Below are positions 1-64,000 of a stretch of 64,000 bases of DNA, in pieces. The DNA comes from an uncultured delta proteobacterium (lineage in GTDB: Bacteria; Desulfobacterota; Desulfomonilia; Desulfomonilales; Desulfomonilaceae). Location of the stretch: the NCBI GenBank assembly GCA_963789265.1, contig CAWBKB010000007.1:460398-524397 (forward strand). The letters are read 5' to 3'. Below the pieces are notes generated by a model, which was not told the DNA's origin, did not search any database, and saw nothing but the letters and a program-made list of their open reading frames with translations. A program made the translations under genes and the position numbers. Positions within the stretch are counted from its first letter, which is position 1; each line of letters opens with the position of its first letter.

Positions 1-245
1 TGACTTTGACACCGCGTTATGTTAGCGTTATCACACAAAAAATATAGCCCCATTGCCTCTGGTCTTTCCTCCATGACTGTATCGAATATCATGGCTGGCT
101 CTCGCGGATTCGGCCCGAGTCGTGACGACCGGACCTCTCTTACCGGTCAATATCGAAGCCTGCTCCACGAGCCCCACAGACCTTTTCCCACAATGCCGGA
201 TTACCGACCGGATCAACGAATCTCCAAATCAGCGCAGGAATCGGC

Positions 246-1640
246 ATGGCCAAAGTCAAAGTAGACGCAAAGCAGGCCCTGGACGACATTCGAGCAGGGA
301 TGAGCGATTCTGACTTGATGGACAAGTACAAGATCTCAGCTAAAGGGCTCCAGAGCCTCTTCGATAAGTTGTTGACGGCCCGACTGGTCACTCAAGCAGA
401 ACTCGACGAAAGGGTGCTTTTGACTGAGAAGACTGTGGAGCTTACGATCTATAGATGTCCAGCCTGCGGTATGCCGCAGTTCATGGAATTTGACGAATGT
501 CCCCAGTGCGGAATCATAGTGTCCAAATTCAAGAAGAGACGTGCAGACCGCCCTTCCGAAGCGAAAGACAAAAGCGCTCATGGAGCCGAGTCTATCGGCG
601 CAGATGCCAAGGGACGGGAAGACGTCATATTTCGTTCCAATCTGCGGCGCACCGGCTTCTATGACACCAGGGGAGTCACCAAACTCACCCAACTGAAGTG
701 GAAGTTCAAGACAGGCGGATGGGTGTCTTCTTCCCCTGCTGTAGCGCAGGACGGGGTCTATTTTGGGAGTCTCGACGGCAGCTTTTATGCTGTAGATAAG
801 GAAACAGCCAAGGAGAAATGGAAGTTTAAGACGGGGGGCTCAATATACTCTTCCTGTGCAATAGTGGGATCGACAGTCTTTTTTGGCAGCCTCGACGGCG
901 CAGTATACGGTTTGGACCGCCTGAAGGGAGGTCCGCAATTCAAATTCGTGACCGCCGGACCGGTCTATTCTTCCCCGGCAGCAGCCGACGGATATGTCTA
1001 TTTTGGGAGTCTCGACGGCTATCTTTATGCTGTTGATCTCACGACACAAACCGAGCGGTGGAAGTTCAAGACCGGCGGGCCCGTATATTCCACGCCTGCA
1101 ATGGGCGAGGGGATTGTTTACTTTGGAAGCCTGGATGGGAATCTTTATGGTGTGGAGGTCCTTTCCGGCAAGCAAGTGTGGAAGTTCAAGACATCAGGAC
1201 CGGTATCAACCGCCGCGGCCATAGACAAGGGCACGGTATATTTTGGGAGTGGCGATCGAAGTCTCTATGCTGTTGACACGGGCACTGGCCAGGAAAAATG
1301 GCATTTCAGGGCTGGAGACAAGATATCGTCCTCGCCGGCGGTTGCGCATGGTGTCGTCTACTTCGGTAGCGCCGATCGGCGCGTATACGCGGTGGATCTT
1401 AAAACGTGCCTCGAAAAATGGAAGTTCGAAACAGGCGGTGCGGTCTATTCTTCCCCGACGGTCGCCGGTGCAATGGTATATTTTGGCAGCATAGACAGTA
1501 CCTTGTACGCATTGGACCTGAACGCGGGGCAGAAGATTTGGACGTTCAAGACCGAAAGCCCGGTGTATTCGTCGCCGGCGATAGCCGACGGCGTTATATA
1601 CTTCGGAAGCGATGACGGGCATTTGTACGCAATTCGGTGA
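246..1640 (+). CDS. PQQ-like (BamB-type) beta-propeller repeat protein with N-terminal helical module + CxxC..CxxC zinc ribbon
   Basis: About 8 repeats of 'WKFKTGGxVYSSPAVxxGxVYFGSxDGxLYAVD'; N-terminus has CPACG...CPQCG; no signal peptide. Confidence 0.85.
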   Translation: MAKVKVDAKQALDDIRAGMSDSDLMDKYKISAKGLQSLFDKLLTARLVTQAELDERVLLTEKTVELTIYRCPACGMPQFMEFDECPQCGIIVSKFKKRRADRPSEAKDKSAHGAESIGADAKGREDVIFRSNLRRTGFYDTRGVTKLTQLKWKFKTGGWVSSSPAVAQDGVYFGSLDGSFYAVDKETAKEKWKFKTGGSIYSSCAIVGSTVFFGSLDGAVYGLDRLKGGPQFKFVTAGPVYSSPAAADGYVYFGSLDGYLYAVDLTTQTERWKFKTGGPVYSTPAMGEGIVYFGSLDGNLYGVEVLSGKQVWKFKTSGPVSTAAAIDKGTVYFGSGDRSLYAVDTGTGQEKWHFRAGDKISSSPAVAHGVVYFGSADRRVYAVDLKTCLEKWKFETGGAVYSSPTVAGAMVYFGSIDSTLYALDLNAGQKIWTFKTESPVYSSPAIADGVIYFGSDDGHLYAIR

Positions 1641-1719
1641 AGCACGCTTCTTGCCGCAAACATTGACTATACTTACGCCAATTCAAAAATGTTGTGAGCG
1701 CTCACTGTGAACCTTGTAA

Positions 1720-1774
1720 CCGGCACAGAGGCCGGTCCTCCTATGATCCCGGTAGGACCGGCCTCTGTGCCGGT
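1720..1774. repeat. REP-like palindromic doublet (ccggcacagaggccgg family)
   Basis: accggcacagaggccggtcct...aggaccggcctctgtgccggt inverted repeat; sister copy at ~58002-58056. Confidence 0.7.
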
Positions 1775-2037
1775 TAAGCCTGACAGCCCGTGAACCCCTT
1801 TTCGCTGAATGGTTACGAAATATTATAGTGAGCTGCATCGAGATTCACTCTTTTCCTCAAACTTGAAGCAGGCGCATCATGCTGTATGTTATGTAAAGGC
1901 ACCGTATGCCGTGCCTGGGAGTGAATTGCTGTTTGCTGACAGTTCACTGCGGTATCGCTAACAGCGCGTTTGTCTGGAAGGCCAAACGGCCGCCAAAGCC
2001 TGCCATTGCAAGGGGGAGTAGTACTGAGGAACTTTGA

Positions 2038-2763
2038 ATGGAAAAAAGGAAGATTACGGCAAGAGAGGTGCTTAGAGATATCAGGTCCGGAGTAAACGAT
2101 CAGGAACTTATGAAGAAATACTCCCTATCGGCTCAAGGCATTCAGAGCGTTTTTAACAAAATGGTGAGCGCGCGAGTGATTACCCAGGCCGAGTTGGATG
2201 ACAGGATCCCTCTCACCGAAAGAACAGTGGACCTGGGGCTCTTTATATGCCCTGCGTGCGGGAACATTCAGGGGAAAGAATTTTCTGTGTGTCCTCGCTG
2301 CGGCTTTACAGCTCCCGGGAAGGCTAAAGCTGCTCAAGACAACCGAACAGGGATAAGCCGAGAAAAAAGCGCTTCCGCTCCGGTGCACCCTCAGAAAGCC
2401 GGTACCCAGGTCAGCCCGCGGGCCGTGCCTCTCCCCAAAATTGAGGAAGAGACGGAAGCAGAGAGGGCCGGGGACACGTTTTCGGACTTGAGAAAAACTC
2501 TGACCTATTGTCGGGTACTTGGAATCGCGGCTTTGGTCTCATACGTCTTAATCGTCGCAGGCATTTTCGTCATCCTCCCGGCGGGTCAACTTTCCGGTGG
2601 TTCATTCCTTCTTCAATCTTTGCTCTCCCTCGCAATGCTGGCCATTCCCGCAATAGCGTTCGCACTCATCGTATTGATGACATTGCGCACGCTGACCGAC
2701 GCGATGAAGATCTTCGCCAATGTGGCCGGTCCTATGATGCGGAAACGACCACCGCAGGGATAA
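2038..2763 (+). CDS. Membrane-anchored hypothetical protein with the same N-terminal helical + zinc-ribbon module as 246..1640
   Basis: N-terminal DIRSG..LMKKY.LSAQGIQSVF..TQAELDDR..CPACG..CPRCG; two C-terminal hydrophobic helices; GAGG RBS. Confidence 0.75.
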   Translation: MEKRKITAREVLRDIRSGVNDQELMKKYSLSAQGIQSVFNKMVSARVITQAELDDRIPLTERTVDLGLFICPACGNIQGKEFSVCPRCGFTAPGKAKAAQDNRTGISREKSASAPVHPQKAGTQVSPRAVPLPKIEEETEAERAGDTFSDLRKTLTYCRVLGIAALVSYVLIVAGIFVILPAGQLSGGSFLLQSLLSLAMLAIPAIAFALIVLMTLRTLTDAMKIFANVAGPMMRKRPPQG

Positions 2764-2792
2764 AGTCCACGACATTGTGTCCGCGGCCCGCT

Positions 2793-3326
2793 TCATGCGC
2801 CGTCCAATACGTGGTGTTCCTTCTCGATGAACCAGGATTCAGGATTGGTAAAATACAGTTTCAGGTCTTCCAGGGCCACAAAGTGTCTACGCTCTTCCGT
2901 TATCATGTGTTTCACGAAATCTTGTTCCAAAGGTTCGACGGCCTTTCTTAGCTGCTCTTCATAGAAGGTTATGGCACCCTGTTCCATTTGGACGCCTATT
3001 TCGAGTGCTTCGAGGTCGCCGGATTCCGCTTTCACTTTCGGTCCGAGCTCGGCGACTCTCTCTTTCATGAGCTTATTTAGATCTTCGTTCTCTACGCGGC
3101 ACGCCTTCCAGTCTTCGGACCAGGCCCTTTCTTTACGCATCTGTTCGCGGATCTGCTTCAAACGCTGGATATGAACCGCCTCTTCTGCCATCAGCGTGCG
3201 GAAAGTCTCTTTTCCGAGCTCATTAGTACACGTAGCTACCGCGTCCTTGTAAAAATCCCTCCCCTTCTCTTCCTTTTCAATTGCAGTGGCCAACATTTGT
3301 AGCGTCTTGTCGCACCAATCTTCCAT
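2793..3326 (-). CDS. Ferritin-like/rubrerythrin-family di-iron protein
   Basis: Two AIxxE...EExxH motifs (AIEKEEKG..EEAVH; QMEQGA..EERRH); GGAG RBS before ATG 3326. Confidence 0.85.
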   Translation of the reverse strand: MEDWCDKTLQMLATAIEKEEKGRDFYKDAVATCTNELGKETFRTLMAEEAVHIQRLKQIREQMRKERAWSEDWKACRVENEDLNKLMKERVAELGPKVKAESGDLEALEIGVQMEQGAITFYEEQLRKAVEPLEQDFVKHMITEERRHFVALEDLKLYFTNPESWFIEKEHHVLDGA

Positions 3327-3429
3327 TTTCCGGTCTCCTTGCATTAAGTTGATTGATTGTCACATACTATCGGCACAAAGCCCCAATGCCCGTTCGCAGT
3401 CAAAGAAATGACAATCTTGGCAAAGGCGC

Positions 3430-3484
3430 GGTGGAACAGGCTTCCAGCCTGTGGCTGACGGACGGGCAGGATGCCCATCCCCAC
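3430..3484. repeat. REP-like palindrome (gtgg.acaggc..../gac.ggcaagatgcc family)
   Basis: Related copies at ~15660-15748, 16262-16318, 23128-23152, 26888-26960, 40023-40050, 49831-49887. Confidence 0.7.
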
Positions 3485-3844
3485 TGCAACCCCGCGTTTC
3501 GTGCGGGGCGTCCCCACCAAATCATTTTCATTCCGGGATTACTTTTGGGAATCACTATATATCCCGCTTTCCCAGCAAAAACGGACAATCCGCCGGAAAC
3601 AGGGCCTGACCTATTTAAGAGCACATAAGCATCAATTGTTTTCTGATTCCCAGTCCCGCGAGACGCGGGATTGGGAACCAGAACTCTAACGACTTTCGTG
3701 TCACGATCTCGACCCGGTCCGCACTGTTGAAACAGCCTCCACGCTGCGCCCAGGGCACCGCATCCGGTGCCCCTACCGCCGCTGGATTCGCGAGATTGAT
3801 ATCTTTATACCGTGACGGAAACCTCGTATCAATTTTTGTTCCGG

Positions 3845-4363
3845 CTATTTCGCAGTCAGTTCCGCCGGCATAGTAAAGACCCGCGTTGCCAGTTCCGCAT
3901 CTATCATGAAAAGTGCAGCCCCCTGGTTCCCTGCAAGTTTTAGCTTCTGAACTACCGCATCCGCGGAAGCTTCTTCTTCCACCTGCTCGGTGACAAACCA
4001 CTGCAAAAAAGTGCCGGCAGCGTGATCCTTTTCCAGCAATGCGAGGTCCACGAGATTGTTTATCAGACCTGTTACCTTTTGTTCGTGCAGATACGCATCC
4101 TCGAATGCGCTCAAAGGCGAATCCCATTTGGTAGGAGGTCCCTCTACCGGCGACAGAACCACCCTGCCGCCGCGATCGTTGATGAAATTATAGAACTTCA
4201 TTACGTGGACCATTTCTTCCTGAGCCTGGCAACGCATCCAGTTCGCAAAACCCTTCAGATTGATCGCTTCGAAATAAGCCGACATGGAGAGGTAAAGGTA
4301 AGCTGAATAAAGCTCGGCGTTGAGCTGGCCGTTAAATGCATCTTGAACATCCTGGCTGATCAT
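3845..4363 (-). CDS. ftnA: Non-heme ferritin
   Basis: ELYSAYLYLSM, QAQEEMVH, FLQWFVTEQVEEE ferroxidase motifs; AAGGAGG RBS. Confidence 0.95.
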   Translation of the reverse strand: MISQDVQDAFNGQLNAELYSAYLYLSMSAYFEAINLKGFANWMRCQAQEEMVHVMKFYNFINDRGGRVVLSPVEGPPTKWDSPLSAFEDAYLHEQKVTGLINNLVDLALLEKDHAAGTFLQWFVTEQVEEEASADAVVQKLKLAGNQGAALFMIDAELATRVFTMPAELTAK

Positions 4364-4474
4364 CTTGGCGCCTCCTTATATAGCCTCTGTGTGCTTTAGG
4401 GTATACATTTCCGTCGATGTTCGCAACCTGGTACGCGAACCGACTGGGGGCACCGGGCACGGCCCTTGGATAGG

Positions 4475-7400
4475 TTATGATTGTGCGGACTTCTCCCGAG
4501 TCTTCCTGCCGTAGATCAAATAATAAATTATAGGTACAACAAGTAAAGTGAAGGCTGTTGAAGCAAAAATACCGAAAATAAAGGACCACGCCAAACCTGA
4601 AAAGACCGGGTCTAAAGTGATGATCCAAGATCCGAAAATAGCCGCGCCCACGGTGAGCAGGATTGGGGTGAACCTGACCGCGCCGGATTCAACGATCGCA
4701 TCTTTGAGGTTCTCACCCGCGCGAGTTCGGATATGGATAAAATCTATTAGTATTATGGAATTTCTCACCACAATGCCGGCGAGAGCTATCATCCCGATCA
4801 TCCCGGTGGCCGTGAAGAAGATCGAATTCCGATAATGACCTATGGTCTGGGCAAACAATGCGTTGAGCAGGGCAAAGCCGGGCATGATGCCGATCATGGT
4901 CAGAGGAATAGCCACCATGATGACCAACGGAATGGCAAAAGACTCGGTCTGCTGCACCAGTAGTATATAGATAAGTATAAGGGCCCCGGCAAATGCGAGA
5001 CCAAGGTCTCGGAAGACTTCAAGAGTGATCTTCCATTCCCCCTCCCCTGCCCAGTTCACTCTGAAGCCTTCGCGCAGAGGGTGCTTTCGCATTGACTCTT
5101 GTAGATCGAATATCGCATTCACGGGGCTGCGGCCGGCCATCTCGCCCGTCACAAAAACCAACCGCTCCATATTCTTGCGGTATATGGTCTGGTCTATGAC
5201 GGTCTCCTTGAGTTGGCCAAGTTCGTTGAATGGAACCATCGAGCCGTCGGGTGCTTTGATTCTTATCGGCCCCATGTCTTCGGGGCGGGATCTCAACGAT
5301 CTCGGAAGCCGCAGGTTCACCTCGAGTGGGGATCGCTCGGTACCCTGATGAACAATCGTCGGAGATTCTCCGCCCAGAAATATCTTTGCCGACTTGGCTA
5401 TGTCCTCGACAGTGATCCCGTGCAGGCCGGCCTTCACGCGGTCAACGATGAAATTGTACTGAACCTGCGGCGCGTCAACGGAATCATCCACGTCCACAAC
5501 CTTCGGTGTACGTTCCATTGCTCGCCGGACCTTGTGAGATTCGGCTATAATATCTTTGTAAGAAGCGCTGGGCGGTCCGTATACCTCGCCAACAACCGTC
5601 GAAAAAACCGGTGGACCGGGGGGCACCTCCACAATCTTCACATTGGCTCCGTACTTTTGCCCGATCTTCTGAATATCGGGTCTGATTCTCAGGACGAGCG
5701 CATGGCTTTGAAATCCCCGGTCGTACTTTTCAAGGAGGTTCACGCGCAGATCTGCCAGGTTACTCCCCTTGCGCAGGTAGTATTGCCGCACCATCCCATT
5801 GAAATCTATGGGAGAAGCTATCCCCACGTAGGATTCCAGGTCTCGAACTTCATTCACCGTCGACAAATAGCGCTCCAGGGCAGTCGCTACTTCGTCCGTT
5901 CGTTCCAGAGTGGTTCCTTTCGGCATATCCACGAGCATCAGGAACTCATTCTTGTTATCAAACGGCAGCATCTTAACCGGGACCAACTTCAAAACCACGA
6001 GAGACACGGAGAGCATCAGGGCAACCACAACGCCGCCCAGAAAGAGATAGCTCTTTCTGCGGCTCTCCAAAAACGGAGTAATAATTCTGCGGTATATGCG
6101 ATAGACACCTCCTTCCTTGAAATCGTAGGGCTTCTCTACTTTGTCGTACTCCTTCTTAAGCGCGTGGTAAGTAGTCCACGGAGTGACCGTGAACGCGATA
6201 GCCAGAGACATAAGCATCGCGATAGGCACGTTCAGAGCCATAGGACGCATGTAAGGCCCCATCATGCCCGTAATGAAAAAGAGAGGGACAAACGAAGCTA
6301 TAACAGCCAGAGTAGCCAGTATGGTTGGGGGCCGCACTTCGTCGACAGCCAGCAGAGTCGAATCCAGAGGCGGATGCTTTTTGAGCCTGAAATGGCGGTG
6401 GATGTTTTCCACATCCACAATGGGGTCATCTACGAGCAGCCCGAGGGACAAAATCAGGGCGAACAGGGTGACACGATTTATCGTGTATCCCACGAGCAGG
6501 TTTGCAAGGAGCGTGACGGACAAAGTCATGGGCACGGCAAGGGCAACAATCAACGCCTCGCGCCAACCCAAAATAACCGTGAGAAGAGCCACTATGCTGA
6601 GGACGGCAATCCCCAGGTGCTTGACCAACTCATTGACTTTCTCGTCGGCTGTCTTGCCGTAATTTCTCGTGACCAGAACCCCTATGTCGGACGGAATCAC
6701 GGTTTTTTGGAGTTCTTTTACCTTCTCGATCAAACCTTCGGCCACTCGGACCGCATTGGTCCCCTTCCTCTTGGCAACCGCGATGGTGACCTGGTTATAA
6801 GGCTTGCCCTGTTCTTCCTTGATCTTCTTTGTATCCGGGTCGCGAATCGCACCGGGGCCGAATGTGAGCCGAGTGTAAGACGAAATCTCTTCAGGTCCGT
6901 CGACAATCCGAGCAACATCGCGCAAGTACACCGGCTTGCCGTCGTGGACACCTAAGACAAGCCCTCTTATCTCTTCGGGTCTCTTGATGAACGGGCCGGA
7001 ATCAACAACAATCTCCTGGTTCATGCGGTCCATGGTTCCCGCCCGGAGATTGACGTTGGCTCCCTTCAGGGCGCGCTCGATGTCGAGTACGGACACCTGC
7101 CGGGAGGCCATCTTTTCGGGCTGCAGAAGCAACCTTATCTGGCGCGTGCGCCCCCCCACGACGTATGCTCGACCGGTATCCTGAATTCTCTGCATCCGGT
7201 GGAGTATCTCGTCGGCCACACGTCTCAGTTCGAAATCAGAATACAACGAGCTGTATAGCGAGAAGGTCACGATTGGGACGTCGTCGATCTCGACGGGTCT
7301 GACGACCCAGCCGGTGACACCCGGCGGAACCTGGTCCACGTAAGACATAATCTTGCTATGGACCTTGAGGATGCTCTGCTCCAGGTTCTGCCCCACGTAA

Positions 7401-7717
7401 AAACGCACTGTGACAACAGCGGAACCAGGGTGGGAAGATGAATAGATGTACTCCACCCCGTCGATCTCCCACAACTTGCGCTCAAGATTTATGGTTACGA
7501 GATTCTCTACCTCCTGAGCGGAAGCGCCCGGAAAGTTGATCATCACGTCCACCACCGGGACTACGATTTGGGGCTCTTCTTCACGAGGGGTGAGCGTCAG
7601 GGCCGCCGCCCCGGCCAACAGAGAAGCGATGATGAAAATGATCGGGAGCTTGGAAAGCAGAAAGGCTTCCACGATCCTGCCGGTAATTCCCAAATTGTAT
7701 TTCTTGGAAAGGCTCAT
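4475..7717 (-). CDS. RND efflux transporter permease (AcrB/AcrD/AcrF family)
   Basis: 1080 aa; PREEEPQI, GLLVDDPIVDVENI, GIVVRNSIILIDF, RFTPILLT motifs. Confidence 0.92.
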   Translation of the reverse strand: MSLSKKYNLGITGRIVEAFLLSKLPIIFIIASLLAGAAALTLTPREEEPQIVVPVVDVMINFPGASAQEVENLVTINLERKLWEIDGVEYIYSSSHPGSAVVTVRFYVGQNLEQSILKVHSKIMSYVDQVPPGVTGWVVRPVEIDDVPIVTFSLYSSLYSDFELRRVADEILHRMQRIQDTGRAYVVGGRTRQIRLLLQPEKMASRQVSVLDIERALKGANVNLRAGTMDRMNQEIVVDSGPFIKRPEEIRGLVLGVHDGKPVYLRDVARIVDGPEEISSYTRLTFGPGAIRDPDTKKIKEEQGKPYNQVTIAVAKRKGTNAVRVAEGLIEKVKELQKTVIPSDIGVLVTRNYGKTADEKVNELVKHLGIAVLSIVALLTVILGWREALIVALAVPMTLSVTLLANLLVGYTINRVTLFALILSLGLLVDDPIVDVENIHRHFRLKKHPPLDSTLLAVDEVRPPTILATLAVIASFVPLFFITGMMGPYMRPMALNVPIAMLMSLAIAFTVTPWTTYHALKKEYDKVEKPYDFKEGGVYRIYRRIITPFLESRRKSYLFLGGVVVALMLSVSLVVLKLVPVKMLPFDNKNEFLMLVDMPKGTTLERTDEVATALERYLSTVNEVRDLESYVGIASPIDFNGMVRQYYLRKGSNLADLRVNLLEKYDRGFQSHALVLRIRPDIQKIGQKYGANVKIVEVPPGPPVFSTVVGEVYGPPSASYKDIIAESHKVRRAMERTPKVVDVDDSVDAPQVQYNFIVDRVKAGLHGITVEDIAKSAKIFLGGESPTIVHQGTERSPLEVNLRLPRSLRSRPEDMGPIRIKAPDGSMVPFNELGQLKETVIDQTIYRKNMERLVFVTGEMAGRSPVNAIFDLQESMRKHPLREGFRVNWAGEGEWKITLEVFRDLGLAFAGALILIYILLVQQTESFAIPLVIMVAIPLTMIGIMPGFALLNALFAQTIGHYRNSIFFTATGMIGMIALAGIVVRNSIILIDFIHIRTRAGENLKDAIVESGAVRFTPILLTVGAAIFGSWIITLDPVFSGLAWSFIFGIFASTAFTLLVVPIIYYLIYGRKTREKSAQS

Positions 7718-8037
7718 GAGCGTAAGTTGTTGATGTCTATGATGTAGAGGTTCGCTATGTCAACCGCCTTCGGGATGCAACTGCGCTACCCTCTTCACCC
7801 GGCCACACATTCCTCCGGCTGAACAAGGCACCGGAATTGAACAGACAGCGCAAGGTTATTAGAATAGCATTACGAGGGGGCCGACTTCGAACGAATTTTG
7901 TTTCTTGTAACCGGCAATAAGCATCATTAAGTTTTGAATTGCGAAAGCCTACCATTGAGGTCACGCTGCGTCAATTAAACATTGCAAAAAGCCTGTCTTG
8001 ACACCGGCCACCCTAATCTGTTAATGACTTATACTTC

Positions 8038-8274
8038 GTGAAGAAGACTAGCACAACCTGGAAACTGGTGGGTGACGCCCTGCAATTGGGTGCGTCAATA
8101 GTCTTCGCCATATTTATTGGCTTCGGGCTGGGACTCTGGCTTGACAGCAGACTTGGCTCTTCTCCTTATCTGACCATCATTTTTTTCTTTTTCGGAGTGG
8201 CTGCAGCAGGCAAGCTTGTCTGGACTGAGGTTCGGAAGCAGTTGCAGGCTGATGAGGACAAGAAGTCGAAATGA
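8038..8274 (+). CDS. AtpZ/AtpI-family small membrane protein
   Basis: GxxLGxWLDxxLGSSPYLTIIFFFFG motif; first gene of the F0 operon. Confidence 0.85.
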   Translation: MKKTSTTWKLVGDALQLGASIVFAIFIGFGLGLWLDSRLGSSPYLTIIFFFFGVAAAGKLVWTEVRKQLQADEDKKSK

Positions 8275-8654
8275 ACTTCGAGAAGATTCCGGGAATATGG
8301 TTCGTCCTTTCAGGGTTGGTTTACCTCATTGGTCTCCTTGCCTGTATTGCCTCGGCTCCCCGTGACTTTGCGCTTGGATTTGCCGCGGGTGGGGCTCTCG
8401 TCCTCGGCAATGCATGGGTTTCGGCGCGAAGAGTCAAGAAAGCCGGATTCCTGGACAAGAACGGCGTAATGGCGGTGCTGCTCGGAGGCTTTTACGCGCG
8501 GTTGATTTTGCTGGGCATTTGTTTGTACGGATTGATCAAGTTTTTCCAAGTAGACCCTGTGGGTCTGATAATCGGCCTGTCGGTAGTCCCTGCGGGACTC
8601 TTTGTCATGCTGGCTCTGATTTACATTGCGAACAGAAGGCCAGAGGAGGTCTGA
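8271..8654 (+). CDS. atpI: ATP synthase protein I
   Basis: 4 TM segments, immediately upstream of atpB. Confidence 0.8.
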   Translation: MNFEKIPGIWFVLSGLVYLIGLLACIASAPRDFALGFAAGGALVLGNAWVSARRVKKAGFLDKNGVMAVLLGGFYARLILLGICLYGLIKFFQVDPVGLIIGLSVVPAGLFVMLALIYIANRRPEEV

Positions 8655-8657
8655 TAC

Positions 8658-9380
8658 ATGGCTGCGGATATTCATCCACCCAACTTGAGCGACATTATTG
8701 CGATCCCCGCGTACCACTCGATGGAGCCTTTCTGGCAAAAATGGGGGATACAGCATTCGGACTTGAACAACGTCCTCAATACCTGGATCGTCATGATCAT
8801 TTTGATCGTGGCCGCGGTTCTGGTGAAGAACAGATTACAGATGGTTCCTAAGGGTTCCCAAAACTTCTGGGAAGTGGTCGTGTCAACGCTGGAAGACATT
8901 GTGGTCGAGACCATGGGAGAGCAAGGCCGGCCTTACTTTGCCCTGGTTGCGTCGCTGGGGCTTTTTATTCTTATGTGCAACCTGATTGGGATCATACCCG
9001 GGTTTGACTCATCTACGAACAATTTGAATACTACGCTGGCGCTGGCGCTGGTATCGTTTGTCACAACCCACTTTGTGGGTATCAGGACTCACGGCGTGAA
9101 ATATGTGAAACACTTTTTAGGGCCGGTACCCTGGCTCATTCCACTTATGTTGCCAATAGAGATCATCGGGCACCTCAGCCGCATACTCTCGTTAAGCTTC
9201 CGTCTGTTCGGGAATATTATGGGAGAGGATCTGGCAGTTATCATACTTACTCTCCTCGTGCCGTACCTAGTTCCATTGCCAATGATATTATTGATGGTGT
9301 TCACCTCTTTCATTCAGACCCTCGTCTTCATCATGCTGACCATGATGTACATCGTTGGATCTCTTGAAGAGGCTCACTGA
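8658..9380 (+). CDS. atpB: F0F1 ATP synthase subunit a
   Basis: [19 protein letters not shown] (conserved Arg), IQTLVF. Confidence 0.97.
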
Positions 9381-9406
9381 TACCAGATCAAGGAGGTCTC
9401 AGATCC

Positions 9407-9739
9407 ATGAAGAGAGCATTTATCGCCGGACTGATCATGCTGGCCATCACCCTGTTCGCGGGGTTGGCCTTCGCAGCGGAAATTAACACAACCAACGCAG
9501 GAGTCTTCCAGTGGACCATGCTCGCAGCAGGGCTGGCCATCGGACTCGGGGCCATCGGTAGCGGCATCGGAATGGGAACCGCTATCGGAGGCGCCTGCGA
9601 AGGAACCTCAAGGAACCCGGAGGCGGGTGGTCGAATCCTTACAACCATGATCATCGGTCTGGCTATGATCGAATCTCTCACCATTTACGCGCTGGTTGTA
9701 GCGCTCATCCTGCTGTTCGGTAACCCCTACCTGAAGTAG
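9407..9739 (+). CDS. atpE: F0F1 ATP synthase subunit c with N-terminal signal-like extension
   Basis: GxGxGxG, SRNPEA loop, IESLTIY ion-binding Glu; AAGGAGG RBS. Confidence 0.96.
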
Positions 9740-9764
9740 AATTTTCACCGCTGAATAGCTTTAC

Positions 9765-9796
9765 TCCCTCTGCCCGGCCGTTACCGGGCGGAGGGA
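9765..9796 (+). terminator. GC-rich hairpin after atpE, probable terminator
   Basis: tccctctgcccgg-ccgtta-ccgggcggaggga; weak U-tract. Confidence 0.5.
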
Positions 9797-9829
9797 TTCC
9801 CTCAACAGCATGAATCCGCCGCTCAGAGA

Positions 9830-9857
9830 TTGACTTTGCCGGGGATTCTGGTACTAT
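9830..9857 (+). promoter_or_regulatory. Sigma-70-type promoter (extended -10)
   Basis: TTGACT (9830-35) - 16 nt - TACTAT (9852-57), with a TG extended -10 motif. Confidence 0.6.
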
Positions 9858-9858
9858 T

Positions 9859-10017
9859 CCCTTGTGTTGTGGCCGACGGTTAGAACCGATCGAGCTGCAA
9901 TCCCGACGTTTACTAGAGCGCTGAAACTGGGCCGATACTGGCGCTTCATCAAAGGAGTGGCCGTGAAGTTTACTGATGTCGGTAAGCCGAAAGGACTTGC
10001 GGGTCCCATACAAAGGG
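9859..10017 (+). ncRNA. Candidate structured RNA of unknown family
   Basis: Several nested complementary segments, a GAAA tetraloop and an upstream promoter; folded by eye only. Confidence 0.4.
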
Positions 10018-10224
10018 CAGAGAGAATTGATAATCATCCGGAAGGGCCGGCCCCTGATTATCAGATTAACGGGACAACTCTTAGCGCGCCGACCAATGAC
10101 TCCGAGAAACAACCATCCTTATGGACGCCCTTATCCTGTCAGAGACCAGGGCTCACTCGACCCGGCGAATTATCGGAGCGCACCGCCGGATAAGGATTTC
10201 AATCGATTCCAGGATCGACTGAGA

Positions 10225-10509
10225 ATGGGCAAGGTTAAGCTCTGCGACGGCTGCGGAGGCGTAATGAGCAAGTCGTCGCGAATGATCCTTTCGCCTCTAT
10301 CCGGTTTTGTGTTGGTGGTCTTTGGAGCGATCCTTATGACCATGTACGGATTGGCTACGAATTTCTACCAACCTCCCTGGTTCATGAAGTTTGCTCTTCC
10401 GGCCGCTTATTACCTGGGGTCAATATTCATCGGAGTTGGAACTCTGTTCTTTTTTATTAGGGAAAAAGTGTGGACCTGCCCCAGGTGCAAAGAAATACGG
10501 AAAAGATAA
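10225..10509 (+). CDS. Small membrane protein with split zinc ribbon (CxxC-2TM-CxxC, LITAF-like); start may be 10096
   Basis: CDGC, two hydrophobic helices, WTCPRC. Confidence 0.65.
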   Translation: MGKVKLCDGCGGVMSKSSRMILSPLSGFVLVVFGAILMTMYGLATNFYQPPWFMKFALPAAYYLGSIFIGVGTLFFFIREKVWTCPRCKEIRKR

Positions 10510-10560
10510 ACGCGGTTGCAAACCGGGCAACCTTGTTGTAAGATGCCTTTTTTCACTCGA

Positions 10561-10595
10561 CTCCTTGCCCTAAAGGGCTTGACACCCGAAAGGAG
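10561..10595 (+). promoter_or_regulatory. rpsF leader, probable S6:S18 autoregulatory RNA element
   Basis: ctcctt/aaggag stem sequesters the SD; inner gccc-taaa-gggc hairpin; CCCG next to the SD as in described S6:S18 leaders. Confidence 0.6.
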
Positions 10596-10600
10596 ATGCC

Positions 10601-11245
10601 GTGAGACGCTATGAGTCCGTAGTCATCCTGGACCCTGAAATGCCGGATGACGACATCCGAAGCTTTACCGAGAAATACAGCCAACTTATCAAGACCAACG
10701 GCGGGGAAATCATCAAAATCGAGGACTGGGGATTCAAGAGGCTCGCCTACCTCGTCAAGAAGAGGGAGAGGGGGCGATACATCCTCTTTGATTTCGTGGG
10801 ACTCCCTGCGCTGATTACCGAAATGGAGCGGCAGTTCAAGATCTCCGAAGAAGTGATGAAGTTCCTCAGCGTCAAGCTCGACGACGACGTCGATCTTGAA
10901 GCCTTCAAAGCCGAGGCGGAAGAGAAGGCAGCGGCAGCAGCGGCAGCCGCGAAGCCGGCCGAACCTGCCCCAGCGGAACCTGCGGCTCAGAAGCCGGTTG
11001 AACCTACCCCACTGGAACCGGCAGCTCAGAAGCCGGTTGAGCCCGCGGCAGTGGAACCTGCGGCTCCAGCCGTGACAGAAGAAGCTTCAGAGCCAACTGA
11101 GGAACCCGCTGTAACTTCAAATCAAGAGGCGAAGCCTGTGGGCGCAGAAGAAGCCGCGCCACGGCCTGAGACCGAAGCGGAACCTGCCCCCGCTGCCACC
11201 CCAACTGCGGAGCCGCCGGTTTCCGAAGAGAAGGAGGGAGTATAA
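10601..11245 (+). CDS. rpsF: 30S ribosomal protein S6 with long Ala/Pro/Glu tail
   Basis: [22 protein letters not shown]; ~115-aa low-complexity C-terminus. Confidence 0.95.
10952..11068 (+). repeat. 3 x 39-bp in-frame tandem repeat in the rpsF tail
   Basis: [13 protein letters not shown] / [13 protein letters not shown] / [13 protein letters not shown] starting at 10952, 10991, 11030. Confidence 0.85.
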
Positions 11246-11247
11246 CC

Positions 11248-11490
11248 ATGCCTAGACCTCCACGTAGACGTCCCTTCCCCCGCAGCAAAGTCTGCCGCTT
11301 TTGTGCGGATACATCGCTTCGAATGGATTACAAGGAGCCCAATATCCTCAGAGTTTTCATCACGGAGCGCGGTAAAATTATACCCAGAAGAATTTCCGGC
11401 AATTGCGCCAAGCATCAGAGACAATTGACCGCGGCCATTAAAAGGGCCAGAAATATTGCCCTTCTACCCTTCACTGTGCCCAGGCGATAA
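11248..11490 (+). CDS. rpsR: 30S ribosomal protein S18 (Zn-binding type)
   Basis: [26 protein letters not shown]. Confidence 0.97.
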
Positions 11491-11512
11491 AAGAATTTGC
11501 GGAGTAGCGACA

Positions 11513-11986
11513 ATGGATATAATCCTTCTCGAACATATCGACGATCTGGGAACTGTTGGGCAGACGGTGAAAGTTAAGCCGGGGTACACGCGCAACTATT
11601 TGTTCCCTCGGAAGCTGGCTTGTCCGGCCACAGAGAAGAACCTCAATTTCTATCGTGGCCTGATCGAGGCAAAACAGAAGAAGCAGGCAAAGGCAAAAGG
11701 AGCCGCGGAACTCCAAGCTCAGAAACTGTCCGCCCTTGCCCTGACTTTTGTCAGAAAGTCCAGAGGTCAGGATGCCCGGCTCTTCGGTTCGGTTACCAAC
11801 ATTGACGTAGCCGAAGCCCTGGAACAGCAAGGGTACGAGATAGACAGGAAGAAAATCACTCTGTCCGAGCCCATCAAGAAGCTAGGTGAATACGTTGCGA
11901 GTGTCCGCATCCATCCTGACGTAACAGCCACTGTGCCGGTTGTGGTGAAGTCGGAGGAAGAACCCGAGGATGTCGCAGGAGAATAG
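11513..11986 (+). CDS. rplI: 50S ribosomal protein L9
   Basis: LGTVGQTVKVKPGYTRNYLFP, LFGSVT. Confidence 0.96.
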   Translation: MDIILLEHIDDLGTVGQTVKVKPGYTRNYLFPRKLACPATEKNLNFYRGLIEAKQKKQAKAKGAAELQAQKLSALALTFVRKSRGQDARLFGSVTNIDVAEALEQQGYEIDRKKITLSEPIKKLGEYVASVRIHPDVTATVPVVVKSEEEPEDVAGE

Positions 11987-13355
11987 CACTGAGATCAGGT
12001 TACCCCCCCAGTTCCTGGAAGGTGAACGCGCTATCCTCGGGGGCTTGCTGATCGACAACGACGCCTTGCCAAAGGTGTTGGCGACTCTTTCGGCCGACGA
12101 TTTCTACAGGGAAGCGCATCGCAACGTATACAAGGCTGTTACAGACCTGTTCAACCGCAATGAACCGGTGGATTGGGTTACACTTACGGCAGCCCTGAAG
12201 GAAGCCGGTCTCCTGGAAAATATCGGCGGGCCCGCCTTTTTGGCCGAACTGGTGGATGCCGTTCCCAGCGCGGCCAATATCGAGCATTACACGCGAGTAG
12301 TTAAGGAAAAAGCGGTGCTCAGGCAATTGATCTCCGCGTCCACCGAGATCAGCACGCGATGCTACGAAGAACACGGCAGTATCGACGAATTTGTAGACCA
12401 GTGCGAAGAATTGATCTTCAAGGTCGGAGAGGCGAGAATCAAATCAGGATTCGTACACGTCAAAGACCTCATGAAGGTCAGTTTCGAGACTGTTGAAAGC
12501 CTTTATGAGCGCAAAGAGAATATAACAGGAGTCGCGTCGGGCTTCGCGGACCTCGACGGCCTTACTGCCGGCTTCCAGCGATCCGACCTCGTCATTATTG
12601 CGGGCCGTCCGTCGATGGGCAAGACGTCGTTTGCACTGAATGTCGCGATGAATGCAGCAATAGACGGAGGAGTTCCAACCGCTGTTTTCTCCCTGGAGAT
12701 GAGCAAAGAGCAGATCGCTCTGAGGATACTTTGCGCCAAGGCAAAGGTGAACTTGAAGAGCCTCCGTACCGGGTACCTCATTCAGGAGGACTGGGGGCGA
12801 CTGACCCAGGCAGTCGGGAGCATCTCCGACTCGCCGCTTTACGTGGACGACACACCCGCGATCAATACTCTGGAAATTCGTGCAAAAGCCCGCCGATTAA
12901 AGAAGGAGAGAGACCTCGGTCTGATCGTCGTCGATTATCTTCAGTTGATGCGAGGCGCGACAAAATCTGATTCCCGGGAAAAAGAGATCTCCGAGATCTC
13001 TCGGTCTTTGAAAGCATTGGCCAAGGAACTCAATTTACCGGTGATAGCTCTTTCTCAGCTTAACCGCAAGGTCGAGGAGCGCCCTAACAAGAGGCCGCAA
13101 CTGGCTGACTTGAGGGAATCCGGCGCCATCGAGCAGGATGCGGACGTTATACTCTTCATCTACAGAGACGAGGTTTATAACAAGAGCGAGGACAATCCGA
13201 AGAAAGGCGAAGCTGAGATCATCGTGGGCAAGCAGCGCAACGGCCCCATCGGCTTGGTTACAGCAGTATTTGACTCAAGATTTTCTACTTTCCTCCCCCA
13301 CGCGCGCCGGGACGAGCCCCCAGAGGACGATTCAGCCATTCTCTCGAATTTATAG
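11970..13355 (+). CDS. dnaB: Replicative DNA helicase
   Basis: GRPSMGKT Walker A, FSLEMS, VDYLQLM, LRESGAIEQDAD, KQRNGP. Confidence 0.98.
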   Translation: MSQENSTEIRLPPQFLEGERAILGGLLIDNDALPKVLATLSADDFYREAHRNVYKAVTDLFNRNEPVDWVTLTAALKEAGLLENIGGPAFLAELVDAVPSAANIEHYTRVVKEKAVLRQLISASTEISTRCYEEHGSIDEFVDQCEELIFKVGEARIKSGFVHVKDLMKVSFETVESLYERKENITGVASGFADLDGLTAGFQRSDLVIIAGRPSMGKTSFALNVAMNAAIDGGVPTAVFSLEMSKEQIALRILCAKAKVNLKSLRTGYLIQEDWGRLTQAVGSISDSPLYVDDTPAINTLEIRAKARRLKKERDLGLIVVDYLQLMRGATKSDSREKEISEISRSLKALAKELNLPVIALSQLNRKVEERPNKRPQLADLRESGAIEQDADVILFIYRDEVYNKSEDNPKKGEAEIIVGKQRNGPIGLVTAVFDSRFSTFLPHARRDEPPEDDSAILSNL

Positions 13356-13421
13356 GTTTTTTCCGGGCAGATCCTAGATCCTCGCCACAGTATATACCCC
13401 CCCTTTGAGCAGATTCCTACC

Positions 13422-14846
13422 TCAACGCTTCAACCGCTGCCTGAGAGCCAAGGCAAATAGAGCGAACAAGAGAGGGCCAAAGATGCTTTGCAGCATATTG
13501 ACCAAATTACCGCAGAACCCATTCGGTATAAAGTCGCTAGGTCTGAGCAGAGTCATGACTCGGAGGCTGTAGAGACCGACACTGTACCAATGGAGGACAG
13601 GGTCTGCGATCGGGCCTTTAGTATTAAGGTGCAGCAAACTCCAGTTAAGATAACAGCATGTGGATGCCAAAAGTAAACCGGCTGCCCACAGGAATGGACA
13701 CAGGGCGCTTTCGCCGTATCCACTCACACAACGGTACACACTAAGCAAGATCCAGAGACCCCACCCTGAATTCCTCCGACGCATCTCCTTCTCACCATAA
13801 TGAAAGTGCCGAGCGTGCTCGTAATCCCGCCTGTCTTCGTAGTTTTGTTTGAGCTGGCGATAAAGATGCTCAATGACAGGCCAGGAGCGTGTTTCACCCT
13901 TTCGTAATCCGACATCCTCATCGTGGACCCTGAAGCGGCCGCCTTTGCAGGGCCACTTCACGTCAGTGAATTCGGCTTTGCGCATATCCGTAAATAGGAA
14001 ACGACACTTCTGCAGGTCAGCGCTTCGAAAAATGACGGCGTCGAGAGGACTGATGATCACCTGGCTGAAGTCAATGTCTGCCCCGGAAAAAATTGGGTTA
14101 ATCTCATCCTCTGAGGCAAAGAGCGTTGTCCCTAGGAACGCTGTACCGACGAAGGCAGCACTCGTAGCAAAGCACGCACCGGAGAAGGTAGCTCCTTCCT
14201 TGAAACTGGCACGGGAAAAGTTGGCACCTCCCCCGAACTTCGCGTCGTCGAAATTAGCCCACTTGCTAAACTTGGCATACTGGAAGATGACTTTCTCGCC
14301 GTCAATAACGGAGCCGGCGCAAAAGCTGTCGGCCCCCTCGGCCGCATCATTGAACTTAGCACGGGAAAAGTTGGCCACGTTGCCGAACCCGGCCAGTGTG
14401 AAGTTGGCGCCTCGGATGAACGTGGCAGCGCAAAAATTTGCCTCTTCAGCGAACGCGGCACAAGAGAAATTGGCACTCTTGGTGAACTCGGCAGCGGCGA
14501 AGTACGCCAACCCTCCGAACGAGGCACGCCTGAATTCAGCACCCTCGGAGAAGTTAGTTTCCTCGAAATCGGCCCCGTTAGCGAAGCATGCATCGAAGAA
14601 GTCGGCGCCCTCTGTGAAGTGGGCCTCTGAGAAGTTGGCCTCCTCATGAAACGTTTCGCCCCGGAAGTTGGCAGGCCCTGGAAAAACAAAGTGTTGGAAA
14701 TTGTTTCCGTCTTTCTCGCGATGCGCAGCTAAAGCTCTCTCGAAGGCATCTCTGTCCTTTCCGGGAACTTGAGAGTGCAAAATGCAGAACTCTCCGTCAG
14801 CATCAGCATCCAGGCCGCAGACTTCATGGTGTTTGCACTTGGGCAT
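13422..14846 (-). CDS. Pentapeptide-repeat protein with C-terminal membrane domain
   Basis: Many 11-aa AxFxxAxF repeats; N-terminal C/H motif (CKHHEVC..FCILH); C-terminal SGYGES + TM helices. Confidence 0.8.
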   Translation of the reverse strand: MPKCKHHEVCGLDADADGEFCILHSQVPGKDRDAFERALAAHREKDGNNFQHFVFPGPANFRGETFHEEANFSEAHFTEGADFFDACFANGADFEETNFSEGAEFRRASFGGLAYFAAAEFTKSANFSCAAFAEEANFCAATFIRGANFTLAGFGNVANFSRAKFNDAAEGADSFCAGSVIDGEKVIFQYAKFSKWANFDDAKFGGGANFSRASFKEGATFSGACFATSAAFVGTAFLGTTLFASEDEINPIFSGADIDFSQVIISPLDAVIFRSADLQKCRFLFTDMRKAEFTDVKWPCKGGRFRVHDEDVGLRKGETRSWPVIEHLYRQLKQNYEDRRDYEHARHFHYGEKEMRRRNSGWGLWILLSVYRCVSGYGESALCPFLWAAGLLLASTCCYLNWSLLHLNTKGPIADPVLHWYSVGLYSLRVMTLLRPSDFIPNGFCGNLVNMLQSIFGPLLFALFALALRQRLKR

Positions 14847-14871
14847 TTTCCCCCTTTGGGAGTAGTGTAAC

Positions 14872-15099
14872 TCACGTCGGCGTTCGCCCCTCCTCCCGCG
14901 GCGAACTGAGCACTTCCTGATACGAGAACTCCTGCAACTGCGCGTTAGAGCGCGCATGCTCGATCGTCATGCTGACCAGGTTGCCCTGCATATCGAGGTC
15001 CACGTAAATGTTCTCGCTGATCTCTTTTGTCTCGGCAACTTTATTGTCCGCGAACTCCACCAGCGCGGTGTCAGTGTCTGAAAAATATTTAAGCCTCAT
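14872..15099 (-). CDS. DUF2283-family protein
   Basis: MRLKYFSDTDTALVEF...ENIYVDLDMQGNLVSMTIEHA. Confidence 0.8.
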   Translation of the reverse strand: MRLKYFSDTDTALVEFADNKVAETKEISENIYVDLDMQGNLVSMTIEHARSNAQLQEFSYQEVLSSPREEGRTPT

Positions 15100-15190
15100 G
15101 CGTCGTCTACTCGTTGAACTATTTCCAGGATTGAAGAGCGGCTTGAGCCTCGGCGGGCACGGCCCGCCCTACCAGGCTCAAACGCCTTTT

Positions 15191-15436
15191 TCACGCGACG
15201 GCGATTTTCTTTTCATTTTGAACAATGATTCTGGGATCGCGGTTGACTGGCGGGACTGGAAGCCCACGCTCATCCAGGAGCTGAATATGCTCCTTCATGC
15301 CCCATTTGGCCTTGCATATACAGTCCTCCACCGAATGGCCGATACCGGAGAAGCCTTCTAGTTCAGGAGAGTAGAACCCGAAGTAGTCCGGTTCATCAGT
15401 GGCTTCGATCACAAGGGAGTACGGCAAATCGATCAT
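15191..15436 (-). CDS. hicB: HicB-family antitoxin
   Basis: YSLVIE..FGFYSPELEGFSGIGHSVED..ERGLPVP. Confidence 0.82.
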   Translation of the reverse strand: MIDLPYSLVIEATDEPDYFGFYSPELEGFSGIGHSVEDCICKAKWGMKEHIQLLDERGLPVPPVNRDPRIIVQNEKKIAVA

Positions 15437-15447
15437 CGTGAATTCTC

Positions 15448-15575
15448 CTAAGGACGTTTAAGTCCCGCTGCCCTCAGTATGGCGTGACAAGTCCCGGAAG
15501 GAACTTCCTTTGCACCATGATAGTCCACCCGAACCAATTTGTCCCATCCCGGCTTGCCATAATACCTTATTGAGA
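15448..15575 (-). pseudogene. hicA: HicA-family toxin remnant (N-terminus missing)
   Basis: SIRYYGKPGWDKLVRVDYHGAKEVPSGTCHAILRAAGL upstream of hicB; no HicA-like N-terminal helix in frame. Confidence 0.6.
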
Positions 15576-15764
15576 TCCTGATCGTATTGTAGAGCGATTC
15601 TGAAAGCAATCGCTGATGCCGCAAGAAGCCAGGCTGGAGGGAAATCAGCAGGCATAACAGTAGGGTGGGCATCTTGCCCGCCGACTGAACATTGGACGCG
15701 CCATTTCGCCTGTGATCAAGAATCGACGGCCGAGACGCTCATCCTACTGGTCCCCAATTCCCTC

Positions 15765-16157
15765 TCACTTAAGCACCGCAATGACCTCAATCTCCACTCG
15801 TGCGCCCAGTGCAAGCCCGTTTGCACCTAACGCACTCCGGGCCGGGAAATGTTTGGGAAAATAGGTCGCATAAACCTCGTTCATCGCGGGCCATTCGCTT
15901 ATGTCCGCCAGCATCGCCGTGACCTTCACGACATGGTCAAGCGAAGAGCCGTACCGCTCCAGTGTGGCCTTAATGTTCTCCATTGTTTGCCGAGTTTCCG
16001 CTGCAATTCCACCCGGGACCATCTTGCCGGATGCATCTCTCCCCAACTGCCCGGACAAGTACAGCATGTTTCCCACGCGTACCGCTTCGGAAAACGGAAA
16101 TCCTTTCATGCTTTCGGAAGTCAGATATTCGACTTCCGATCTGCTTTCAGCGCTCAT
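15765..16157 (-). CDS. RidA/YjgF family protein
   Basis: PFSEAVRVGNMLYLSGQLG, MNEVYATYF, PARS, VEIEVIA. Confidence 0.92.
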   Translation of the reverse strand: MSAESRSEVEYLTSESMKGFPFSEAVRVGNMLYLSGQLGRDASGKMVPGGIAAETRQTMENIKATLERYGSSLDHVVKVTAMLADISEWPAMNEVYATYFPKHFPARSALGANGLALGARVEIEVIAVLK

Positions 16158-16229
16158 GGCAACCCTCCATAAGAAATTTGATCCGAAGTATGGTTTCGAT
16201 AATCCTTCATCTGCGTTCGTCGGAAGATT

Positions 16230-16357
16230 GTCATTGCGAGCGGAGCGAAGCAATCTCCATTGGTGGAACAGGCTCCAGCCTGTCTATTAGAATGACCGGC
16301 AAGATGCCGGTCCCACCGAAGATGAGATTGCTTCGGGCTAGGGCCCTCGCAATGACA
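16230..16357. repeat. Nested palindromic element: gtcattgcgag..gaagcaatctc / gagattgcttc..ctcgcaatgac enclosing a REP doublet
   Basis: Outer arms are inverted repeats; partial copies at ~26870 and 40323-40357. Confidence 0.75.
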
Positions 16358-16460
16358 TATTCGTAGCCCCCCGTCTCCTCAAACGGAGCTAAAGGCATGA
16401 TCCTTTGAAGAAATACCAGTTCCGTCCCTCTTTTCTTTGCCCTGTTGGAGCTGCGCAAAT

Positions 16461-18179
16461 TCATTGCTGCTTCTTCCGCATGGGCCGGACAAGTGCCAGT
16501 GATTCGTCGGACCACACAACCTCCGCGCGTGAGGACGATGCCAGTGCAGGCTTGACGGAAGAATCAAAGACCAGGTAGTCCGCGCCCAACTCCCGGGTCA
16601 GAACTAGCAGCCTCGCGAGTCTGGTCTTTTTGTCTTTTATGGCGCAGGCACTATCCATCTCCTTTCGGACTTTTTCCCATTTCAGGAGCGCTTCAAGGTT
16701 TGTGTCCGCAAATATACCTCCATCCTTGTAAGCGTATACCAGCGGCCTTAACGCACAATACCTGATCTCCAAAGCCAGGACAGTGGAAAGGATCCTCGAC
16801 CCCGGGGGCGTTAGGCGTCGCACCGCATTCAATGCCTCAATTCCGGATGTTTCAACTCGTGATATCGGAGGGGTCAAGGAGCCTTTTGACCAGGCCCTTG
16901 CCGCATCCAGGAACATCTTTGGAGGATGTCCCCAGGCCCAGCCCGTAACAAGCAGGGCACCTGCAAGCATTACCAGCGCTCGGCTGAGAGAGCAAGGCTG
17001 CATCCTGCGAGAAATCTCAGCCAGAGGCCACAAGCACAATATCAAAATCAACGGTACTATGTATTTGATTCCCCTTATGGAATCCATCTGGATACGTTTG
17101 AGGTCATAGATCCTACAAATTGTCTGCTCAACAAATGTCAGCCCTACCGCAACAAACAATATTCCCACTGCCCAGATCGCGAGGAGCAATATATCTCTTC
17201 TTCTCTCGGGATAGATGCGAAGAACCGCTACCGAGGCGCAAACAGCCCATGAAACATAAAGCCATACCGGCCACGACGACAGTTCCGTCCCCCACATCCT
17301 CAGAGCCAGCCCGACGTCCAGGAGTTCCTCGCCGATGCGCTGCCCGATGATGCCGACAACTTCACGGTATTGAACCGCTTCGGACGCGGCTCGATCATGA
17401 ACGAACAAAAAGTTGGATGCCCAGGGCAAGACCGCGGCAACAAAGATCAGGCCCAACATCAGCATATATGAGATTTTTCGGAACCAGCTCCACGTAGCCG
17501 GGAGGAAAGCCCAAATTCCCAACCAGATCGCAAAAGCCCAGTGAGGCGCACTTGGCGGATGCGTGTAAAACATGAGGCCCACGGCTACCATAAGCCAGGG
17601 CCAGATTCGTCTTTCGGTCTTCCTGTGAATTGCGGCCGCGAGCACGTACGGCAGGCACGCGTGAAAGAGAGATCGCGGCAACGGATCGTCATAGATTCCC
17701 CAAAACTCCCTTACAGGCAGGGCAATCGGGCATGCTGCCAGGACGCTCAGTAGAAACGCCCAATATCTATTACGGAAAAGCACCATCCCCAGCAGGTAAA
17801 ACCCTGCACATTGGAGGAAGACGGTAAGAAGCAGCAAGGATATATATGATGTCCCGTAATCACTGAGTATTTTGTTCAACGCGTAAATCAATACGGGATG
17901 GAGCGCCAAGTAATATCTGAAATTAGTGAAGTCACCGAGAAGCGGGTCCAGTTTAAACAGGCCCGGATGCTGGTACGCAGCCACAAAGCTGGATACAATT
18001 CCCGCATCGCTTCCGAGATACACGAAAGGCTGCATACCCTTCCAGCGGCCAAGAAAAGTCCCCACGGCAAAGATTGCGAACGCAGCCAATACAATGCCAT
18101 CTACCCACGTGAACCGCACGGTCGGCGATGCACTATTGCCGGAGTCGCCTGTTGAGAAGCTTTCTGGGGGGGAAAACAT
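16461..18179 (-). CDS. Polytopic membrane protein, possibly GT-C-fold glycosyltransferase-like
   Basis: ~10-12 TM segments; early acidic loop (GSDAG, DPLLGD); C-terminal TPPGSRIL..RP..YKDG domain. Confidence 0.55.
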   Translation of the reverse strand: MFSPPESFSTGDSGNSASPTVRFTWVDGIVLAAFAIFAVGTFLGRWKGMQPFVYLGSDAGIVSSFVAAYQHPGLFKLDPLLGDFTNFRYYLALHPVLIYALNKILSDYGTSYISLLLLTVFLQCAGFYLLGMVLFRNRYWAFLLSVLAACPIALPVREFWGIYDDPLPRSLFHACLPYVLAAAIHRKTERRIWPWLMVAVGLMFYTHPPSAPHWAFAIWLGIWAFLPATWSWFRKISYMLMLGLIFVAAVLPWASNFLFVHDRAASEAVQYREVVGIIGQRIGEELLDVGLALRMWGTELSSWPVWLYVSWAVCASVAVLRIYPERRRDILLLAIWAVGILFVAVGLTFVEQTICRIYDLKRIQMDSIRGIKYIVPLILILCLWPLAEISRRMQPCSLSRALVMLAGALLVTGWAWGHPPKMFLDAARAWSKGSLTPPISRVETSGIEALNAVRRLTPPGSRILSTVLALEIRYCALRPLVYAYKDGGIFADTNLEALLKWEKVRKEMDSACAIKDKKTRLARLLVLTRELGADYLVFDSSVKPALASSSRAEVVWSDESLALVRPMRKKQQ

Positions 18180-18188
18180 CTATATTGT

Positions 18189-19859
18189 CTATGAAAGGTG
18201 CTTAGGCACGTAAGTGAAACCGTCCAACACAGTCAACTTCCCTGCGGTATTGATCGTATGGGTGCCAAGTATCCCCTTTCTCCACGTCGGGTCAATTCGG
18301 GCCACGCTTTCCTCTTTGAAATCTTCGGGCGTTAAGCGCATGATACGGTTCATTACTATTGCTCCGCCCATTCTGACCGAACAATCCTGTGACGGCCGGT
18401 AAAGATTGCCATCCCTGACGAACAGTCGGCCGGCAGGCCTGGCGCATCTGACGTCCGATTTCACAGGATTGAGCTTGTGTGGAGTCCACGGACCAAAAGG
18501 CGTCTTCGCGTAGAAGAGATGCAGTTCATCATTAGATGAAAAGTCTCGGCCTCCGATGTTGCAAAAGAGCCACCATATTCCGTCCACCTCGTGCAAAGTG
18601 GCATCCACTGCCTGCACATCATCCATTATGACTCTGTCGAATTCCCACGTCAGAGGGAATTCCGTACAACGATAGAGTTCGATTGTCCCGTTGCGCTTGG
18701 TTTCCGGCATCATGTACAGTTGCCCATCCCAATGGAACAGAAAGGGATAGGAGAGATGGTAATCTCTCTCAAGCACTTTCACGGGATGCTTCCATCTTTC
18801 GTCAGCGTCCATTTCGATGACCGAAATATGCGCTTTCATGATGCTGTACAGGAATTCTTCGATAAAGATGTAGTACTTGCCTTCCAATTCCATAGGGAAG
18901 GGATCAGCCCAAAATTTGCCCGCGAGCGGTTCCATGTAATTGAGATTTTCAACTATCGAGTCAGGGCCTCCCGCCTCTCCCAAATTGAAAGCCAAGAACC
19001 ACCGTTCCAGGCGCCTGGAATCCAGCAGTCTCCTTTCCAGCCTCCTCTTGCCTATCTTGAAGAGGAAAGCCAGCATCTCCCTACTGGTAGGGTCTGAATG
19101 GCAAGGGCCGGCGGAGGTCAGGTCTCCGGGGATTGCACCCTCCCCGTCCAAAGACGACGCGCCCCACTCGAATAGATCGCGAAGTTGGCGTACTACCGCA
19201 ACCGCAGATTTCCAATATAATTTGCTTCGGGTACCTTTTACTGAATACAGGTCCGTGGACGTGTACGACCTGTAGGGGACTCTTTCGGGGTTTCCGTCTC
19301 CGGTCGTAACACGCAATGTGAACTCGGCAGTCGTTTCTCCCCTCATGACTTCCCAGAATCCCGGTGGACCCCCCCGACTCGCACCGTTGAAAGTGATGCC
19401 CGGAAACCAGATACCGTATCTCGCCATTCCCGGCGGTGCCCCGCCAACCGGCCGTTTCCCAAGATCGAGAGCCACATCAATGTTATATGAAGATATTCTC
19501 GAGATGTCCTCGTCAGCCAGATGTTCTTCTTGGCCGTCGCGGGATGGTCGGACTTCGAGAATAGGCCAACCATGGCCTGTAGGATCTATATTGACCTGTT
19601 CAAAAGGATCAGGATAAGGAGACATGGCGAGGTCATCGAATTTCGAGCACCAGGACCAGAACAGCTTGCCGTCTCTAGAAAAGATCTTCCGTAAGGGGCG
19701 CCCCGAATTAGACTCGGGTGCATCCTTTCTTACGATCAACACTATGTCCGCGAAATCCGAACCACAGATGTCTTCAACAATTCTTTTCACCCATTGCGGC
19801 TGATGATATGAATCCAACAGGAGAGCAATGCGCAATTTCTTCTTATCGTCTTGGACCAT
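18189..19859 (-). CDS. Formyltransferase-like N-domain + glycoside-hydrolase-type beta-propeller (GINT1-N-like)
   Basis: RGGPPGFWEV; FWADPF, HLSYPFLF, YMMPET, VDAT, ARPAG, RPSQDCS, GTHTIN. Confidence 0.7.
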   Translation of the reverse strand: MVQDDKKKLRIALLLDSYHQPQWVKRIVEDICGSDFADIVLIVRKDAPESNSGRPLRKIFSRDGKLFWSWCSKFDDLAMSPYPDPFEQVNIDPTGHGWPILEVRPSRDGQEEHLADEDISRISSYNIDVALDLGKRPVGGAPPGMARYGIWFPGITFNGASRGGPPGFWEVMRGETTAEFTLRVTTGDGNPERVPYRSYTSTDLYSVKGTRSKLYWKSAVAVVRQLRDLFEWGASSLDGEGAIPGDLTSAGPCHSDPTSREMLAFLFKIGKRRLERRLLDSRRLERWFLAFNLGEAGGPDSIVENLNYMEPLAGKFWADPFPMELEGKYYIFIEEFLYSIMKAHISVIEMDADERWKHPVKVLERDYHLSYPFLFHWDGQLYMMPETKRNGTIELYRCTEFPLTWEFDRVIMDDVQAVDATLHEVDGIWWLFCNIGGRDFSSNDELHLFYAKTPFGPWTPHKLNPVKSDVRCARPAGRLFVRDGNLYRPSQDCSVRMGGAIVMNRIMRLTPEDFKEESVARIDPTWRKGILGTHTINTAGKLTVLDGFTYVPKHLS

Positions 19860-20055
19860 TCACCACTTCTCCCCTCCGGATTCTTCGCGTAGCATAGTCG
19901 ACTGAACGTCATTTATTGGCAATTCCCAGGTACGGCGCGCATGGGGCACGGTTCCGCATCAGCCTAAATCGTAATTCCCGGCCTTAATTTGCGCCAAATC
20001 ACTTCGTCGTCGGGCGCGATAACCTGCGAAAATATCATCGATGCCAAAGGCCAAA

Positions 20056-20310
20056 CTATTTCGGTTCGATTTTCTCCTTCGCGACTTCTTCGCTCTGGCT
20101 CTTCTGCTGAGAAGGTGCCTGAGTCGGGGGTGGCGCAGGCGTTTGGGTCGGAATGGTGGGGGTGGTCTCTTCCCCCTCCATAGCTTTCTTGAAGCTCTTG
20201 ATGCCTTTCCCAAGGCCGTCCATAATCTCGGGAATCTTCTTACTCCCGAAGAGCATGACGACTATGAGAAGTATGAGGATAAGTTCAGTTGGACCTGGTA
20301 ACATTGGCAT
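20056..20310 (-). CDS. tatA: Twin-arginine translocase TatA/E
   Basis: [35 protein letters not shown]. Confidence 0.92.
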
Positions 20311-20772
20311 TCTCCTGTTCGAGGGAAACAGTTTACTGTTGAACGAGTTGGTCTTGAGCTGGCTGTCAACATGTAATGGCGGGAAAATCCGAGGTTCCCT
20401 CGGCTGAAAGTAACAACTAGTGCAAGCGATGTCAACCGACTCCCTTGCCCGACGCTCTCATTTGATTGGTACAAAGGTCGTTCCGAAACAGCCATTGGGA
20501 AAGCCCCGGCAACTGTCTTTTCTATTATGCGGAGACAGGCTGCACGTCAGACGACCCATCGAAGCAAAAAAGACATGACAAACCGCTAACCCGAAGTTTA
20601 CGATGCTCTATCATGCACAGAAGAGTCGTTCGGCGGATGAACCACGACATCCGGTAAAAAGGTCTGACACAAGTCCTCGGCTTTCGTCGGTCCTCGATCA
20701 CAAGGAGAAGACTTAGTGGAAAGCAGCCCTCTTACAGCCTGCGGTGAGAACGGTGATAAATTCGAACCAACC

Positions 20773-21771
20773 ATGAGCTTATCACAGCGAGAACATTTCA
20801 GGGCCAATTTCAGAGTTATGTTGGTTGCTTTCCTCGTGGGCGCAGGACTCATGGGGTTGAAATTTTATGGGTTCTGGATAACCGGCTCCTCGGCCATTCT
20901 ATCGGACGCTCTGGAACAGATAATCAATGTTGTTGCCAGCGGTTTCGGGCTGGTAAGCATTTGGATTTCCGCGATGCCCACGGATGAAAGCCACCCGTAC
21001 GGGCATGGAAAGATCGAATACTTTTCAGCAGGCTTCGAAGGAGCCCTGATACTCCTTGCCGCGGGAGGAATTTTTGTTGAAGGCCTAAAGCAGATCTTGA
21101 ACCCCCAGGAGCTTCCAAACCTGGAAAAGGGGCTCTTTTTCCTTCTGACCACAGGTCTTGGCAATCTGGCGCTTGGGTTGACATTGCTACGAGTTGGCCG
21201 CCGTACGAGATCGCTCGTGCTGGAAGCGGACGGGAAGCATTTGCTGACTGATGTATATACTTCCGGTGCGGTCCTCATTGGCGTGGGTGTGGTTTATTTC
21301 AGCGGTTGGTTCCGATTCGACGGAATAATTGCCTGTATAGCCGCAGCCAACATCATCTTTTGGGGAAGTGGCCTGGTGAGACAGGCATTCGGTGGACTTA
21401 TGCACGCGTCGGATCCTGAACTGCTGGATGAAATTTGTGAACTTCTCACCCGCCACAAAAATGATTTGTGGATAGATGTTCACCGGCTGAGAGCCTGGAA
21501 GTCCGGAAGCCTGGTCCATGTTGACTTCCATCTGATCCTGCCGAGAGATCTTCCGCTGGAAGAAGGCCACAGGGAGGTTAAGGGACTGGAGGTAATTTTC
21601 AACGAGCACTTCGGGGGCGCGTCCGATCTCCTCATTCATTTGGACCCTTGTCTCGAACCGGAATGTCCCGTGTGCGGCCACACCCCTTGCGACCTTCGCC
21701 AGGGGCAGAGGACTCACAAGAAGATTTGGAGCAGACAAGCGCTTACGAGTGAGATAGGTAATAATCGGTGA
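20773..21771 (+). CDS. Cation diffusion facilitator family transporter
   Basis: SSAILSDALE, HPYGHGKIEY, HLLTDVYTS; C-terminal HLDPC..CPVC..C. Confidence 0.92.
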   Translation: MSLSQREHFRANFRVMLVAFLVGAGLMGLKFYGFWITGSSAILSDALEQIINVVASGFGLVSIWISAMPTDESHPYGHGKIEYFSAGFEGALILLAAGGIFVEGLKQILNPQELPNLEKGLFFLLTTGLGNLALGLTLLRVGRRTRSLVLEADGKHLLTDVYTSGAVLIGVGVVYFSGWFRFDGIIACIAAANIIFWGSGLVRQAFGGLMHASDPELLDEICELLTRHKNDLWIDVHRLRAWKSGSLVHVDFHLILPRDLPLEEGHREVKGLEVIFNEHFGGASDLLIHLDPCLEPECPVCGHTPCDLRQGQRTHKKIWSRQALTSEIGNNR

Positions 21772-21826
21772 ACGGCGGCCGCGCTGAGAAGCAAGAGAGG
21801 ACTGGTCCCTGCTCATCCCATGTTAG

Positions 21827-22393
21827 TTACCAACACGTCACAAGATAAGTACAAGATTCAGCCCCTTGTCTCCTACACGGGCTCTCATCGTCGTGCCTGA
21901 CGAGAACCTCTTTGTAATCGCGGCTTCCGAATCGTTGTGCGAGTCCTTGCAAATAACCGGCGGTTAGAGCACAGGGATAAGGAGTCGAATCGCTCACGCG
22001 AAACCGCTTCAGTCCTGCTTCAGTTATTTCTTCCTTGACGTCGTTGCCGCCTATGTCTCCGCCTCGATGAAATCTATTCAGCGTTGGATTCAGAGCAAAC
22101 AGACACGCGCGCAGCGAATTTATTTCAGGAGGTATAGGAGCGTGCACAGCCGCTTGCTCACCCACTTCTCGCATCAAGTAATGGCCAAATCGGTCTTCAA
22201 TTTCTTTCAATGCATCCAAAACCGGTTGGACGGGATACCAGTTGTCAGCGACGAGTTCTTTTATACCGTGGTTGGCGAGGACTTCGTGGACGATTGCCCG
22301 GTAGCCTTCGGGAAAAGCATCCCAAAGAGAAAAAACCATTGCGCCTAGTAATTCGGCGTTAGGAGAAGTGACCTTGTTCCTGTACTCTGCCAT
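21827..22393 (-). CDS. Hypothetical protein, V4R-like C-terminal domain
   Basis: WYP, PYPC..GYLQG, CRRQGAESCTYLVTCW; AAGGAGG RBS. Confidence 0.7.
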   Translation of the reverse strand: MAEYRNKVTSPNAELLGAMVFSLWDAFPEGYRAIVHEVLANHGIKELVADNWYPVQPVLDALKEIEDRFGHYLMREVGEQAAVHAPIPPEINSLRACLFALNPTLNRFHRGGDIGGNDVKEEITEAGLKRFRVSDSTPYPCALTAGYLQGLAQRFGSRDYKEVLVRHDDESPCRRQGAESCTYLVTCW

Positions 22394-22860
22394 GTGGCCT
22401 CCTTATCGTATCTGCTACCAACCGTCCGAAAGATGAAATTCGCGTAAAATGGAGGAATTGGTTTCATGACCTCGCAAAACTCCTCCACATATTGCCGAAT
22501 TCGATCCCGTTGCCGGGCCCTTTGGCCGGTGGTCAGTGGTTCGTGGCTCCCTCCACTGTCAGGAGCCGCGGTGTTAGTTCTATAGCCCTTAAAGAGGGCA
22601 TAACAAAACTCATATTTGCAACAATGGGAGAGAATGCTAGAAGTCCATATTAACCTCTGACGATTCCCTTGTCAAAGAGATTTTTCACTGCTGCTCTTGG
22701 TTTCAGCCCAAGTTGACTCGAGCTGAAACTTCGATTACACCCGCTTTCCGGTTTGCTCTTTTTATGGGGAATCGGCACTGTCCAATCCGGCAAGAGGCGG
22801 AATCCCTTAGTACAGCGTTTCATAAATACAGTGCCAACTGCACGGTAGCGCTGGCGTCCC

Positions 22861-23070
22861 GAAACTGTCTCAGAAACTTTTGAACGGGACAAAATCGTAA
22901 CACGAAATCCCCTCACCTGACCCTTTTCCAAAGGGCGCTGGGACCCCACCAGGCGCTTTGGTACGGCTCCCTCTCACTCTGGGAGAGGGTGGGGGTGAGG
23001 GCAACAACCATACGAATAAGACCCAATCGTGCCACGATGCTAGGCATCAACATAGTTTTGAGACACTTTC
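22861..23070 (-). mobile_element. MITE copy 1 (diverged, inverted orientation)
   Basis: TIRs gaaactgtctcagaa / ttttgagacactttc; 4-bp TSD TCCC on both sides. Confidence 0.8.
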
Positions 23071-23469
23071 TCCCTGCCGGCGTTTTGCGAACAACCCCGC
23101 GTCCCCCGGGGAGGCCGGTCTGACTAACAACCGGCAAGATGCCGGTCCTACTGTCTCGGGAAACGCGGGAACGCGTACGCCGGAATGACGACTATGGTAT
23201 CAGAATACGAGGCCGTATTTGCGAAGAGGAGTACTTAGTGCCACAGATTCCCTAGACAAGGTCGAACCGCCGTTTGCAGGAAGTGCAATTCTCTTAACGA
23301 CAGACCGGTCCTTGTAGCCGACCGGCATTTATGCCAATCCAAAATCAATGACGTCCTGCCGCAAGTATGCTATTCATAGACTTTGCAGACATTTCCCGGA
23401 CCGCATGAACATACACCCTCGTCTCATCGATTCGCCATTGGTAAGCATTCTTGTGGAAGGAAAGAACCT

Positions 23470-24471
23470 ATGGATCAAAAAACCTTTAGAGCAATGGTAG
23501 TTAAGGAATTTTCGGACAACAAGTTCGTGAGGGAAATCTCCCACAAATCCGTGGACGAACTGCCCAAGGGCGATGTTTTGATCAGGGTCAAGTACTCTTC
23601 ACTGAACTATAAGGACGCACTTTCAGCCATCGGAAATAGAGGCGTCACTAAGAATTACCCTCATACACCAGGTGTGGATGCCGCGGGAGTCGTGGAGGAA
23701 AGCACGGTCGCCGAATTTCAACCTGGTGACGAGGTCATCGTCACGGGCTACGATTTGGGAATGAATACTTCAGGCGGGTACGGCGAATACATACGCGTGC
23801 CGGCGACCTGGCTGGTAAGGCGTCCGGAAAATTTGTCCTTGCGCGAAAGCATGGCATACGGCACGGCTGGTTTCACCGGTTCTTTGTCTGTTTTCAAGCT
23901 CATGGGAAACGGCGTGACCCCGGATCAGGGAGAGGTGCTGGTCAGTGGCGCTCCCGGCGGTGTAGGGAGCATTGCTCTCTCTATTCTGGCCAAATCGGGC
24001 TATCAGGTTGTTGCAGTGAATGGGCTTGTGGATGAAAAAGAGTACCTTACGAGCCTCGGGGCAAAAGAAGTGATCAGCATCGACGAAGCCACGGACAAAA
24101 GCGGAAAACCCCTACTCAAAGCAAGGTGGGCCGGTGCGATCGACACTCTTGGCGGAGATATCCTTGCAACGGCAATCAAGTCCGTCAAATACGGCGGAAC
24201 CGTAACGTGTTGTGGCAATGCGGCCTCTCCTGACTTGCCGCTCAATGTGTATCCGTTCATTCTGCGCGGCATCAGCCTTCTGGGAATTGATTCGGTAAAT
24301 TGCCCTCCGGATGTCCGGACAGAAATCTGGCAGAAGCTTTCCAACGAATGGAAACTGGAACACCTCGATCGTATCTCCACTGAGATTTCTTTGGACGAGT
24401 TAGACAGGGAAATAGACCTCATTCTAAAAGGAAAACACAAAGGAAGAGCTATCGTAAACTTGACCAAGTGA
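23470..24471 (+). CDS. YhdH/YhfP (AcuI-like) MDR-family oxidoreductase
   Basis: YSSLNYKDAL, YPHTPGVDAAG, GTAGFT, PFILRGISLLGIDSV. Confidence 0.92.
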   Translation: MDQKTFRAMVVKEFSDNKFVREISHKSVDELPKGDVLIRVKYSSLNYKDALSAIGNRGVTKNYPHTPGVDAAGVVEESTVAEFQPGDEVIVTGYDLGMNTSGGYGEYIRVPATWLVRRPENLSLRESMAYGTAGFTGSLSVFKLMGNGVTPDQGEVLVSGAPGGVGSIALSILAKSGYQVVAVNGLVDEKEYLTSLGAKEVISIDEATDKSGKPLLKARWAGAIDTLGGDILATAIKSVKYGGTVTCCGNAASPDLPLNVYPFILRGISLLGIDSVNCPPDVRTEIWQKLSNEWKLEHLDRISTEISLDELDREIDLILKGKHKGRAIVNLTK

Positions 24472-24971
24472 GCAGGCCCCGCATGGGTACATGGAAATCG
24501 CCGCCCAAGGCAAAGATATACGAGGCTCTGAGCGCCGTTGCTGACGGCAGGATAACAATGACGGGCGCCGGAAAAGCTGAAGTTATATCGTCAGACGGGA
24601 CCAAGAAGTATACGGTCGAATGGTCTTATGATTTGAGCAAATTCACTTCTAACGATAACGCTTCGTACTGGCAGGGATACATGGGCTATCCGATTATTGC
24701 CGTTTTAATGGTCCTGGGTAGATTGGACTACGAGACCGAGACGGCCAAACTGTTAGCGGGAGTGCCCTGGAAGCAGCTTAATCTGCGATATCGCGGCGAT
24801 TATGCCAAGGCAATCAACTCGGTCCTCAATACTTTGGACCAGAGAGGCTCGTCACCGCAAGTCGTAATCGATGAGGTTGAGCGGATAATGGCAAAAATCG
24901 AAAACATGGAGTTTGAAAAACTCCCCCGCCGAAAGCGACCGCCCAAGGCCGGTGCTACACCGAAACACTAA
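24468..24971 (+). CDS. Hypothetical protein
   Basis: Translationally coupled to the upstream gene (GTGA); protein-like motifs KIYEAL, SNDNASYWQGYMGYP. Confidence 0.7.
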   Translation: MSRPRMGTWKSPPKAKIYEALSAVADGRITMTGAGKAEVISSDGTKKYTVEWSYDLSKFTSNDNASYWQGYMGYPIIAVLMVLGRLDYETETAKLLAGVPWKQLNLRYRGDYAKAINSVLNTLDQRGSSPQVVIDEVERIMAKIENMEFEKLPRRKRPPKAGATPKH

Positions 24972-25111
24972 CCCAGGCGCAGGCGGACTGATGAAAGCTT
25001 TCTCTCCAGGCAATCCCGCGTTCCGTGCGGGACTGGGCTACTATCTTTCGTCCCTCCAGGACGCTTGCGTTTGAGCCCCATCGGGGCGATAGAAAGTAGA
25101 CCGGTGCTTCA

Positions 25112-25320
25112 GAAACTGTCTCAAAACTATTTTGATGACCAGAATCGTGCCACAATTCAGGCTCATTCGTATAGTCGTCGCCCTCACCCCAACCCTCTCC
25201 CAGAGGGAGAGGGAGCAGATCCAGGGCAGTTTTGCACTTCCCTCGCCCTCTGGGAGAGGGACACAGGGTGAGGGATTCGTGCTACGATTCCGACCGCTTC
25301 ATTGTTTTTGAGACAGTTTC
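25112..25320 (+). mobile_element. MITE copy 2 (209 bp)
   Basis: Perfect 15-bp TIR GAAACTGTCTCAAAA; TSD TTCA; near-identical to 32804..33012. Confidence 0.9.
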
Positions 25321-25405
25321 TTCAGCGCCGGACCGCCATCGTGGCACGATTCTGACCGGCAACACAGTCTGTGGCCTAAAAAACTGAACTTAGAGGCAAC
25401 ATTAC

Positions 25406-26830
25406 ATGACTCGCCCCAGAGATCGAATCCTCATCGTAGATGACGAAAAAGATATCTGCGACATTCTCTTTCGGCTGCTTCAAAAAGAAGGATACACGCC
25501 TCTGGTGGCTCATGACGGTGAAGCTGCCCTGGAAATGATTCGTCTGGGCATGCCTAAAGCTGTGGTGTCAGACGTCATGATGCCCGGCATAGGCGGAATG
25601 CAGCTACTGAGAGAAACCAAGCAGTTTGACCCGACTCTGCCGGTTCTCATGATCACGGGCTACGGAGGAATAGAGGGTGCTGTCGAAGCAATCAAGCAAG
25701 GAGCGTACGACTATCTTGCAAAGCCGCTCAACAGCCAGGAACTTCTCGACAAGTTAAAGCAAGCTCTTGAGGGCCGCCGTCCTCCCTCGAAAGAAACTGA
25801 CGTTCAGGACACAAGTCACGGTGCGGCGATTTCCAGGCTTCGAGAAATGATGGGTCCGAGTGAAGCTGTCATACGGATCTGCTCGGATGTTGCACTTGTG
25901 GCCCCCTCCAACTTCAGCGTAGTAATCTATGGAGAAACGGGGACGGGAAAAGAGCTGGTGGCAAGAGCAATCCACGAAGCAAGCTTGAGATCGGAAGCCC
26001 ATGTAACGCCTGTTGACTGCGGGGCAATTCCCGAAACCCTCTTCGAAAGCGAGCTGTTCGGGTACGAAAAAGGCGCGTTCACGGGTGCGGGATCCGGAAG
26101 CCCCGGGAAGTTCGAACTGGCTGATCATGGAACCTTGTTTCTGGATGAGATCGGGAATATGCCGCTGTCCTCCCAGATCAAGCTCCTCCGTGCAATCCAG
26201 GAACGCAGCTTCTTTCGAGTTGGCGGAAGGAAGCCGGTAACAGTCGATCTCCGTCTGCTTGTGGCAACTAATCAGGATTTGAATACAGCAGTCGCCACAG
26301 GCTCGTTCAGTAGAGATCTGTTCTACCGGTTGAGCGAGTTTACCATTGATATTCCGCCGATCCGAGAGCGTAAGGACGATATCGTTCATCTCGCCGACCG
26401 TTTCCTGAAAGCAACGAATGTGGAATTGGCAAAGAACGTAAGGGAATTTTCTCAGTCAGCTACTGACGTGCTGCTCAACTACCACTGGCCGGGAAATGTC
26501 AGGCAGATAATGACAGTAGTTCGTCGAGCTGTGCTCCAGGCGGACGAGGTCATAACGCCTGACCATTTAGTGTTGGGAGAGGCCCCTGCTGGGCCTACCA
26601 AAGTCGAATCGCCTGTCAGAGAATTCAAGTGGGAGGGGCTTCCGCTCAAAGAAGCGGTGCGGCAGAGCACCAGTGAAGTTGAAAAGGCTTGTCTTATGCA
26701 GGCCCTCAGGAAGAGCGGCGGCAACAAGGCAAAGGCGGCACGCTTGCTCCAAATTGACCGCAAGACGCTTCACACGAAGTTACATCAGTATGGGCTGAAC
26801 ACCCATGAAGACGATCAGGATGACTCGTAG
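25406..26830 (+). CDS. Sigma-54-dependent response regulator (REC-AAA+-Fis)
   Basis: ILIVDDE, GETGTGKE, ESELFGYEKGAFTGA, WPGNVR, HTH. Confidence 0.95.
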   Translation: MTRPRDRILIVDDEKDICDILFRLLQKEGYTPLVAHDGEAALEMIRLGMPKAVVSDVMMPGIGGMQLLRETKQFDPTLPVLMITGYGGIEGAVEAIKQGAYDYLAKPLNSQELLDKLKQALEGRRPPSKETDVQDTSHGAAISRLREMMGPSEAVIRICSDVALVAPSNFSVVIYGETGTGKELVARAIHEASLRSEAHVTPVDCGAIPETLFESELFGYEKGAFTGAGSGSPGKFELADHGTLFLDEIGNMPLSSQIKLLRAIQERSFFRVGGRKPVTVDLRLLVATNQDLNTAVATGSFSRDLFYRLSEFTIDIPPIRERKDDIVHLADRFLKATNVELAKNVREFSQSATDVLLNYHWPGNVRQIMTVVRRAVLQADEVITPDHLVLGEAPAGPTKVESPVREFKWEGLPLKEAVRQSTSEVEKACLMQALRKSGGNKAKAARLLQIDRKTLHTKLHQYGLNTHEDDQDDS

Positions 26831-27015
26831 AGTAACTATTCAGTTATGCGAGGGACCTTCCGCACCTTGTCATTGCGAGGAGTGCATGGTGGGACAGGCT
26901 TCCAGCCTGTCTATTAGGGATGACGGGCAGCCCCGCGTTCCACGCGGGACTACCCCACCATATCCTGTCTAGCATTGTCACTTCTTTGACAGCGCATTGG
27001 CATCTCGTAATACAG

Positions 27016-27627
27016 CTAATACATCTTGACCACCACGTTGGTTATGATGTTTGCTGCGTCGTCTACCCTATCTGCACTCCTATTGAAGTGCCTGTAAATT
27101 TCCCGAAGGCTTAACATCAGGCCGGGATCGCGGCCCGAAAACAGTTGCTTGAGCGCGGTGAGGTACCTGTCATTCATCTCATTCTCCACGCGCTTCGCCT
27201 TCACTGCGTACTCCACCGCTACATTCGGGTGCTTCTTGAGATGCCGCATGGCGCCTACAAGCTGCTCCGCGCCTTTTTGCAATAGTTCCGCCATTTGGCA
27301 CAGATGCTCGTTGCTTTCCACCTCAAATATTTCCATCTCCTTCACGGTGTTCAGAGCGTGGTCGATGACGTCGTCGATGGCGCGAGAGAGTGCGAAGATG
27401 TCTTCTCGATCTATGGGAGTAATGAACGTCTGATTCAATTCGTCGACCAGGATCCGACGAATGTCGTCCGCTTCCTGTTCCAAGCGCCTGATATCTCCCG
27501 GATCGCCGTCCCCCTCAAGGAACTTCAAAAGCGCCTGACACCCCGCACTGGTTTTTTCAGCTTGATCCAGCAACAAGCCAAAAAAATCCGCCTCTCTTTT
27601 CGAACGGAAATGTTTCCAGAAAGTCAT
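27016..27627 (-). CDS. DUF47 phosphate transport regulator
   Basis: LEQEAD..ELNQTFITPIDREDI..IDDVID; downstream of PiT gene. Confidence 0.9.
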   Translation of the reverse strand: MTFWKHFRSKREADFFGLLLDQAEKTSAGCQALLKFLEGDGDPGDIRRLEQEADDIRRILVDELNQTFITPIDREDIFALSRAIDDVIDHALNTVKEMEIFEVESNEHLCQMAELLQKGAEQLVGAMRHLKKHPNVAVEYAVKAKRVENEMNDRYLTALKQLFSGRDPGLMLSLREIYRHFNRSADRVDDAANIITNVVVKMY

Positions 27628-27643
27628 GAGACTCCCCCTTCCG

Positions 27644-28675
27644 TCACTCGACTATTATATGCGTCAAGAGCCGGAAGATCCCGGCTCCAAGGCCCGCGGC
27701 CACTGGTGCGGTCAGGAGCCAGGCCCACGCGATGTGGGCGGCGGCAGCCCATCGTACCCCGCTAACGCGGCGGGACGCACCCACCCCCATGACTGATGAT
27801 GCCACCACCTGGGCAGCGCTGACAGGAGCACCGAGTACCGAGGCCGCCAACACGAGGGAAGCCCCCGTAAACTGAGAAGCGAATGAATGAACTGGCTCCA
27901 GACGACAAATGCCGTACCCCACGCTTTTTACGATACGCCAACCGCCGGTGGCCAATCCAAGAGCAAGGGCCCCTGCGCAGCTAATCACCACCCACTGCGG
28001 CAGATATGGGGCTTCGTGCATCCGGCCGCTGCCGGCGGCGAGGATTAGGGCGATGACCCCCATAGACTTTTGCGCTTCATTGGAACTGCAACTAGCGGCC
28101 AAAATGATCATGATGGGCTTCTGCATGGTGGCGAAAGATCGCCCTACCCGCCGGTTCGCCCGGTGAAACAAAGTTCGGATCACTGCAAAAACGAAAGAAC
28201 CCAGCGCAAACCCGAGGATGGGCGAAACCAACAGAGGTAGCACAACGTCTTTAGCCACCGTTTCGCCTGAGACACCTTCGGTCCCCATCGCGGCAAGCCC
28301 GGCTCCGACGAGACCGCCTAGCAGAGCGTGAGAGCCGCTGGAGGGTAACCCTAACAACCATGTCGGGAGCTTCCAGGCTAATGCGCCCCCTACGCCGGAG
28401 ATGATCGTAAGATAGATGGTTGCGGTGCTGAGATGTTCAAGCGAGTCGGGCTTCAGTATGCTCGTGGCAATAGTGCGTGCAACTGCGGTCCCGAGCACCA
28501 GTGGACCGATAAACATAGCTATCATAGCCCAGACAAGGGCTGTAAAGGGTCGCATGGACCTTGAGCAGATGACGGTGGCAATAACATTGCCTCCATCATG
28601 AAGGCCGTTGACAAAGGCAAAACAGAGGGTGATCCCGATGGAGGCGTAAAGCAGTTCGTTCAACGGCCGGGCCAA
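27644..28675 (-). CDS. Inorganic phosphate transporter (PiT family); start uncertain
   Basis: NGLHDGGN, GLPSSGSHAL, NEAQKSMG, GGWRIVKSVG, GVRW. Confidence 0.9.
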   Translation of the reverse strand: MARPLNELLYASIGITLCFAFVNGLHDGGNVIATVICSRSMRPFTALVWAMIAMFIGPLVLGTAVARTIATSILKPDSLEHLSTATIYLTIISGVGGALAWKLPTWLLGLPSSGSHALLGGLVGAGLAAMGTEGVSGETVAKDVVLPLLVSPILGFALGSFVFAVIRTLFHRANRRVGRSFATMQKPIMIILAASCSSNEAQKSMGVIALILAAGSGRMHEAPYLPQWVVISCAGALALGLATGGWRIVKSVGYGICRLEPVHSFASQFTGASLVLAASVLGAPVSAAQVVASSVMGVGASRRVSGVRWAAAAHIAWAWLLTAPVAAGLGAGIFRLLTHIIVE

Positions 28676-28819
28676 CAGATCGAAGCGTTCGATCGGGAGA
28701 AAGTGCGAGTGTTCCGCCTGAGAGTATTGCCGGGAGAAAGACGTTTCCTGCTGGAATCATATTCCGGTCATTCTCTCTCGGCAACACAATTTTTTCAAGG
28801 ATACCGGCTGTCGGTCGGA

Positions 28820-29876
28820 TCACAGAAAGGGCCCGAAAGCCAATGATACACTTCCACCAATCATGTAGACTGTGCGGTTAAGGTCCGCGTCGTAAGTCTG
28901 GGTCACCTGTGTACCGTCACTCCCAGTAGAAGTAAAGTCCCCTTCGGCATGACTCCATAGAGAATTCACCGTTGCAAAAGCCCCCACGCTGCACAAGGGT
29001 GACATGCGAAGAAACGTAGTGCAAAGAGAGTTCCTCAAAAATCGCACGCTTTGAGACCGCGTCCATGCCATCCCTTACTACTGGGGTAGAACCACCGAAA
29101 GTCATTCCAAAAATCGTCCTGGTGCTTGCCCAGGGAGAACCGATACCCCTGAGTATCAGAGCGCTGCGGCATCCGGCCCATGCAGCTTCAAAGCCGACAT
29201 AGGGCTGTATGGAGCTTATGGTCAAATCCGACTCGTCGAAAATTGTTGAAAATCCCGGAATTGTGGGGGGATTCTGCATGAGGAGATAGAAAGAGTCCCA
29301 ACGCAACCCACCCATTACCGAAAGCCACGGCGCACAATTGACCCCGACGGCTCCATCTATGAGGCCCCACCGATATTTTGTGCACGCCGACCAATCGCGG
29401 CTGATAAAGAGAGGAGGTGTTGCACAAATCGCAGTCTGGCTGGTGGCGGTCTCTGACGAGGGGATGAGGTATCTGCTTTCTGCCCGAGCGTAGAGGCATT
29501 CACCAAGCGGAACACGTGCCGAGCCGCCTACCCACACTCCATTCACTTTGTTGAACTGGATGAAAGTGGTTTCTTCACCAATCACTCCGCTCGTTCCTTC
29601 GGTGGAGAACTTGATCTTTCCGGCATCATCATTGACCTGCCACGCCGCGTAAGAGCCGAACAACACCGGTGGCTTAAGACAAGGGGGATAGGGCTGACAC
29701 AGCGATGCACCGCAACCGGGGCCACCTTGCAACGGCCCCACACCTGGAACTCCGACGCCTGGAGGTCCTCCCGGAACAGGACCCGGCACGCCGGCGGGCC
29801 ACATTTGAGCGCCCGCAATAGTTGCACCGGCGCAAAGGATTAAGAGGCAAGAGGCCATGAGGACGAGTCGTTTCAT
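28820..29876 (-). CDS. Exported, probable outer-membrane beta-barrel protein; +1 frameshift near 29012
   Basis: MKRL signal peptide, Pro/Gly linker, amphipathic strands; ORFs 28917..29888 and 28820..29071 join at a T-run; paralogue of 58263..59558. Confidence 0.65.
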
Positions 29877-30518
29877 ATCAACCTCCACGGGTCAGTGGTG
29901 GATCCTTCGGCATACACAATTGATAATTTCCTGATGTCAATTCAGAAAATTATCTGCATTCTTTATACCAAATTATGACTTAAATGTCAATCTATAGATT
30001 AGTAATCTAATATAACATATTAATTATATAAATGTTATTATTGGAAAATCGTTCGGTCTCGTTCCCTTTGGGGTAGCTCTGGGCACTGAATCCCCATTAC
30101 AGCGAACGTGAGCGATAATTCCCCACGCGCTGAGGACCAAGTTGCCTTAAGGACAATCTTTTTTATGGTGCGGGCCTTTTACACCCAAGCAAGTCCCGCT
30201 TGTAATGATTGTTGGTTGGTCTTCCCTAGTAGCTCCATAGGATAATCGCCTGAAATGACCGGTCATTATTTTTTGCCCGCCATGATTACGTTTGGCATGA
30301 AATGTGCATTTACCAAGCGGTGGGGACGGCGTGGTTTTCGTGTCGCTACGCCAAAACACTCCACAAATTTGCGCTCATACAAGTGGGGGGACGGGCCGAA
30401 GGGGCTCCGACAAATCGAAGTTTGGTCGCTATTTTAATTTCGGTGCGTGCTCCCTTTTTATAATGGTGCGCGGGCAGTTGCGGGCAGGGTGCACATGCCA
30501 ACATGCTTCAAAAAGGGA

Positions 30519-31472
30519 ATGATCATGTTGAATCAGATGAGGTTGATGCGCGCTGCTGAGTCGGGGAGTCTCGAACGGATAGAGATATTGGTTGCCAAGG
30601 GGACGGACATTGACGGCAGGGACCAATATGGCGCCACCGCATTGATGAAGAGCAGCCTATGGGGGGAACTGGCTACAGCAGAACTGCTCCTGGATTTTGG
30701 CGCAGAAGTAAATGCCCGGGAGACGGTATTCGGGTCTACTGCATTGATATTTGCTTCGCTGGCAGGTCATACCGAGGTAGTGCGGCTTCTCCTCAAACGT
30801 GGAGCAGAAGTGAATTCGGCCACCCGAGTAGGCGGAACAGCGTTGATGGCAGCAGCCAGAGAAGGGCACGGAGAAGTGGTCGAAATGCTCCTCGAAAATG
30901 GAGCAGAGGTTGGTTGCCGAGATAAAAGGGGCTTTTCTGCACTGACCGAAGCCTCGAGAGAAGGGCACCTGAGTGTAGTGCAGATGCTTATTGCGGCGTC
31001 CGCCGATCCGCACACTGCGGACCGCGATGGCCGAACGTCATTGTTCTGGGCGTGTTACAAAGGCCATGCGGCGGTTGCCAGGCTGCTATTGGACTCGGGA
31101 GCCATGCCCGATCGCAAAGACCGACACGACAACACACCACTGGTCTGGGCCTGCTTCAAGAACCACATGGCTGTGGCCGAGATGCTGCTGGACCATGGTG
31201 CTGACGTCAACTACGAGACGAGAACGGGCTATTCCCCTTTGCTGATAGCTTCCGCGGCAGGTCACAGACGAATGGTGAACTTGCTCTTGGAAAGGGGCGC
31301 AGATATTAATTCGGCCAATTATAGGGGCTATACGGCCTTATTTGTGGCTTGTGCCGCGTGGCGTGCCGACGTAATAAAAGCGCTAGTACTCAGGCATTTA
31401 AGCCAGGGAAGAGCTATTGTTTCTTCTCAACATAAGCTTGCACCATCCCGCAATGATGAGGAAATAAGTTAA
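30519..31472 (+). CDS. Ankyrin-repeat protein
   Basis: ~8-9 GxTAL/PLxxA..GH.EVV.LLL..GA.VN repeats. Confidence 0.92.
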   Translation: MIMLNQMRLMRAAESGSLERIEILVAKGTDIDGRDQYGATALMKSSLWGELATAELLLDFGAEVNARETVFGSTALIFASLAGHTEVVRLLLKRGAEVNSATRVGGTALMAAAREGHGEVVEMLLENGAEVGCRDKRGFSALTEASREGHLSVVQMLIAASADPHTADRDGRTSLFWACYKGHAAVARLLLDSGAMPDRKDRHDNTPLVWACFKNHMAVAEMLLDHGADVNYETRTGYSPLLIASAAGHRRMVNLLLERGADINSANYRGYTALFVACAAWRADVIKALVLRHLSQGRAIVSSQHKLAPSRNDEEIS

Positions 31473-31568
31473 CCGACTTGCATGTCGGACAAGCGCGAAT
31501 GAAATTAAAGCAAGAAGGGGGGCAAGTTGCTAATTGAGACGCGTTGCTATGGATCGAGGGAGACAACT

Positions 31569-31847
31569 ATGAACAAAAACAAAGTGAAGGCAAAAGGGTC
31601 TGTTGAACTCCAAGAGGCGATCGGATACTTGGAAAATATACTGCAAGGCATGAAAGACGGCAGGGTTGTTGTGAACCGGGGAGATCAATCTGTTACGTTT
31701 CAGCCTGCGGACGCCATGGACATGGAAATTGAGGCAAAGCATAAGGACGGCGAGCAGGAGCTTTCTCTAGAATTGAAAAGGCGAGAGCGCCGGCATGTTG
31801 GCGAGATGGAGGGACTGACCATATCGTCGCAAGAGGGAAGTGCTTAA
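31569..31847 (+). CDS. Amphi-Trp-domain-like protein
   Basis: EAIGYLENILQGMKDGRV..MEIEAK..ELSLELK pattern; GAGGGAG RBS. Confidence 0.7.
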   Translation: MNKNKVKAKGSVELQEAIGYLENILQGMKDGRVVVNRGDQSVTFQPADAMDMEIEAKHKDGEQELSLELKRRERRHVGEMEGLTISSQEGSA

Positions 31848-31984
31848 GCATCAAATGATGTTTCAGCGTGCAAAAACAGCATGTTTAGCGTAACGGCCCG
31901 GCCGGCCTTGACTTCAGATCCCCGGTTTTGGCGAAAGAGTCGAGGCCGGAAGGGCGTTACCTCTAGGAAATTATATCCATTTTT

Positions 31985-32230
31985 CTCGTTCCCACGCTCT
32001 GCATGGGAATGCGTGTCAGCGAGGCTCTGCCTCGACCATTGTAGTTTAACAAAGGCAGTTCGCGGGCAGAGCCCGCAAGGTATGGGTTCCCAGGCGGAGC
32101 TTGGGAACCAGAAAAAGATGCCCGTCCTACGGATCAGATTGCACTCCTTACTATCTGGCTCGTGGCGCAGACTTTCCAGTCTGCGGTTTCTCATCTCAGG
32201 TTTGGCGGACTGGAAAGTCCGCCCCACGGC
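31985..32230. repeat. Cluster of REP-like palindromes
   Basis: ttccca..tgggaa arms (31989-32110) and gtggcgcagactttccagtctgcg / gcggactggaaagtccgccccac. Confidence 0.65.
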
Positions 32231-32288
32231 GCAATGACAGTCGTTTACCGCTCGTAACTTAATGATTACGACCAGTTATTCATTTTTG

Positions 32289-32317
32289 TTGACAAGTGAA
32301 TACTGCTACTCTAAAGT
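32289..32317 (+). promoter_or_regulatory. Sigma-70-type promoter
   Basis: TTGACA-17nt-TAAAGT upstream of 32386 ORF. Confidence 0.5.
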
Positions 32318-32385
32318 AATTTTAGTATAGTTTATGTGCAGGCGTGTCGAGTATTTGCTTCGCCGGGTAATCGCCAACCGGGGTT

Positions 32386-32790
32386 ATGGGGGAAGCCATG
32401 TATTCCGGGAAGAGTCTTGACGACTTGATAGAGGCAGGGTGGCATGTAATAGACACGGAATTTGACGCGGGGGCCTTCTATTACTGGAAGAAAAAAGCTC
32501 TGGATTTTCTAACGGATTTTGTTGGGCCTGACCACGAGTCCACCCGGAGTTTCAAGAACTGCATTGAACAAACCAAAGGATTTGATCCTCTCGATCACAG
32601 GAGTATTCTCACGGCTGCGTCGAAGGACACTTGTGCGATCGAAGAGGAAGGCGAGCGCCTGTTTCTAGCATCGTCTGAATGTCCGACAGCAATTCACTTT
32701 CGAGCAAATGAGACCGTGTCTCTTGTGGAGGCGAGTTTCAAACCCGCCCTCACATGTCGTCATGCCCGTGTACGCAAGAATCCATTGTAG
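32386..32790 (+). CDS. Hypothetical protein
   Basis: Protein-like N-terminal half (LIEAGWHVIDTEFD..W...ALDFL..VGPDH); promoter upstream; C-terminus uncertain. Confidence 0.55.
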   Translation: MGEAMYSGKSLDDLIEAGWHVIDTEFDAGAFYYWKKKALDFLTDFVGPDHESTRSFKNCIEQTKGFDPLDHRSILTAASKDTCAIEEEGERLFLASSECPTAIHFRANETVSLVEASFKPALTCRHARVRKNPL

Positions 32791-32803
32791 GGGGAGACCT
32801 GCG

Positions 32804-33012
32804 GAAACTGTCTCAAAACTATTTTGATGCCCAGAATCGTGCCACGATTCAGGCTCATTCGTATAGTCGTCGCCCTCACCCCAACCCTCTCCCTCTGGGA
32901 GAGGGCGCAGATCCAGGGCAGTTTTGCACTTCCCTCGCCCTCTGGGAGAGGGACACAGGGTGAGGGATTCGTGCTACGATTCCGACCGCTTCATTGTTTT
33001 TGAGACAGTTTC
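32804..33012 (+). mobile_element. MITE copy 3 (209 bp)
   Basis: Perfect 15-bp TIR GAAACTGTCTCAAAA; TSD TGCG. Confidence 0.9.
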
Positions 33013-33276
33013 TGCGTGCCTGCCCTGGACGGACACACTGGTCCGCCCCTTCATCCCTCGGATATGACACCTTGCCTTTTCCGCATACCGTCAGATCTTC
33101 TCATACACCTCAGTCTCGTGATATGGTGCCCGTGGACTTGGCCGTGAAAGCGTGCTGAGGTGGTCCACCGTAGCTGCAAAGGTAGGGTAAACAGGTGGTT
33201 CCATTTCAAAGAAGGCACCGTGGCAGAGGTTCATACGTCGTTGTATTGCCTGAATATTGTGTAGAGGTGGCGGTAG

Positions 33277-34485
33277 ATGGTTCGGCCGGCCATTATAGAT
33301 CGGTATGTCTTTCGGGAGGTGGTTGTTACCGTTTCTCTTTTGTTTTGCCGTTTTCCTCGCTGCCGGTCTTATCGCGGGTTTTCTCCCGCTTCTTCAGAAA
33401 GGTATGGAAGCCGGCCTTGGGCTGACTCTAATTCTGTTTCAAGTCTTGATTAGCGCCCTTCCGGCCACGCTGGTGACAGTGCTGCCGCTGTCTCTGATGA
33501 TCGGTATCCTGCTTGGGCTCGGGCGTATGGCAGCAGACAATGAGGTTGCAGCCATAAAATCAGCGGGCGTCTCCGTACTGCGTCTGCTTCCGCCAGTCCT
33601 ATTCCTCGGTCTGATTGCCTTCATTCTCAGCCTTGTCTGCACTCTAAGTCTCATTCCCAAAGGTGTTTCGGCAGAGCGCAGGCTCATGCAAGAAGCCGTT
33701 ACCCAGCGGGCCGACGCGGGAATCGAGGAACGAACGTTTCTTTGATTCGCTCAAAAACCTCATACTTTACGTCGAGGAGATTGACTCCGCTACCGGCGTG
33801 ATGAGCCGAGTATTTATCAGGGAGTCTTCACAGCCGGATGAAGTCACCACAATCCTTGCCCAAAAAGGAAAAGTGATTCCCGATCCCGCGGGAAAGGCGT
33901 TCATTTTGAACTTGCGTAACGGCACCGTTCTCAAAGAGGACAAGAGCGGCGGCTCAACCGGCAGTCTTGCTTTTGAGAGCTATATCTATCGGTACCCGCT
34001 GGCGCATGCGGGTGCGGCTAACCCCACAAAATCATTTGAGGAGATGTCCATTGCTGGAGTGCGCGGTCGAGTGCGGGCTGTTATGGCTAAGGAAACCACA
34101 GGGAATCCCGCAGAAATAGCGTATATTCATAGAGTTGACAACTTCGCCCGTATTCTCATAGCGCAACGATTCATTCATCCGCTTGCGTGCATTGCTTTGG
34201 CACTCATAGCCTTCCCCCTGGGTGTGTTGAACATCGGGCGGAGCAGGCTGAACAACGTACCCCTGGGGTTGGTGATGATCTTCATTTATTACGCCTTTAC
34301 ACTTGCAACAGAACGAATGGCCCGTTCCGGCTTGGCGCCGCCGGAACTTGTGCTGCCGCTCCCACCTCTGGTTTTCATAGTCATTGCGGCTTACTTTATT
34401 CGATGCGTTCAAATGGAGCGAATCCCGCGGCTGGCTCGTTTCTCTCCAGACCCTAATGTTGCAGGTACGGCGGAACAGGATATGA
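33277..34485 (+). CDS. lptF: LptF/LptG-family LPS export permease; apparent frameshifts near 33320, 33740, 34443
   Basis: IIDRYVFREV; GRMAADNEVAAIKSAGVS; RFIHPLACIALALIAFPLG spread over successive frames. Confidence 0.8.
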
Positions 34486-34494
34486 TTTTGTATG

Positions 34495-34716
34495 TCATTT
34501 TCTTTTCTCTATCCTGCTCTGAAGTTCCTCGAAAGAGAGGAGGTCTCCAGGATGAGCCTCATAGCTCTTAATTCTTTTGTCCAATTCGTCCAAATGGCTC
34601 TGAGGTACAGGCACGCCGGTCTCATCTGAAGCAATGCCGTCCCACAGGTTTTCCACCAACAGGATCTTTTCCGGCGCACTTAGCCGCGCAATTTCGGGAA
34701 TGTGACTTACACGCAT
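34495..34716 (-). CDS. Addiction-module component (TIGR02574-like antitoxin), orphan
   Basis: LSAPEKILLVENLWDGI..ELDKR..SFEEL. Confidence 0.8.
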   Translation of the reverse strand: MRVSHIPEIARLSAPEKILLVENLWDGIASDETGVPVPQSHLDELDKRIKSYEAHPGDLLSFEELQSRIEKRK

Positions 34717-34769
34717 CCTGTTTCTTCTCCCTTGCTGTGCAAGCAATAGTGCATGTGCGTAAAGGTTGT

Positions 34770-36665
34770 TTATTGTTCCCGGTATTTCTTCGTCAATGCA
34801 CGGATGTCCGTCTCGGTAAACTCCACACCGTGCTCTTCCATGAGCTCCGTCTCCACTTTGAGAAGTTCTTCCAGCCTGATGTCCGCGCCGAATACCCCGA
34901 TCATCTTACCCTGTTTGTCTCTTAGGGGAGCAGAGACAGTGATGCATAAGGCTCCGGTGATTCGCGACGTAAACGGGCCTACCACATGAATCTTGCCGTC
35001 CTTGACCGGCCTGATGAACCAGGGCCGATCGGAAAAGTCTTCGTGCGGCTTGAACGCTACATATTTTGCCCGCTCGGTGATGTCGGTAATATTTTCGGTG
35101 ACCTTCTTCCCCTCCATGTCCGCGACATAGCAGTATTGAATGAAGGGATACCTGCTCAGGAATTCGGTCATGGCCTTTTCCATAGTCTTTGGCTTGCTGG
35201 ATCTCATCGCGGTCGTTTCGGTAAAGCGCTCCACAATCTTGAAGGCCATCTCCCCGGCAATGAGCTTCATGCGATCCCAGTCCGAGATGAAAAGTTCGGG
35301 CATATACCGCTTGACCAGTGCTGTGATCTCCTTGTCGGACATTGCAGTCACACGCCCGGCGTCGTATAGCTCGGTAACAATGTCATAGATCTTGGAAATG
35401 GCCGGATGGCTTTTTTCGACCTTTTCCTCCATAGGCACATCCATTTTGGTATTGATCCAATGCGCAATGCCGGCCATACCGGACTTGTCGGTAATATTGA
35501 CTACAGGCGCCTTGCCCAGAATCTTCGTGGTATCGAAGACATTATAGATTTCCTCATTCTTAAGCGCACCGTCCACATGAACGCCTGCGCTGGTCGCATT
35601 GAAGGATTTGCCCAGCAAGGGATAATTTTCAGGAATGTGGTGTCCCAACTCACGCTCGAAATATTCCGCGACCTCGGTTATGGCCAGAGTGTTCATGCCG
35701 TCGGCCTGCCCTCGAATCGACATGTATTCGATCATAAGCGCTTCAATAGGAGTGTTTCCGGTTCTCTCGCCGATGCCGAGGAGAGTGCCGTTCACGCCCG
35801 AGCACCCGTAGAGCCATGCGTAGACCGCGTTGGTCAGAGATTTGTGAAAATCATTGTGCCCGTGCCATTCGAGCAAGTCTTCGGGGACATTGGCATCATC
35901 AATCATGGCCCGTATGAGCTTGGGCACGCTCCGAGGCAGCGCGGCCCCCGGATAGGTGACTCCAAAGCCCATGGTATCGCAAAGTCGTATCTTGATGTCC
36001 ACTCCCGATTCTTCACGGATTTCCATGAGCTTCTGGGCAAGTGGCACACAGAAACCGTAAATGTCCGCCCTGGTCACATCCTCAAAGTGGCATCTGGGCA
36101 GTATTCCCTTTTCGAGAGTGACTCGGACCATGTCCACATATTTGTCCATTGCCTTCTTGCGATCCAATCCCATTTTGAGGAAGATATGGTAATCCGAGAC
36201 CGACGTTAAAATCCCGGTCTCTGTAAGACCCGCTGCCCTTAAATAGGACAGGTCTTTCTTGTGCGCTCTTATCCAGCCGGTAATTGAAGGGTATTGATAA
36301 CCTTTGCTCCGGCAGCGCTCCAGAGCTTCGCGGTCCTTCTTCGTGTACACGAAGAACTCCGACTGCCGAATGATGCCGCGGGGGCCGGAGAGCTTATGGA
36401 GGAAATCAAAAAGTGCGGACATCTGATCCACGGTGAATGGTGGCCTGGCCTGCTGCCCGTCGCGGAACGTGGTATCGGTAATAAGGAAATTCCTGGCCGG
36501 ATTAATCGGCAGTATCGCAAAATCGAAGTCTACTTTGGGCACTTCAGAGTACGGGAAAATATTTCGCAATAGGTTCGGTTCGCTCACCTCGCGGAGGGAC
36601 CTCTCCTTATGAAACTTGTTGAACTCGTGATACAGAACTCCTCTTTTAGGATCCCAACTGGCCAT
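34770..36665 (-). CDS. DRE-TIM (HMGL-like) enzyme, Re-citrate-synthase-like, with C-terminal Cache/PDC domain
   Basis: ITDTTFRDGQQ, RCHFED, EWHGHNDF, GIGERTGN; C-terminal DFSDRPWF..FTSRITGALCITVSAP..GVFGADI. Confidence 0.85.
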   Translation of the reverse strand: MASWDPKRGVLYHEFNKFHKERSLREVSEPNLLRNIFPYSEVPKVDFDFAILPINPARNFLITDTTFRDGQQARPPFTVDQMSALFDFLHKLSGPRGIIRQSEFFVYTKKDREALERCRSKGYQYPSITGWIRAHKKDLSYLRAAGLTETGILTSVSDYHIFLKMGLDRKKAMDKYVDMVRVTLEKGILPRCHFEDVTRADIYGFCVPLAQKLMEIREESGVDIKIRLCDTMGFGVTYPGAALPRSVPKLIRAMIDDANVPEDLLEWHGHNDFHKSLTNAVYAWLYGCSGVNGTLLGIGERTGNTPIEALMIEYMSIRGQADGMNTLAITEVAEYFERELGHHIPENYPLLGKSFNATSAGVHVDGALKNEEIYNVFDTTKILGKAPVVNITDKSGMAGIAHWINTKMDVPMEEKVEKSHPAISKIYDIVTELYDAGRVTAMSDKEITALVKRYMPELFISDWDRMKLIAGEMAFKIVERFTETTAMRSSKPKTMEKAMTEFLSRYPFIQYCYVADMEGKKVTENITDITERAKYVAFKPHEDFSDRPWFIRPVKDGKIHVVGPFTSRITGALCITVSAPLRDKQGKMIGVFGADIRLEELLKVETELMEEHGVEFTETDIRALTKKYREQ

Positions 36666-36683
36666 ACTCGGCCTCCACTTTTG

Positions 36684-38477
36684 TTATTTCTTGATCTTCA
36701 CTTTCAGGCCCAACTCTTTGAGCTGTTCCGGACTCACCGGAGCAGGGGCTCCAGTAAGCGGGCAAGTCGCCTTCTGTGTCTTGGGGAACGCAATCACCTC
36801 GCGGATCGACTCTGAGCCCGTGAGAATTGCCAGCATCCTGTCTACCCCCAGAGCTATTCCTCCGTGAGGAGGGGCTCCGTATTGGAGTGCTTCCAGGAGG
36901 AAGCCGAACTTTTCCTCGGCCTGTTCCGGACTGATCTGCAGAGCAGAAAACACCTTTTGCTGAACGTCGTTCCTGTGGATTCTCATGCTTCCTCCGCCGA
37001 CCTCCGTGCCGTTGAGAACCAGATCGTACGCTCTGGCGCGGACCTTCAGAGGATCTGTTTCCAGCAAAGCCAGGTCTTCCTCTCTAGGAGAGGTGAAAGG
37101 GTGATGCATGGCCTTAAAACGTTTTTCTTCCTCATCATACTCGAACATGGGGAAGTCGGTGATCCAAAGAAATTCAAGTGTTCCCTGCGGAATTTCGCCG
37201 AGCTTTTCGGCCAAGCTATTTCTCAAATTTCCAAGTACGTCGTTCACGACTCGAACCGAGTCCGCAGCAAAGAGTATGACATCACCGGCATTCGCTTGCA
37301 TTTTGTCGTAAATGGCGAAACGTTCCTCCGGACTGAGAAACTTGGCGATAGGGGATTGCCATGCACCTGCCTCCTTGATGCGGGTGTACGCGACCCCTTT
37401 TCCACCGTAAATCGCTGCAAAATCGCGAAGATCGTCAAGATCTTTTCTGGAAAGCCTTTCCCCTCGTTCCGCTTTGAGGGCTTTTACGATCCCGCCGGCT
37501 TCCAGGGCAGATCGGAACACACCGAACTTCGTGTCTCTTACGATATCCGTAAGATCTACAAGTTCCATTCTGAAGCGGATATCAGGCTTGTCAACACCAT
37601 ACCGTGAAACCGCTTCGTCATACGTGAGCGCCGGGAACGGAAGAGTGAGATGAATTCCGAGAATCTCCTTGAATATCCCGGCCATCATGCGTTCGACAAT
37701 GTCGAAAAGCCGATCTTCCTCAATAAACGAGGTTTCGATGTCCAACTGAGTGAATTCAGGCTGGCGATCTGCGCGAAGATCCTCGTCGCGAAAACAGCGG
37801 ACAATCTGATAATAGCGTTCAAAACCGGCAATCATGAGAATCTGCTTGAATAGCTGAGGCGACTGAGGAAGCGCGTAAAAGCTACCGGGAGAAATCCGGC
37901 TCGGAACGAGGTAGTCTCTTGCTCCCTCCGGCGTGCTGGTCGTAAGGAACGGAGTCTCAATGTCCGTGAAATCTTCATTGTTAAGGAAATTTCTAACAAC
38001 CGCCATGAACCGATGTCGGATCAGCAGGTTGTTCCGGGCTCCCGCGGCCCTTCTAAGATCGAGGTAGCGATAACGATACCGCACCGCATCGGTGGGGACA
38101 GTATCGTCATCCAGCGGGAATGGTGGCGGCTCCGATCGGTTGAGAATCTTCACTTCATCGACAAATACCTCTATGGTTCCTGTCGGCATATCAGGATTCA
38201 AGGATTCTTCCGGACGACGGCGAACCAAACCTTTTGCTGCCAACACCCATTCGGGTCTCAGAAAATGCGCGCGAGCGTGCGCGTCATGAGAGTATTCCGG
38301 GTTAAACACGAGTTGGACGATTCCGCGGCGGTCCCTGAGATCGACGAAAATCACTCCGCCGTGGTCCCGGCGCCGCAGGGCCCAACCCATGACGACAACC
38401 TGAGTGTCTACATCTTGGTCAGTAATATCGGTTGACAGATGTGTCCTTTCCCATCCGTCCAACGCGTCGAGTTTCAA
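36684..38477 (-). CDS. aspS: Aspartate-tRNA ligase (RRRDHGG, non-discriminating-type signature)
   Basis: RRRDHGGVIFVDLRD, LPQSPQLFKQ, FRDEDLRADRQPEF, PPHGGIALGVDR. Confidence 0.98.
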   Translation of the reverse strand: MKLDALDGWERTHLSTDITDQDVDTQVVVMGWALRRRDHGGVIFVDLRDRRGIVQLVFNPEYSHDAHARAHFLRPEWVLAAKGLVRRRPEESLNPDMPTGTIEVFVDEVKILNRSEPPPFPLDDDTVPTDAVRYRYRYLDLRRAAGARNNLLIRHRFMAVVRNFLNNEDFTDIETPFLTTSTPEGARDYLVPSRISPGSFYALPQSPQLFKQILMIAGFERYYQIVRCFRDEDLRADRQPEFTQLDIETSFIEEDRLFDIVERMMAGIFKEILGIHLTLPFPALTYDEAVSRYGVDKPDIRFRMELVDLTDIVRDTKFGVFRSALEAGGIVKALKAERGERLSRKDLDDLRDFAAIYGGKGVAYTRIKEAGAWQSPIAKFLSPEERFAIYDKMQANAGDVILFAADSVRVVNDVLGNLRNSLAEKLGEIPQGTLEFLWITDFPMFEYDEEEKRFKAMHHPFTSPREEDLALLETDPLKVRARAYDLVLNGTEVGGGSMRIHRNDVQQKVFSALQISPEQAEEKFGFLLEALQYGAPPHGGIALGVDRMLAILTGSESIREVIAFPKTQKATCPLTGAPAPVSPEQLKELGLKVKIKK

Positions 38478-39730
38478 GATTTATCTCCTTGAAGGTAACT
38501 TACGAGGGCGTCGAGCCTCACGGAGACCTGCTCTCGGGTCTTCATGTCGCGAACGGTAACTTCTTGGCGGTTAAGCTCTTCCTCGCCTATCATTATGACT
38601 TTTCTCGCTCCGACACGGTCGGCGACTTTCATATGTGCCTTCAGGCTCGTGGAAGAGTAACGCGCCCTCCGCCGAAATTCCGGAGGTTCTAAGCAGGTTG
38701 ACCAGACTGAAAGCGGTCTGACGAGCACTCTCTCCCACTGGCGCAACGTAAGCGTCTATTGACCGAGCAAAGCGTCCGTTATCGTCCGGAATGCCCATCG
38801 AAAGGCGTTCCAAACCTATGGCAAAGCCTATACCTGACGCATCCGGACCGCCCAATTCCTTCAGAAGGCTGTCGTACCGGCCTCCTCCTCCGACTGCTTT
38901 AGACCTCCCAAGTTCGCTGTGAATGATCTCGAACGCTGTGCGGGTATAGTAATCGAGCCCGCGCACCATTCTCGGTTCCAGCCTGTAAGGGATTTGCAGG
39001 GCGTCCAGTCCATTCTGCACCGCCTGGAAATGCTCGCGGCAAGGCGCGTCCAGACTGTCGAGGATGACCGGAGCGTCTTTGGCTATTTCCGAGCATCTCG
39101 GCACCTTGCAATCGAGTATCCTTAACGGGTTTAAATCGTACCTTCGTCGACAATCCGCACACAGGTCATCGAGGTATTTCGAAAAGTATTCTCGGAGCCG
39201 TTGTCTATATAACGGTCTACAAACCGAGCATCCCACCGAATTAATCTCCATCATCAGTCCGGAAGCTCCGATGCTCGTCATGATCGCATACGCAGCAGCA
39301 ATGGTTTCGGCATCCGTATACGGGGAATCGTCCCCCAGCACTTCAGCATCGATCTGAAAGAAACTGTCGGAATCTGCCTTTCGACGGTCTTTCCCGGCGG
39401 AACATCGGTCCAATGGTGTAAAGCTTCAAGATGGAATCGCGGCGCAACAGCGAATGCTCGACAACCGCACGCAAGATTCCCGCAGTCAGCCTCCGGCCTG
39501 AGGCTGAGAGATTCCCCACCGCGGTCCTCGAAAGTGTACATTTCCTTTTCAACTATGTCTGTGACCTGGCCGATGCCCCGTTCAAAGAGTTCGGTACGTT
39601 CCATAATCGGCGCTATGATCTCCCGGAACCCGAACCGCTGGAGGCAGGCCCGAGCCGTATCCACGAGGAATGCCCACTTCGTAGTTTCCTCCGGAAGGAT
39701 ATCGTGGAACCCTTTGACAAGCCTGATCAT
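38474..39730 (-). CDS. hisS: Histidine-tRNA ligase; several apparent frameshifts (~39485, ~39380, ~38665)
   Basis: [43 protein letters not shown] across frames. Confidence 0.93.
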
Positions 39731-40038
39731 CGGAAAAGTCCTTACTGCAACAGTGGCAGGAAAGTGCCCTCAACCAAATTTTTTATACTAAGTCCACCTT
39801 GTATCGTCAGTCAAGTTCTGGACGCGTGTAACGTGACCATTCAGTCTTGTGCGGCAGTCCCGCGAGGCGCGGGACAGCCTGTCGGGGAAAACTCTTTTCC
39901 GTGGCGGGCTAGAAAGCCCACCCCACGAAGCCATCCGCTACTTCCGGCTGTAACTGAATGCTTACCGTGCAACGGCAATCATTTGATCGCGTGAGGAGTT
40001 GCCAGTTGCCTGTTATTGTGCTGGTGGGACAGGCAGGA

Positions 40039-40590
40039 TGCCTGCTCCACTACGCTTTGTCCCGCCACCTTCATATCAAGACTCTTCGTGCCCCGGAAGT
40101 TGGGTGCAACTGACCTGAGGGCCACCATGGCACCAGGTCAGTGCAGTTTTGTTGCCGACGGATTCTTAATTCCGGTACGGATCTGACGAAGCCTCCCGCG
40201 GGAGGCGGGATGGCACCCGCCTAAGTACTCCTGTTCGCAAATACCGTGACGTTAAGACCCCTGTACGGAAGAAAATTGCTTTCATGCGAGGCGCGGGACT
40301 CGCAATTACAGCAAATGGGAATGTCATTGCGAGGAGTGCAACGACGAAGCAATCTCGACTGGGACATACGTGACCGAAGTTATGAGACATCGTACTTAGG
40401 CAGGCATCTTGCCTGCTCCACTACGCTTTGTCCAGCCACCTTCATATCAGGACTCTGCGCGGCCCGGAAGTTGGGTGCCACTGACCTGTATGCCATGATG
40501 GCACCACGTCAGTGCAGTTTCTTCGTCAACGGACACTCAAATCCGGCAAGGATCTGACAAAGCCTCCCGCGGGACGCGGGATAGCACCCG
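40039..40590. repeat. Two 181-bp direct repeats (40039-40219 and 40410-40590)
   Basis: Ungapped alignment at offset 371, roughly 80% identical by eye; internal hairpins. Confidence 0.85.
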
Positions 40591-40626
40591 GCGGCGGCGC
40601 AAGAAGGCACTAGTCCTTCAGAAGTC

Positions 40627-42319
40627 CTACGAGCGGGCAGCAGTGACAGGTTCTTTTGGCATTTCCCAGTTGCAGATAATCGTTAAGGCTTCTTCGGGGC
40701 TCTCGACCGAAGTCAGGCTCTGGACCAATTGGCGGTTTTGCGCTGCACGGCTGACCGCAGCCAGAATGTTAACCTGGACAGAAGGTGCGTCAGCAGGCGA
40801 AAGTATCAGGAAGACGAGTTCAGTGGGCTTTACAACAGATTCAACGAGCACGCCTTGGCATGTCAATCCCAGCGCCACTACCGGAGCGGAAATTCCGTCC
40901 ATCCGAGCATGAGGAAACGCCACCCCTTCATTAAAGAAAGTTGACCCTTGTTCTTCCCGCCGTAGCACGGCCTTCAAAATTTCCTCAGCGTCGATTCCTT
41001 CAACATCCTTTTGAGCGACTTCCACCAACGTCCGAAGAACCGATTCCTTCTCGACCGGCTGGTCCCAAATAACAATTCGGCGACTCGACAACAAGCTGCT
41101 CAGAACAAGTGGCCCCGCGCCAGATGGATGGCTCTTTCACAGGCTTCTTGGGTTCAGGAACTTCAGCCTCGACTCTTTCTTCAGGGGTCCGCTTGCTGCT
41201 TGTATCGAGAACCACTATTGTAATTCCGCCGGCATTCATGATAAGGCGATCAACGACATTCTTACTCCCCAAGAGCCTTTTCCAGAAAGGGACCTCAGCG
41301 GGACTCCCGATCACAATGTGGCCGACTCGATATTCCTTTGCAAAGTGCAGAATAGTGTCTGCTATGTCCTCACCCTTGTAAGTGAAGACCATTGCGCCCA
41401 ATTGTTTTGCCAGGGTAAGGGTGCTTGACAGAATCCGCTGCGTCTGGGCATCTATCACAGTCGGTTCTTCCGAGGGAGTCTGGACGTACACCGCATACCA
41501 GTTCCGATTAAGTCGCCCGGCAAGCCGGGAAGCGTAGCGCAACAGCATCTCGCTGTTGGGGCCGCGGGAACTCAGGCAGACCATCACCTGATCCGGAGTG
41601 GCATCGTTTCCATCTCTGGAGCTTTCACGCATCCTCAAATCGATCTGAGAGGCAAGCTCGCGAAGCGTAAGCTCCCGAAGTTTCTCCAGGTTAGAAGCCT
41701 TGAAGAAATTCGCAAGGGCTGTTTCAACACGTTCCGGAGGATAGATTTTGCCTTCCCGCAAACGTTCCTGAAGGTCTTCAGTGGTGAGATCCACGTTCAC
41801 GATCTCGTCCGCTTCGGCAATTACCGTGTCGGGCAGGCGTTCCCGGACCTTCACGTGAACGGTCTTCTCCACAGTATCGTACAGGCTCTCCAAATGCTGA
41901 ACGTTCAGAGTGGTGATGACGTGTATCCCCGCGGCTAAAATATCTTGAACATCCTGATAGCGTTTGGCATTCCGGCTGCCGGGGACATTGGTGTGGGCCA
42001 GTTCATCAATCAGCGCGACCTCAGGTTTGCGAGCCAATATGGCATCAACATCCATCTCTTCTAGAATGTGGCCTCGGTATTCCTGCTTTTTCCTGGGGAC
42101 AACTTCCAGGCCGTCGATTAGTTTGGCTGTTTCGATGCGGCCGTGAGTCTCTATTAATCCCGCGATAACGTCTATGCCCTCACCCTTGAGCCGTTGTCCC
42201 TCCAGGAGCATTTGATAGGTCTTTCCCACGCCAGCGCCATAGCCAAGATAAATCTTTAGCCTGCCGCGTCGAGAGCGGCGGATCATACGCAAGAAAGTGC
42301 TGGCTCTATCTTCTGCCAT
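40627..42319 (-). CDS. kdpD: KdpD N-terminal sensor + USP domain, probably fused (frameshift ~41120) to a PTS EIIA domain; no TM or kinase domain
   Basis: GRLKIYLGYGAGVGKTYQML, DELAHTN, TTLNVQHLESL; USP VMVCLSS; EIIA RREEQGST..GVAFPHAR. Confidence 0.8.
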
Positions 42320-42454
42320 AGTGACCGGTCTACACTTTGCATCAGAGTCATAGAGTCTGTGTCGCTACACTTGAATTTGGTTCTCGCATTATCCGAGTGA
42401 GCCGATATTCAGAGAAAACGTAGCCGCAGCCGGCCTGAAAAATCCAGCCGGCCG

Positions 42455-43480
42455 CTATCCCAGGGGTTCTCCATATCGCTTGCGAAGTTCGAGGTTGACT
42501 TCAAGCACGTTCACGAACTCTTCACCCGCCAGACCATACCATGGGGCTGATGCGTTTTGTTGCAAGATCTGCTCGATTTCTTTTCGAATTCCGGCCGGAT
42601 CGCGGTTGAGATTCGCGGCCCATTTCGAGGCAACCCGATCAAGCTGAAATTGAGCATTCTGAAGTGTGATATGAGGATCGAGCCCTGAAGCCGAAGCCAT
42701 TACCAGATCGCCGGGGACCTTTTCAAAGTCGGCATCAGGATGGTCTTCTCGCCACATCAAACAGAAGGTAGACTGAATATCAGTGCCCGCAGCAACTGGC
42801 CCAATCTTAGAGACAGTCTTGCCGTCAGGTCCAGTCTGAGTGATAGCGGCCGGGAATTTGCCAGGGTTTTCGTTGGAGAAATTCTCAAAGAACAGTACCG
42901 CCAAATCTGCTGCCTTAGGTTCGGGGGTGTCGGGATTCTCCTTGATCCACTTGGCCACCACGTCCGGATGCGCCTTCGCCCAAGCGTCAACGTACGCGGC
43001 ATGAGTCGGGTCACTCGTGACCCATGACTGCGCAAGGGAATTGTGAAGGTCTACCCACTGAGCCACAATATGCGGTTTGCCCTGATAAATATCCTTTTGA
43101 AACCAGCTCTCGATATCGGGTGCCACGGCCTTTCCGGCGTTGGGACCGCTTCGGTACTTCATGATAGGACCGAGTGTGCGGGCAACTCGGTCGCGCAGTT
43201 GGTAATTGGACGCAGCCAAAGCAGACGAGGATGAAGCGGAAGCGTCGTAGGAGGCTGCTGAAGGACGGGGTTGAAAGTATTCGTCCCTGGTGAATGGTTG
43301 CGCAATGAGTAGAGATCCCACCGGCTTGCCATCAGGGCCTTTCAGAATGCTGCCGTTGGCCTGAAACGGAAACACGGTCTGTCCGATTCCCCATAAAACC
43401 AATGGATAAATCACGCAACTGATGACCACCAGCACGAACAACAGTAAAACGCTCTTGGAAAGATATCGCAACATGTTCAT
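42455..43480 (-). CDS. kdpC: K+-transporting ATPase subunit C, with large internal insertion
   Basis: FPFQANGS, GSLLIAQPF..YFQPRPSA, ASASGLDPHI, VNVLEVNLEL; 341 aa. Confidence 0.9.
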   Translation of the reverse strand: MNMLRYLSKSVLLLFVLVVISCVIYPLVLWGIGQTVFPFQANGSILKGPDGKPVGSLLIAQPFTRDEYFQPRPSAASYDASASSSSALAASNYQLRDRVARTLGPIMKYRSGPNAGKAVAPDIESWFQKDIYQGKPHIVAQWVDLHNSLAQSWVTSDPTHAAYVDAWAKAHPDVVAKWIKENPDTPEPKAADLAVLFFENFSNENPGKFPAAITQTGPDGKTVSKIGPVAAGTDIQSTFCLMWREDHPDADFEKVPGDLVMASASGLDPHITLQNAQFQLDRVASKWAANLNRDPAGIRKEIEQILQQNASAPWYGLAGEEFVNVLEVNLELRKRYGEPLG

Positions 43481-43502
43481 GTCTCCCTAACTCACCGAAA
43501 CC

Positions 43503-45734
43503 TTAGCTAACCATACCTAAGCTTACTATTACCAGGTCGATCAGTTTGATGCCTATAAATGGCAGTACTACCCCTCCCAATCCCCAGATCAGCAGATTCC
43601 TGCGCAACAGAGCTTCAGCGCCCAGAGCCTGGTAACGAACTCCCTTGAGGGCGACCGGGATCAGGGCAGGGATGATGAGAGCGTTAAAGATCACAGCAGA
43701 CAAAATGGCCGAGGTCGGTGAATGCAGATGCATAATGTCGACGACCTTCAGCCAAGGTAGAGTTCCGGCGAAAAGCGCGGGAATTATCGCGAAATATTTT
43801 GCCACGTCGTTTGCTACGGAAAAGGTGGTCAAGGAACCGCGCGTTATCAAAAGCTGCTTCCCGATTTCTACAACCTCGATTAGCTTGGTGGGATCACTGT
43901 CTAAATCCACCATGTTGGCAGCTTCTTTGGCCGCTTGTGTCCCGGCGTTCATGGCCAGTGCTACGTCAGCCTGGGCTAAGGCTGGGGCGTCGTTGGTGCC
44001 GTCGCCCATCATTGCCACCATTTTCCCGCCCGCCTGCTCCTTGCGGATGTAAGCGAGTTTGGTCTCAGGGGTGGCCTGAGCGAGGAAATCGTCTACTCCC
44101 GCCCGTTTGGCGATTGTCGCAGCCGTGAGGGGGTTGTCACCGGTGATCATGACGGTACGAAGCCCCATCTTTCTCAGTCGCTCGAATCGTTCGTTCATGT
44201 TGGGCTTCAAAATGTCTTCAAGGACAATCACGCCGGCGATGGTGTTGTCTTCGGCAACGACCAAGGGGGTCGCTCCATCGGATGCTGCGCCATCTACAAG
44301 CTTGTTCAGTTCCTCACCCGGAACAGAGCCGCCGTTACCCCCAACAAATTTCATCACCGCGTCCGGGGCCCCTTTTCGTATTCGTCGTCCGTCAGGAAGG
44401 TCTATGCCACTCATGCGCGTCTCCGCTGTAAACGGCACGAAGTGAGCGTCCTCCGGCACAACTACTGAACTTCCAGCTTGCTTCTCGAACAATCTTACGA
44501 TGCTCTTCCCCTCCGGGGTCGCATCTGCCGCTGACGCCAGCGCAGCCAGCCCACCCACGTCGTCGGACGAATACTTTCCGACCGGCAAGAATGTTGTCGC
44601 GTTTCTGTTGCCTATCGTGATTGTGCCGGTCTTATCCAGCAGCACCACATCGATGTCACCAGCCAACTCCACGGCTTTGCCGCTCTTGGATATAATGTTG
44701 GCCTGTAGCGCCCGATCCATGCCTGCTATACCGATGGCGGCAAGCAAAGCTCCGATGGTGGTAGGGATGAGACATACTAAGAGCGCAATGAGAGTGGGGA
44801 CATCTGTGCCGAGGCTCTTGACAGGCTCTTGAATGCCCAAGAAACTCATCATGTATTGCTCGGCATTCCAGGCCATCGCCCAAAGGGGAATTACCACAAT
44901 TAGGAAAACCAAGGTGAAAGCCGAAAGCACGAGAGTGAGAGCGATCTCGTTCGGGCTTCGCTGACGTATGGCGCCTTCGACTAGACCGATCATCTTGTCG
45001 AGGAACGATTCTCCGGCGCCGCTGGTGATCTCGACTTCAATTTGATCGGAGAGTAATACAGTACCCCCTGTCACACCTGATCGGTCTCCTCCTGCTTCTC
45101 GAATCACCGGGGCAGACTCCCCGGTGATCGCAGACTCGTCGACAGAAGCGACCCCTTTGATGATGTCGCCATCACCGGGAATGGTTTGTCCCGCTTTCAC
45201 GATCACCCGATCGCCCACTTTCAAAGCTGTTGATGAAACCTCCTCGATGCCACCGGCAGCAGTTACGCGATGGGCCACAGTATCTTGACGAGTTTTTCTC
45301 AGCGACTCTGCCTGTGCCTTGCCACGGGCTTCCGCAAGGGCCGTGGCGAAGTTCGCAAAGAGCACGGTCAAGAAAAGCCACGCATCAACCCAAATAAAAT
45401 AGCTTAGCGGCGCGACGCTCGCTTTTTGTCCCCATGCAGCCTCAATGATATACAAAAGCGTCAAGAAGGCCCCAACCTCGACTACGAACATCACAGGATT
45501 CTTCCACTGGGTGTCGGGTCGAAGCATTACAAATGCCTGCTTCAGAGCGGCCACCGCTGTCTCTTTCTCCAACAATGCTTTCGGCTTGACACGACGCTGC
45601 GGCCGAGGTGTCTCTAAAGATAAAGGAATCTCGTGCATAGTATCGGTGGTACCCCGTAATCTATTCATGTCGCACCCCTTTGAGCACTTGCTCCATTTCA
45701 TGGTCCCTGCTTCGGACTTTAATGAGTTTTTCAT
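43503..45734 (-). CDS. kdpB: K+-transporting ATPase subunit B (start may be 45638)
   Basis: [34 protein letters not shown]. Confidence 0.97.
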
Positions 45735-45748
45735 AAGTGATCATCTAG

Positions 45749-47576
45749 TCAGCCCCCGAATGGAATAGGTCCGAAATGCTCTGCCACCGGTCCCAATGCT
45801 GCAACCGGCAGAAAAAGCAGGGCTCCGACAATAATGATCGTTCCGAGTAACAGGATTCCAAAGGTGAGGGTGTCGGTAGGCAAAGTTCCCAAGCCAAACG
45901 GGCTTGATTTCTTTTCCCCGAGATATGCAGCCATGGCGATCGGGGCAACAATGGGCAAATAGCGACTAAATAACATCACTAGACCCGCTGCAATATTCCA
46001 AGGAATGGCCTCCGGATTGGGATTAGGGTTGTTTGCCAAACCGTAGACCACCTGCAGTCCATCAAAAGCCGAACCATTATTCGCAGACGCCGAAGAGAAG
46101 TTATACAGCATCTGCGAAAAGCCATGGGCGCCGGGATTGCTGACGGCTTTAAGCCCCAAGGCGGTCGCAGCGAAGAGCCCTGTGGGGAAAAGAATCATGA
46201 ACGGATGGACCAATAGCGCGATCGTGGCAAGCTTCATTTCGCGAGCACCGATTTTCTTGCCCAAGTACTCAGGCGTCCGCCCGACCATCATGCCGGCCAC
46301 GAAAATTGCAATAATCACGTAGATCAACATGTTGATCATGCCGACGCCTTTGCCGCCGTAGATGCAGTTCAGCCACATTCCAGTCATGGGCGACAAGGCG
46401 GCAATCGGGTTGAGGCTATCGGCCTCCGCGTTCACGGCTCCGCATGTCACGTCTACTGTAACGGCCGCATAAGTGGCCCCTGCGGACGTCCCGAAGCGCA
46501 TTTCTTTTCCTTCAAGGTTACCCAGATGCTGGTCCACCGGCAGGGACGGAACCGGCTGCTGTGACACTACCCGTTTACCGCCTGGTGCGGTCGCGCTGGG
46601 GATTGCAAATGTTCGGGCCGGATGACTCCTCAATCCCGGGTTCGGTTTCAGCGTGTCAAAATAGACGCTCCAGAATATGGTGCCGATCATCAATATCATC
46701 ATGACCGCAAAAACCACCAAGGCATGACGCAGCCGATGGAGCATCCGCCCGTACATCAACACCAACGCGAATGGGAAAATCATCATGCACAGAGTGTTTA
46801 CAAAGTTCGAAAACCCGGTAGGATTCTCGAAAGGGTGCGCTGCATTCATCCCGGTGAATCCACCCCCATTGGTGCCAAGCATCTTCATGGATTCCCAGGC
46901 CGCGATCGGTCCGACCGTTATGGTCTGCTGCTTCACCTCACCTGTGTCCGTGGTTCCCATTGCTGCCGGTTCGAGAGTCGAAACCGAGACCGTGGATTGG
47001 TAGGTCATCGGACTCCCTTGCTGAATAAAAACGAGGCTTACAATAAGAGCAACGGGAACGAACATGTAAACCACAGTCCGCCACATATCCACAAAGTAAT
47101 TGCCGATCAAGGAGTCACCACGCAAAGCACGGATAATCGCAGTCAGTGCGCACAGACCTACCGCAGCAGAAATGAAAAGCATGGCAATGCCAAAGAAAAT
47201 CTGGCTAAAATTCGACAGAACCTGCTCGCCCGAATAATGCTGGAGGTCAGTATTGGTCATGAACGATGTTACGGCTTGGAATATGGTGCTGGGGAAAATC
47301 AACCCCTTACCACCAGGATTCAGCGGCATCCACGGCTGGATTGCCAAAACCACATAGCCGTAAACGAACAGCAGAAACGTTAAAGACGAGCAATGAAACG
47401 GTATATTGCTTCCAGTTTTGAGGGCCGCTGTCCAGGCGTTTTTCTATCCAACCAAAGACCGGCAAAGGCCGGTACTTTCCTTCCATGATCCAGGTCATGT
47501 AGCGACTCAATGGGAATGCCACCAGCGTCGCCGTGACAAGAATCGCCAATGGAAGAATCCATGTCTGTATGAGCAT
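45749..47576 (-). CDS. kdpA: K+-transporting ATPase subunit A; frameshift near 47378
   Basis: QNWKQY, TNTDLQHYSGE, LGTNGGGF, EGKEMRFG, GRTPEYLGKK, NNGSAF. Confidence 0.95.
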
Positions 47577-47619
47577 TGTGTGAGTCCTTTCAGTATTTCA
47601 ATTCCAGCCCACCCCTTGC

Positions 47620-47703
47620 TCAAAACCATTCCGGACGCACAAGGGTCACGACTAGATAAACGAACACAAAAGCCGCCACGGCCGCCGTCACATAGGTCAA
47701 CAT
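47620..47703 (-). CDS. kdpF: K+-transporting ATPase subunit F
   Basis: 27 aa MLTYVTAAVAAFVFVYLVVTLVRPEWF directly upstream of kdpA. Confidence 0.88.
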   Translation of the reverse strand: MLTYVTAAVAAFVFVYLVVTLVRPEWF

Positions 47704-47805
47704 TCGTCTCACCCCCAGCTTTATATTTTCTCGCATGCTTTCAGAAACAAGAATATAAGCCCCATTGATGCGAGGCCCAAAAGAAATGTCGCTAGTAGCC
47801 AAATT

Positions 47806-49656
47806 TCAAGATTCATTTAAGGCTTCCTCCTCGAAAATACGATCGGCGCGTTTGAGAGAAAAGGTAAAGGTGCTTCCTTGAGTTTCCCGGCTTTCGGCAG
47901 TAATTGATCCGCCATGCGCCTCCACGATCTCTTTTGCAATAGCAAGTCCCAAACCGATACCCGATTGAGTGTCCTGGTCGGGAATCCTAAAAAATTGCTC
48001 GAAAATTGTTTGGAGATAGCGTTCCGGTATGCCCTTGCCGGTGTCGGACACAGAAAAATAAACATATTTTTCGTCAGCCTTCGCGGAGAGAGTCATCATA
48101 CCGCCCGGGTCGGTGTACTTCAAAGCATTGGAAAAGAGATTCGCAAAAACATGCGTCACACGCGTCTGATCGGCCCAGACTTCAGGCAAATCGTCAGGCA
48201 GCTCCATATTTAAGCTTACACCGCAATCCTGGCACCCACTTCGGAAAGGTTCTACCGCGTCCAAGGCCATGTCGTGAGTAGACACCGTTCGGAAATCCAT
48301 GTGTGCCTTTCCCGCTTCGATCCTGCCTATATCCAACAAGTCTTCCAGGATCCTGTGCAGCCGTTCGGCATCTTCTTCAGCCGCAATCAGCACCTCAGCC
48401 TGCTTTTCACTCAATTCCCCTAAATCCTCTTCAAGAAGCAAGTGAATCGCCATCCGGACCGACGTGAGGGGGGTTTTTAACTGATGAGACACTGTGGAAA
48501 TTACCCCTCGCTTCAAATCTTCCTGCTGTCGTTGCTGGGTTATGTCTGATAGTATGATCATAACAGCCATTGCTATTTTTTCTCTGTCCAAAATGGGCAC
48601 AGCCTTTGGCCGGAAATATCGTTCATCCCCGTTAATGAAATGTTGAATGGGAGGCTGGTTCCCGTTCGGTTCGACCGGCACACCGTTCTTGAGGGCTTTG
48701 TTGAACAGGCTCATTAGCCAATCAAGCGAGAGGCTCTGAATGTCAGTATTGCGTCTGAGGCCAAAAGCGCTTGCAGCTATCTCGGTAGCAACCTGCACCC
48801 GTCCATTTCGGTCCACTACTGCTACAGCGTCCGGCAGATTATTGAACGCCTGCTGCACGCTATACTGGATTTGAGCCAATCTGGCCTCTCGAGTGCGTCG
48901 GACCTGACGAAGGCTCTCTGCCATGGAGTTGAAGGCCTCCGACAGTTGGCCAATCTCGTCCCTCGAATCAGTCTTGACAACCAGGTCCAGATTTCCCGCT
49001 TTGATGTCGTTTGCCGACTCGATGAGACGGGTGATCGGTTTGAGAATCCATCGTCCCGTGAAAAATATGAAGCCGCCGGCCATAACAGCCCCGATCACCA
49101 GTAGAAAATACATTTGCCGTTTGGCTGAGGCTGCGCGATGCCGCGCACGATTGTTGGCCCCCCACATATTCTTCTGGTTCATTTGAAGGATGTAGTCAGC
49201 CGTAGTGTTGATGTCATCGAACAGAGGAAGCAGTTCGGTGGAATAACTCTCGAACCTTGCGTCGACGGTCAAATTTGCATTTGTCGCATCCTGGATCTTC
49301 GATTTATATTGTGTGAAGAGATCTTGGAGGTGGTGTGCTTTATCACCTTCTCCAGGAACACTAATATTGTTCAGCTCCACTTCAAGGGCCTTTTCGAAGT
49401 CCGATTCGCTAGCGCGAATTTGCTTCATCCCTTCCTGATCGTGCCCAAGCAGCCGGAACAATACTCCGTTATTTATACGCTCCAGCGCTTCTTTCATTTG
49501 CTGGCATGCGATCACGCTGCGATAGTTCTCTCGCAGAATAACATCAATGGAATCCCCCAGTTGGGAAAGAAGACTCACGCTCTGCATGCCGACAAGAACC
49601 ATGATGACCAGCAGAGCCCCGAATCCCAACGAGAGTTTTTGCCGAAGACTGAGCAC
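47806..49656 (-). CDS. Membrane sensor histidine kinase (4HB-type periplasmic domain, HAMP, PAS-like, HisKA, HATPase; KinB-like)
   Basis: 2 TM, DEIGQLSEAFNSM, VSHQLKTPLT, NLFSNALKY, DTGKGI, GLGLAI. Confidence 0.93.
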   Translation of the reverse strand: MLSLRQKLSLGFGALLVIMVLVGMQSVSLLSQLGDSIDVILRENYRSVIACQQMKEALERINNGVLFRLLGHDQEGMKQIRASESDFEKALEVELNNISVPGEGDKAHHLQDLFTQYKSKIQDATNANLTVDARFESYSTELLPLFDDINTTADYILQMNQKNMWGANNRARHRAASAKRQMYFLLVIGAVMAGGFIFFTGRWILKPITRLIESANDIKAGNLDLVVKTDSRDEIGQLSEAFNSMAESLRQVRRTREARLAQIQYSVQQAFNNLPDAVAVVDRNGRVQVATEIAASAFGLRRNTDIQSLSLDWLMSLFNKALKNGVPVEPNGNQPPIQHFINGDERYFRPKAVPILDREKIAMAVMIILSDITQQRQQEDLKRGVISTVSHQLKTPLTSVRMAIHLLLEEDLGELSEKQAEVLIAAEEDAERLHRILEDLLDIGRIEAGKAHMDFRTVSTHDMALDAVEPFRSGCQDCGVSLNMELPDDLPEVWADQTRVTHVFANLFSNALKYTDPGGMMTLSAKADEKYVYFSVSDTGKGIPERYLQTIFEQFFRIPDQDTQSGIGLGLAIAKEIVEAHGGSITAESRETQGSTFTFSLKRADRIFEEEALNES

Positions 49657-49683
49657 TTTTTCTTCCTCGCCTACATATTATAG

Positions 49684-49700
49684 AGCAACCTCCATGCCAA
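49684..49700 (-). promoter_or_regulatory. Sigma-54 (-24/-12) promoter for the HK-kdpFABC-kdpD operon
   Basis: TTGGCATGGAGGTTGCT with exact GG-N10-GC spacing, ~28 nt upstream of the HK start. Confidence 0.75.
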
Positions 49701-49955
49701 AGCTGCAGAGGCCTAACCCCCTATAATTACGATAAGCAGCAAAAGGTCGGTAGGGCAGAGCCTTGTCCTTGGCAAGGTGGGCGCGGAAACTGCCTTGCAT
49801 ATTGCAAGGCCGGATGGAATACCTTTGGGAGTAGGACAGGCATCTTGCCTGTCTATTAAAATGACAGGCAAGATGCCTGTCCCACCAAGACGGTACTCTC
49901 TCCTTGCCTCGAATCGAGGAATACCTGATTGCCCCCATGCCCGATTCGTATTCAG

Positions 49956-51314
49956 TCAAATCCTGTATTGCTTACGCCTGCGCCAAAGCGTGGCCTGGTC
50001 TATTCCAAGTATTTCCGCAGCTTCCTGTAGAGATTTCGTCGAGGCCAACACACGCCTAATGTGCTCCTCCTCAATTTTTGCCAGATTGACAGGATCTCCG
50101 AGTTTAACAGCGGCAGTGCTTTGAGAAATTCTCTCTGGCAAATATTCAACACCAACGCGATCTGTCCTGCACAATATGGCTGCCCGTTCGACAACATTGC
50201 TTAATTCCCTGACATTCCCCGGCCATTCGTATGCCCTGAGCGTTTCCAGGGCATCCTCCGCGAACCCTTGGAAGTCTCGACGGTTCTTTCGGCCAAAGAA
50301 AGCCAGGAACCGCTCCGCCAAAAGGGATACATCCTCCGTCCTCTCGCGTAAAGGAGGAATCTCAATCTGGATGACGTTCAATCTATACAGCAGATCTTCT
50401 CGGAAACGCCCCTCCCGTACCGCATTTTCCAAGTCTATGTTGGTGGCTGTTATGATCCGGACATCGGCTTTTCGTGTAATCGTATCGCCCACGCGCCCGT
50501 ATTCACAATCTTGAACGAAGCGTAGAAGTTTGGGTTGAAGCGGCAATGGCAAATCGCCGATCTCATCCAAAAAGAGAGTTCCTCCCTCACACATTGCTAT
50601 GCGTCCGGGATAATCTCGAATTGCCCCGGTGAATGCGCCCTTGGCGTGTCCGAAAAGCTCACTTTCCAACAACTCCAATGGAAGAGTCGGGCACGAAATG
50701 ACCCCCATAGGTTTTTCAGACCGATTGCTCCAATAATGAATGGCTCGCGCCAGTGCGGTCTTGCCTGTACCGCTCTCGCCTCGGAGCATGACTCTGGCAT
50801 CGGAGGTCGCAACTTCGCGCGCAAGATTCACTACTCGCTGCATTGCCGGGCTGTTGCTGGAGAAATCCGCTTCCGGGATTGACCTGCCCAGTTCGTCCTG
50901 GAGGGCGGTAACCTTCTGTTCCAATCGTCGAACTGCCGCCACTTTACCAACAACCAGATTCACCTGGGCTGGTGTAAAGGGCTTTGGAATATAGTCCGTA
51001 GCTCCGCGACGCATAGCTTCCACCGCGGTGCCAATCGAGGAGTAGGCCGTTATCACCACCACTTTGAGCCACGGGGCTGAGGCTAGCAGCGAGGGAATCA
51101 AATCCAAGCCGTCTTCGGAACCGAGCCGGAGATCGACGAAAGCCAAGTCAAAAGAGCGACGTGCAGCTTCCGCTACGGCATCCTGAAAATTACTGACTGC
51201 AATGACCGTGTGGCCTCTGGTTTCGAGACAAACGGTTAAGGTTTTACGAATGTTCACCTCGTCATCCACAATCAGGATGCTGAGGGGTGGTGATGTGATC
51301 TTCGGTTCAATCAT
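49956..51314 (-). CDS. Sigma-54-dependent response regulator (AlgB-like)
   Basis: ILIVDDE, DLRLG, GESGTGKT, ESELFGHAKGAFTGA, WPGNVREL, HTH. Confidence 0.95.
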   Translation of the reverse strand: MIEPKITSPPLSILIVDDEVNIRKTLTVCLETRGHTVIAVSNFQDAVAEAARRSFDLAFVDLRLGSEDGLDLIPSLLASAPWLKVVVITAYSSIGTAVEAMRRGATDYIPKPFTPAQVNLVVGKVAAVRRLEQKVTALQDELGRSIPEADFSSNSPAMQRVVNLAREVATSDARVMLRGESGTGKTALARAIHYWSNRSEKPMGVISCPTLPLELLESELFGHAKGAFTGAIRDYPGRIAMCEGGTLFLDEIGDLPLPLQPKLLRFVQDCEYGRVGDTITRKADVRIITATNIDLENAVREGRFREDLLYRLNVIQIEIPPLRERTEDVSLLAERFLAFFGRKNRRDFQGFAEDALETLRAYEWPGNVRELSNVVERAAILCRTDRVGVEYLPERISQSTAAVKLGDPVNLAKIEEEHIRRVLASTKSLQEAAEILGIDQATLWRRRKQYRI

Positions 51315-51632
51315 GGATTAGCCGATCCTGAGTCACCTGAGAATGAGATTTCGCCTCAGGTGGAGATCATTTCGTCTGCCATGGCGGCAAGAGTTTGCCA
51401 ATTTAGAGTTCACTTCGTAACATTGTTTCGAAAACATTGCAAAAGGCCCCAGCAGTAAATGAACAGGTCATCGCCTCGAGAAGATTCCCCAAAACCGTCT
51501 TTGCCTGTCGCTGAGTCAAGAGCATGCAACGCCGTTCGAATTTCAATCACTTGACACTTCGTCTAAGGATTGTTATTTCAAAACCGATGATTCTTTTGCC
51601 GCCTCTTATCTGAATTCCCGTGATCGCAGGGC

Positions 51633-52538
51633 ATGATTGTGCGGCGCTCGGCAAAGGAGGTGTCTTCCTACTTGGATGAAACCCAACCTTCGAGAGAACG
51701 AAACTTGATCCGTTGGTTAAGAAAAATAGGTCGGGAACGGCGCCCGAAAGAAATTCAAGAAGTCCTGGACGAAAGCGAACAACAGGGACTGATCGGGCAT
51801 GACGAAGGGGACATGATCGAGGGGATCTTCGATCTTAAACAGACTGTAGCCCGAGAGATAATGATCCCGCGAACTCACGTTGTTTCGATTTCCAAGGGTT
51901 GTACGCGGGAAGAGATACTGCATACGATCATCGAATCCGGCCATTCACGCATTCCGGTGTACAGCGAGAATATCGATCACATAGTCGGAATACTCAACGC
52001 GAAGGACCTCCTACCACTATGGCTCAATGGAACAGAGGAGTTCGATCTTGAAGCAATTTGCAGAGAGCCTTTTTTTGTTCCCGAAACCAAGCGCATTAAC
52101 GATCTGCTCAATGAACTGCGTGCCAAAAAATCCCACCTTGCGGTAATAGTTGATGAGTATGGCGGAACCGCCGGAATTGTAACAATCGAGGACATCATTG
52201 AGGAGATTATCGGAGAAATCCGCGACGAACACGATGTCGAAGAGGAACTGTTCCTGCCTCAAGAAGACGGGGCGGTGCTCATTAACGCGAGGGCAAATCT
52301 CGATGATTTTGAAGAACATTTCGGGGTTCAACTCCCCAGGGAAGGCTATGACACCTTGGGAGGGTTCATAATCCATCTCATGGGCAAAGTTCCTCGAAAA
52401 GGCGAAGAAATCACGTACGAAGGACTCCAAATGCGTATTCAAGGCGGTGATCCGAAAAGAATAACTCGCGTTTTGGTGACTCGCGAAGGCGAGGCCGACA
52501 CCGGAATGTCATACACTTACCAAGAACCCAATCCATGA
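51633..52538 (+). CDS. corC: CBS-domain CorC/HlyC family protein
   Basis: REIMIPR, SGHSRIPVY, VDEYGGTAGIVTIEDIIEEIIGEI; adjacent to lnt. Confidence 0.88.
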   Translation: MIVRRSAKEVSSYLDETQPSRERNLIRWLRKIGRERRPKEIQEVLDESEQQGLIGHDEGDMIEGIFDLKQTVAREIMIPRTHVVSISKGCTREEILHTIIESGHSRIPVYSENIDHIVGILNAKDLLPLWLNGTEEFDLEAICREPFFVPETKRINDLLNELRAKKSHLAVIVDEYGGTAGIVTIEDIIEEIIGEIRDEHDVEEELFLPQEDGAVLINARANLDDFEEHFGVQLPREGYDTLGGFIIHLMGKVPRKGEEITYEGLQMRIQGGDPKRITRVLVTREGEADTGMSYTYQEPNP

Positions 52539-54073
52539 TAGTTTCTCTCGTCGCCACAGCGGGCGGCGGCCTCCTCTTATCTCTCGCCTTCCCTCCTTTT
52601 AGGTTCGATTTTTTCGCCTGGTTCGCCTTCATCCCTCTCTTCTGGGCAATCCACAATGACAGTCGGCCGTCATTCTGCGCCTTATATGGTGCGGCCTTCG
52701 GGATCGTATTCTTTTCGGTGGATTTGCACTGGATCTATCATGCCTTGACTGTATACGGACATTTTGGTGTTCCGTCCGCAGTAGCTCTGTTGGCCGGCAT
52801 GGTATTGACACTCTCTCTCATTCCGGCGGCCTTTACGCTTTTATTGAGCCTTCTCTCGAACAAAGGGATCGCACCGTCACTTGCCGCACCTTTTTTGTGG
52901 ACGGCCCTGGAATATGTTCGAACGGTGCTATTCACCGGTTTTCCGTGGGACCTGGCAGGCTATTCGCAGATGCCCCATGCGCTTGTTATTCAAATTGCAG
53001 ATATAACTGGAGTTTATGGCATATCTTTTCTGTTACTGTTGGTAAATGGGGTTTTATGGGAATTGATCCGAGTAAAGATTGATCGGAGCCGACCTCCTCT
53101 GAGGTTAGCTGCAATCACGGCTCTTACCATGATCTTGGTCTTGGTCTACGGAGACGTCCGGCTCACCGAGTTCTCACTGACGCCGAAAGATAAATCGAGA
53201 TTTGCGTTAGGCATCCTTCAGGGCAATATTCCCCAGGAAATAAAATGGGAAGAGGCATCGCGGCGCTGCACCTTTTCCACCTATGAAAAACTGGGCCGCC
53301 ATGCAGTAGAAGAGGGAGCAGGACTTTTGATTTGGCCGGAGACAAGCGCGCCGGTTCTCTTTGGCGGCCGCAATCCGGACTGTAAGGAGCCCGGCAAGAT
53401 TTCACAGCGGTTGAGGGTTCCCATGCTCGTCGGAGCCCCATTCGCAAAGATTGTCAGAGGGGCTACACGATATTACAACAGCGCCTTTCTCGTAGACGGA
53501 CCTGTGCTACGCTACCGTTATGACAAAATGCATCTGGTCCCCTTCGGGGAATACATGCCTTTGACGTGGCTCCTACCCTTGGGCCCCGGCATAGCCGCTA
53601 GGGAAGCGGACTATTCTCCCGGCAATAATATGACGGTGATGCACGTAAAAGGATGCCCGCCCTTCAGCGTTTTGATCTGCTACGAGACGATCTTTCCTCA
53701 AATTGCAGCCGACGCTGTTAGAAAGGGGGCCCGTATGCTGGTCAACATTACCAACGACGGCTGGTTTGGAAAAACCGCTGCACCTCATCAGGACCTGGCA
53801 ATGGCCGGCATGCGCAGTGTGGAGAATCGGGTGTGGCTCGTGCGGTCGGCCAACACAGGAATCAGCGCAGCTTTCGACCCGGCGGGGCGCATGGTATCGG
53901 AAATCCCTCTCGGTCGAGAGGGCGCGTGCACCGTGAATTTACCCTCCAACGCATCGGCAGGCTCTCTCTACAGTCGCTTTGGCGACGTATTCGCATGGTT
54001 ATGTATAGCAATTTCTCTCCTGATCATTGTTTCGACAATTGGGTTCCGCAGATTAGCTCGGCCTGAAGGATAG
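52535..54073 (+). CDS. lnt: Apolipoprotein N-acyltransferase
   Basis: FTGFPW, QGNI, WPETS, KMHLVPFGEY, ICYE, TNDGWFG. Confidence 0.96.
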   Translation: MIVSLVATAGGGLLLSLAFPPFRFDFFAWFAFIPLFWAIHNDSRPSFCALYGAAFGIVFFSVDLHWIYHALTVYGHFGVPSAVALLAGMVLTLSLIPAAFTLLLSLLSNKGIAPSLAAPFLWTALEYVRTVLFTGFPWDLAGYSQMPHALVIQIADITGVYGISFLLLLVNGVLWELIRVKIDRSRPPLRLAAITALTMILVLVYGDVRLTEFSLTPKDKSRFALGILQGNIPQEIKWEEASRRCTFSTYEKLGRHAVEEGAGLLIWPETSAPVLFGGRNPDCKEPGKISQRLRVPMLVGAPFAKIVRGATRYYNSAFLVDGPVLRYRYDKMHLVPFGEYMPLTWLLPLGPGIAAREADYSPGNNMTVMHVKGCPPFSVLICYETIFPQIAADAVRKGARMLVNITNDGWFGKTAAPHQDLAMAGMRSVENRVWLVRSANTGISAAFDPAGRMVSEIPLGREGACTVNLPSNASAGSLYSRFGDVFAWLCIAISLLIIVSTIGFRRLARPEG

Positions 54074-54234
54074 TACGGATCCTGAGATCATCGCGGATCC
54101 TGAAAGCGTCAACTCGTCTAATTTCTGACAAAGCTTGATTACGCATGACGTGCCATAAATTACTTCCAATATGTAATTGACTAGTTCAGGGTGTTCTTCG
54201 GGATCAATTTTTCACCCGAGGGAGGTTGCGGCCA

Positions 54235-55335
54235 ATGACCATAGAGGGAAAGAGAACGCTAATTAGGGTTGGAGCCGGGCTTACCTTCATTACGATCATA
54301 ATCTGGCTGATGAGTGCCCTGGAATCTATCACCACGGTACTGATGGTGGCCCTTTTTCTGGCGTACATACTGGACCCTCTCGTTGAACGGCTCACTTCAT
54401 GGGGATTGGGACGGTCGCTCGCCGCGTCCATAATCTTGCTGTCAGGCTTGTCTATTGTAGTAGGAATATTGCTATTCGTTGTACCTGTTATCATCGAAGA
54501 GACCGGACGGTTTGCCGATGCGCTGCCTCGATATGCCTCGGCCCTTCACGATCAAGTCACGCAGTTAGCTCAAAGGTTTAACGTCCGCATTCCCCAGGAC
54601 TGGGATCAAGTGATAAATCTGATCGTTGCAAAAGGCAGGCAATATCTTCCGAAAATAGCCAACATATCTATCGAAGCCATTTTATCGGTATTTAAATCGA
54701 CCGTCCATATTTTGTCAATCCTGCTGCACATTATCCTAGTGCCGATCATCACGTATTATCTCTTGGTCTCTTTCGCCAACATGAAACGCGAGATAAGAGA
54801 TTTGATCCCGCCCTACGCGAGGGCTCCCGTCGCACAAAAGCTCCGGCAGATCGATCTGGTGCTGGCTGGTTTCGTCCGAGGCCAGTTGACTATCTGTCTG
54901 ATCCTCGCGGTTCTGTACAGTCTGGGATTTGTGGTGATCGGGATAGACTTGGCGGTGATCCTCGGTCTCATTTCCGGAATATTCTTTATTATTCCTTACG
55001 TCGGGACCATGATCGGCATAATTTTCGGTTCGCTTATGGCCTGGGCTAAATATGGGGACCTGCTCCACGTGGCATACGTTCTGGGCTGGATTGCAATCGT
55101 ACAGCTCTTCGAAGCCTACGTCTTTACACCCAGGATAGTAGGACATATTACCGGCCTGCATCCGGTGGTTTATATTCTGGCCCTGATTGCCGGCGCAAGC
55201 CTCTTCGGTTTCGTGGGCCTTCTCGTGGCCATTCCGGTTACCGCCGTCCTGCAAGTACTATTGATAACTGCCATAGATGCTTACAAAAACTCTTATTTGT
55301 ACCGTGAATTGCCGAGCGAGAGATCCGAGAAATGA
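54235..55335 (+). CDS. AI-2E family transporter
   Basis: AYILDPLV, GFVRGQL, IPYVG, GLHPV, GLLVAIP. Confidence 0.92.
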   Translation: MTIEGKRTLIRVGAGLTFITIIIWLMSALESITTVLMVALFLAYILDPLVERLTSWGLGRSLAASIILLSGLSIVVGILLFVVPVIIEETGRFADALPRYASALHDQVTQLAQRFNVRIPQDWDQVINLIVAKGRQYLPKIANISIEAILSVFKSTVHILSILLHIILVPIITYYLLVSFANMKREIRDLIPPYARAPVAQKLRQIDLVLAGFVRGQLTICLILAVLYSLGFVVIGIDLAVILGLISGIFFIIPYVGTMIGIIFGSLMAWAKYGDLLHVAYVLGWIAIVQLFEAYVFTPRIVGHITGLHPVVYILALIAGASLFGFVGLLVAIPVTAVLQVLLITAIDAYKNSYLYRELPSERSEK

Positions 55336-56187
55336 AGACTGGTGTTCTGTATGTGGTATCAACTCCCATTGGGAATATGGAGGATATCACCTTCCGTGCG
55401 GTGGATGTGCTGCGTAAAGTCAATCTAATAGCGTGCGAAGATACCCGCAATAGCCGCATACTCCTTAATAGATGGGAAATCTCCACGAAGCTAATGAGCC
55501 TGCATCGCTTCAGCGAAAGCCGCAAAAGCCAGGTCATTTTGCAACGTCTCGAGGCTGGTGAAAATATTGCTATCATCTCGGATGCCGGTACTCCGGCCAT
55601 TTCAGATCCCGGTAGCCGACTCGTCCGGGCCGCACTTGAAGCAGGCTTAATTGTAACTCCCATTCCCGGCCCATCCTCGATTACTGCGGCTTTGTCAGTT
55701 TCCGGCATGGACTGTTCCTCCTTCGTGTATCTTGGATTCGCTCCAAGAACCGACCGGCAGCGACGCGAGTTTCTTTCAAAATATTACGCGTGAACCGCGA
55801 ACATCTATCTTCTTTGATACCGCGAAACGCATTCGGGCAACCTTACAAATCGCAGTGGAAGTCCTGCGCGACAGAAGACTGGTGCTTTCCCGAGAGCTTA
55901 CCAAGCTACATGAAGAAATCATTGCAGGCACCGCGGAACATATTCTTATCCTGCTTCAGCCCCGAACATCCGTGAAAGGAGAGATCGTAGTAACAGTCGA
56001 AGGAACTTTGAATTCAGGGCCGGAATTGGATATCCACGCGGCGGTACTAATTCTAATGGAAGAGGGCCTATCGGGCAAAAGATTGGCGGACGAGGCGCAC
56101 AGGAGATTCGGCGTAAAGAAAAGCGACGCGTACGAGGATTTTTTGAAGATCAAAGACGAAAGCGCGGATTCGGAGCTAGTACCTTAG
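55332..56187 (+). CDS. rsmI: 16S rRNA (C1402-2'-O)-methyltransferase; frameshift near 55772
   Basis: LYVVSTPIGNMEDIT, ACEDTR, SDAGTPAISDPG; RELTKLHEE, KGEIV in the next frame. Confidence 0.92.
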
Positions 56188-56342
56188 ATGTTAATGAATG
56201 TTGCAAGATGCGACCGATGCGGTTCCCCCGCACTCGCGGGGTTCACCATATCCTGCGCGAGCTAACGAAAGAGCCGCAGCAATGGTAATATGTCGGACAG
56301 ATATTGAAATGAGGAGGAGCAGGTCGAGGAGGAATTGACGCT

Positions 56343-56828
56343 ATGGAGGGAAAAACCGTCAAAGAAAGCCAAATGACGATGGTGATACAGATGAATCCTG
56401 AGGACGCCAACCCAGTCGGGAACGTTCACGGCGGCGTAATCATGAAGTATGTGGACACCGCTGCAGGAGCTGTGGCCATTCGTCATGCACGAAAGAACTG
56501 TGTAACCGCTTCAATAGACCGGTTGGATTTCCACAATCCCGTGTTTGTAGGGGATTTGCTCATATTAAAGGCATCCATCACTATGGTGGGCACGACTTCT
56601 ATGGAAGTCGGCGTCCGAGTCGAAGCGGAGGACCTTCTGACCGGGAACGTGCGGCACACAGCTTCAGCCTATCTGAGCTTTGTGGCACTGGACCCAAAAG
56701 GCGCCCCTAGTCAGGTACCGCCGCTGATCCTGGACACCGACGAAGAAAAGCGCCGCCATTGTGAAGCGCAGATAAGGAGGCAAGACCGTCTGGCACAAAA
56801 AGAACGAGAGAAGGACTGCAATACGTAA
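56343..56828 (+). CDS. Acyl-CoA thioesterase (HotDog, YciA-like)
   Basis: DANPVGNVHGGVIMKYVD, TSMEVGVRVEAE. Confidence 0.92.
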   Translation: MEGKTVKESQMTMVIQMNPEDANPVGNVHGGVIMKYVDTAAGAVAIRHARKNCVTASIDRLDFHNPVFVGDLLILKASITMVGTTSMEVGVRVEAEDLLTGNVRHTASAYLSFVALDPKGAPSQVPPLILDTDEEKRRHCEAQIRRQDRLAQKEREKDCNT

Positions 56829-56883
56829 ACAGAGATTTCGCGAGGCCGGCGTGACAAGATAGACGAAAGAGAGGAAGTGTACA

Positions 56884-57951
56884 ATGTCCAAAGTTATGAT
56901 TCAACCTTCAACTTACGAGAATGTCCGCGCGGCAGTGGACCGTGCATTCGAACTCTTCCCCTTGCAAATACGGAACAAGAAGATCCTGATAAAACCCAAT
57001 GTGCTCAGAGCCTCGGAGGCAAAAGAAGGCATCGTTACCCATCCCGCGGTGCTTAGTGCCGTAGTGGAAAAGGTCGAAGAAATGAGCCCCGCATCCATTG
57101 TTGTGGGGGACAACCCGGGGCTTTTCAACTATGGGGCGAATGAAGAAAGCTTCAAAACAGCAGGTCTGATGGAAGCAGCCAAGGGCTATTACCGCAACAT
57201 CGGTAACGATTCACGGAAAATTGATTTCAATGCCGATTTCATGCCCACTGTGAGCATCTCGCGAATTGTCTTGGACGCGGATATTATTATCAGCTTGCCG
57301 AAATTCAAAACACACGGTTTGACTGTCATCACTGGAGCCATCAAAAACAGTTACGGTATTCTGCCCGGCGCACAGAAGGCTAAGCTTCACAAGGCCGCGG
57401 GATGCGCGGAGCGTTTCCATGAAATGTTGGTGGATATCTTCCGGCTCCGGCCGCCCAACCTGTTCATAATGGATGCTGTGGTCGGAATGGAGGGGAATGG
57501 TCCCGCCTCCCCTGATCTGCGAGATATCGGCCTTATGTTGGCATCGGACAACGCTGTGGCTTTGGATGCTGTCGTTGCCAGGATGATGGGATGCGAACCG
57601 GGGCGGCTGCGATTCCTTCAGAAGGCCAAAGAAGTCGGTTTGGGGGACTATGACATCGGTGCGATTGAGATCTTTGGAGAATTGAAACAACTGCCCGACT
57701 TCAAGCTTCCCCCCTTGGGCGGCGAAGCGGTCATGAGTAACGAGGCCATACAGAAGATCATGCACAGTCGAACGACTGTGCGTCCCCAGGCTGACCCGGA
57801 ATCGTGCACCGGCTGCGGTACTTGCATCGACCAGTGTCCGATGTCAGCCTTGACCATGAGCGGCGATCTGCCGCAAGTCGACGCAGATACTTGTATTACT
57901 TGCTTTTGCTGTCAGGAAGTCTGTCCTGAGAAAGCAATGACCCTACGGTAG
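56884..57951 (+). CDS. DUF362 domain + 2x[4Fe-4S] ferredoxin protein
   Basis: LIKPN, THP, SLPKFKTH, MEGNGP; CTGCGTCIDQCP and CITCFCCQEVCP. Confidence 0.9.
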   Translation: MSKVMIQPSTYENVRAAVDRAFELFPLQIRNKKILIKPNVLRASEAKEGIVTHPAVLSAVVEKVEEMSPASIVVGDNPGLFNYGANEESFKTAGLMEAAKGYYRNIGNDSRKIDFNADFMPTVSISRIVLDADIIISLPKFKTHGLTVITGAIKNSYGILPGAQKAKLHKAAGCAERFHEMLVDIFRLRPPNLFIMDAVVGMEGNGPASPDLRDIGLMLASDNAVALDAVVARMMGCEPGRLRFLQKAKEVGLGDYDIGAIEIFGELKQLPDFKLPPLGGEAVMSNEAIQKIMHSRTTVRPQADPESCTGCGTCIDQCPMSALTMSGDLPQVDADTCITCFCCQEVCPEKAMTLR

Positions 57952-58079
57952 GGCCAAGAAATAGCCGTTCGTGCAGAAGAAGGATTACCGATTTGAACTG
58001 TGGCCGGCACGGAGGCCGGCCCTACCGACCAATAGGGCCGGCCTCCGTGCCGGCCATTAAGTGAACCCTCATAGGAAAA

Positions 58080-58108
58080 GATCCAATCGCCATTAGGGCG
58101 ATTGGATC
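58080..58108. terminator. Perfect 12-bp hairpin between convergent genes
   Basis: gatccaatcgcc-attag-ggcgattggatc. Confidence 0.55.
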
Positions 58109-58262
58109 ATGAGGGGAGGAGATCGGCCTGCCGAACCAGCCGGCAGTCCCTAGGTTTTCAAAGGCTACTCGAACCTTATGAGTGAAAATCAACTCGTGCT
58201 CTTTCAATTCATGGTTGTCAGCTCTCAGGAGGGCTCGTAAACTCCTGCCGCGTTTCCGCCTT

Positions 58263-59558
58263 TTAAAAAGCTAAATCCACCGTCAGACCAAGAGCCCAAT
58301 AGGATTGGTCGAGTTGGGCATTATCAGTTGAACCACTACCGGGAATGCCGCCGAAAATGTCTGTATGGGGAATGGTCTGATCACCGGTCCCCTGGTCAAT
58401 GCTCGCGTATATATTCCCATTGCCATCAAAACTCAGCCATTCTCCTCTGCCCCAAAAACCCATGCTAAGGCTCTGAGTAATGGGCGTTGAGGTCTCCAAT
58501 TCACCCAGGAGGAACCGGCCGTTACTGTCGTCCATTGTGTATTTAGTCTGGCTGATCTCACGCAGACCGGTTGTCGCGCCAATACAAAGGATGTCGAACG
58601 GATCCTGGAAATGATTCCACGCAAAAGGGCTGCCGATCAAGCGCAATTGGTATGTCGAACACTTTTCACAGCATGGAGGGGCACACTGAGGCGTGCCGCA
58701 CTGTTGTGGAGGACACTGGTCCCCACCGCATTTCTTTGAATTACAACCGCATCTTCCAGTGAGACGAAATCCAAAGTAAGGTATATACGATGTTTCCAGC
58801 GGGTCCTGAATTAATCCGGCGAACTCGCCGAAGTTGACTCCGCTCGGTCACACGCGGTGGCATGTTATCGCAGCTCCCGGTGGCCGTCCGGTAGCTGTGT
58901 CCGCCTGGGTTGAGTTTCGAGGATCCACAAGCTTGAAATCTATGTGCTCCACCATGAATCCGGCTTCCAGCGACCAATTGCTGGTGAGTCTATAGTCAAT
59001 GCCCGAGTCTATCATCCACCACTGGAAATTGTGGCTTGACCATATCCAAGGCGAAACTGTATTAGGCGGATTGTCGAGAAGAGGATTAGACGGGTTCGAA
59101 GGGAGAAACACCTTTCCCGTAGCATTCATCATCCAGGTATTGTCCCGTTGAATATTGCCGCCCAATTCTGTGTATAGAATTAGATCTCTAACGGGTTGAA
59201 TCTTTACGCCGGTGAATCCTACCCAGTATTGGCCGTCCAGAAGCTTGAGGTCCATGGCTTCGACGTTAAGCGCGTTAGTGACCCTGTCGATTACCTGGAC
59301 ACCCGGAACCAGCGAGAAAGGAAAACTGAATTCCCACTCCATCCACATGTAGCCGGCTCTGGCGTACGGCTTGATTGTCCACACCTCGTCCGCGTAGTAC
59401 GGGCCGGACGAACCGGCCCCGAGACCCGGCATCGGGGACAAAACACCTCCTCCGGGTGGCGAGGCCGGAAAAATCGGAGTGGGCGCACCCTGAGGCAACG
59501 CCACCGCCGGCAGCAATGCCATGAAAAGGGCGGCCAAGATCAATAGAAGTCTTTTCAT
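58263..59558 (-). CDS. Exported probable outer-membrane beta-barrel protein with in-frame TGA at codon 237 (candidate selenoprotein, 431 aa)
   Basis: ORFs 58848..59603 and 58263..58646 are in the same frame, separated only by the TGA at 58850-58848; signal peptide; ends YWALGLTVDLAF; GGAGG RBS. Confidence 0.7.
58815..58832 (-). promoter_or_regulatory. Candidate bacterial SECIS hairpin
   Basis: UUCGGCG-AGUU-CGCCGGA; apical loop begins 22 nt after UGA and has G at loop position 2. Confidence 0.55.
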
Positions 59559-59633
59559 AATTGAGCCTCCTTGAGAATTTCGGAAAGAGGTCTGAGCAGC
59601 CAACTGACAACTGCGATTCTACTCATCGTTAGT

Positions 59634-59662
59634 AGTCTATCAAAAAAAGACCCTGATGTCAA
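59634..59662 (-). promoter_or_regulatory. Sigma-70 promoter with very AT-rich upstream region
   Basis: TTGACA (59662-57) -17 nt- TAGACT (59639-34). Confidence 0.6.
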
Positions 59663-60384
59663 GCTATTAATTCGAATCTATTATAATTTAGATTATGTTT
59701 TATTCATAAAATATATTATGATATAAGCACATACCATTAATATTGAAGATTATATATTAAGATAATGGAGTTCGTGCCGTTTGCGGTAACGAATCCGCCG
59801 CCTCGTGCCTAACCGATGCGGGGCAGGACGATGGCAATAGTCATTGGGAAAGAGTTTACAAGGGCAGACCTGCAGAAACTGTCTCAAAGCGATTATGATG
59901 GCAATTGCTTGTCCCGGTAATTCTGTGTTCCGCGCGGAAGGCGCGACTGCCTGTCCCGCGTTCCGCGGGATCACCTTGGAACCCGATGCGAGGGTAGGTC
60001 ACGCCATGCCCGCCGCAATACGGAGGCCACGGGCCGCCCTGCTCGATGCCCGCGTACGCGGGCATGACGACAGGCATTCCTGCCTGAGCGGTACTATCAC
60101 ACCGGAATACGCTGCCACTTGCCTGAAAGCGAATCGTATAGCCTTCCGGGACGTTCGCATTTGAGCCCCATTGTGGCGATTGAATGTTTTATGGGGTCTG
60201 GTGAGCGAAGCCAACCGCATCGGTCGCGTAAAACCCGGCCAAGTGGTTCGCTGCGCTCACCACTCCCTACGGCGCTGGTCACATAAATACCGGGGGTCGA
60301 ATGATGCGGTTCCCCTGCATTCGCAGGGTCACCGCTTCGCTACGGGCGCAGCGCTTACCAAGACCAGAATTCTGGGACCATGCA

Positions 60385-61425
60385 CTAGGGCACAACGCTG
60401 GTCCGCCCAAGATCCGTAACTATGCCGAGGTTCCAACCGGTGAACATCAGAAGCCGTTTGATATTCTGATCTACCCAAATATCGGCTCGAGCTATGGTGC
60501 TCCTGGGGACATATACGAGATCGTTGCGATTCAGATAGAAATCGGAACGGGAGGTCATTTTGGACAGATCGGTGGTGCGCGTCATGAACCTGCCCCCGGG
60601 TCCCCTGGAAATAACCAGAACAGTCCTGGGTTCTGCCGTGGGTTTGGTCCCGCCGGCCAGAGCGATCGCTTGCTGTACGGTCGTTGGTCCTCTGGTAGCA
60701 AACACGCCGGGCCTGGCTACTTCGCCGTCCACAAAGATCAGGTTCCCCACAACTTCTTTAAGCAGGATGGATACCCTCAAGTCCGGAACGATCCTGGTGT
60801 AGTGCTGATTCACAACTCCGGTCAGTTGCGGTACTGTCAGGCCCTGAGCTCGCACGTCCCTTGCAAGGGGAAGTGAAATATAGCCGTCAGGCCTGACGCT
60901 AATGAGTCGTGCCGGTTCCCCGGCGCTTGCAACCGCCTTCTGTATCTCTTCCAGCTTGGCATCGAATTCTCTGACAGTGACCGTCAGGTCCGGATTCTTG
61001 AGCAGGTCCGAATAGACCCGTTGGAGCATCCGCTTTGCTTGGTCTGCGGTCATGCCAACCACAGACACATCGTCTTTGCGCGGGATGCTTATTCTGCCAT
61101 CGGGCCTGACCCGGACAGTACGGTTCATTTCCGGGTGAAACGTGAACTCGATGTCGATCTGATCTTTAACTCCAAGCCTGTAGGGACTGGCGGTGGCTGT
61201 GGGAATTGTTAAATAGAGGAACTCCAGAACATCGCCTTCGGCAAGCCTGTACAAGGACGAAGGGAAATACTGTGTCACGCGGTTTATAACCGCGGGCGGT
61301 GTCTCATTCACGGCGCCCCGATGGCGAGGAATCATGCAACCGCCCATCATCGCAACGACAATAGGTATTACTATTATTCGCAAGAGCTGGATTCGAAAAA
61401 CCTCAAATGAAAATTCATTGCTCAT
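60385..61425 (-). CDS. Polysaccharide export lipoprotein (Wza/OPX family)
   Basis: Lipobox-like MMGGC; YRL..GD.L, VRPDGRISIP twice, SLBB GEV.RPG..AIALAGG, DLVYVP. Confidence 0.85.
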   Translation of the reverse strand: MSNEFSFEVFRIQLLRIIVIPIVVAMMGGCMIPRHRGAVNETPPAVINRVTQYFPSSLYRLAEGDVLEFLYLTIPTATASPYRLGVKDQIDIEFTFHPEMNRTVRVRPDGRISIPRKDDVSVVGMTADQAKRMLQRVYSDLLKNPDLTVTVREFDAKLEEIQKAVASAGEPARLISVRPDGYISLPLARDVRAQGLTVPQLTGVVNQHYTRIVPDLRVSILLKEVVGNLIFVDGEVARPGVFATRGPTTVQQAIALAGGTKPTAEPRTVLVISRGPGGRFMTRTTDLSKMTSRSDFYLNRNDLVYVPRSTIARADIWVDQNIKRLLMFTGWNLGIVTDLGRTSVVP

Positions 61426-61518
61426 CGTAGCTCTTCCTCTTTGGGTGACTTCCCCCAAAAATCGGGCTTGGAGATGGCTCCGCTTCCATCTCCAACTCAT
61501 GTCAGGGAAGCGCGGCAA

Positions 61519-62403
61519 CTAGAAGGCCGCCTCCAGAGAGAAAACCAGTCCATCTCTCTGGAGCTCCAATTGTCTGCCAAGCAAGTTCTCCTGATTGAAA
61601 TAGAAACTCTCCAGCTCGTACCCGATCTTTCCTTCCACAAGCAGCGATCCGACGGGGCCCATGTCGACACATATACCTGTAGAAAGGTCTATATAATTAA
61701 GGTAGTTAGGGGTAACCCCATAAGTGATGCGCGCAAAACCGCCCACATTAACTCTTCTGTTCAAGGGCATGCGCGTCTGACCGTGGGCCCCGATACAAGG
61801 GACTAGTTCGTCGATGCTTATGGTGTCTTCTTGCTGTAATGCTCCGGATCTTATAGTGGACTCCAATCTGACGAACTTCAGATCGCCGTTCATGCCACCG
61901 AACCAGCGAGGGCCCACAAGAAAATCCAGGTCGTACCCGAAGCCGAACGTCCCGATGTTGAGTTGCGATTGAACTGCGCTACCCGCGGGATATGTGAACG
62001 ATTTGGTCTGCAACGAACGCTGCAGGATGGTTCCACCGCGGTAGAGCTCGGGTATGGTGCCGTAAACCCGCACCAGATGATGTTCCAGCGGCCGTATGGA
62101 GCCCGATATTTTGAAGGTCCTATTGTCGCCGGGCAACCCCATATCATTTAGGAAATCAATTACAGTCCCGGTTTGCCCGACACCCTGGGCTGTTCCCATT
62201 CTCCCTTCGATGCGGCTGAAGAAGGGCTCGAATTTCAGAGTTGCAAATCCGTTGTATTCCAAAGGCTCGGCAACAGATGGGGCCGGAAGCGTCACGAACA
62301 AGAAGGCAAGACATGCTGCAAATGCCGCAATATGGGCCGAGATAGTGCAAAAGGGTCTCTCTCCGGTCATCGCCATGCCATTCACTCCGCTTTGCTTGGC
62401 CAT
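61519..62403 (-). CDS. Exported probable outer-membrane beta-barrel protein
   Basis: Signal peptide, amphipathic strands, C-terminal DGLVFSLEAAF. Confidence 0.65.
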   Translation of the reverse strand: MAKQSGVNGMAMTGERPFCTISAHIAAFAACLAFLFVTLPAPSVAEPLEYNGFATLKFEPFFSRIEGRMGTAQGVGQTGTVIDFLNDMGLPGDNRTFKISGSIRPLEHHLVRVYGTIPELYRGGTILQRSLQTKSFTYPAGSAVQSQLNIGTFGFGYDLDFLVGPRWFGGMNGDLKFVRLESTIRSGALQQEDTISIDELVPCIGAHGQTRMPLNRRVNVGGFARITYGVTPNYLNYIDLSTGICVDMGPVGSLLVEGKIGYELESFYFNQENLLGRQLELQRDGLVFSLEAAF

Positions 62404-63981
62404 AGTAATTGTCTCCCGCGTGTACCGAGTCGGAGAGATCCTGACTGCGAGGGGCCGGATTTTGCCGGACTGGTAAGTGGCCGCGGCGCATTGCCATAGG
62501 TGGCTGCCCGCCGCCACACTCGAGGAGTTGTCACCACGCAGGGGAACTGCCGTCGCCTTGGAGATCCTTGGACACGGACCGTCGGGTCGTAGGCTCTTCC
62601 GCCAACCGAGAGATCGGCCTGTCGCGATGAATGGCCCTCTCGGTTGGCTGAAGAAATCACGGTTTGAGGCGGCGACGGAGCAAAGTAGGCAAGGATCTGA
62701 TCTGCAAAATGACCTGTTCGTGCAAGCAGGGGCCGTTTGGCAACAAATGGGGCCTCTCGCAACACGTAGAGCCCGTCTCTCGGTGCGATCCACCGGTCTC
62801 CCGGGGATGACGCGCCGCCGCAGGGCTCTATGGTAGGGGCTCGACCGTGAGCGGCCACGCTACCAGCCTTGTGTTGAAGAGTCTTCTCCTCGCTATAGAA
62901 CTGCTCTTTTTCCTTCTTCAGAAAATGCAGGTGCTCCGCAAGGCATTCGCGCATGGCGCTTCTCATTCCTTGGATCTCCAGATCCACAGCCGCGAGCTCT
63001 TTGCTGTGGGGCATAAACTGAGTAGCGAGGGACCTTTTCTTGATCTCCAGTTGGACTATTTTTTCTTGAAAGGGAGCCAAGGAAGGTAATCCTGTCAGGC
63101 TTACGTCGGACACGAAACCGCTGAACACCCCCTTCCCCGAATTGATGAGTTGCAGGGCAAGGCGGCAGCCGCGCTCCTCCAATTCTATTTTCTGTAGCCG
63201 AGAAGAAATGGTGGCAGCCAAATTACTGTCGATGGCATGCCGGTCCTTATACTGAGTTTGCTGAAACCGGTCCCGGGACTGCGCCTCGAGGGTACGCCGG
63301 TAGTCCGCATACCGACAAACGTAGGAGTCCAGCACGCTCCGGAGAAATTCGGGATCATCCCCCCTTAGTCGCAACAGCACCTTTGCAGTGGCGCCTGAAA
63401 CTTGGGAGCTGATGCATATTTCCTTGTTAAGCCATTTTTCCAAATCGTCCGGGCTGCCGAACCTCGAAAGCTGCGTAGGGCGGCTCTGGGTTCCTCTCTG
63501 CGAAACAAATTGTCCTGGCAAACAGGCGGGTCCTCGGTCATATAGTTTACGTGCCAATAGCTGAGAGATCCGGGGGCTTTTGAGTATTTGCACTTCCTTC
63601 TCCAGAGCATTCTCAGCAGCATCCCCGGAATTGTGATCCCGGTCGAAAAACAGAAGCTTCGTCTCTACGCGATAGCCGTCCAGACCAAATGATGTAAGCA
63701 ACCACGGCCATCATCGCCACACAGAATATCATGGCGGCAGAGGTCCAAGTTGCCGGATGCCGAAAACCAAATCCACTTCTCAGCCTCAGCAGTTTGTCCC
63801 AAAAAGGGGACAGACTGGGGTCTTCAGGATGCGCAGCGACTGCCTTGCCGTTTTGAACCTCACTAGATTTGTGCGAGACCGTTGCTTTTGGGTTGGCAGC
63901 GCTTCCGCGATCTCCGGCAAAGGCAAGCTTCTCCGCATCAAAGATCAGGTCGTCAAAGCTATGGTTATGATCAAGCGTCAC
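62382..63981 (-). CDS. Polysaccharide co-polymerase/GumC-like coiled-coil protein; frameshift near 63690
   Basis: TM near N-terminus, EVQILKS motif, coiled coil, FMPHSKE; upstream of the wza-like gene. Confidence 0.5.
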
Positions 63982-64000
63982 TTCCGGCCTCTATGGTTCT

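Follow-up and report, generated by a model that had tools for sequence, protein, structure and literature searches.

A TGA within a single reading frame

The question raised by this locus is whether an in-frame TGA in a gene of an uncultured Desulfomonilaceae bacterium ends translation or encodes selenocysteine. In the window, by which we mean the whole analysed stretch of 64,000 nucleotides, the list of open reading frames contains the gene as two pieces (58848..59603 and 58263..58646) that share the same frame, and the first-pass annotation had proposed that they are one gene with the TGA as the only break. Direct reading of the frame bore this out: the complete gene (58263..59558), which like all its features described below lies on the minus strand, runs from an ATG at 59558-59556 to a TAA at 58265-58263, comprises 431 codons plus the TAA, and is collinear with its orthologues over the full length. 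Its sole in-frame TGA (58850-58848) is codon 237 and is embedded in the context AITCHRV-U-PSGVNFGEF. A Shine-Dalgarno sequence AAGGAGG (59566..59572), read from the sequence, is positioned 7 nt ahead of the ATG at 59558, and further upstream there is a promoter-like site TTGACA-17-TAGACT (59634..59662) with a 10/12 consensus match, a TG before the -10 element and an AT-rich stretch; as promoter-like sites number 5 against 2.5 +/- 1.5 in shuffles, this site is to be taken as a consensus match only.

The TGA is also present in independent data, as had been suggested for verification: a contig from the short-read run X1 spans 58703-58997 with 0 differences, TGA included, and in the runs X2 and X6 the stretch is partially covered by relatives, or not at all. 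Because the X1 contig is identical and the TGA recurs in 24 further orthologous copies, a sequencing error is not the reason for the TGA.

Conservation of the TGA and its replacement by cysteine

A profile search with a 7-row alignment gave 8 close loci. Altogether 33 loci were examined, 29 of which contain the motif (28 with TGA, one with TGT), and the removal of three duplicates left 25 distinct orthologous copies, from 24 genomes and 10 Desulfomonilaceae genera, that have TGA in the same aligned column. This column is U or C in all 22 aligned sequences. Five natural homologues (L021, P0003, P0004, P0008 and P0009) have a Cys there and uninterrupted frames, and one full-length relative, P0015, has a Leu, so that at least one lineage can do without the residue. 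Cys thus occurs in 5/6 of the homologues that have no TGA, and the alternation of TGA and Cys at codon 237 that the first-pass annotation expected of a selenoprotein does exist across the homologues. Nineteen database proteins stop exactly at R-[IV], just ahead of the Sec column, so gene callers evidently terminated them at the TGA. Nor is TGA reassigned in these organisms, since the true stop after the final F or Y is TGA at 12 of 22 orthologous loci.

Could the TGA be an ordinary stop, either between two genes that encode an N-terminal protein of ~236 aa and a C-terminal one of 127-190 aa, or as a nonsense mutation in a decaying pseudogene? Gene callers do annotate the locus in this way, e.g. 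as hypothetical proteins of 229-256 aa and of 151 aa, and the orthologue in one genome (G006) is disrupted by a TAG and by frame changes. However, it is difficult to reconcile either version with a TGA that occupies the same column in 25 copies of 10 genera, with Cys forms that are uninterrupted, and with a frame that simply goes on after the TGA and has dN/dS values of 0.054-0.175, as compared to 0.074-0.166 upstream (10 pairs; one upstream value undefined). The downstream part is under purifying selection by this measure, and the pseudogene-like decay that would have spoken against a selenoprotein is not seen. Moreover, the TGA is not directly followed by a start codon or a ribosome-binding site, the first listed start being a TTG at 58646, 68 codons on, and the predicted 10-stranded barrel described below would require both halves of the protein, with the C-terminal Phe signal in the second half. 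We regard an ordinary stop as practically negligible.

One argument of the first-pass annotation is weak, namely that an uninterrupted paralogue in the window (29876..28820) matches the part after the TGA. The pairwise similarity is insignificant (BLASTP E 0.31), the match to the family profile is marginal (hhalign probability 52%, E 1.4e-4), and the frame at 28820-29876 holds two stops near its 3' end.

The hairpin after the UGA and the selenocysteine machinery

Bacterial SECIS elements are stem-loops just 3' of the UGA, with a small apical loop that contains a G. A SECIS-like structure, consisting of a lower helix and an apical hairpin, was recognized by folding and covariation at 58796..58846. 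The apical hairpin is as first described, with a 7-bp stem (UUCGGCG/CGCCGGA, 58832-58826 with 58821-58815) and an AGUU loop (58825-58822) that begins 22 nt past the UGA. For the 63-nt fold, the minimum free energy is -22.8 kcal/mol (z-score -2.24), and 7/200 shuffles fold equally well. In the orthologues, a 7-bp hairpin with an AGKU loop is found 16 or 22 nt past the UGA, and this geometry, with the G at the second loop position 16-22 nt after the UGA, fits the bacterial model. In 20 distinct sequences, 80% of the 140 pair cells are paired, as opposed to 21-55% when the partners are slid by 1-3 columns, and this 80% was attained by 0/500 shuffles. Compensatory differences on both sides occur at 4/7 hairpin pairs, at a level that is not above shuffles either in the measure of both-side changes (observed value attained by 179/500) or in that of further pair types (362/500). 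The hairpin is kept despite differing encoded peptides (NFGEFAG versus GQ[VL]xGD), and it is missing from L021, the only Cys form for which the DNA was available. Shifted variants occur in genera g13 and g14, and L022 fits poorly. An Rfam scan of 58000-60500 gave chance-level matches only. Taken over the homologues, the downstream hairpin is thus kept and covaries, as the first-pass annotation had anticipated, and it resembles the hairpins after the TGAs of selD and fdhA in the same genome.

This genome contains the complete set of genes on which selenocysteine incorporation would depend, in agreement with the earlier suggestion to look for selA, selB, selC and selD: selA (594 bits), selB (386 bits), selD (360 bits) and tRNA-Sec (71 bits) all score above the curated cut-offs. 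The selD gene itself carries an in-frame TGA, and in fdhA the TGA stands in a UH context.

What alternatives exist for a selenocysteine at this position? The UGA could in principle be decoded as Trp, Cys, Arg or Gly by near-cognate or programmed read-through, with the hairpin acting as a stimulator without SelB. Stop-codon read-through that is stimulated by a downstream structure is known elsewhere. However, the prevalence of Cys among the homologues without TGA is the classic Sec/Cys pairing, the hairpin has the geometry of bacterial SECIS elements and is like those of selD and fdhA, and the Sec machinery is complete, all of which makes a non-Sec read-through very improbable. As judged from these comparisons, the in-frame TGA almost certainly is a genuine selenocysteine codon in a family of predicted outer-membrane beta-barrels of the Desulfomonilaceae. 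For the recoding, the hairpin 3' of UGA-237 would recruit SelB with Sec-tRNA(Sec), resulting in the insertion of selenocysteine.

Predicted fold and topology

The protein begins with a predicted signal peptide (residues 1-20, MKRLLLILAALFMALLPAVA, 59499..59558) in which a basic n-region precedes a hydrophobic core and an AxA motif, with probable cleavage after AVA; the AlphaFold2 model has a helix at residues 2-20. At the other end, sequence and alignment indicate a beta-signal-like strand with a terminal Phe (YWALGLTVDLAF, 58266..58301), and 21/22 rows, as aligned, end in F or Y, the L017 row being trimmed one residue before a terminal I. The model, which was built with Cys replacing Sec, has 10 long strands (pLDDT 75.5, pTM 0.71; most strands with pLDDT >85), with less confident parts around residues 221-250 (pLDDT 52-61) and at 239-244 and 272-298 (<50). 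Foldseek found OmpT and Pla as best matches, with target-normalised TM-scores of 0.60-0.70 among the top ten and 0.70 (E 1.7e-9) for the OmpT chain 1i78_B, and VIA-align ranked pOmpT first (7xw0_A, Z 22.7, rmsd 3.2 over 248 residues), followed by OpcA (Z 17.5). Look-alikes of the Cys form P0003 in the protein Atlas belong to Pom and omptin clusters, which is generic for outer-membrane proteins. At the sequence level, the family profile matched no chain of the PDB at E <= 10. The 431-residue chain would thus be exported via its signal peptide and adopt a tall 10-stranded omptin-like barrel that terminates with a C-terminal Phe.

A beta-barrel with Sec in a loop, as the first-pass annotation proposed, agrees with this model. 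By strand parity and loop lengths, rather than by coordinates, Sec237 is likely placed in extracellular loop 3, four residues past Cys233 and between the conserved motifs of strands 5 and 6. Strand parity would also assign the Cys/Pro-rich stretch of residues 270-299 (58662..58751; seen in the alignment, model pLDDT <50) to periplasmic turn 3. This stretch is expanded in the source genus, and all U- or C-form homologues keep at least two Cys in it.

Cys233 and the possible chemistry of Sec237

The C-x3-U motif that had been pointed out in the first annotation is real and near-universal among the Sec forms: Cys233 (58860..58862), identified by homologue comparison, occupies position -4 relative to Sec, and this position is Cys in every Sec form read except L023 and L033 (Ser) and P0005 (Gly). 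In the Cys forms, position -4 is Cys in 0/5, and 3/5 contain a CPxC instead. CPxC is a motif typical of thiol-disulfide oxidoreductases, and its occurrence in place of C-x3-U suggests a redox pair. Further conserved positions are E204-H205-x-D207 and D212-P-R-N215 in strand 5, and G248 and D252-P253 in strand 6. A strict Cys/His/Asp catalytic triad was considered and dropped, because genus g9 (L024 and L025) has lost His205. Sec237 and Cys233 would form a redox-active selenol/thiol pair (selenylsulfide) at the barrel mouth, and the CPxC would take the place of this pair in Cys-type relatives.

Alternatively, Sec and the nearby Cys residues might bind a metal, a metalloid, or sulfur or polysulfide at the cell surface, for capture or detoxification and without redox cycling. 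The Cys/Pro-rich stretch, with its expansion in the source genus and its retained Cys residues, would suit such a function. Metal binding is listed for several of the predicted selenoprotein families tabulated in a 2026 review (PMC13188914), and a multihaem selenoenzyme that is extracytoplasmic and serves sulfur respiration was reported in 2026 (PMC13510729). By strand parity in the model, however, the Cys-rich stretch would be periplasmic and thus on the opposite side from Sec, and no metal-related genes were found to be conserved beside the gene at the loci scanned. The CPxC of three Cys forms likewise points to thiol-disulfide chemistry rather than to mere binding, and we consider the binding function unlikely.

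A more far-reaching version of the redox pair would be a surface-exposed selenoenzyme on an omptin-like barrel, in which Sec237 serves as nucleophile or redox centre for an extracellular substrate. This is a tentative idea, which we rate as possible and not as probable. Cys233 and the conserved Glu, His, Asp and Arg at the barrel mouth may contribute, the substrate may be e.g. an exported polysaccharide, polysulfide or a metalloid, and there may be a coupling to the periplasmic Cys cluster. If true, selenocysteine chemistry would be seen for the first time in the active site of an outer-membrane barrel enzyme.

A possible link to exopolysaccharide export

The upstream neighbour (60385..61518, minus strand) encodes a polysaccharide export protein with Poly_export and SLBB domains and without a match to Wza_C; in NCBIfam it comes closest to the PEP-CTERM export protein and to EpsY, in each case below the cut-off. 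A context scan of 61 selected ORFs, which are a subset of those listed around 11 loci, gave a Poly_export gene at a distance of at most about 6 kb at 5/11 loci, including the window, and in 4/8 genera. Any polysaccharide gene (Poly_export, PgaB-like deacetylase, WecB, Wzy_C, FemAB-like or PMT_2) was found at 7/11 loci and none at the other four (L050, L053, L054 and L058). A second small and conserved protein with a terminal Phe (61522-62403) is encoded between a PCP-like gene and the gene of the export (OPX) protein; its AlphaFold2 model has a pLDDT of 39, from an alignment of only 5 sequences.

With this neighbourhood, the barrel could be a polysaccharide-conducting, Wzp-like porin of the outer membrane that partners the class-3-type OPX protein encoded next to it, with Sec being peripheral. 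The gene order is the same as that of the Wzp porins (WzpX/S/B), whose barrel gene adjoins a short Poly_export-SLBB gene in a polysaccharide locus: our gene follows directly downstream of a Poly_export and SLBB protein without a Wza_C match, both in the window and at four other loci, beta-barrels encoded next to class-3 OPX proteins are reported to be their partners (PMC9603273), and EpsY is among the best matches of the OPX neighbour, albeit below the cut-off. According to the same paper, however, the published partners are 18-stranded and PgaA-like, as opposed to the 10 strands in our model, and the passages of PMC9603273 covered here mention no Sec in them. The best structural matches are omptins and OpcA; PgaA is absent among the matches listed by Foldseek and VIA-align, though this absence by itself says little. 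Furthermore, the Poly_export neighbourhood is absent at 6/11 loci, and the second small Phe-ending protein could take the porin role, so that we judge a Wzp-like porin to be quite unlikely. For the redox-active selenoprotein, the neighbourhood suggests that it may work together with an exopolysaccharide export and modification locus, and this pathway is the least certain step of the explanation.

For the explanation as a whole, i.e. a genuine selenoprotein with the described recoding, targeting, Sec site, redox chemistry and pathway, we estimate a probability of roughly 0.88. Several consequences would follow. A well-supported family is added to the ~119 catalogued prokaryotic selenoprotein families, and its Sec is probably directed outward on an outer-membrane barrel, a location in which very few selenoproteins are found. 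At least 24 genomes have the gene annotated in split or truncated form, a systematic mis-annotation that is now corrected; the orthologue of Desulfomonile tiedjei DSM 6799, for instance, is annotated as a hypothetical protein of 229 aa (WP_014808657.1). As a cultured strain carries the gene, selenium incorporation and function are directly testable. The switch from C-x3-U in the Sec forms to CPxC in Cys forms offers a clean natural experiment for following the relocation of the resolving cysteine upon replacement of Sec, and the link to exopolysaccharide export suggests a possible role of selenium, so far unrecognised, in the envelope or biofilm chemistry of anaerobes.

Comparison with known systems

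The read-through protein has no significant match in Pfam or NCBIfam, and no NCBIfam family was found at E <= 1. The first-pass annotation did not recognise a described family, and indeed the family is absent from Pfam, from NCBIfam and from the 119-family table of the 2026 review (PMC13188914). It is a new selenoprotein family with a standard recoding mechanism. In the literature searched for outer-membrane barrel selenoproteins of this kind, only the GSU2204 and TonB FCYXU families were found; the family could still be an unnamed candidate in supplementary tables of these papers or in a groundwater MAG study cited in the 2026 review.

The GSU2204 family (NF041027) is likewise a predicted selenoprotein and outer-membrane beta-barrel, of the MtrB/PioB type and from Thermodesulfobacteriota-type anaerobes (PMC13188914, Table 1). 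NF041027 matches neither the read-through protein nor anything else in the genome, the CXXCH motif of the GSU2204 family is absent from the barrel selenoprotein, and the latter has a predicted 10-strand fold and a length far below the 580 positions of the model. Apart from a Pfam MtrB_PioB match at chance level (E 0.32), nothing connects the two. The TonB-dependent receptors of the FCYXU type (NF049945) also are outer-membrane barrels with a Cys shortly ahead of Sec and are predicted in Desulfobacterota, but the NCBIfam scan of the read-through protein gave no match, they possess a plug and a 22-strand architecture that the barrel selenoprotein does not have, and their spacing is CxxU instead of C-x3-U.

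The omptins (OmpT, Pla, pOmpT; PF01278) come closest in structure. They likewise form a tall 10-stranded barrel, and as far as can be judged from the predicted model, they are the best structural match by both Foldseek and VIA-align. In sequence the identity is 9-11%, and the omptin model PF01278 gave no match at E <= 1 in the read-through protein. Omptins are not known to contain Sec or a catalytic Cys. The polar residues may also differ in position: the conserved ones of the barrel selenoprotein are found on strands 5 and 6 and in loop 3, and the catalytic Asp/Asp and Asp/His pairs of omptins would lie elsewhere in the barrel.

An in-frame TGA conserved across genera

The barrel gene lies at 58263..59558 on the minus strand and reads in one frame of 431 codons from an ATG at 59558, with AAGGAGG 7 nt before it, to a TAA at 58265-58263. 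As the first-pass annotation had stated, the TGA at 58850-58848 (minus strand, codon 237) is the sole interruption of this frame, and the mechanical ORF list contains both halves separately, in the same frame. A Logan contig from sequencing run X1 spans 58703-58997 with zero differences from the window, and the TGA is therefore not peculiar to the window's assembly. About 155 nt past the stop codon lies a terminator-like sequence (58080-58108, minus strand), in which T's follow a perfect palindrome of 12 bp (GATCCAATCGCC…GGCGATTGGATC); it overlaps a 61-codon ORF at 58022-58207.

When the read-through protein was used in six-frame searches of the window's genome and 60 relatives, 30 of the 61 genomes gave a match at E <= 0.001. 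Besides the window's own genome, these were 29 of the 36 relatives from its family; the 24 relatives from the sister family gave none. At E <= 1e-20, the family had matches in 24 of 70 genomes and 9 of 26 genera. A script scanned the best frame at each of 33 loci for the motif R-[VI]-x-x-G and detected it at 29, with TGA at x in 28 cases and TGT in one (locus L021); it was absent from two views of a broken copy in genome G006 and from two distant paralogues. After removal of three duplicate views, 25 distinct TGA-bearing gene copies remain, in 24 genomes of 10 genera. The broken copy, which belongs to the window's genus (L018/L038, G006:C15:190895-192229), consists of four pieces in differing frames with an extra TAG and is either a pseudogene or the result of long-read indel errors. 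Two genomes of genus g13 carry a tandem pair of barrel genes (L055 in G018:C4, and G093:C10), with TGA at the column in each copy.

A 22-row alignment (19 TGA forms, 3 Cys forms) has U or C in every row of this column. Residues are conserved on either flank (among them I231, R235, G248, D252, P253, P260, G263, R265 and R306), and conservation extends to the C-terminal F or Y. Nei-Gojobori dN/dS values for ten orthologue pairs were 0.054-0.175 downstream of the TGA versus 0.074-0.166 upstream, where one value was undefined; purifying selection thus acts on the downstream half just as on the upstream one, and there is no sign of decay past the TGA. At 12 of 22 orthologous loci, the real stop directly behind the last residue is itself a TGA, which shows that the codon is not globally reassigned and that its decoding at codon 237 must depend on context.

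Selenocysteine as the most likely residue

The expected alternation between TGA and Cys codons was indeed found: Cys occupies the column in five full-length natural homologues (L021, P0003, P0004, P0008, P0009), and Leu in P0015, which is more distantly related. From 1.84 billion representative proteins, a profile search retrieved 225 relatives at E <= 0.001, 34 of which had E <= 1e-30. Among the proteins inspected from this and an earlier protein search, 19 stop precisely at R-[IV] and others begin just past the TGA; those ending at R-[IV] were cut short by gene callers at the TGA. Genes for selA, selB, selD and tRNA-Sec are all present in the genome, with scores above curated cut-offs, as is an fdhA with a TGA in the usual UH context. 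Taken together, the TGA at codon 237 is almost certainly a genuine Sec codon. Beyond the window, selD is itself a selenoprotein gene (L008, G000:C7:193442-194362), with a TGA in a GU context (…LTQASGUAAKLAP…) followed by a hairpin CUCCAGG-GGA-CCUGGAG, and two formate-dehydrogenase-like genes (L068, L069) have TGA in a UH context.

The hairpin proposed in the first-pass annotation is present, with a stem UUCGGCG/CGCCGGA and an AGUU loop beginning 22 nt past the UGA, and it forms part of a larger fold whose energy, -22.8 kcal/mol (z = -2.24), was reached by 7 of 200 shuffles. In most genera it takes the form [AG][CU]CGG[CU]C-AG[GU]U-G[GA][CU]CGG[CU] with the loop beginning 16 nt past the UGA, the larger distance in the window's genus being due to a two-codon insertion, and it is retained despite a differing encoded peptide (FGEFAG versus GQ[VL]xG). 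For the 7-pair stem in 20 distinct sequences, standard pairs occupied 80% of 140 cells, versus 21-55% when the partners were slid by 1-3 columns, and none of 500 shuffles matched this value. Changes on both sides occurred in 4 of 7 stem pairs (13 cells); by two coarser measures, such pairs and further pair types were no better than chance (179 and 362 of 500 shuffles, respectively, reached the observed values). Genera g13 and g14 have shifted, mutually compensatory variants such as UCCAUC-AGGGU-GAUGGA and CACCUC-AGGGU-GAGGUG, locus L022 fits poorly, and L021, the sole Cys form examined at DNA level, has no such hairpin. Bacterial SECIS elements have a small apical loop with a G, close 3' of the UGA, and the geometry seen here (small apical loop, G second, 16-22 nt from the UGA) agrees with this model. 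The hairpin also resembles those past the selD and fdhA TGAs of the same genome.

Predicted fold and possible chemistry

The protein begins with a typical signal peptide (AVA/LP) and a Pro/Gly-rich linker of ~35 residues, and its final strand terminates in Phe. AlphaFold2, run with the 22-row alignment, predicted ten long strands (pLDDT 75.5, pTM 0.71) at residues 61-79, 101-123, 126-147, 171-190, 195-217, 245-269, 302-326, 333-359, 364-389 and 407-429, with the Sec between strands 5 and 6. The inter-strand segments alternate between long and short (21, 2, 23, 4, 27, 32, 6, 4 and 17 residues), the segment of 32 residues being ~10 in other genera. From this alternation and a periplasmic N-terminus, we infer that Sec237 would lie in extracellular loop 3 and that residues 270-299, which are rich in Cys, would form periplasmic turn 3; both segments have low confidence in the model.

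Nearly all Sec forms have a Cys four residues ahead of the Sec (C-x3-U); L023/L033 have Ser there instead, and P0005 has Gly. This Cys is missing from all five Cys forms, three of which (L021, P0008, P0009) have a CPxC that starts at the Sec-equivalent Cys. Two or more Cys are retained in turn 3 by all U/C forms. P0015, with its Leu at the column, and the distant paralogues inspected lack both the -4/CPxC pattern and the turn-3 Cys, which could reflect functional coupling or merely shared descent. The best reading of this residue pattern is that Sec and the neighbouring Cys may form a redox pair, in which selenol and thiol would cycle via a selenylsulfide; binding of metal or sulfur, instead of redox cycling, is a live alternative.

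Gene neighbourhood

Upstream on the same strand lies an OPX gene (60385..61518) with Poly_export and SLBB domains and no Wza_C match, whose best NCBIfam matches, PEP-CTERM export protein and EpsY, are both under cut-off. It is preceded by two conserved genes, for a Phe-terminal protein of ~260 residues in mature form (61522-62403, minus strand), with invariant RPLEHH and GYDLD motifs and an AlphaFold2 model of pLDDT 39, and for a coiled-coil protein of ~544 aa (62382-63981, minus strand) whose gene seems to be divided between two frames in the window. In four genera the barrel occurs together with this module of three genes, and a PgaB-like deacetylase adjoins the barrel gene in three. Other neighbours are WecB, Wzy_C, a FemAB-like protein and PaaK-like ligases. 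The neighbourhood scan covered 61 selected ORFs around 11 loci, a subset of all ORFs there. It showed Poly_export at 5 of the loci, one or more polysaccharide genes of any kind at 7, and none at the other 4, the Cys-form locus included.

Class-3 OPX proteins reportedly have PgaA-like porins of 18 strands, encoded next to them, as partners (PMC9603273). That the barrel is such a partner of its OPX neighbour is unlikely, as a predicted barrel of 10 strands is poorly suited to this role, which the ~260-residue protein might fill instead.

The 826-nt gap between the Poly_export gene and the selenoprotein gene is unusually long because of a dispersed short repeat at 59930-60140. With a 605-nt query (59780-60384), another 44 partial copies, 35-215 nt long and 70-97% identical, were retrieved from six of the genome's contigs; the repeat looks like a REP/MITE-like element. 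The convergent neighbour (56884-57951, plus strand) encodes a DUF362 protein that carries a 2x[4Fe-4S] ferredoxin domain at its C-terminus, and its adjacency to the barrel is not conserved in other genera.

Relation to known families

The region at 28820-29876 (minus strand), described in the first-pass annotation as an uninterrupted paralogue, is by its sequence probably a distant member of the barrel family and has no Sec loop; hhalign gives a probability of 52% and E 1.4e-4. The frame given there is not uninterrupted: it has two stops near its 3' end and lacks the terminal Phe strand, so that a frameshift or an indel in the assembly is likely. Across the phylum, 401 genomes were sampled. 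At E <= 1e-15, the window's own genome and 4 of the 7 others from its family had matches, and none of the 393 from other sampled families did.

Public databases hold the orthologues as fragments labelled 'hypothetical protein'; WP_014808657.1 (D. tiedjei DSM 6799, 229 aa), for example, is the pre-TGA portion of the L019 translation. No family of this kind is named in the examined passages on deep-Sep and BSepDB. Of the 119 prokaryotic selenoprotein families in Table 1 of a 2026 review (PMC13188914), only two are outer-membrane barrels: the GSU2204/MtrB-PioB-type (NF041027), which matches neither our protein nor anything in its genome, and the FCYXU-type TonB receptor (NF049945), to which the protein has no NCBIfam match. 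A full-text literature search, supplementary tables aside, found nothing closer than these two. In agreement with the initial impression that no described family was involved, the gene is a conserved selenoprotein gene and the founder of a family not yet catalogued. Its function may be approached from a redox-type motif on the predicted outer loop and from a putative link to exopolysaccharide export loci.

Scans of the read-through protein gave chance-level matches only in Pfam and nothing at E <= 1 in NCBIfam, and the family profile gave nothing at E <= 10 against PDB chains. In contrast to this undetectable membership by sequence models, the predicted structure has the architecture of omptins: OmpT and Pla were best among the top ten Foldseek rows from the PDB (target-normalised TM-score 0.60-0.70, 9-12% identity; OmpT 1i78_B, 0.70, E 1.7e-9), and VIA-align against 48,161 representative chains placed pOmpT on top (Z 22.7, rmsd 3.2, 248 of 265 residues) and OpcA next (Z 17.5). 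Compared with known selenoproteins, the recoding mechanism is ordinary, whereas the predicted omptin-like fold and location are unusual.
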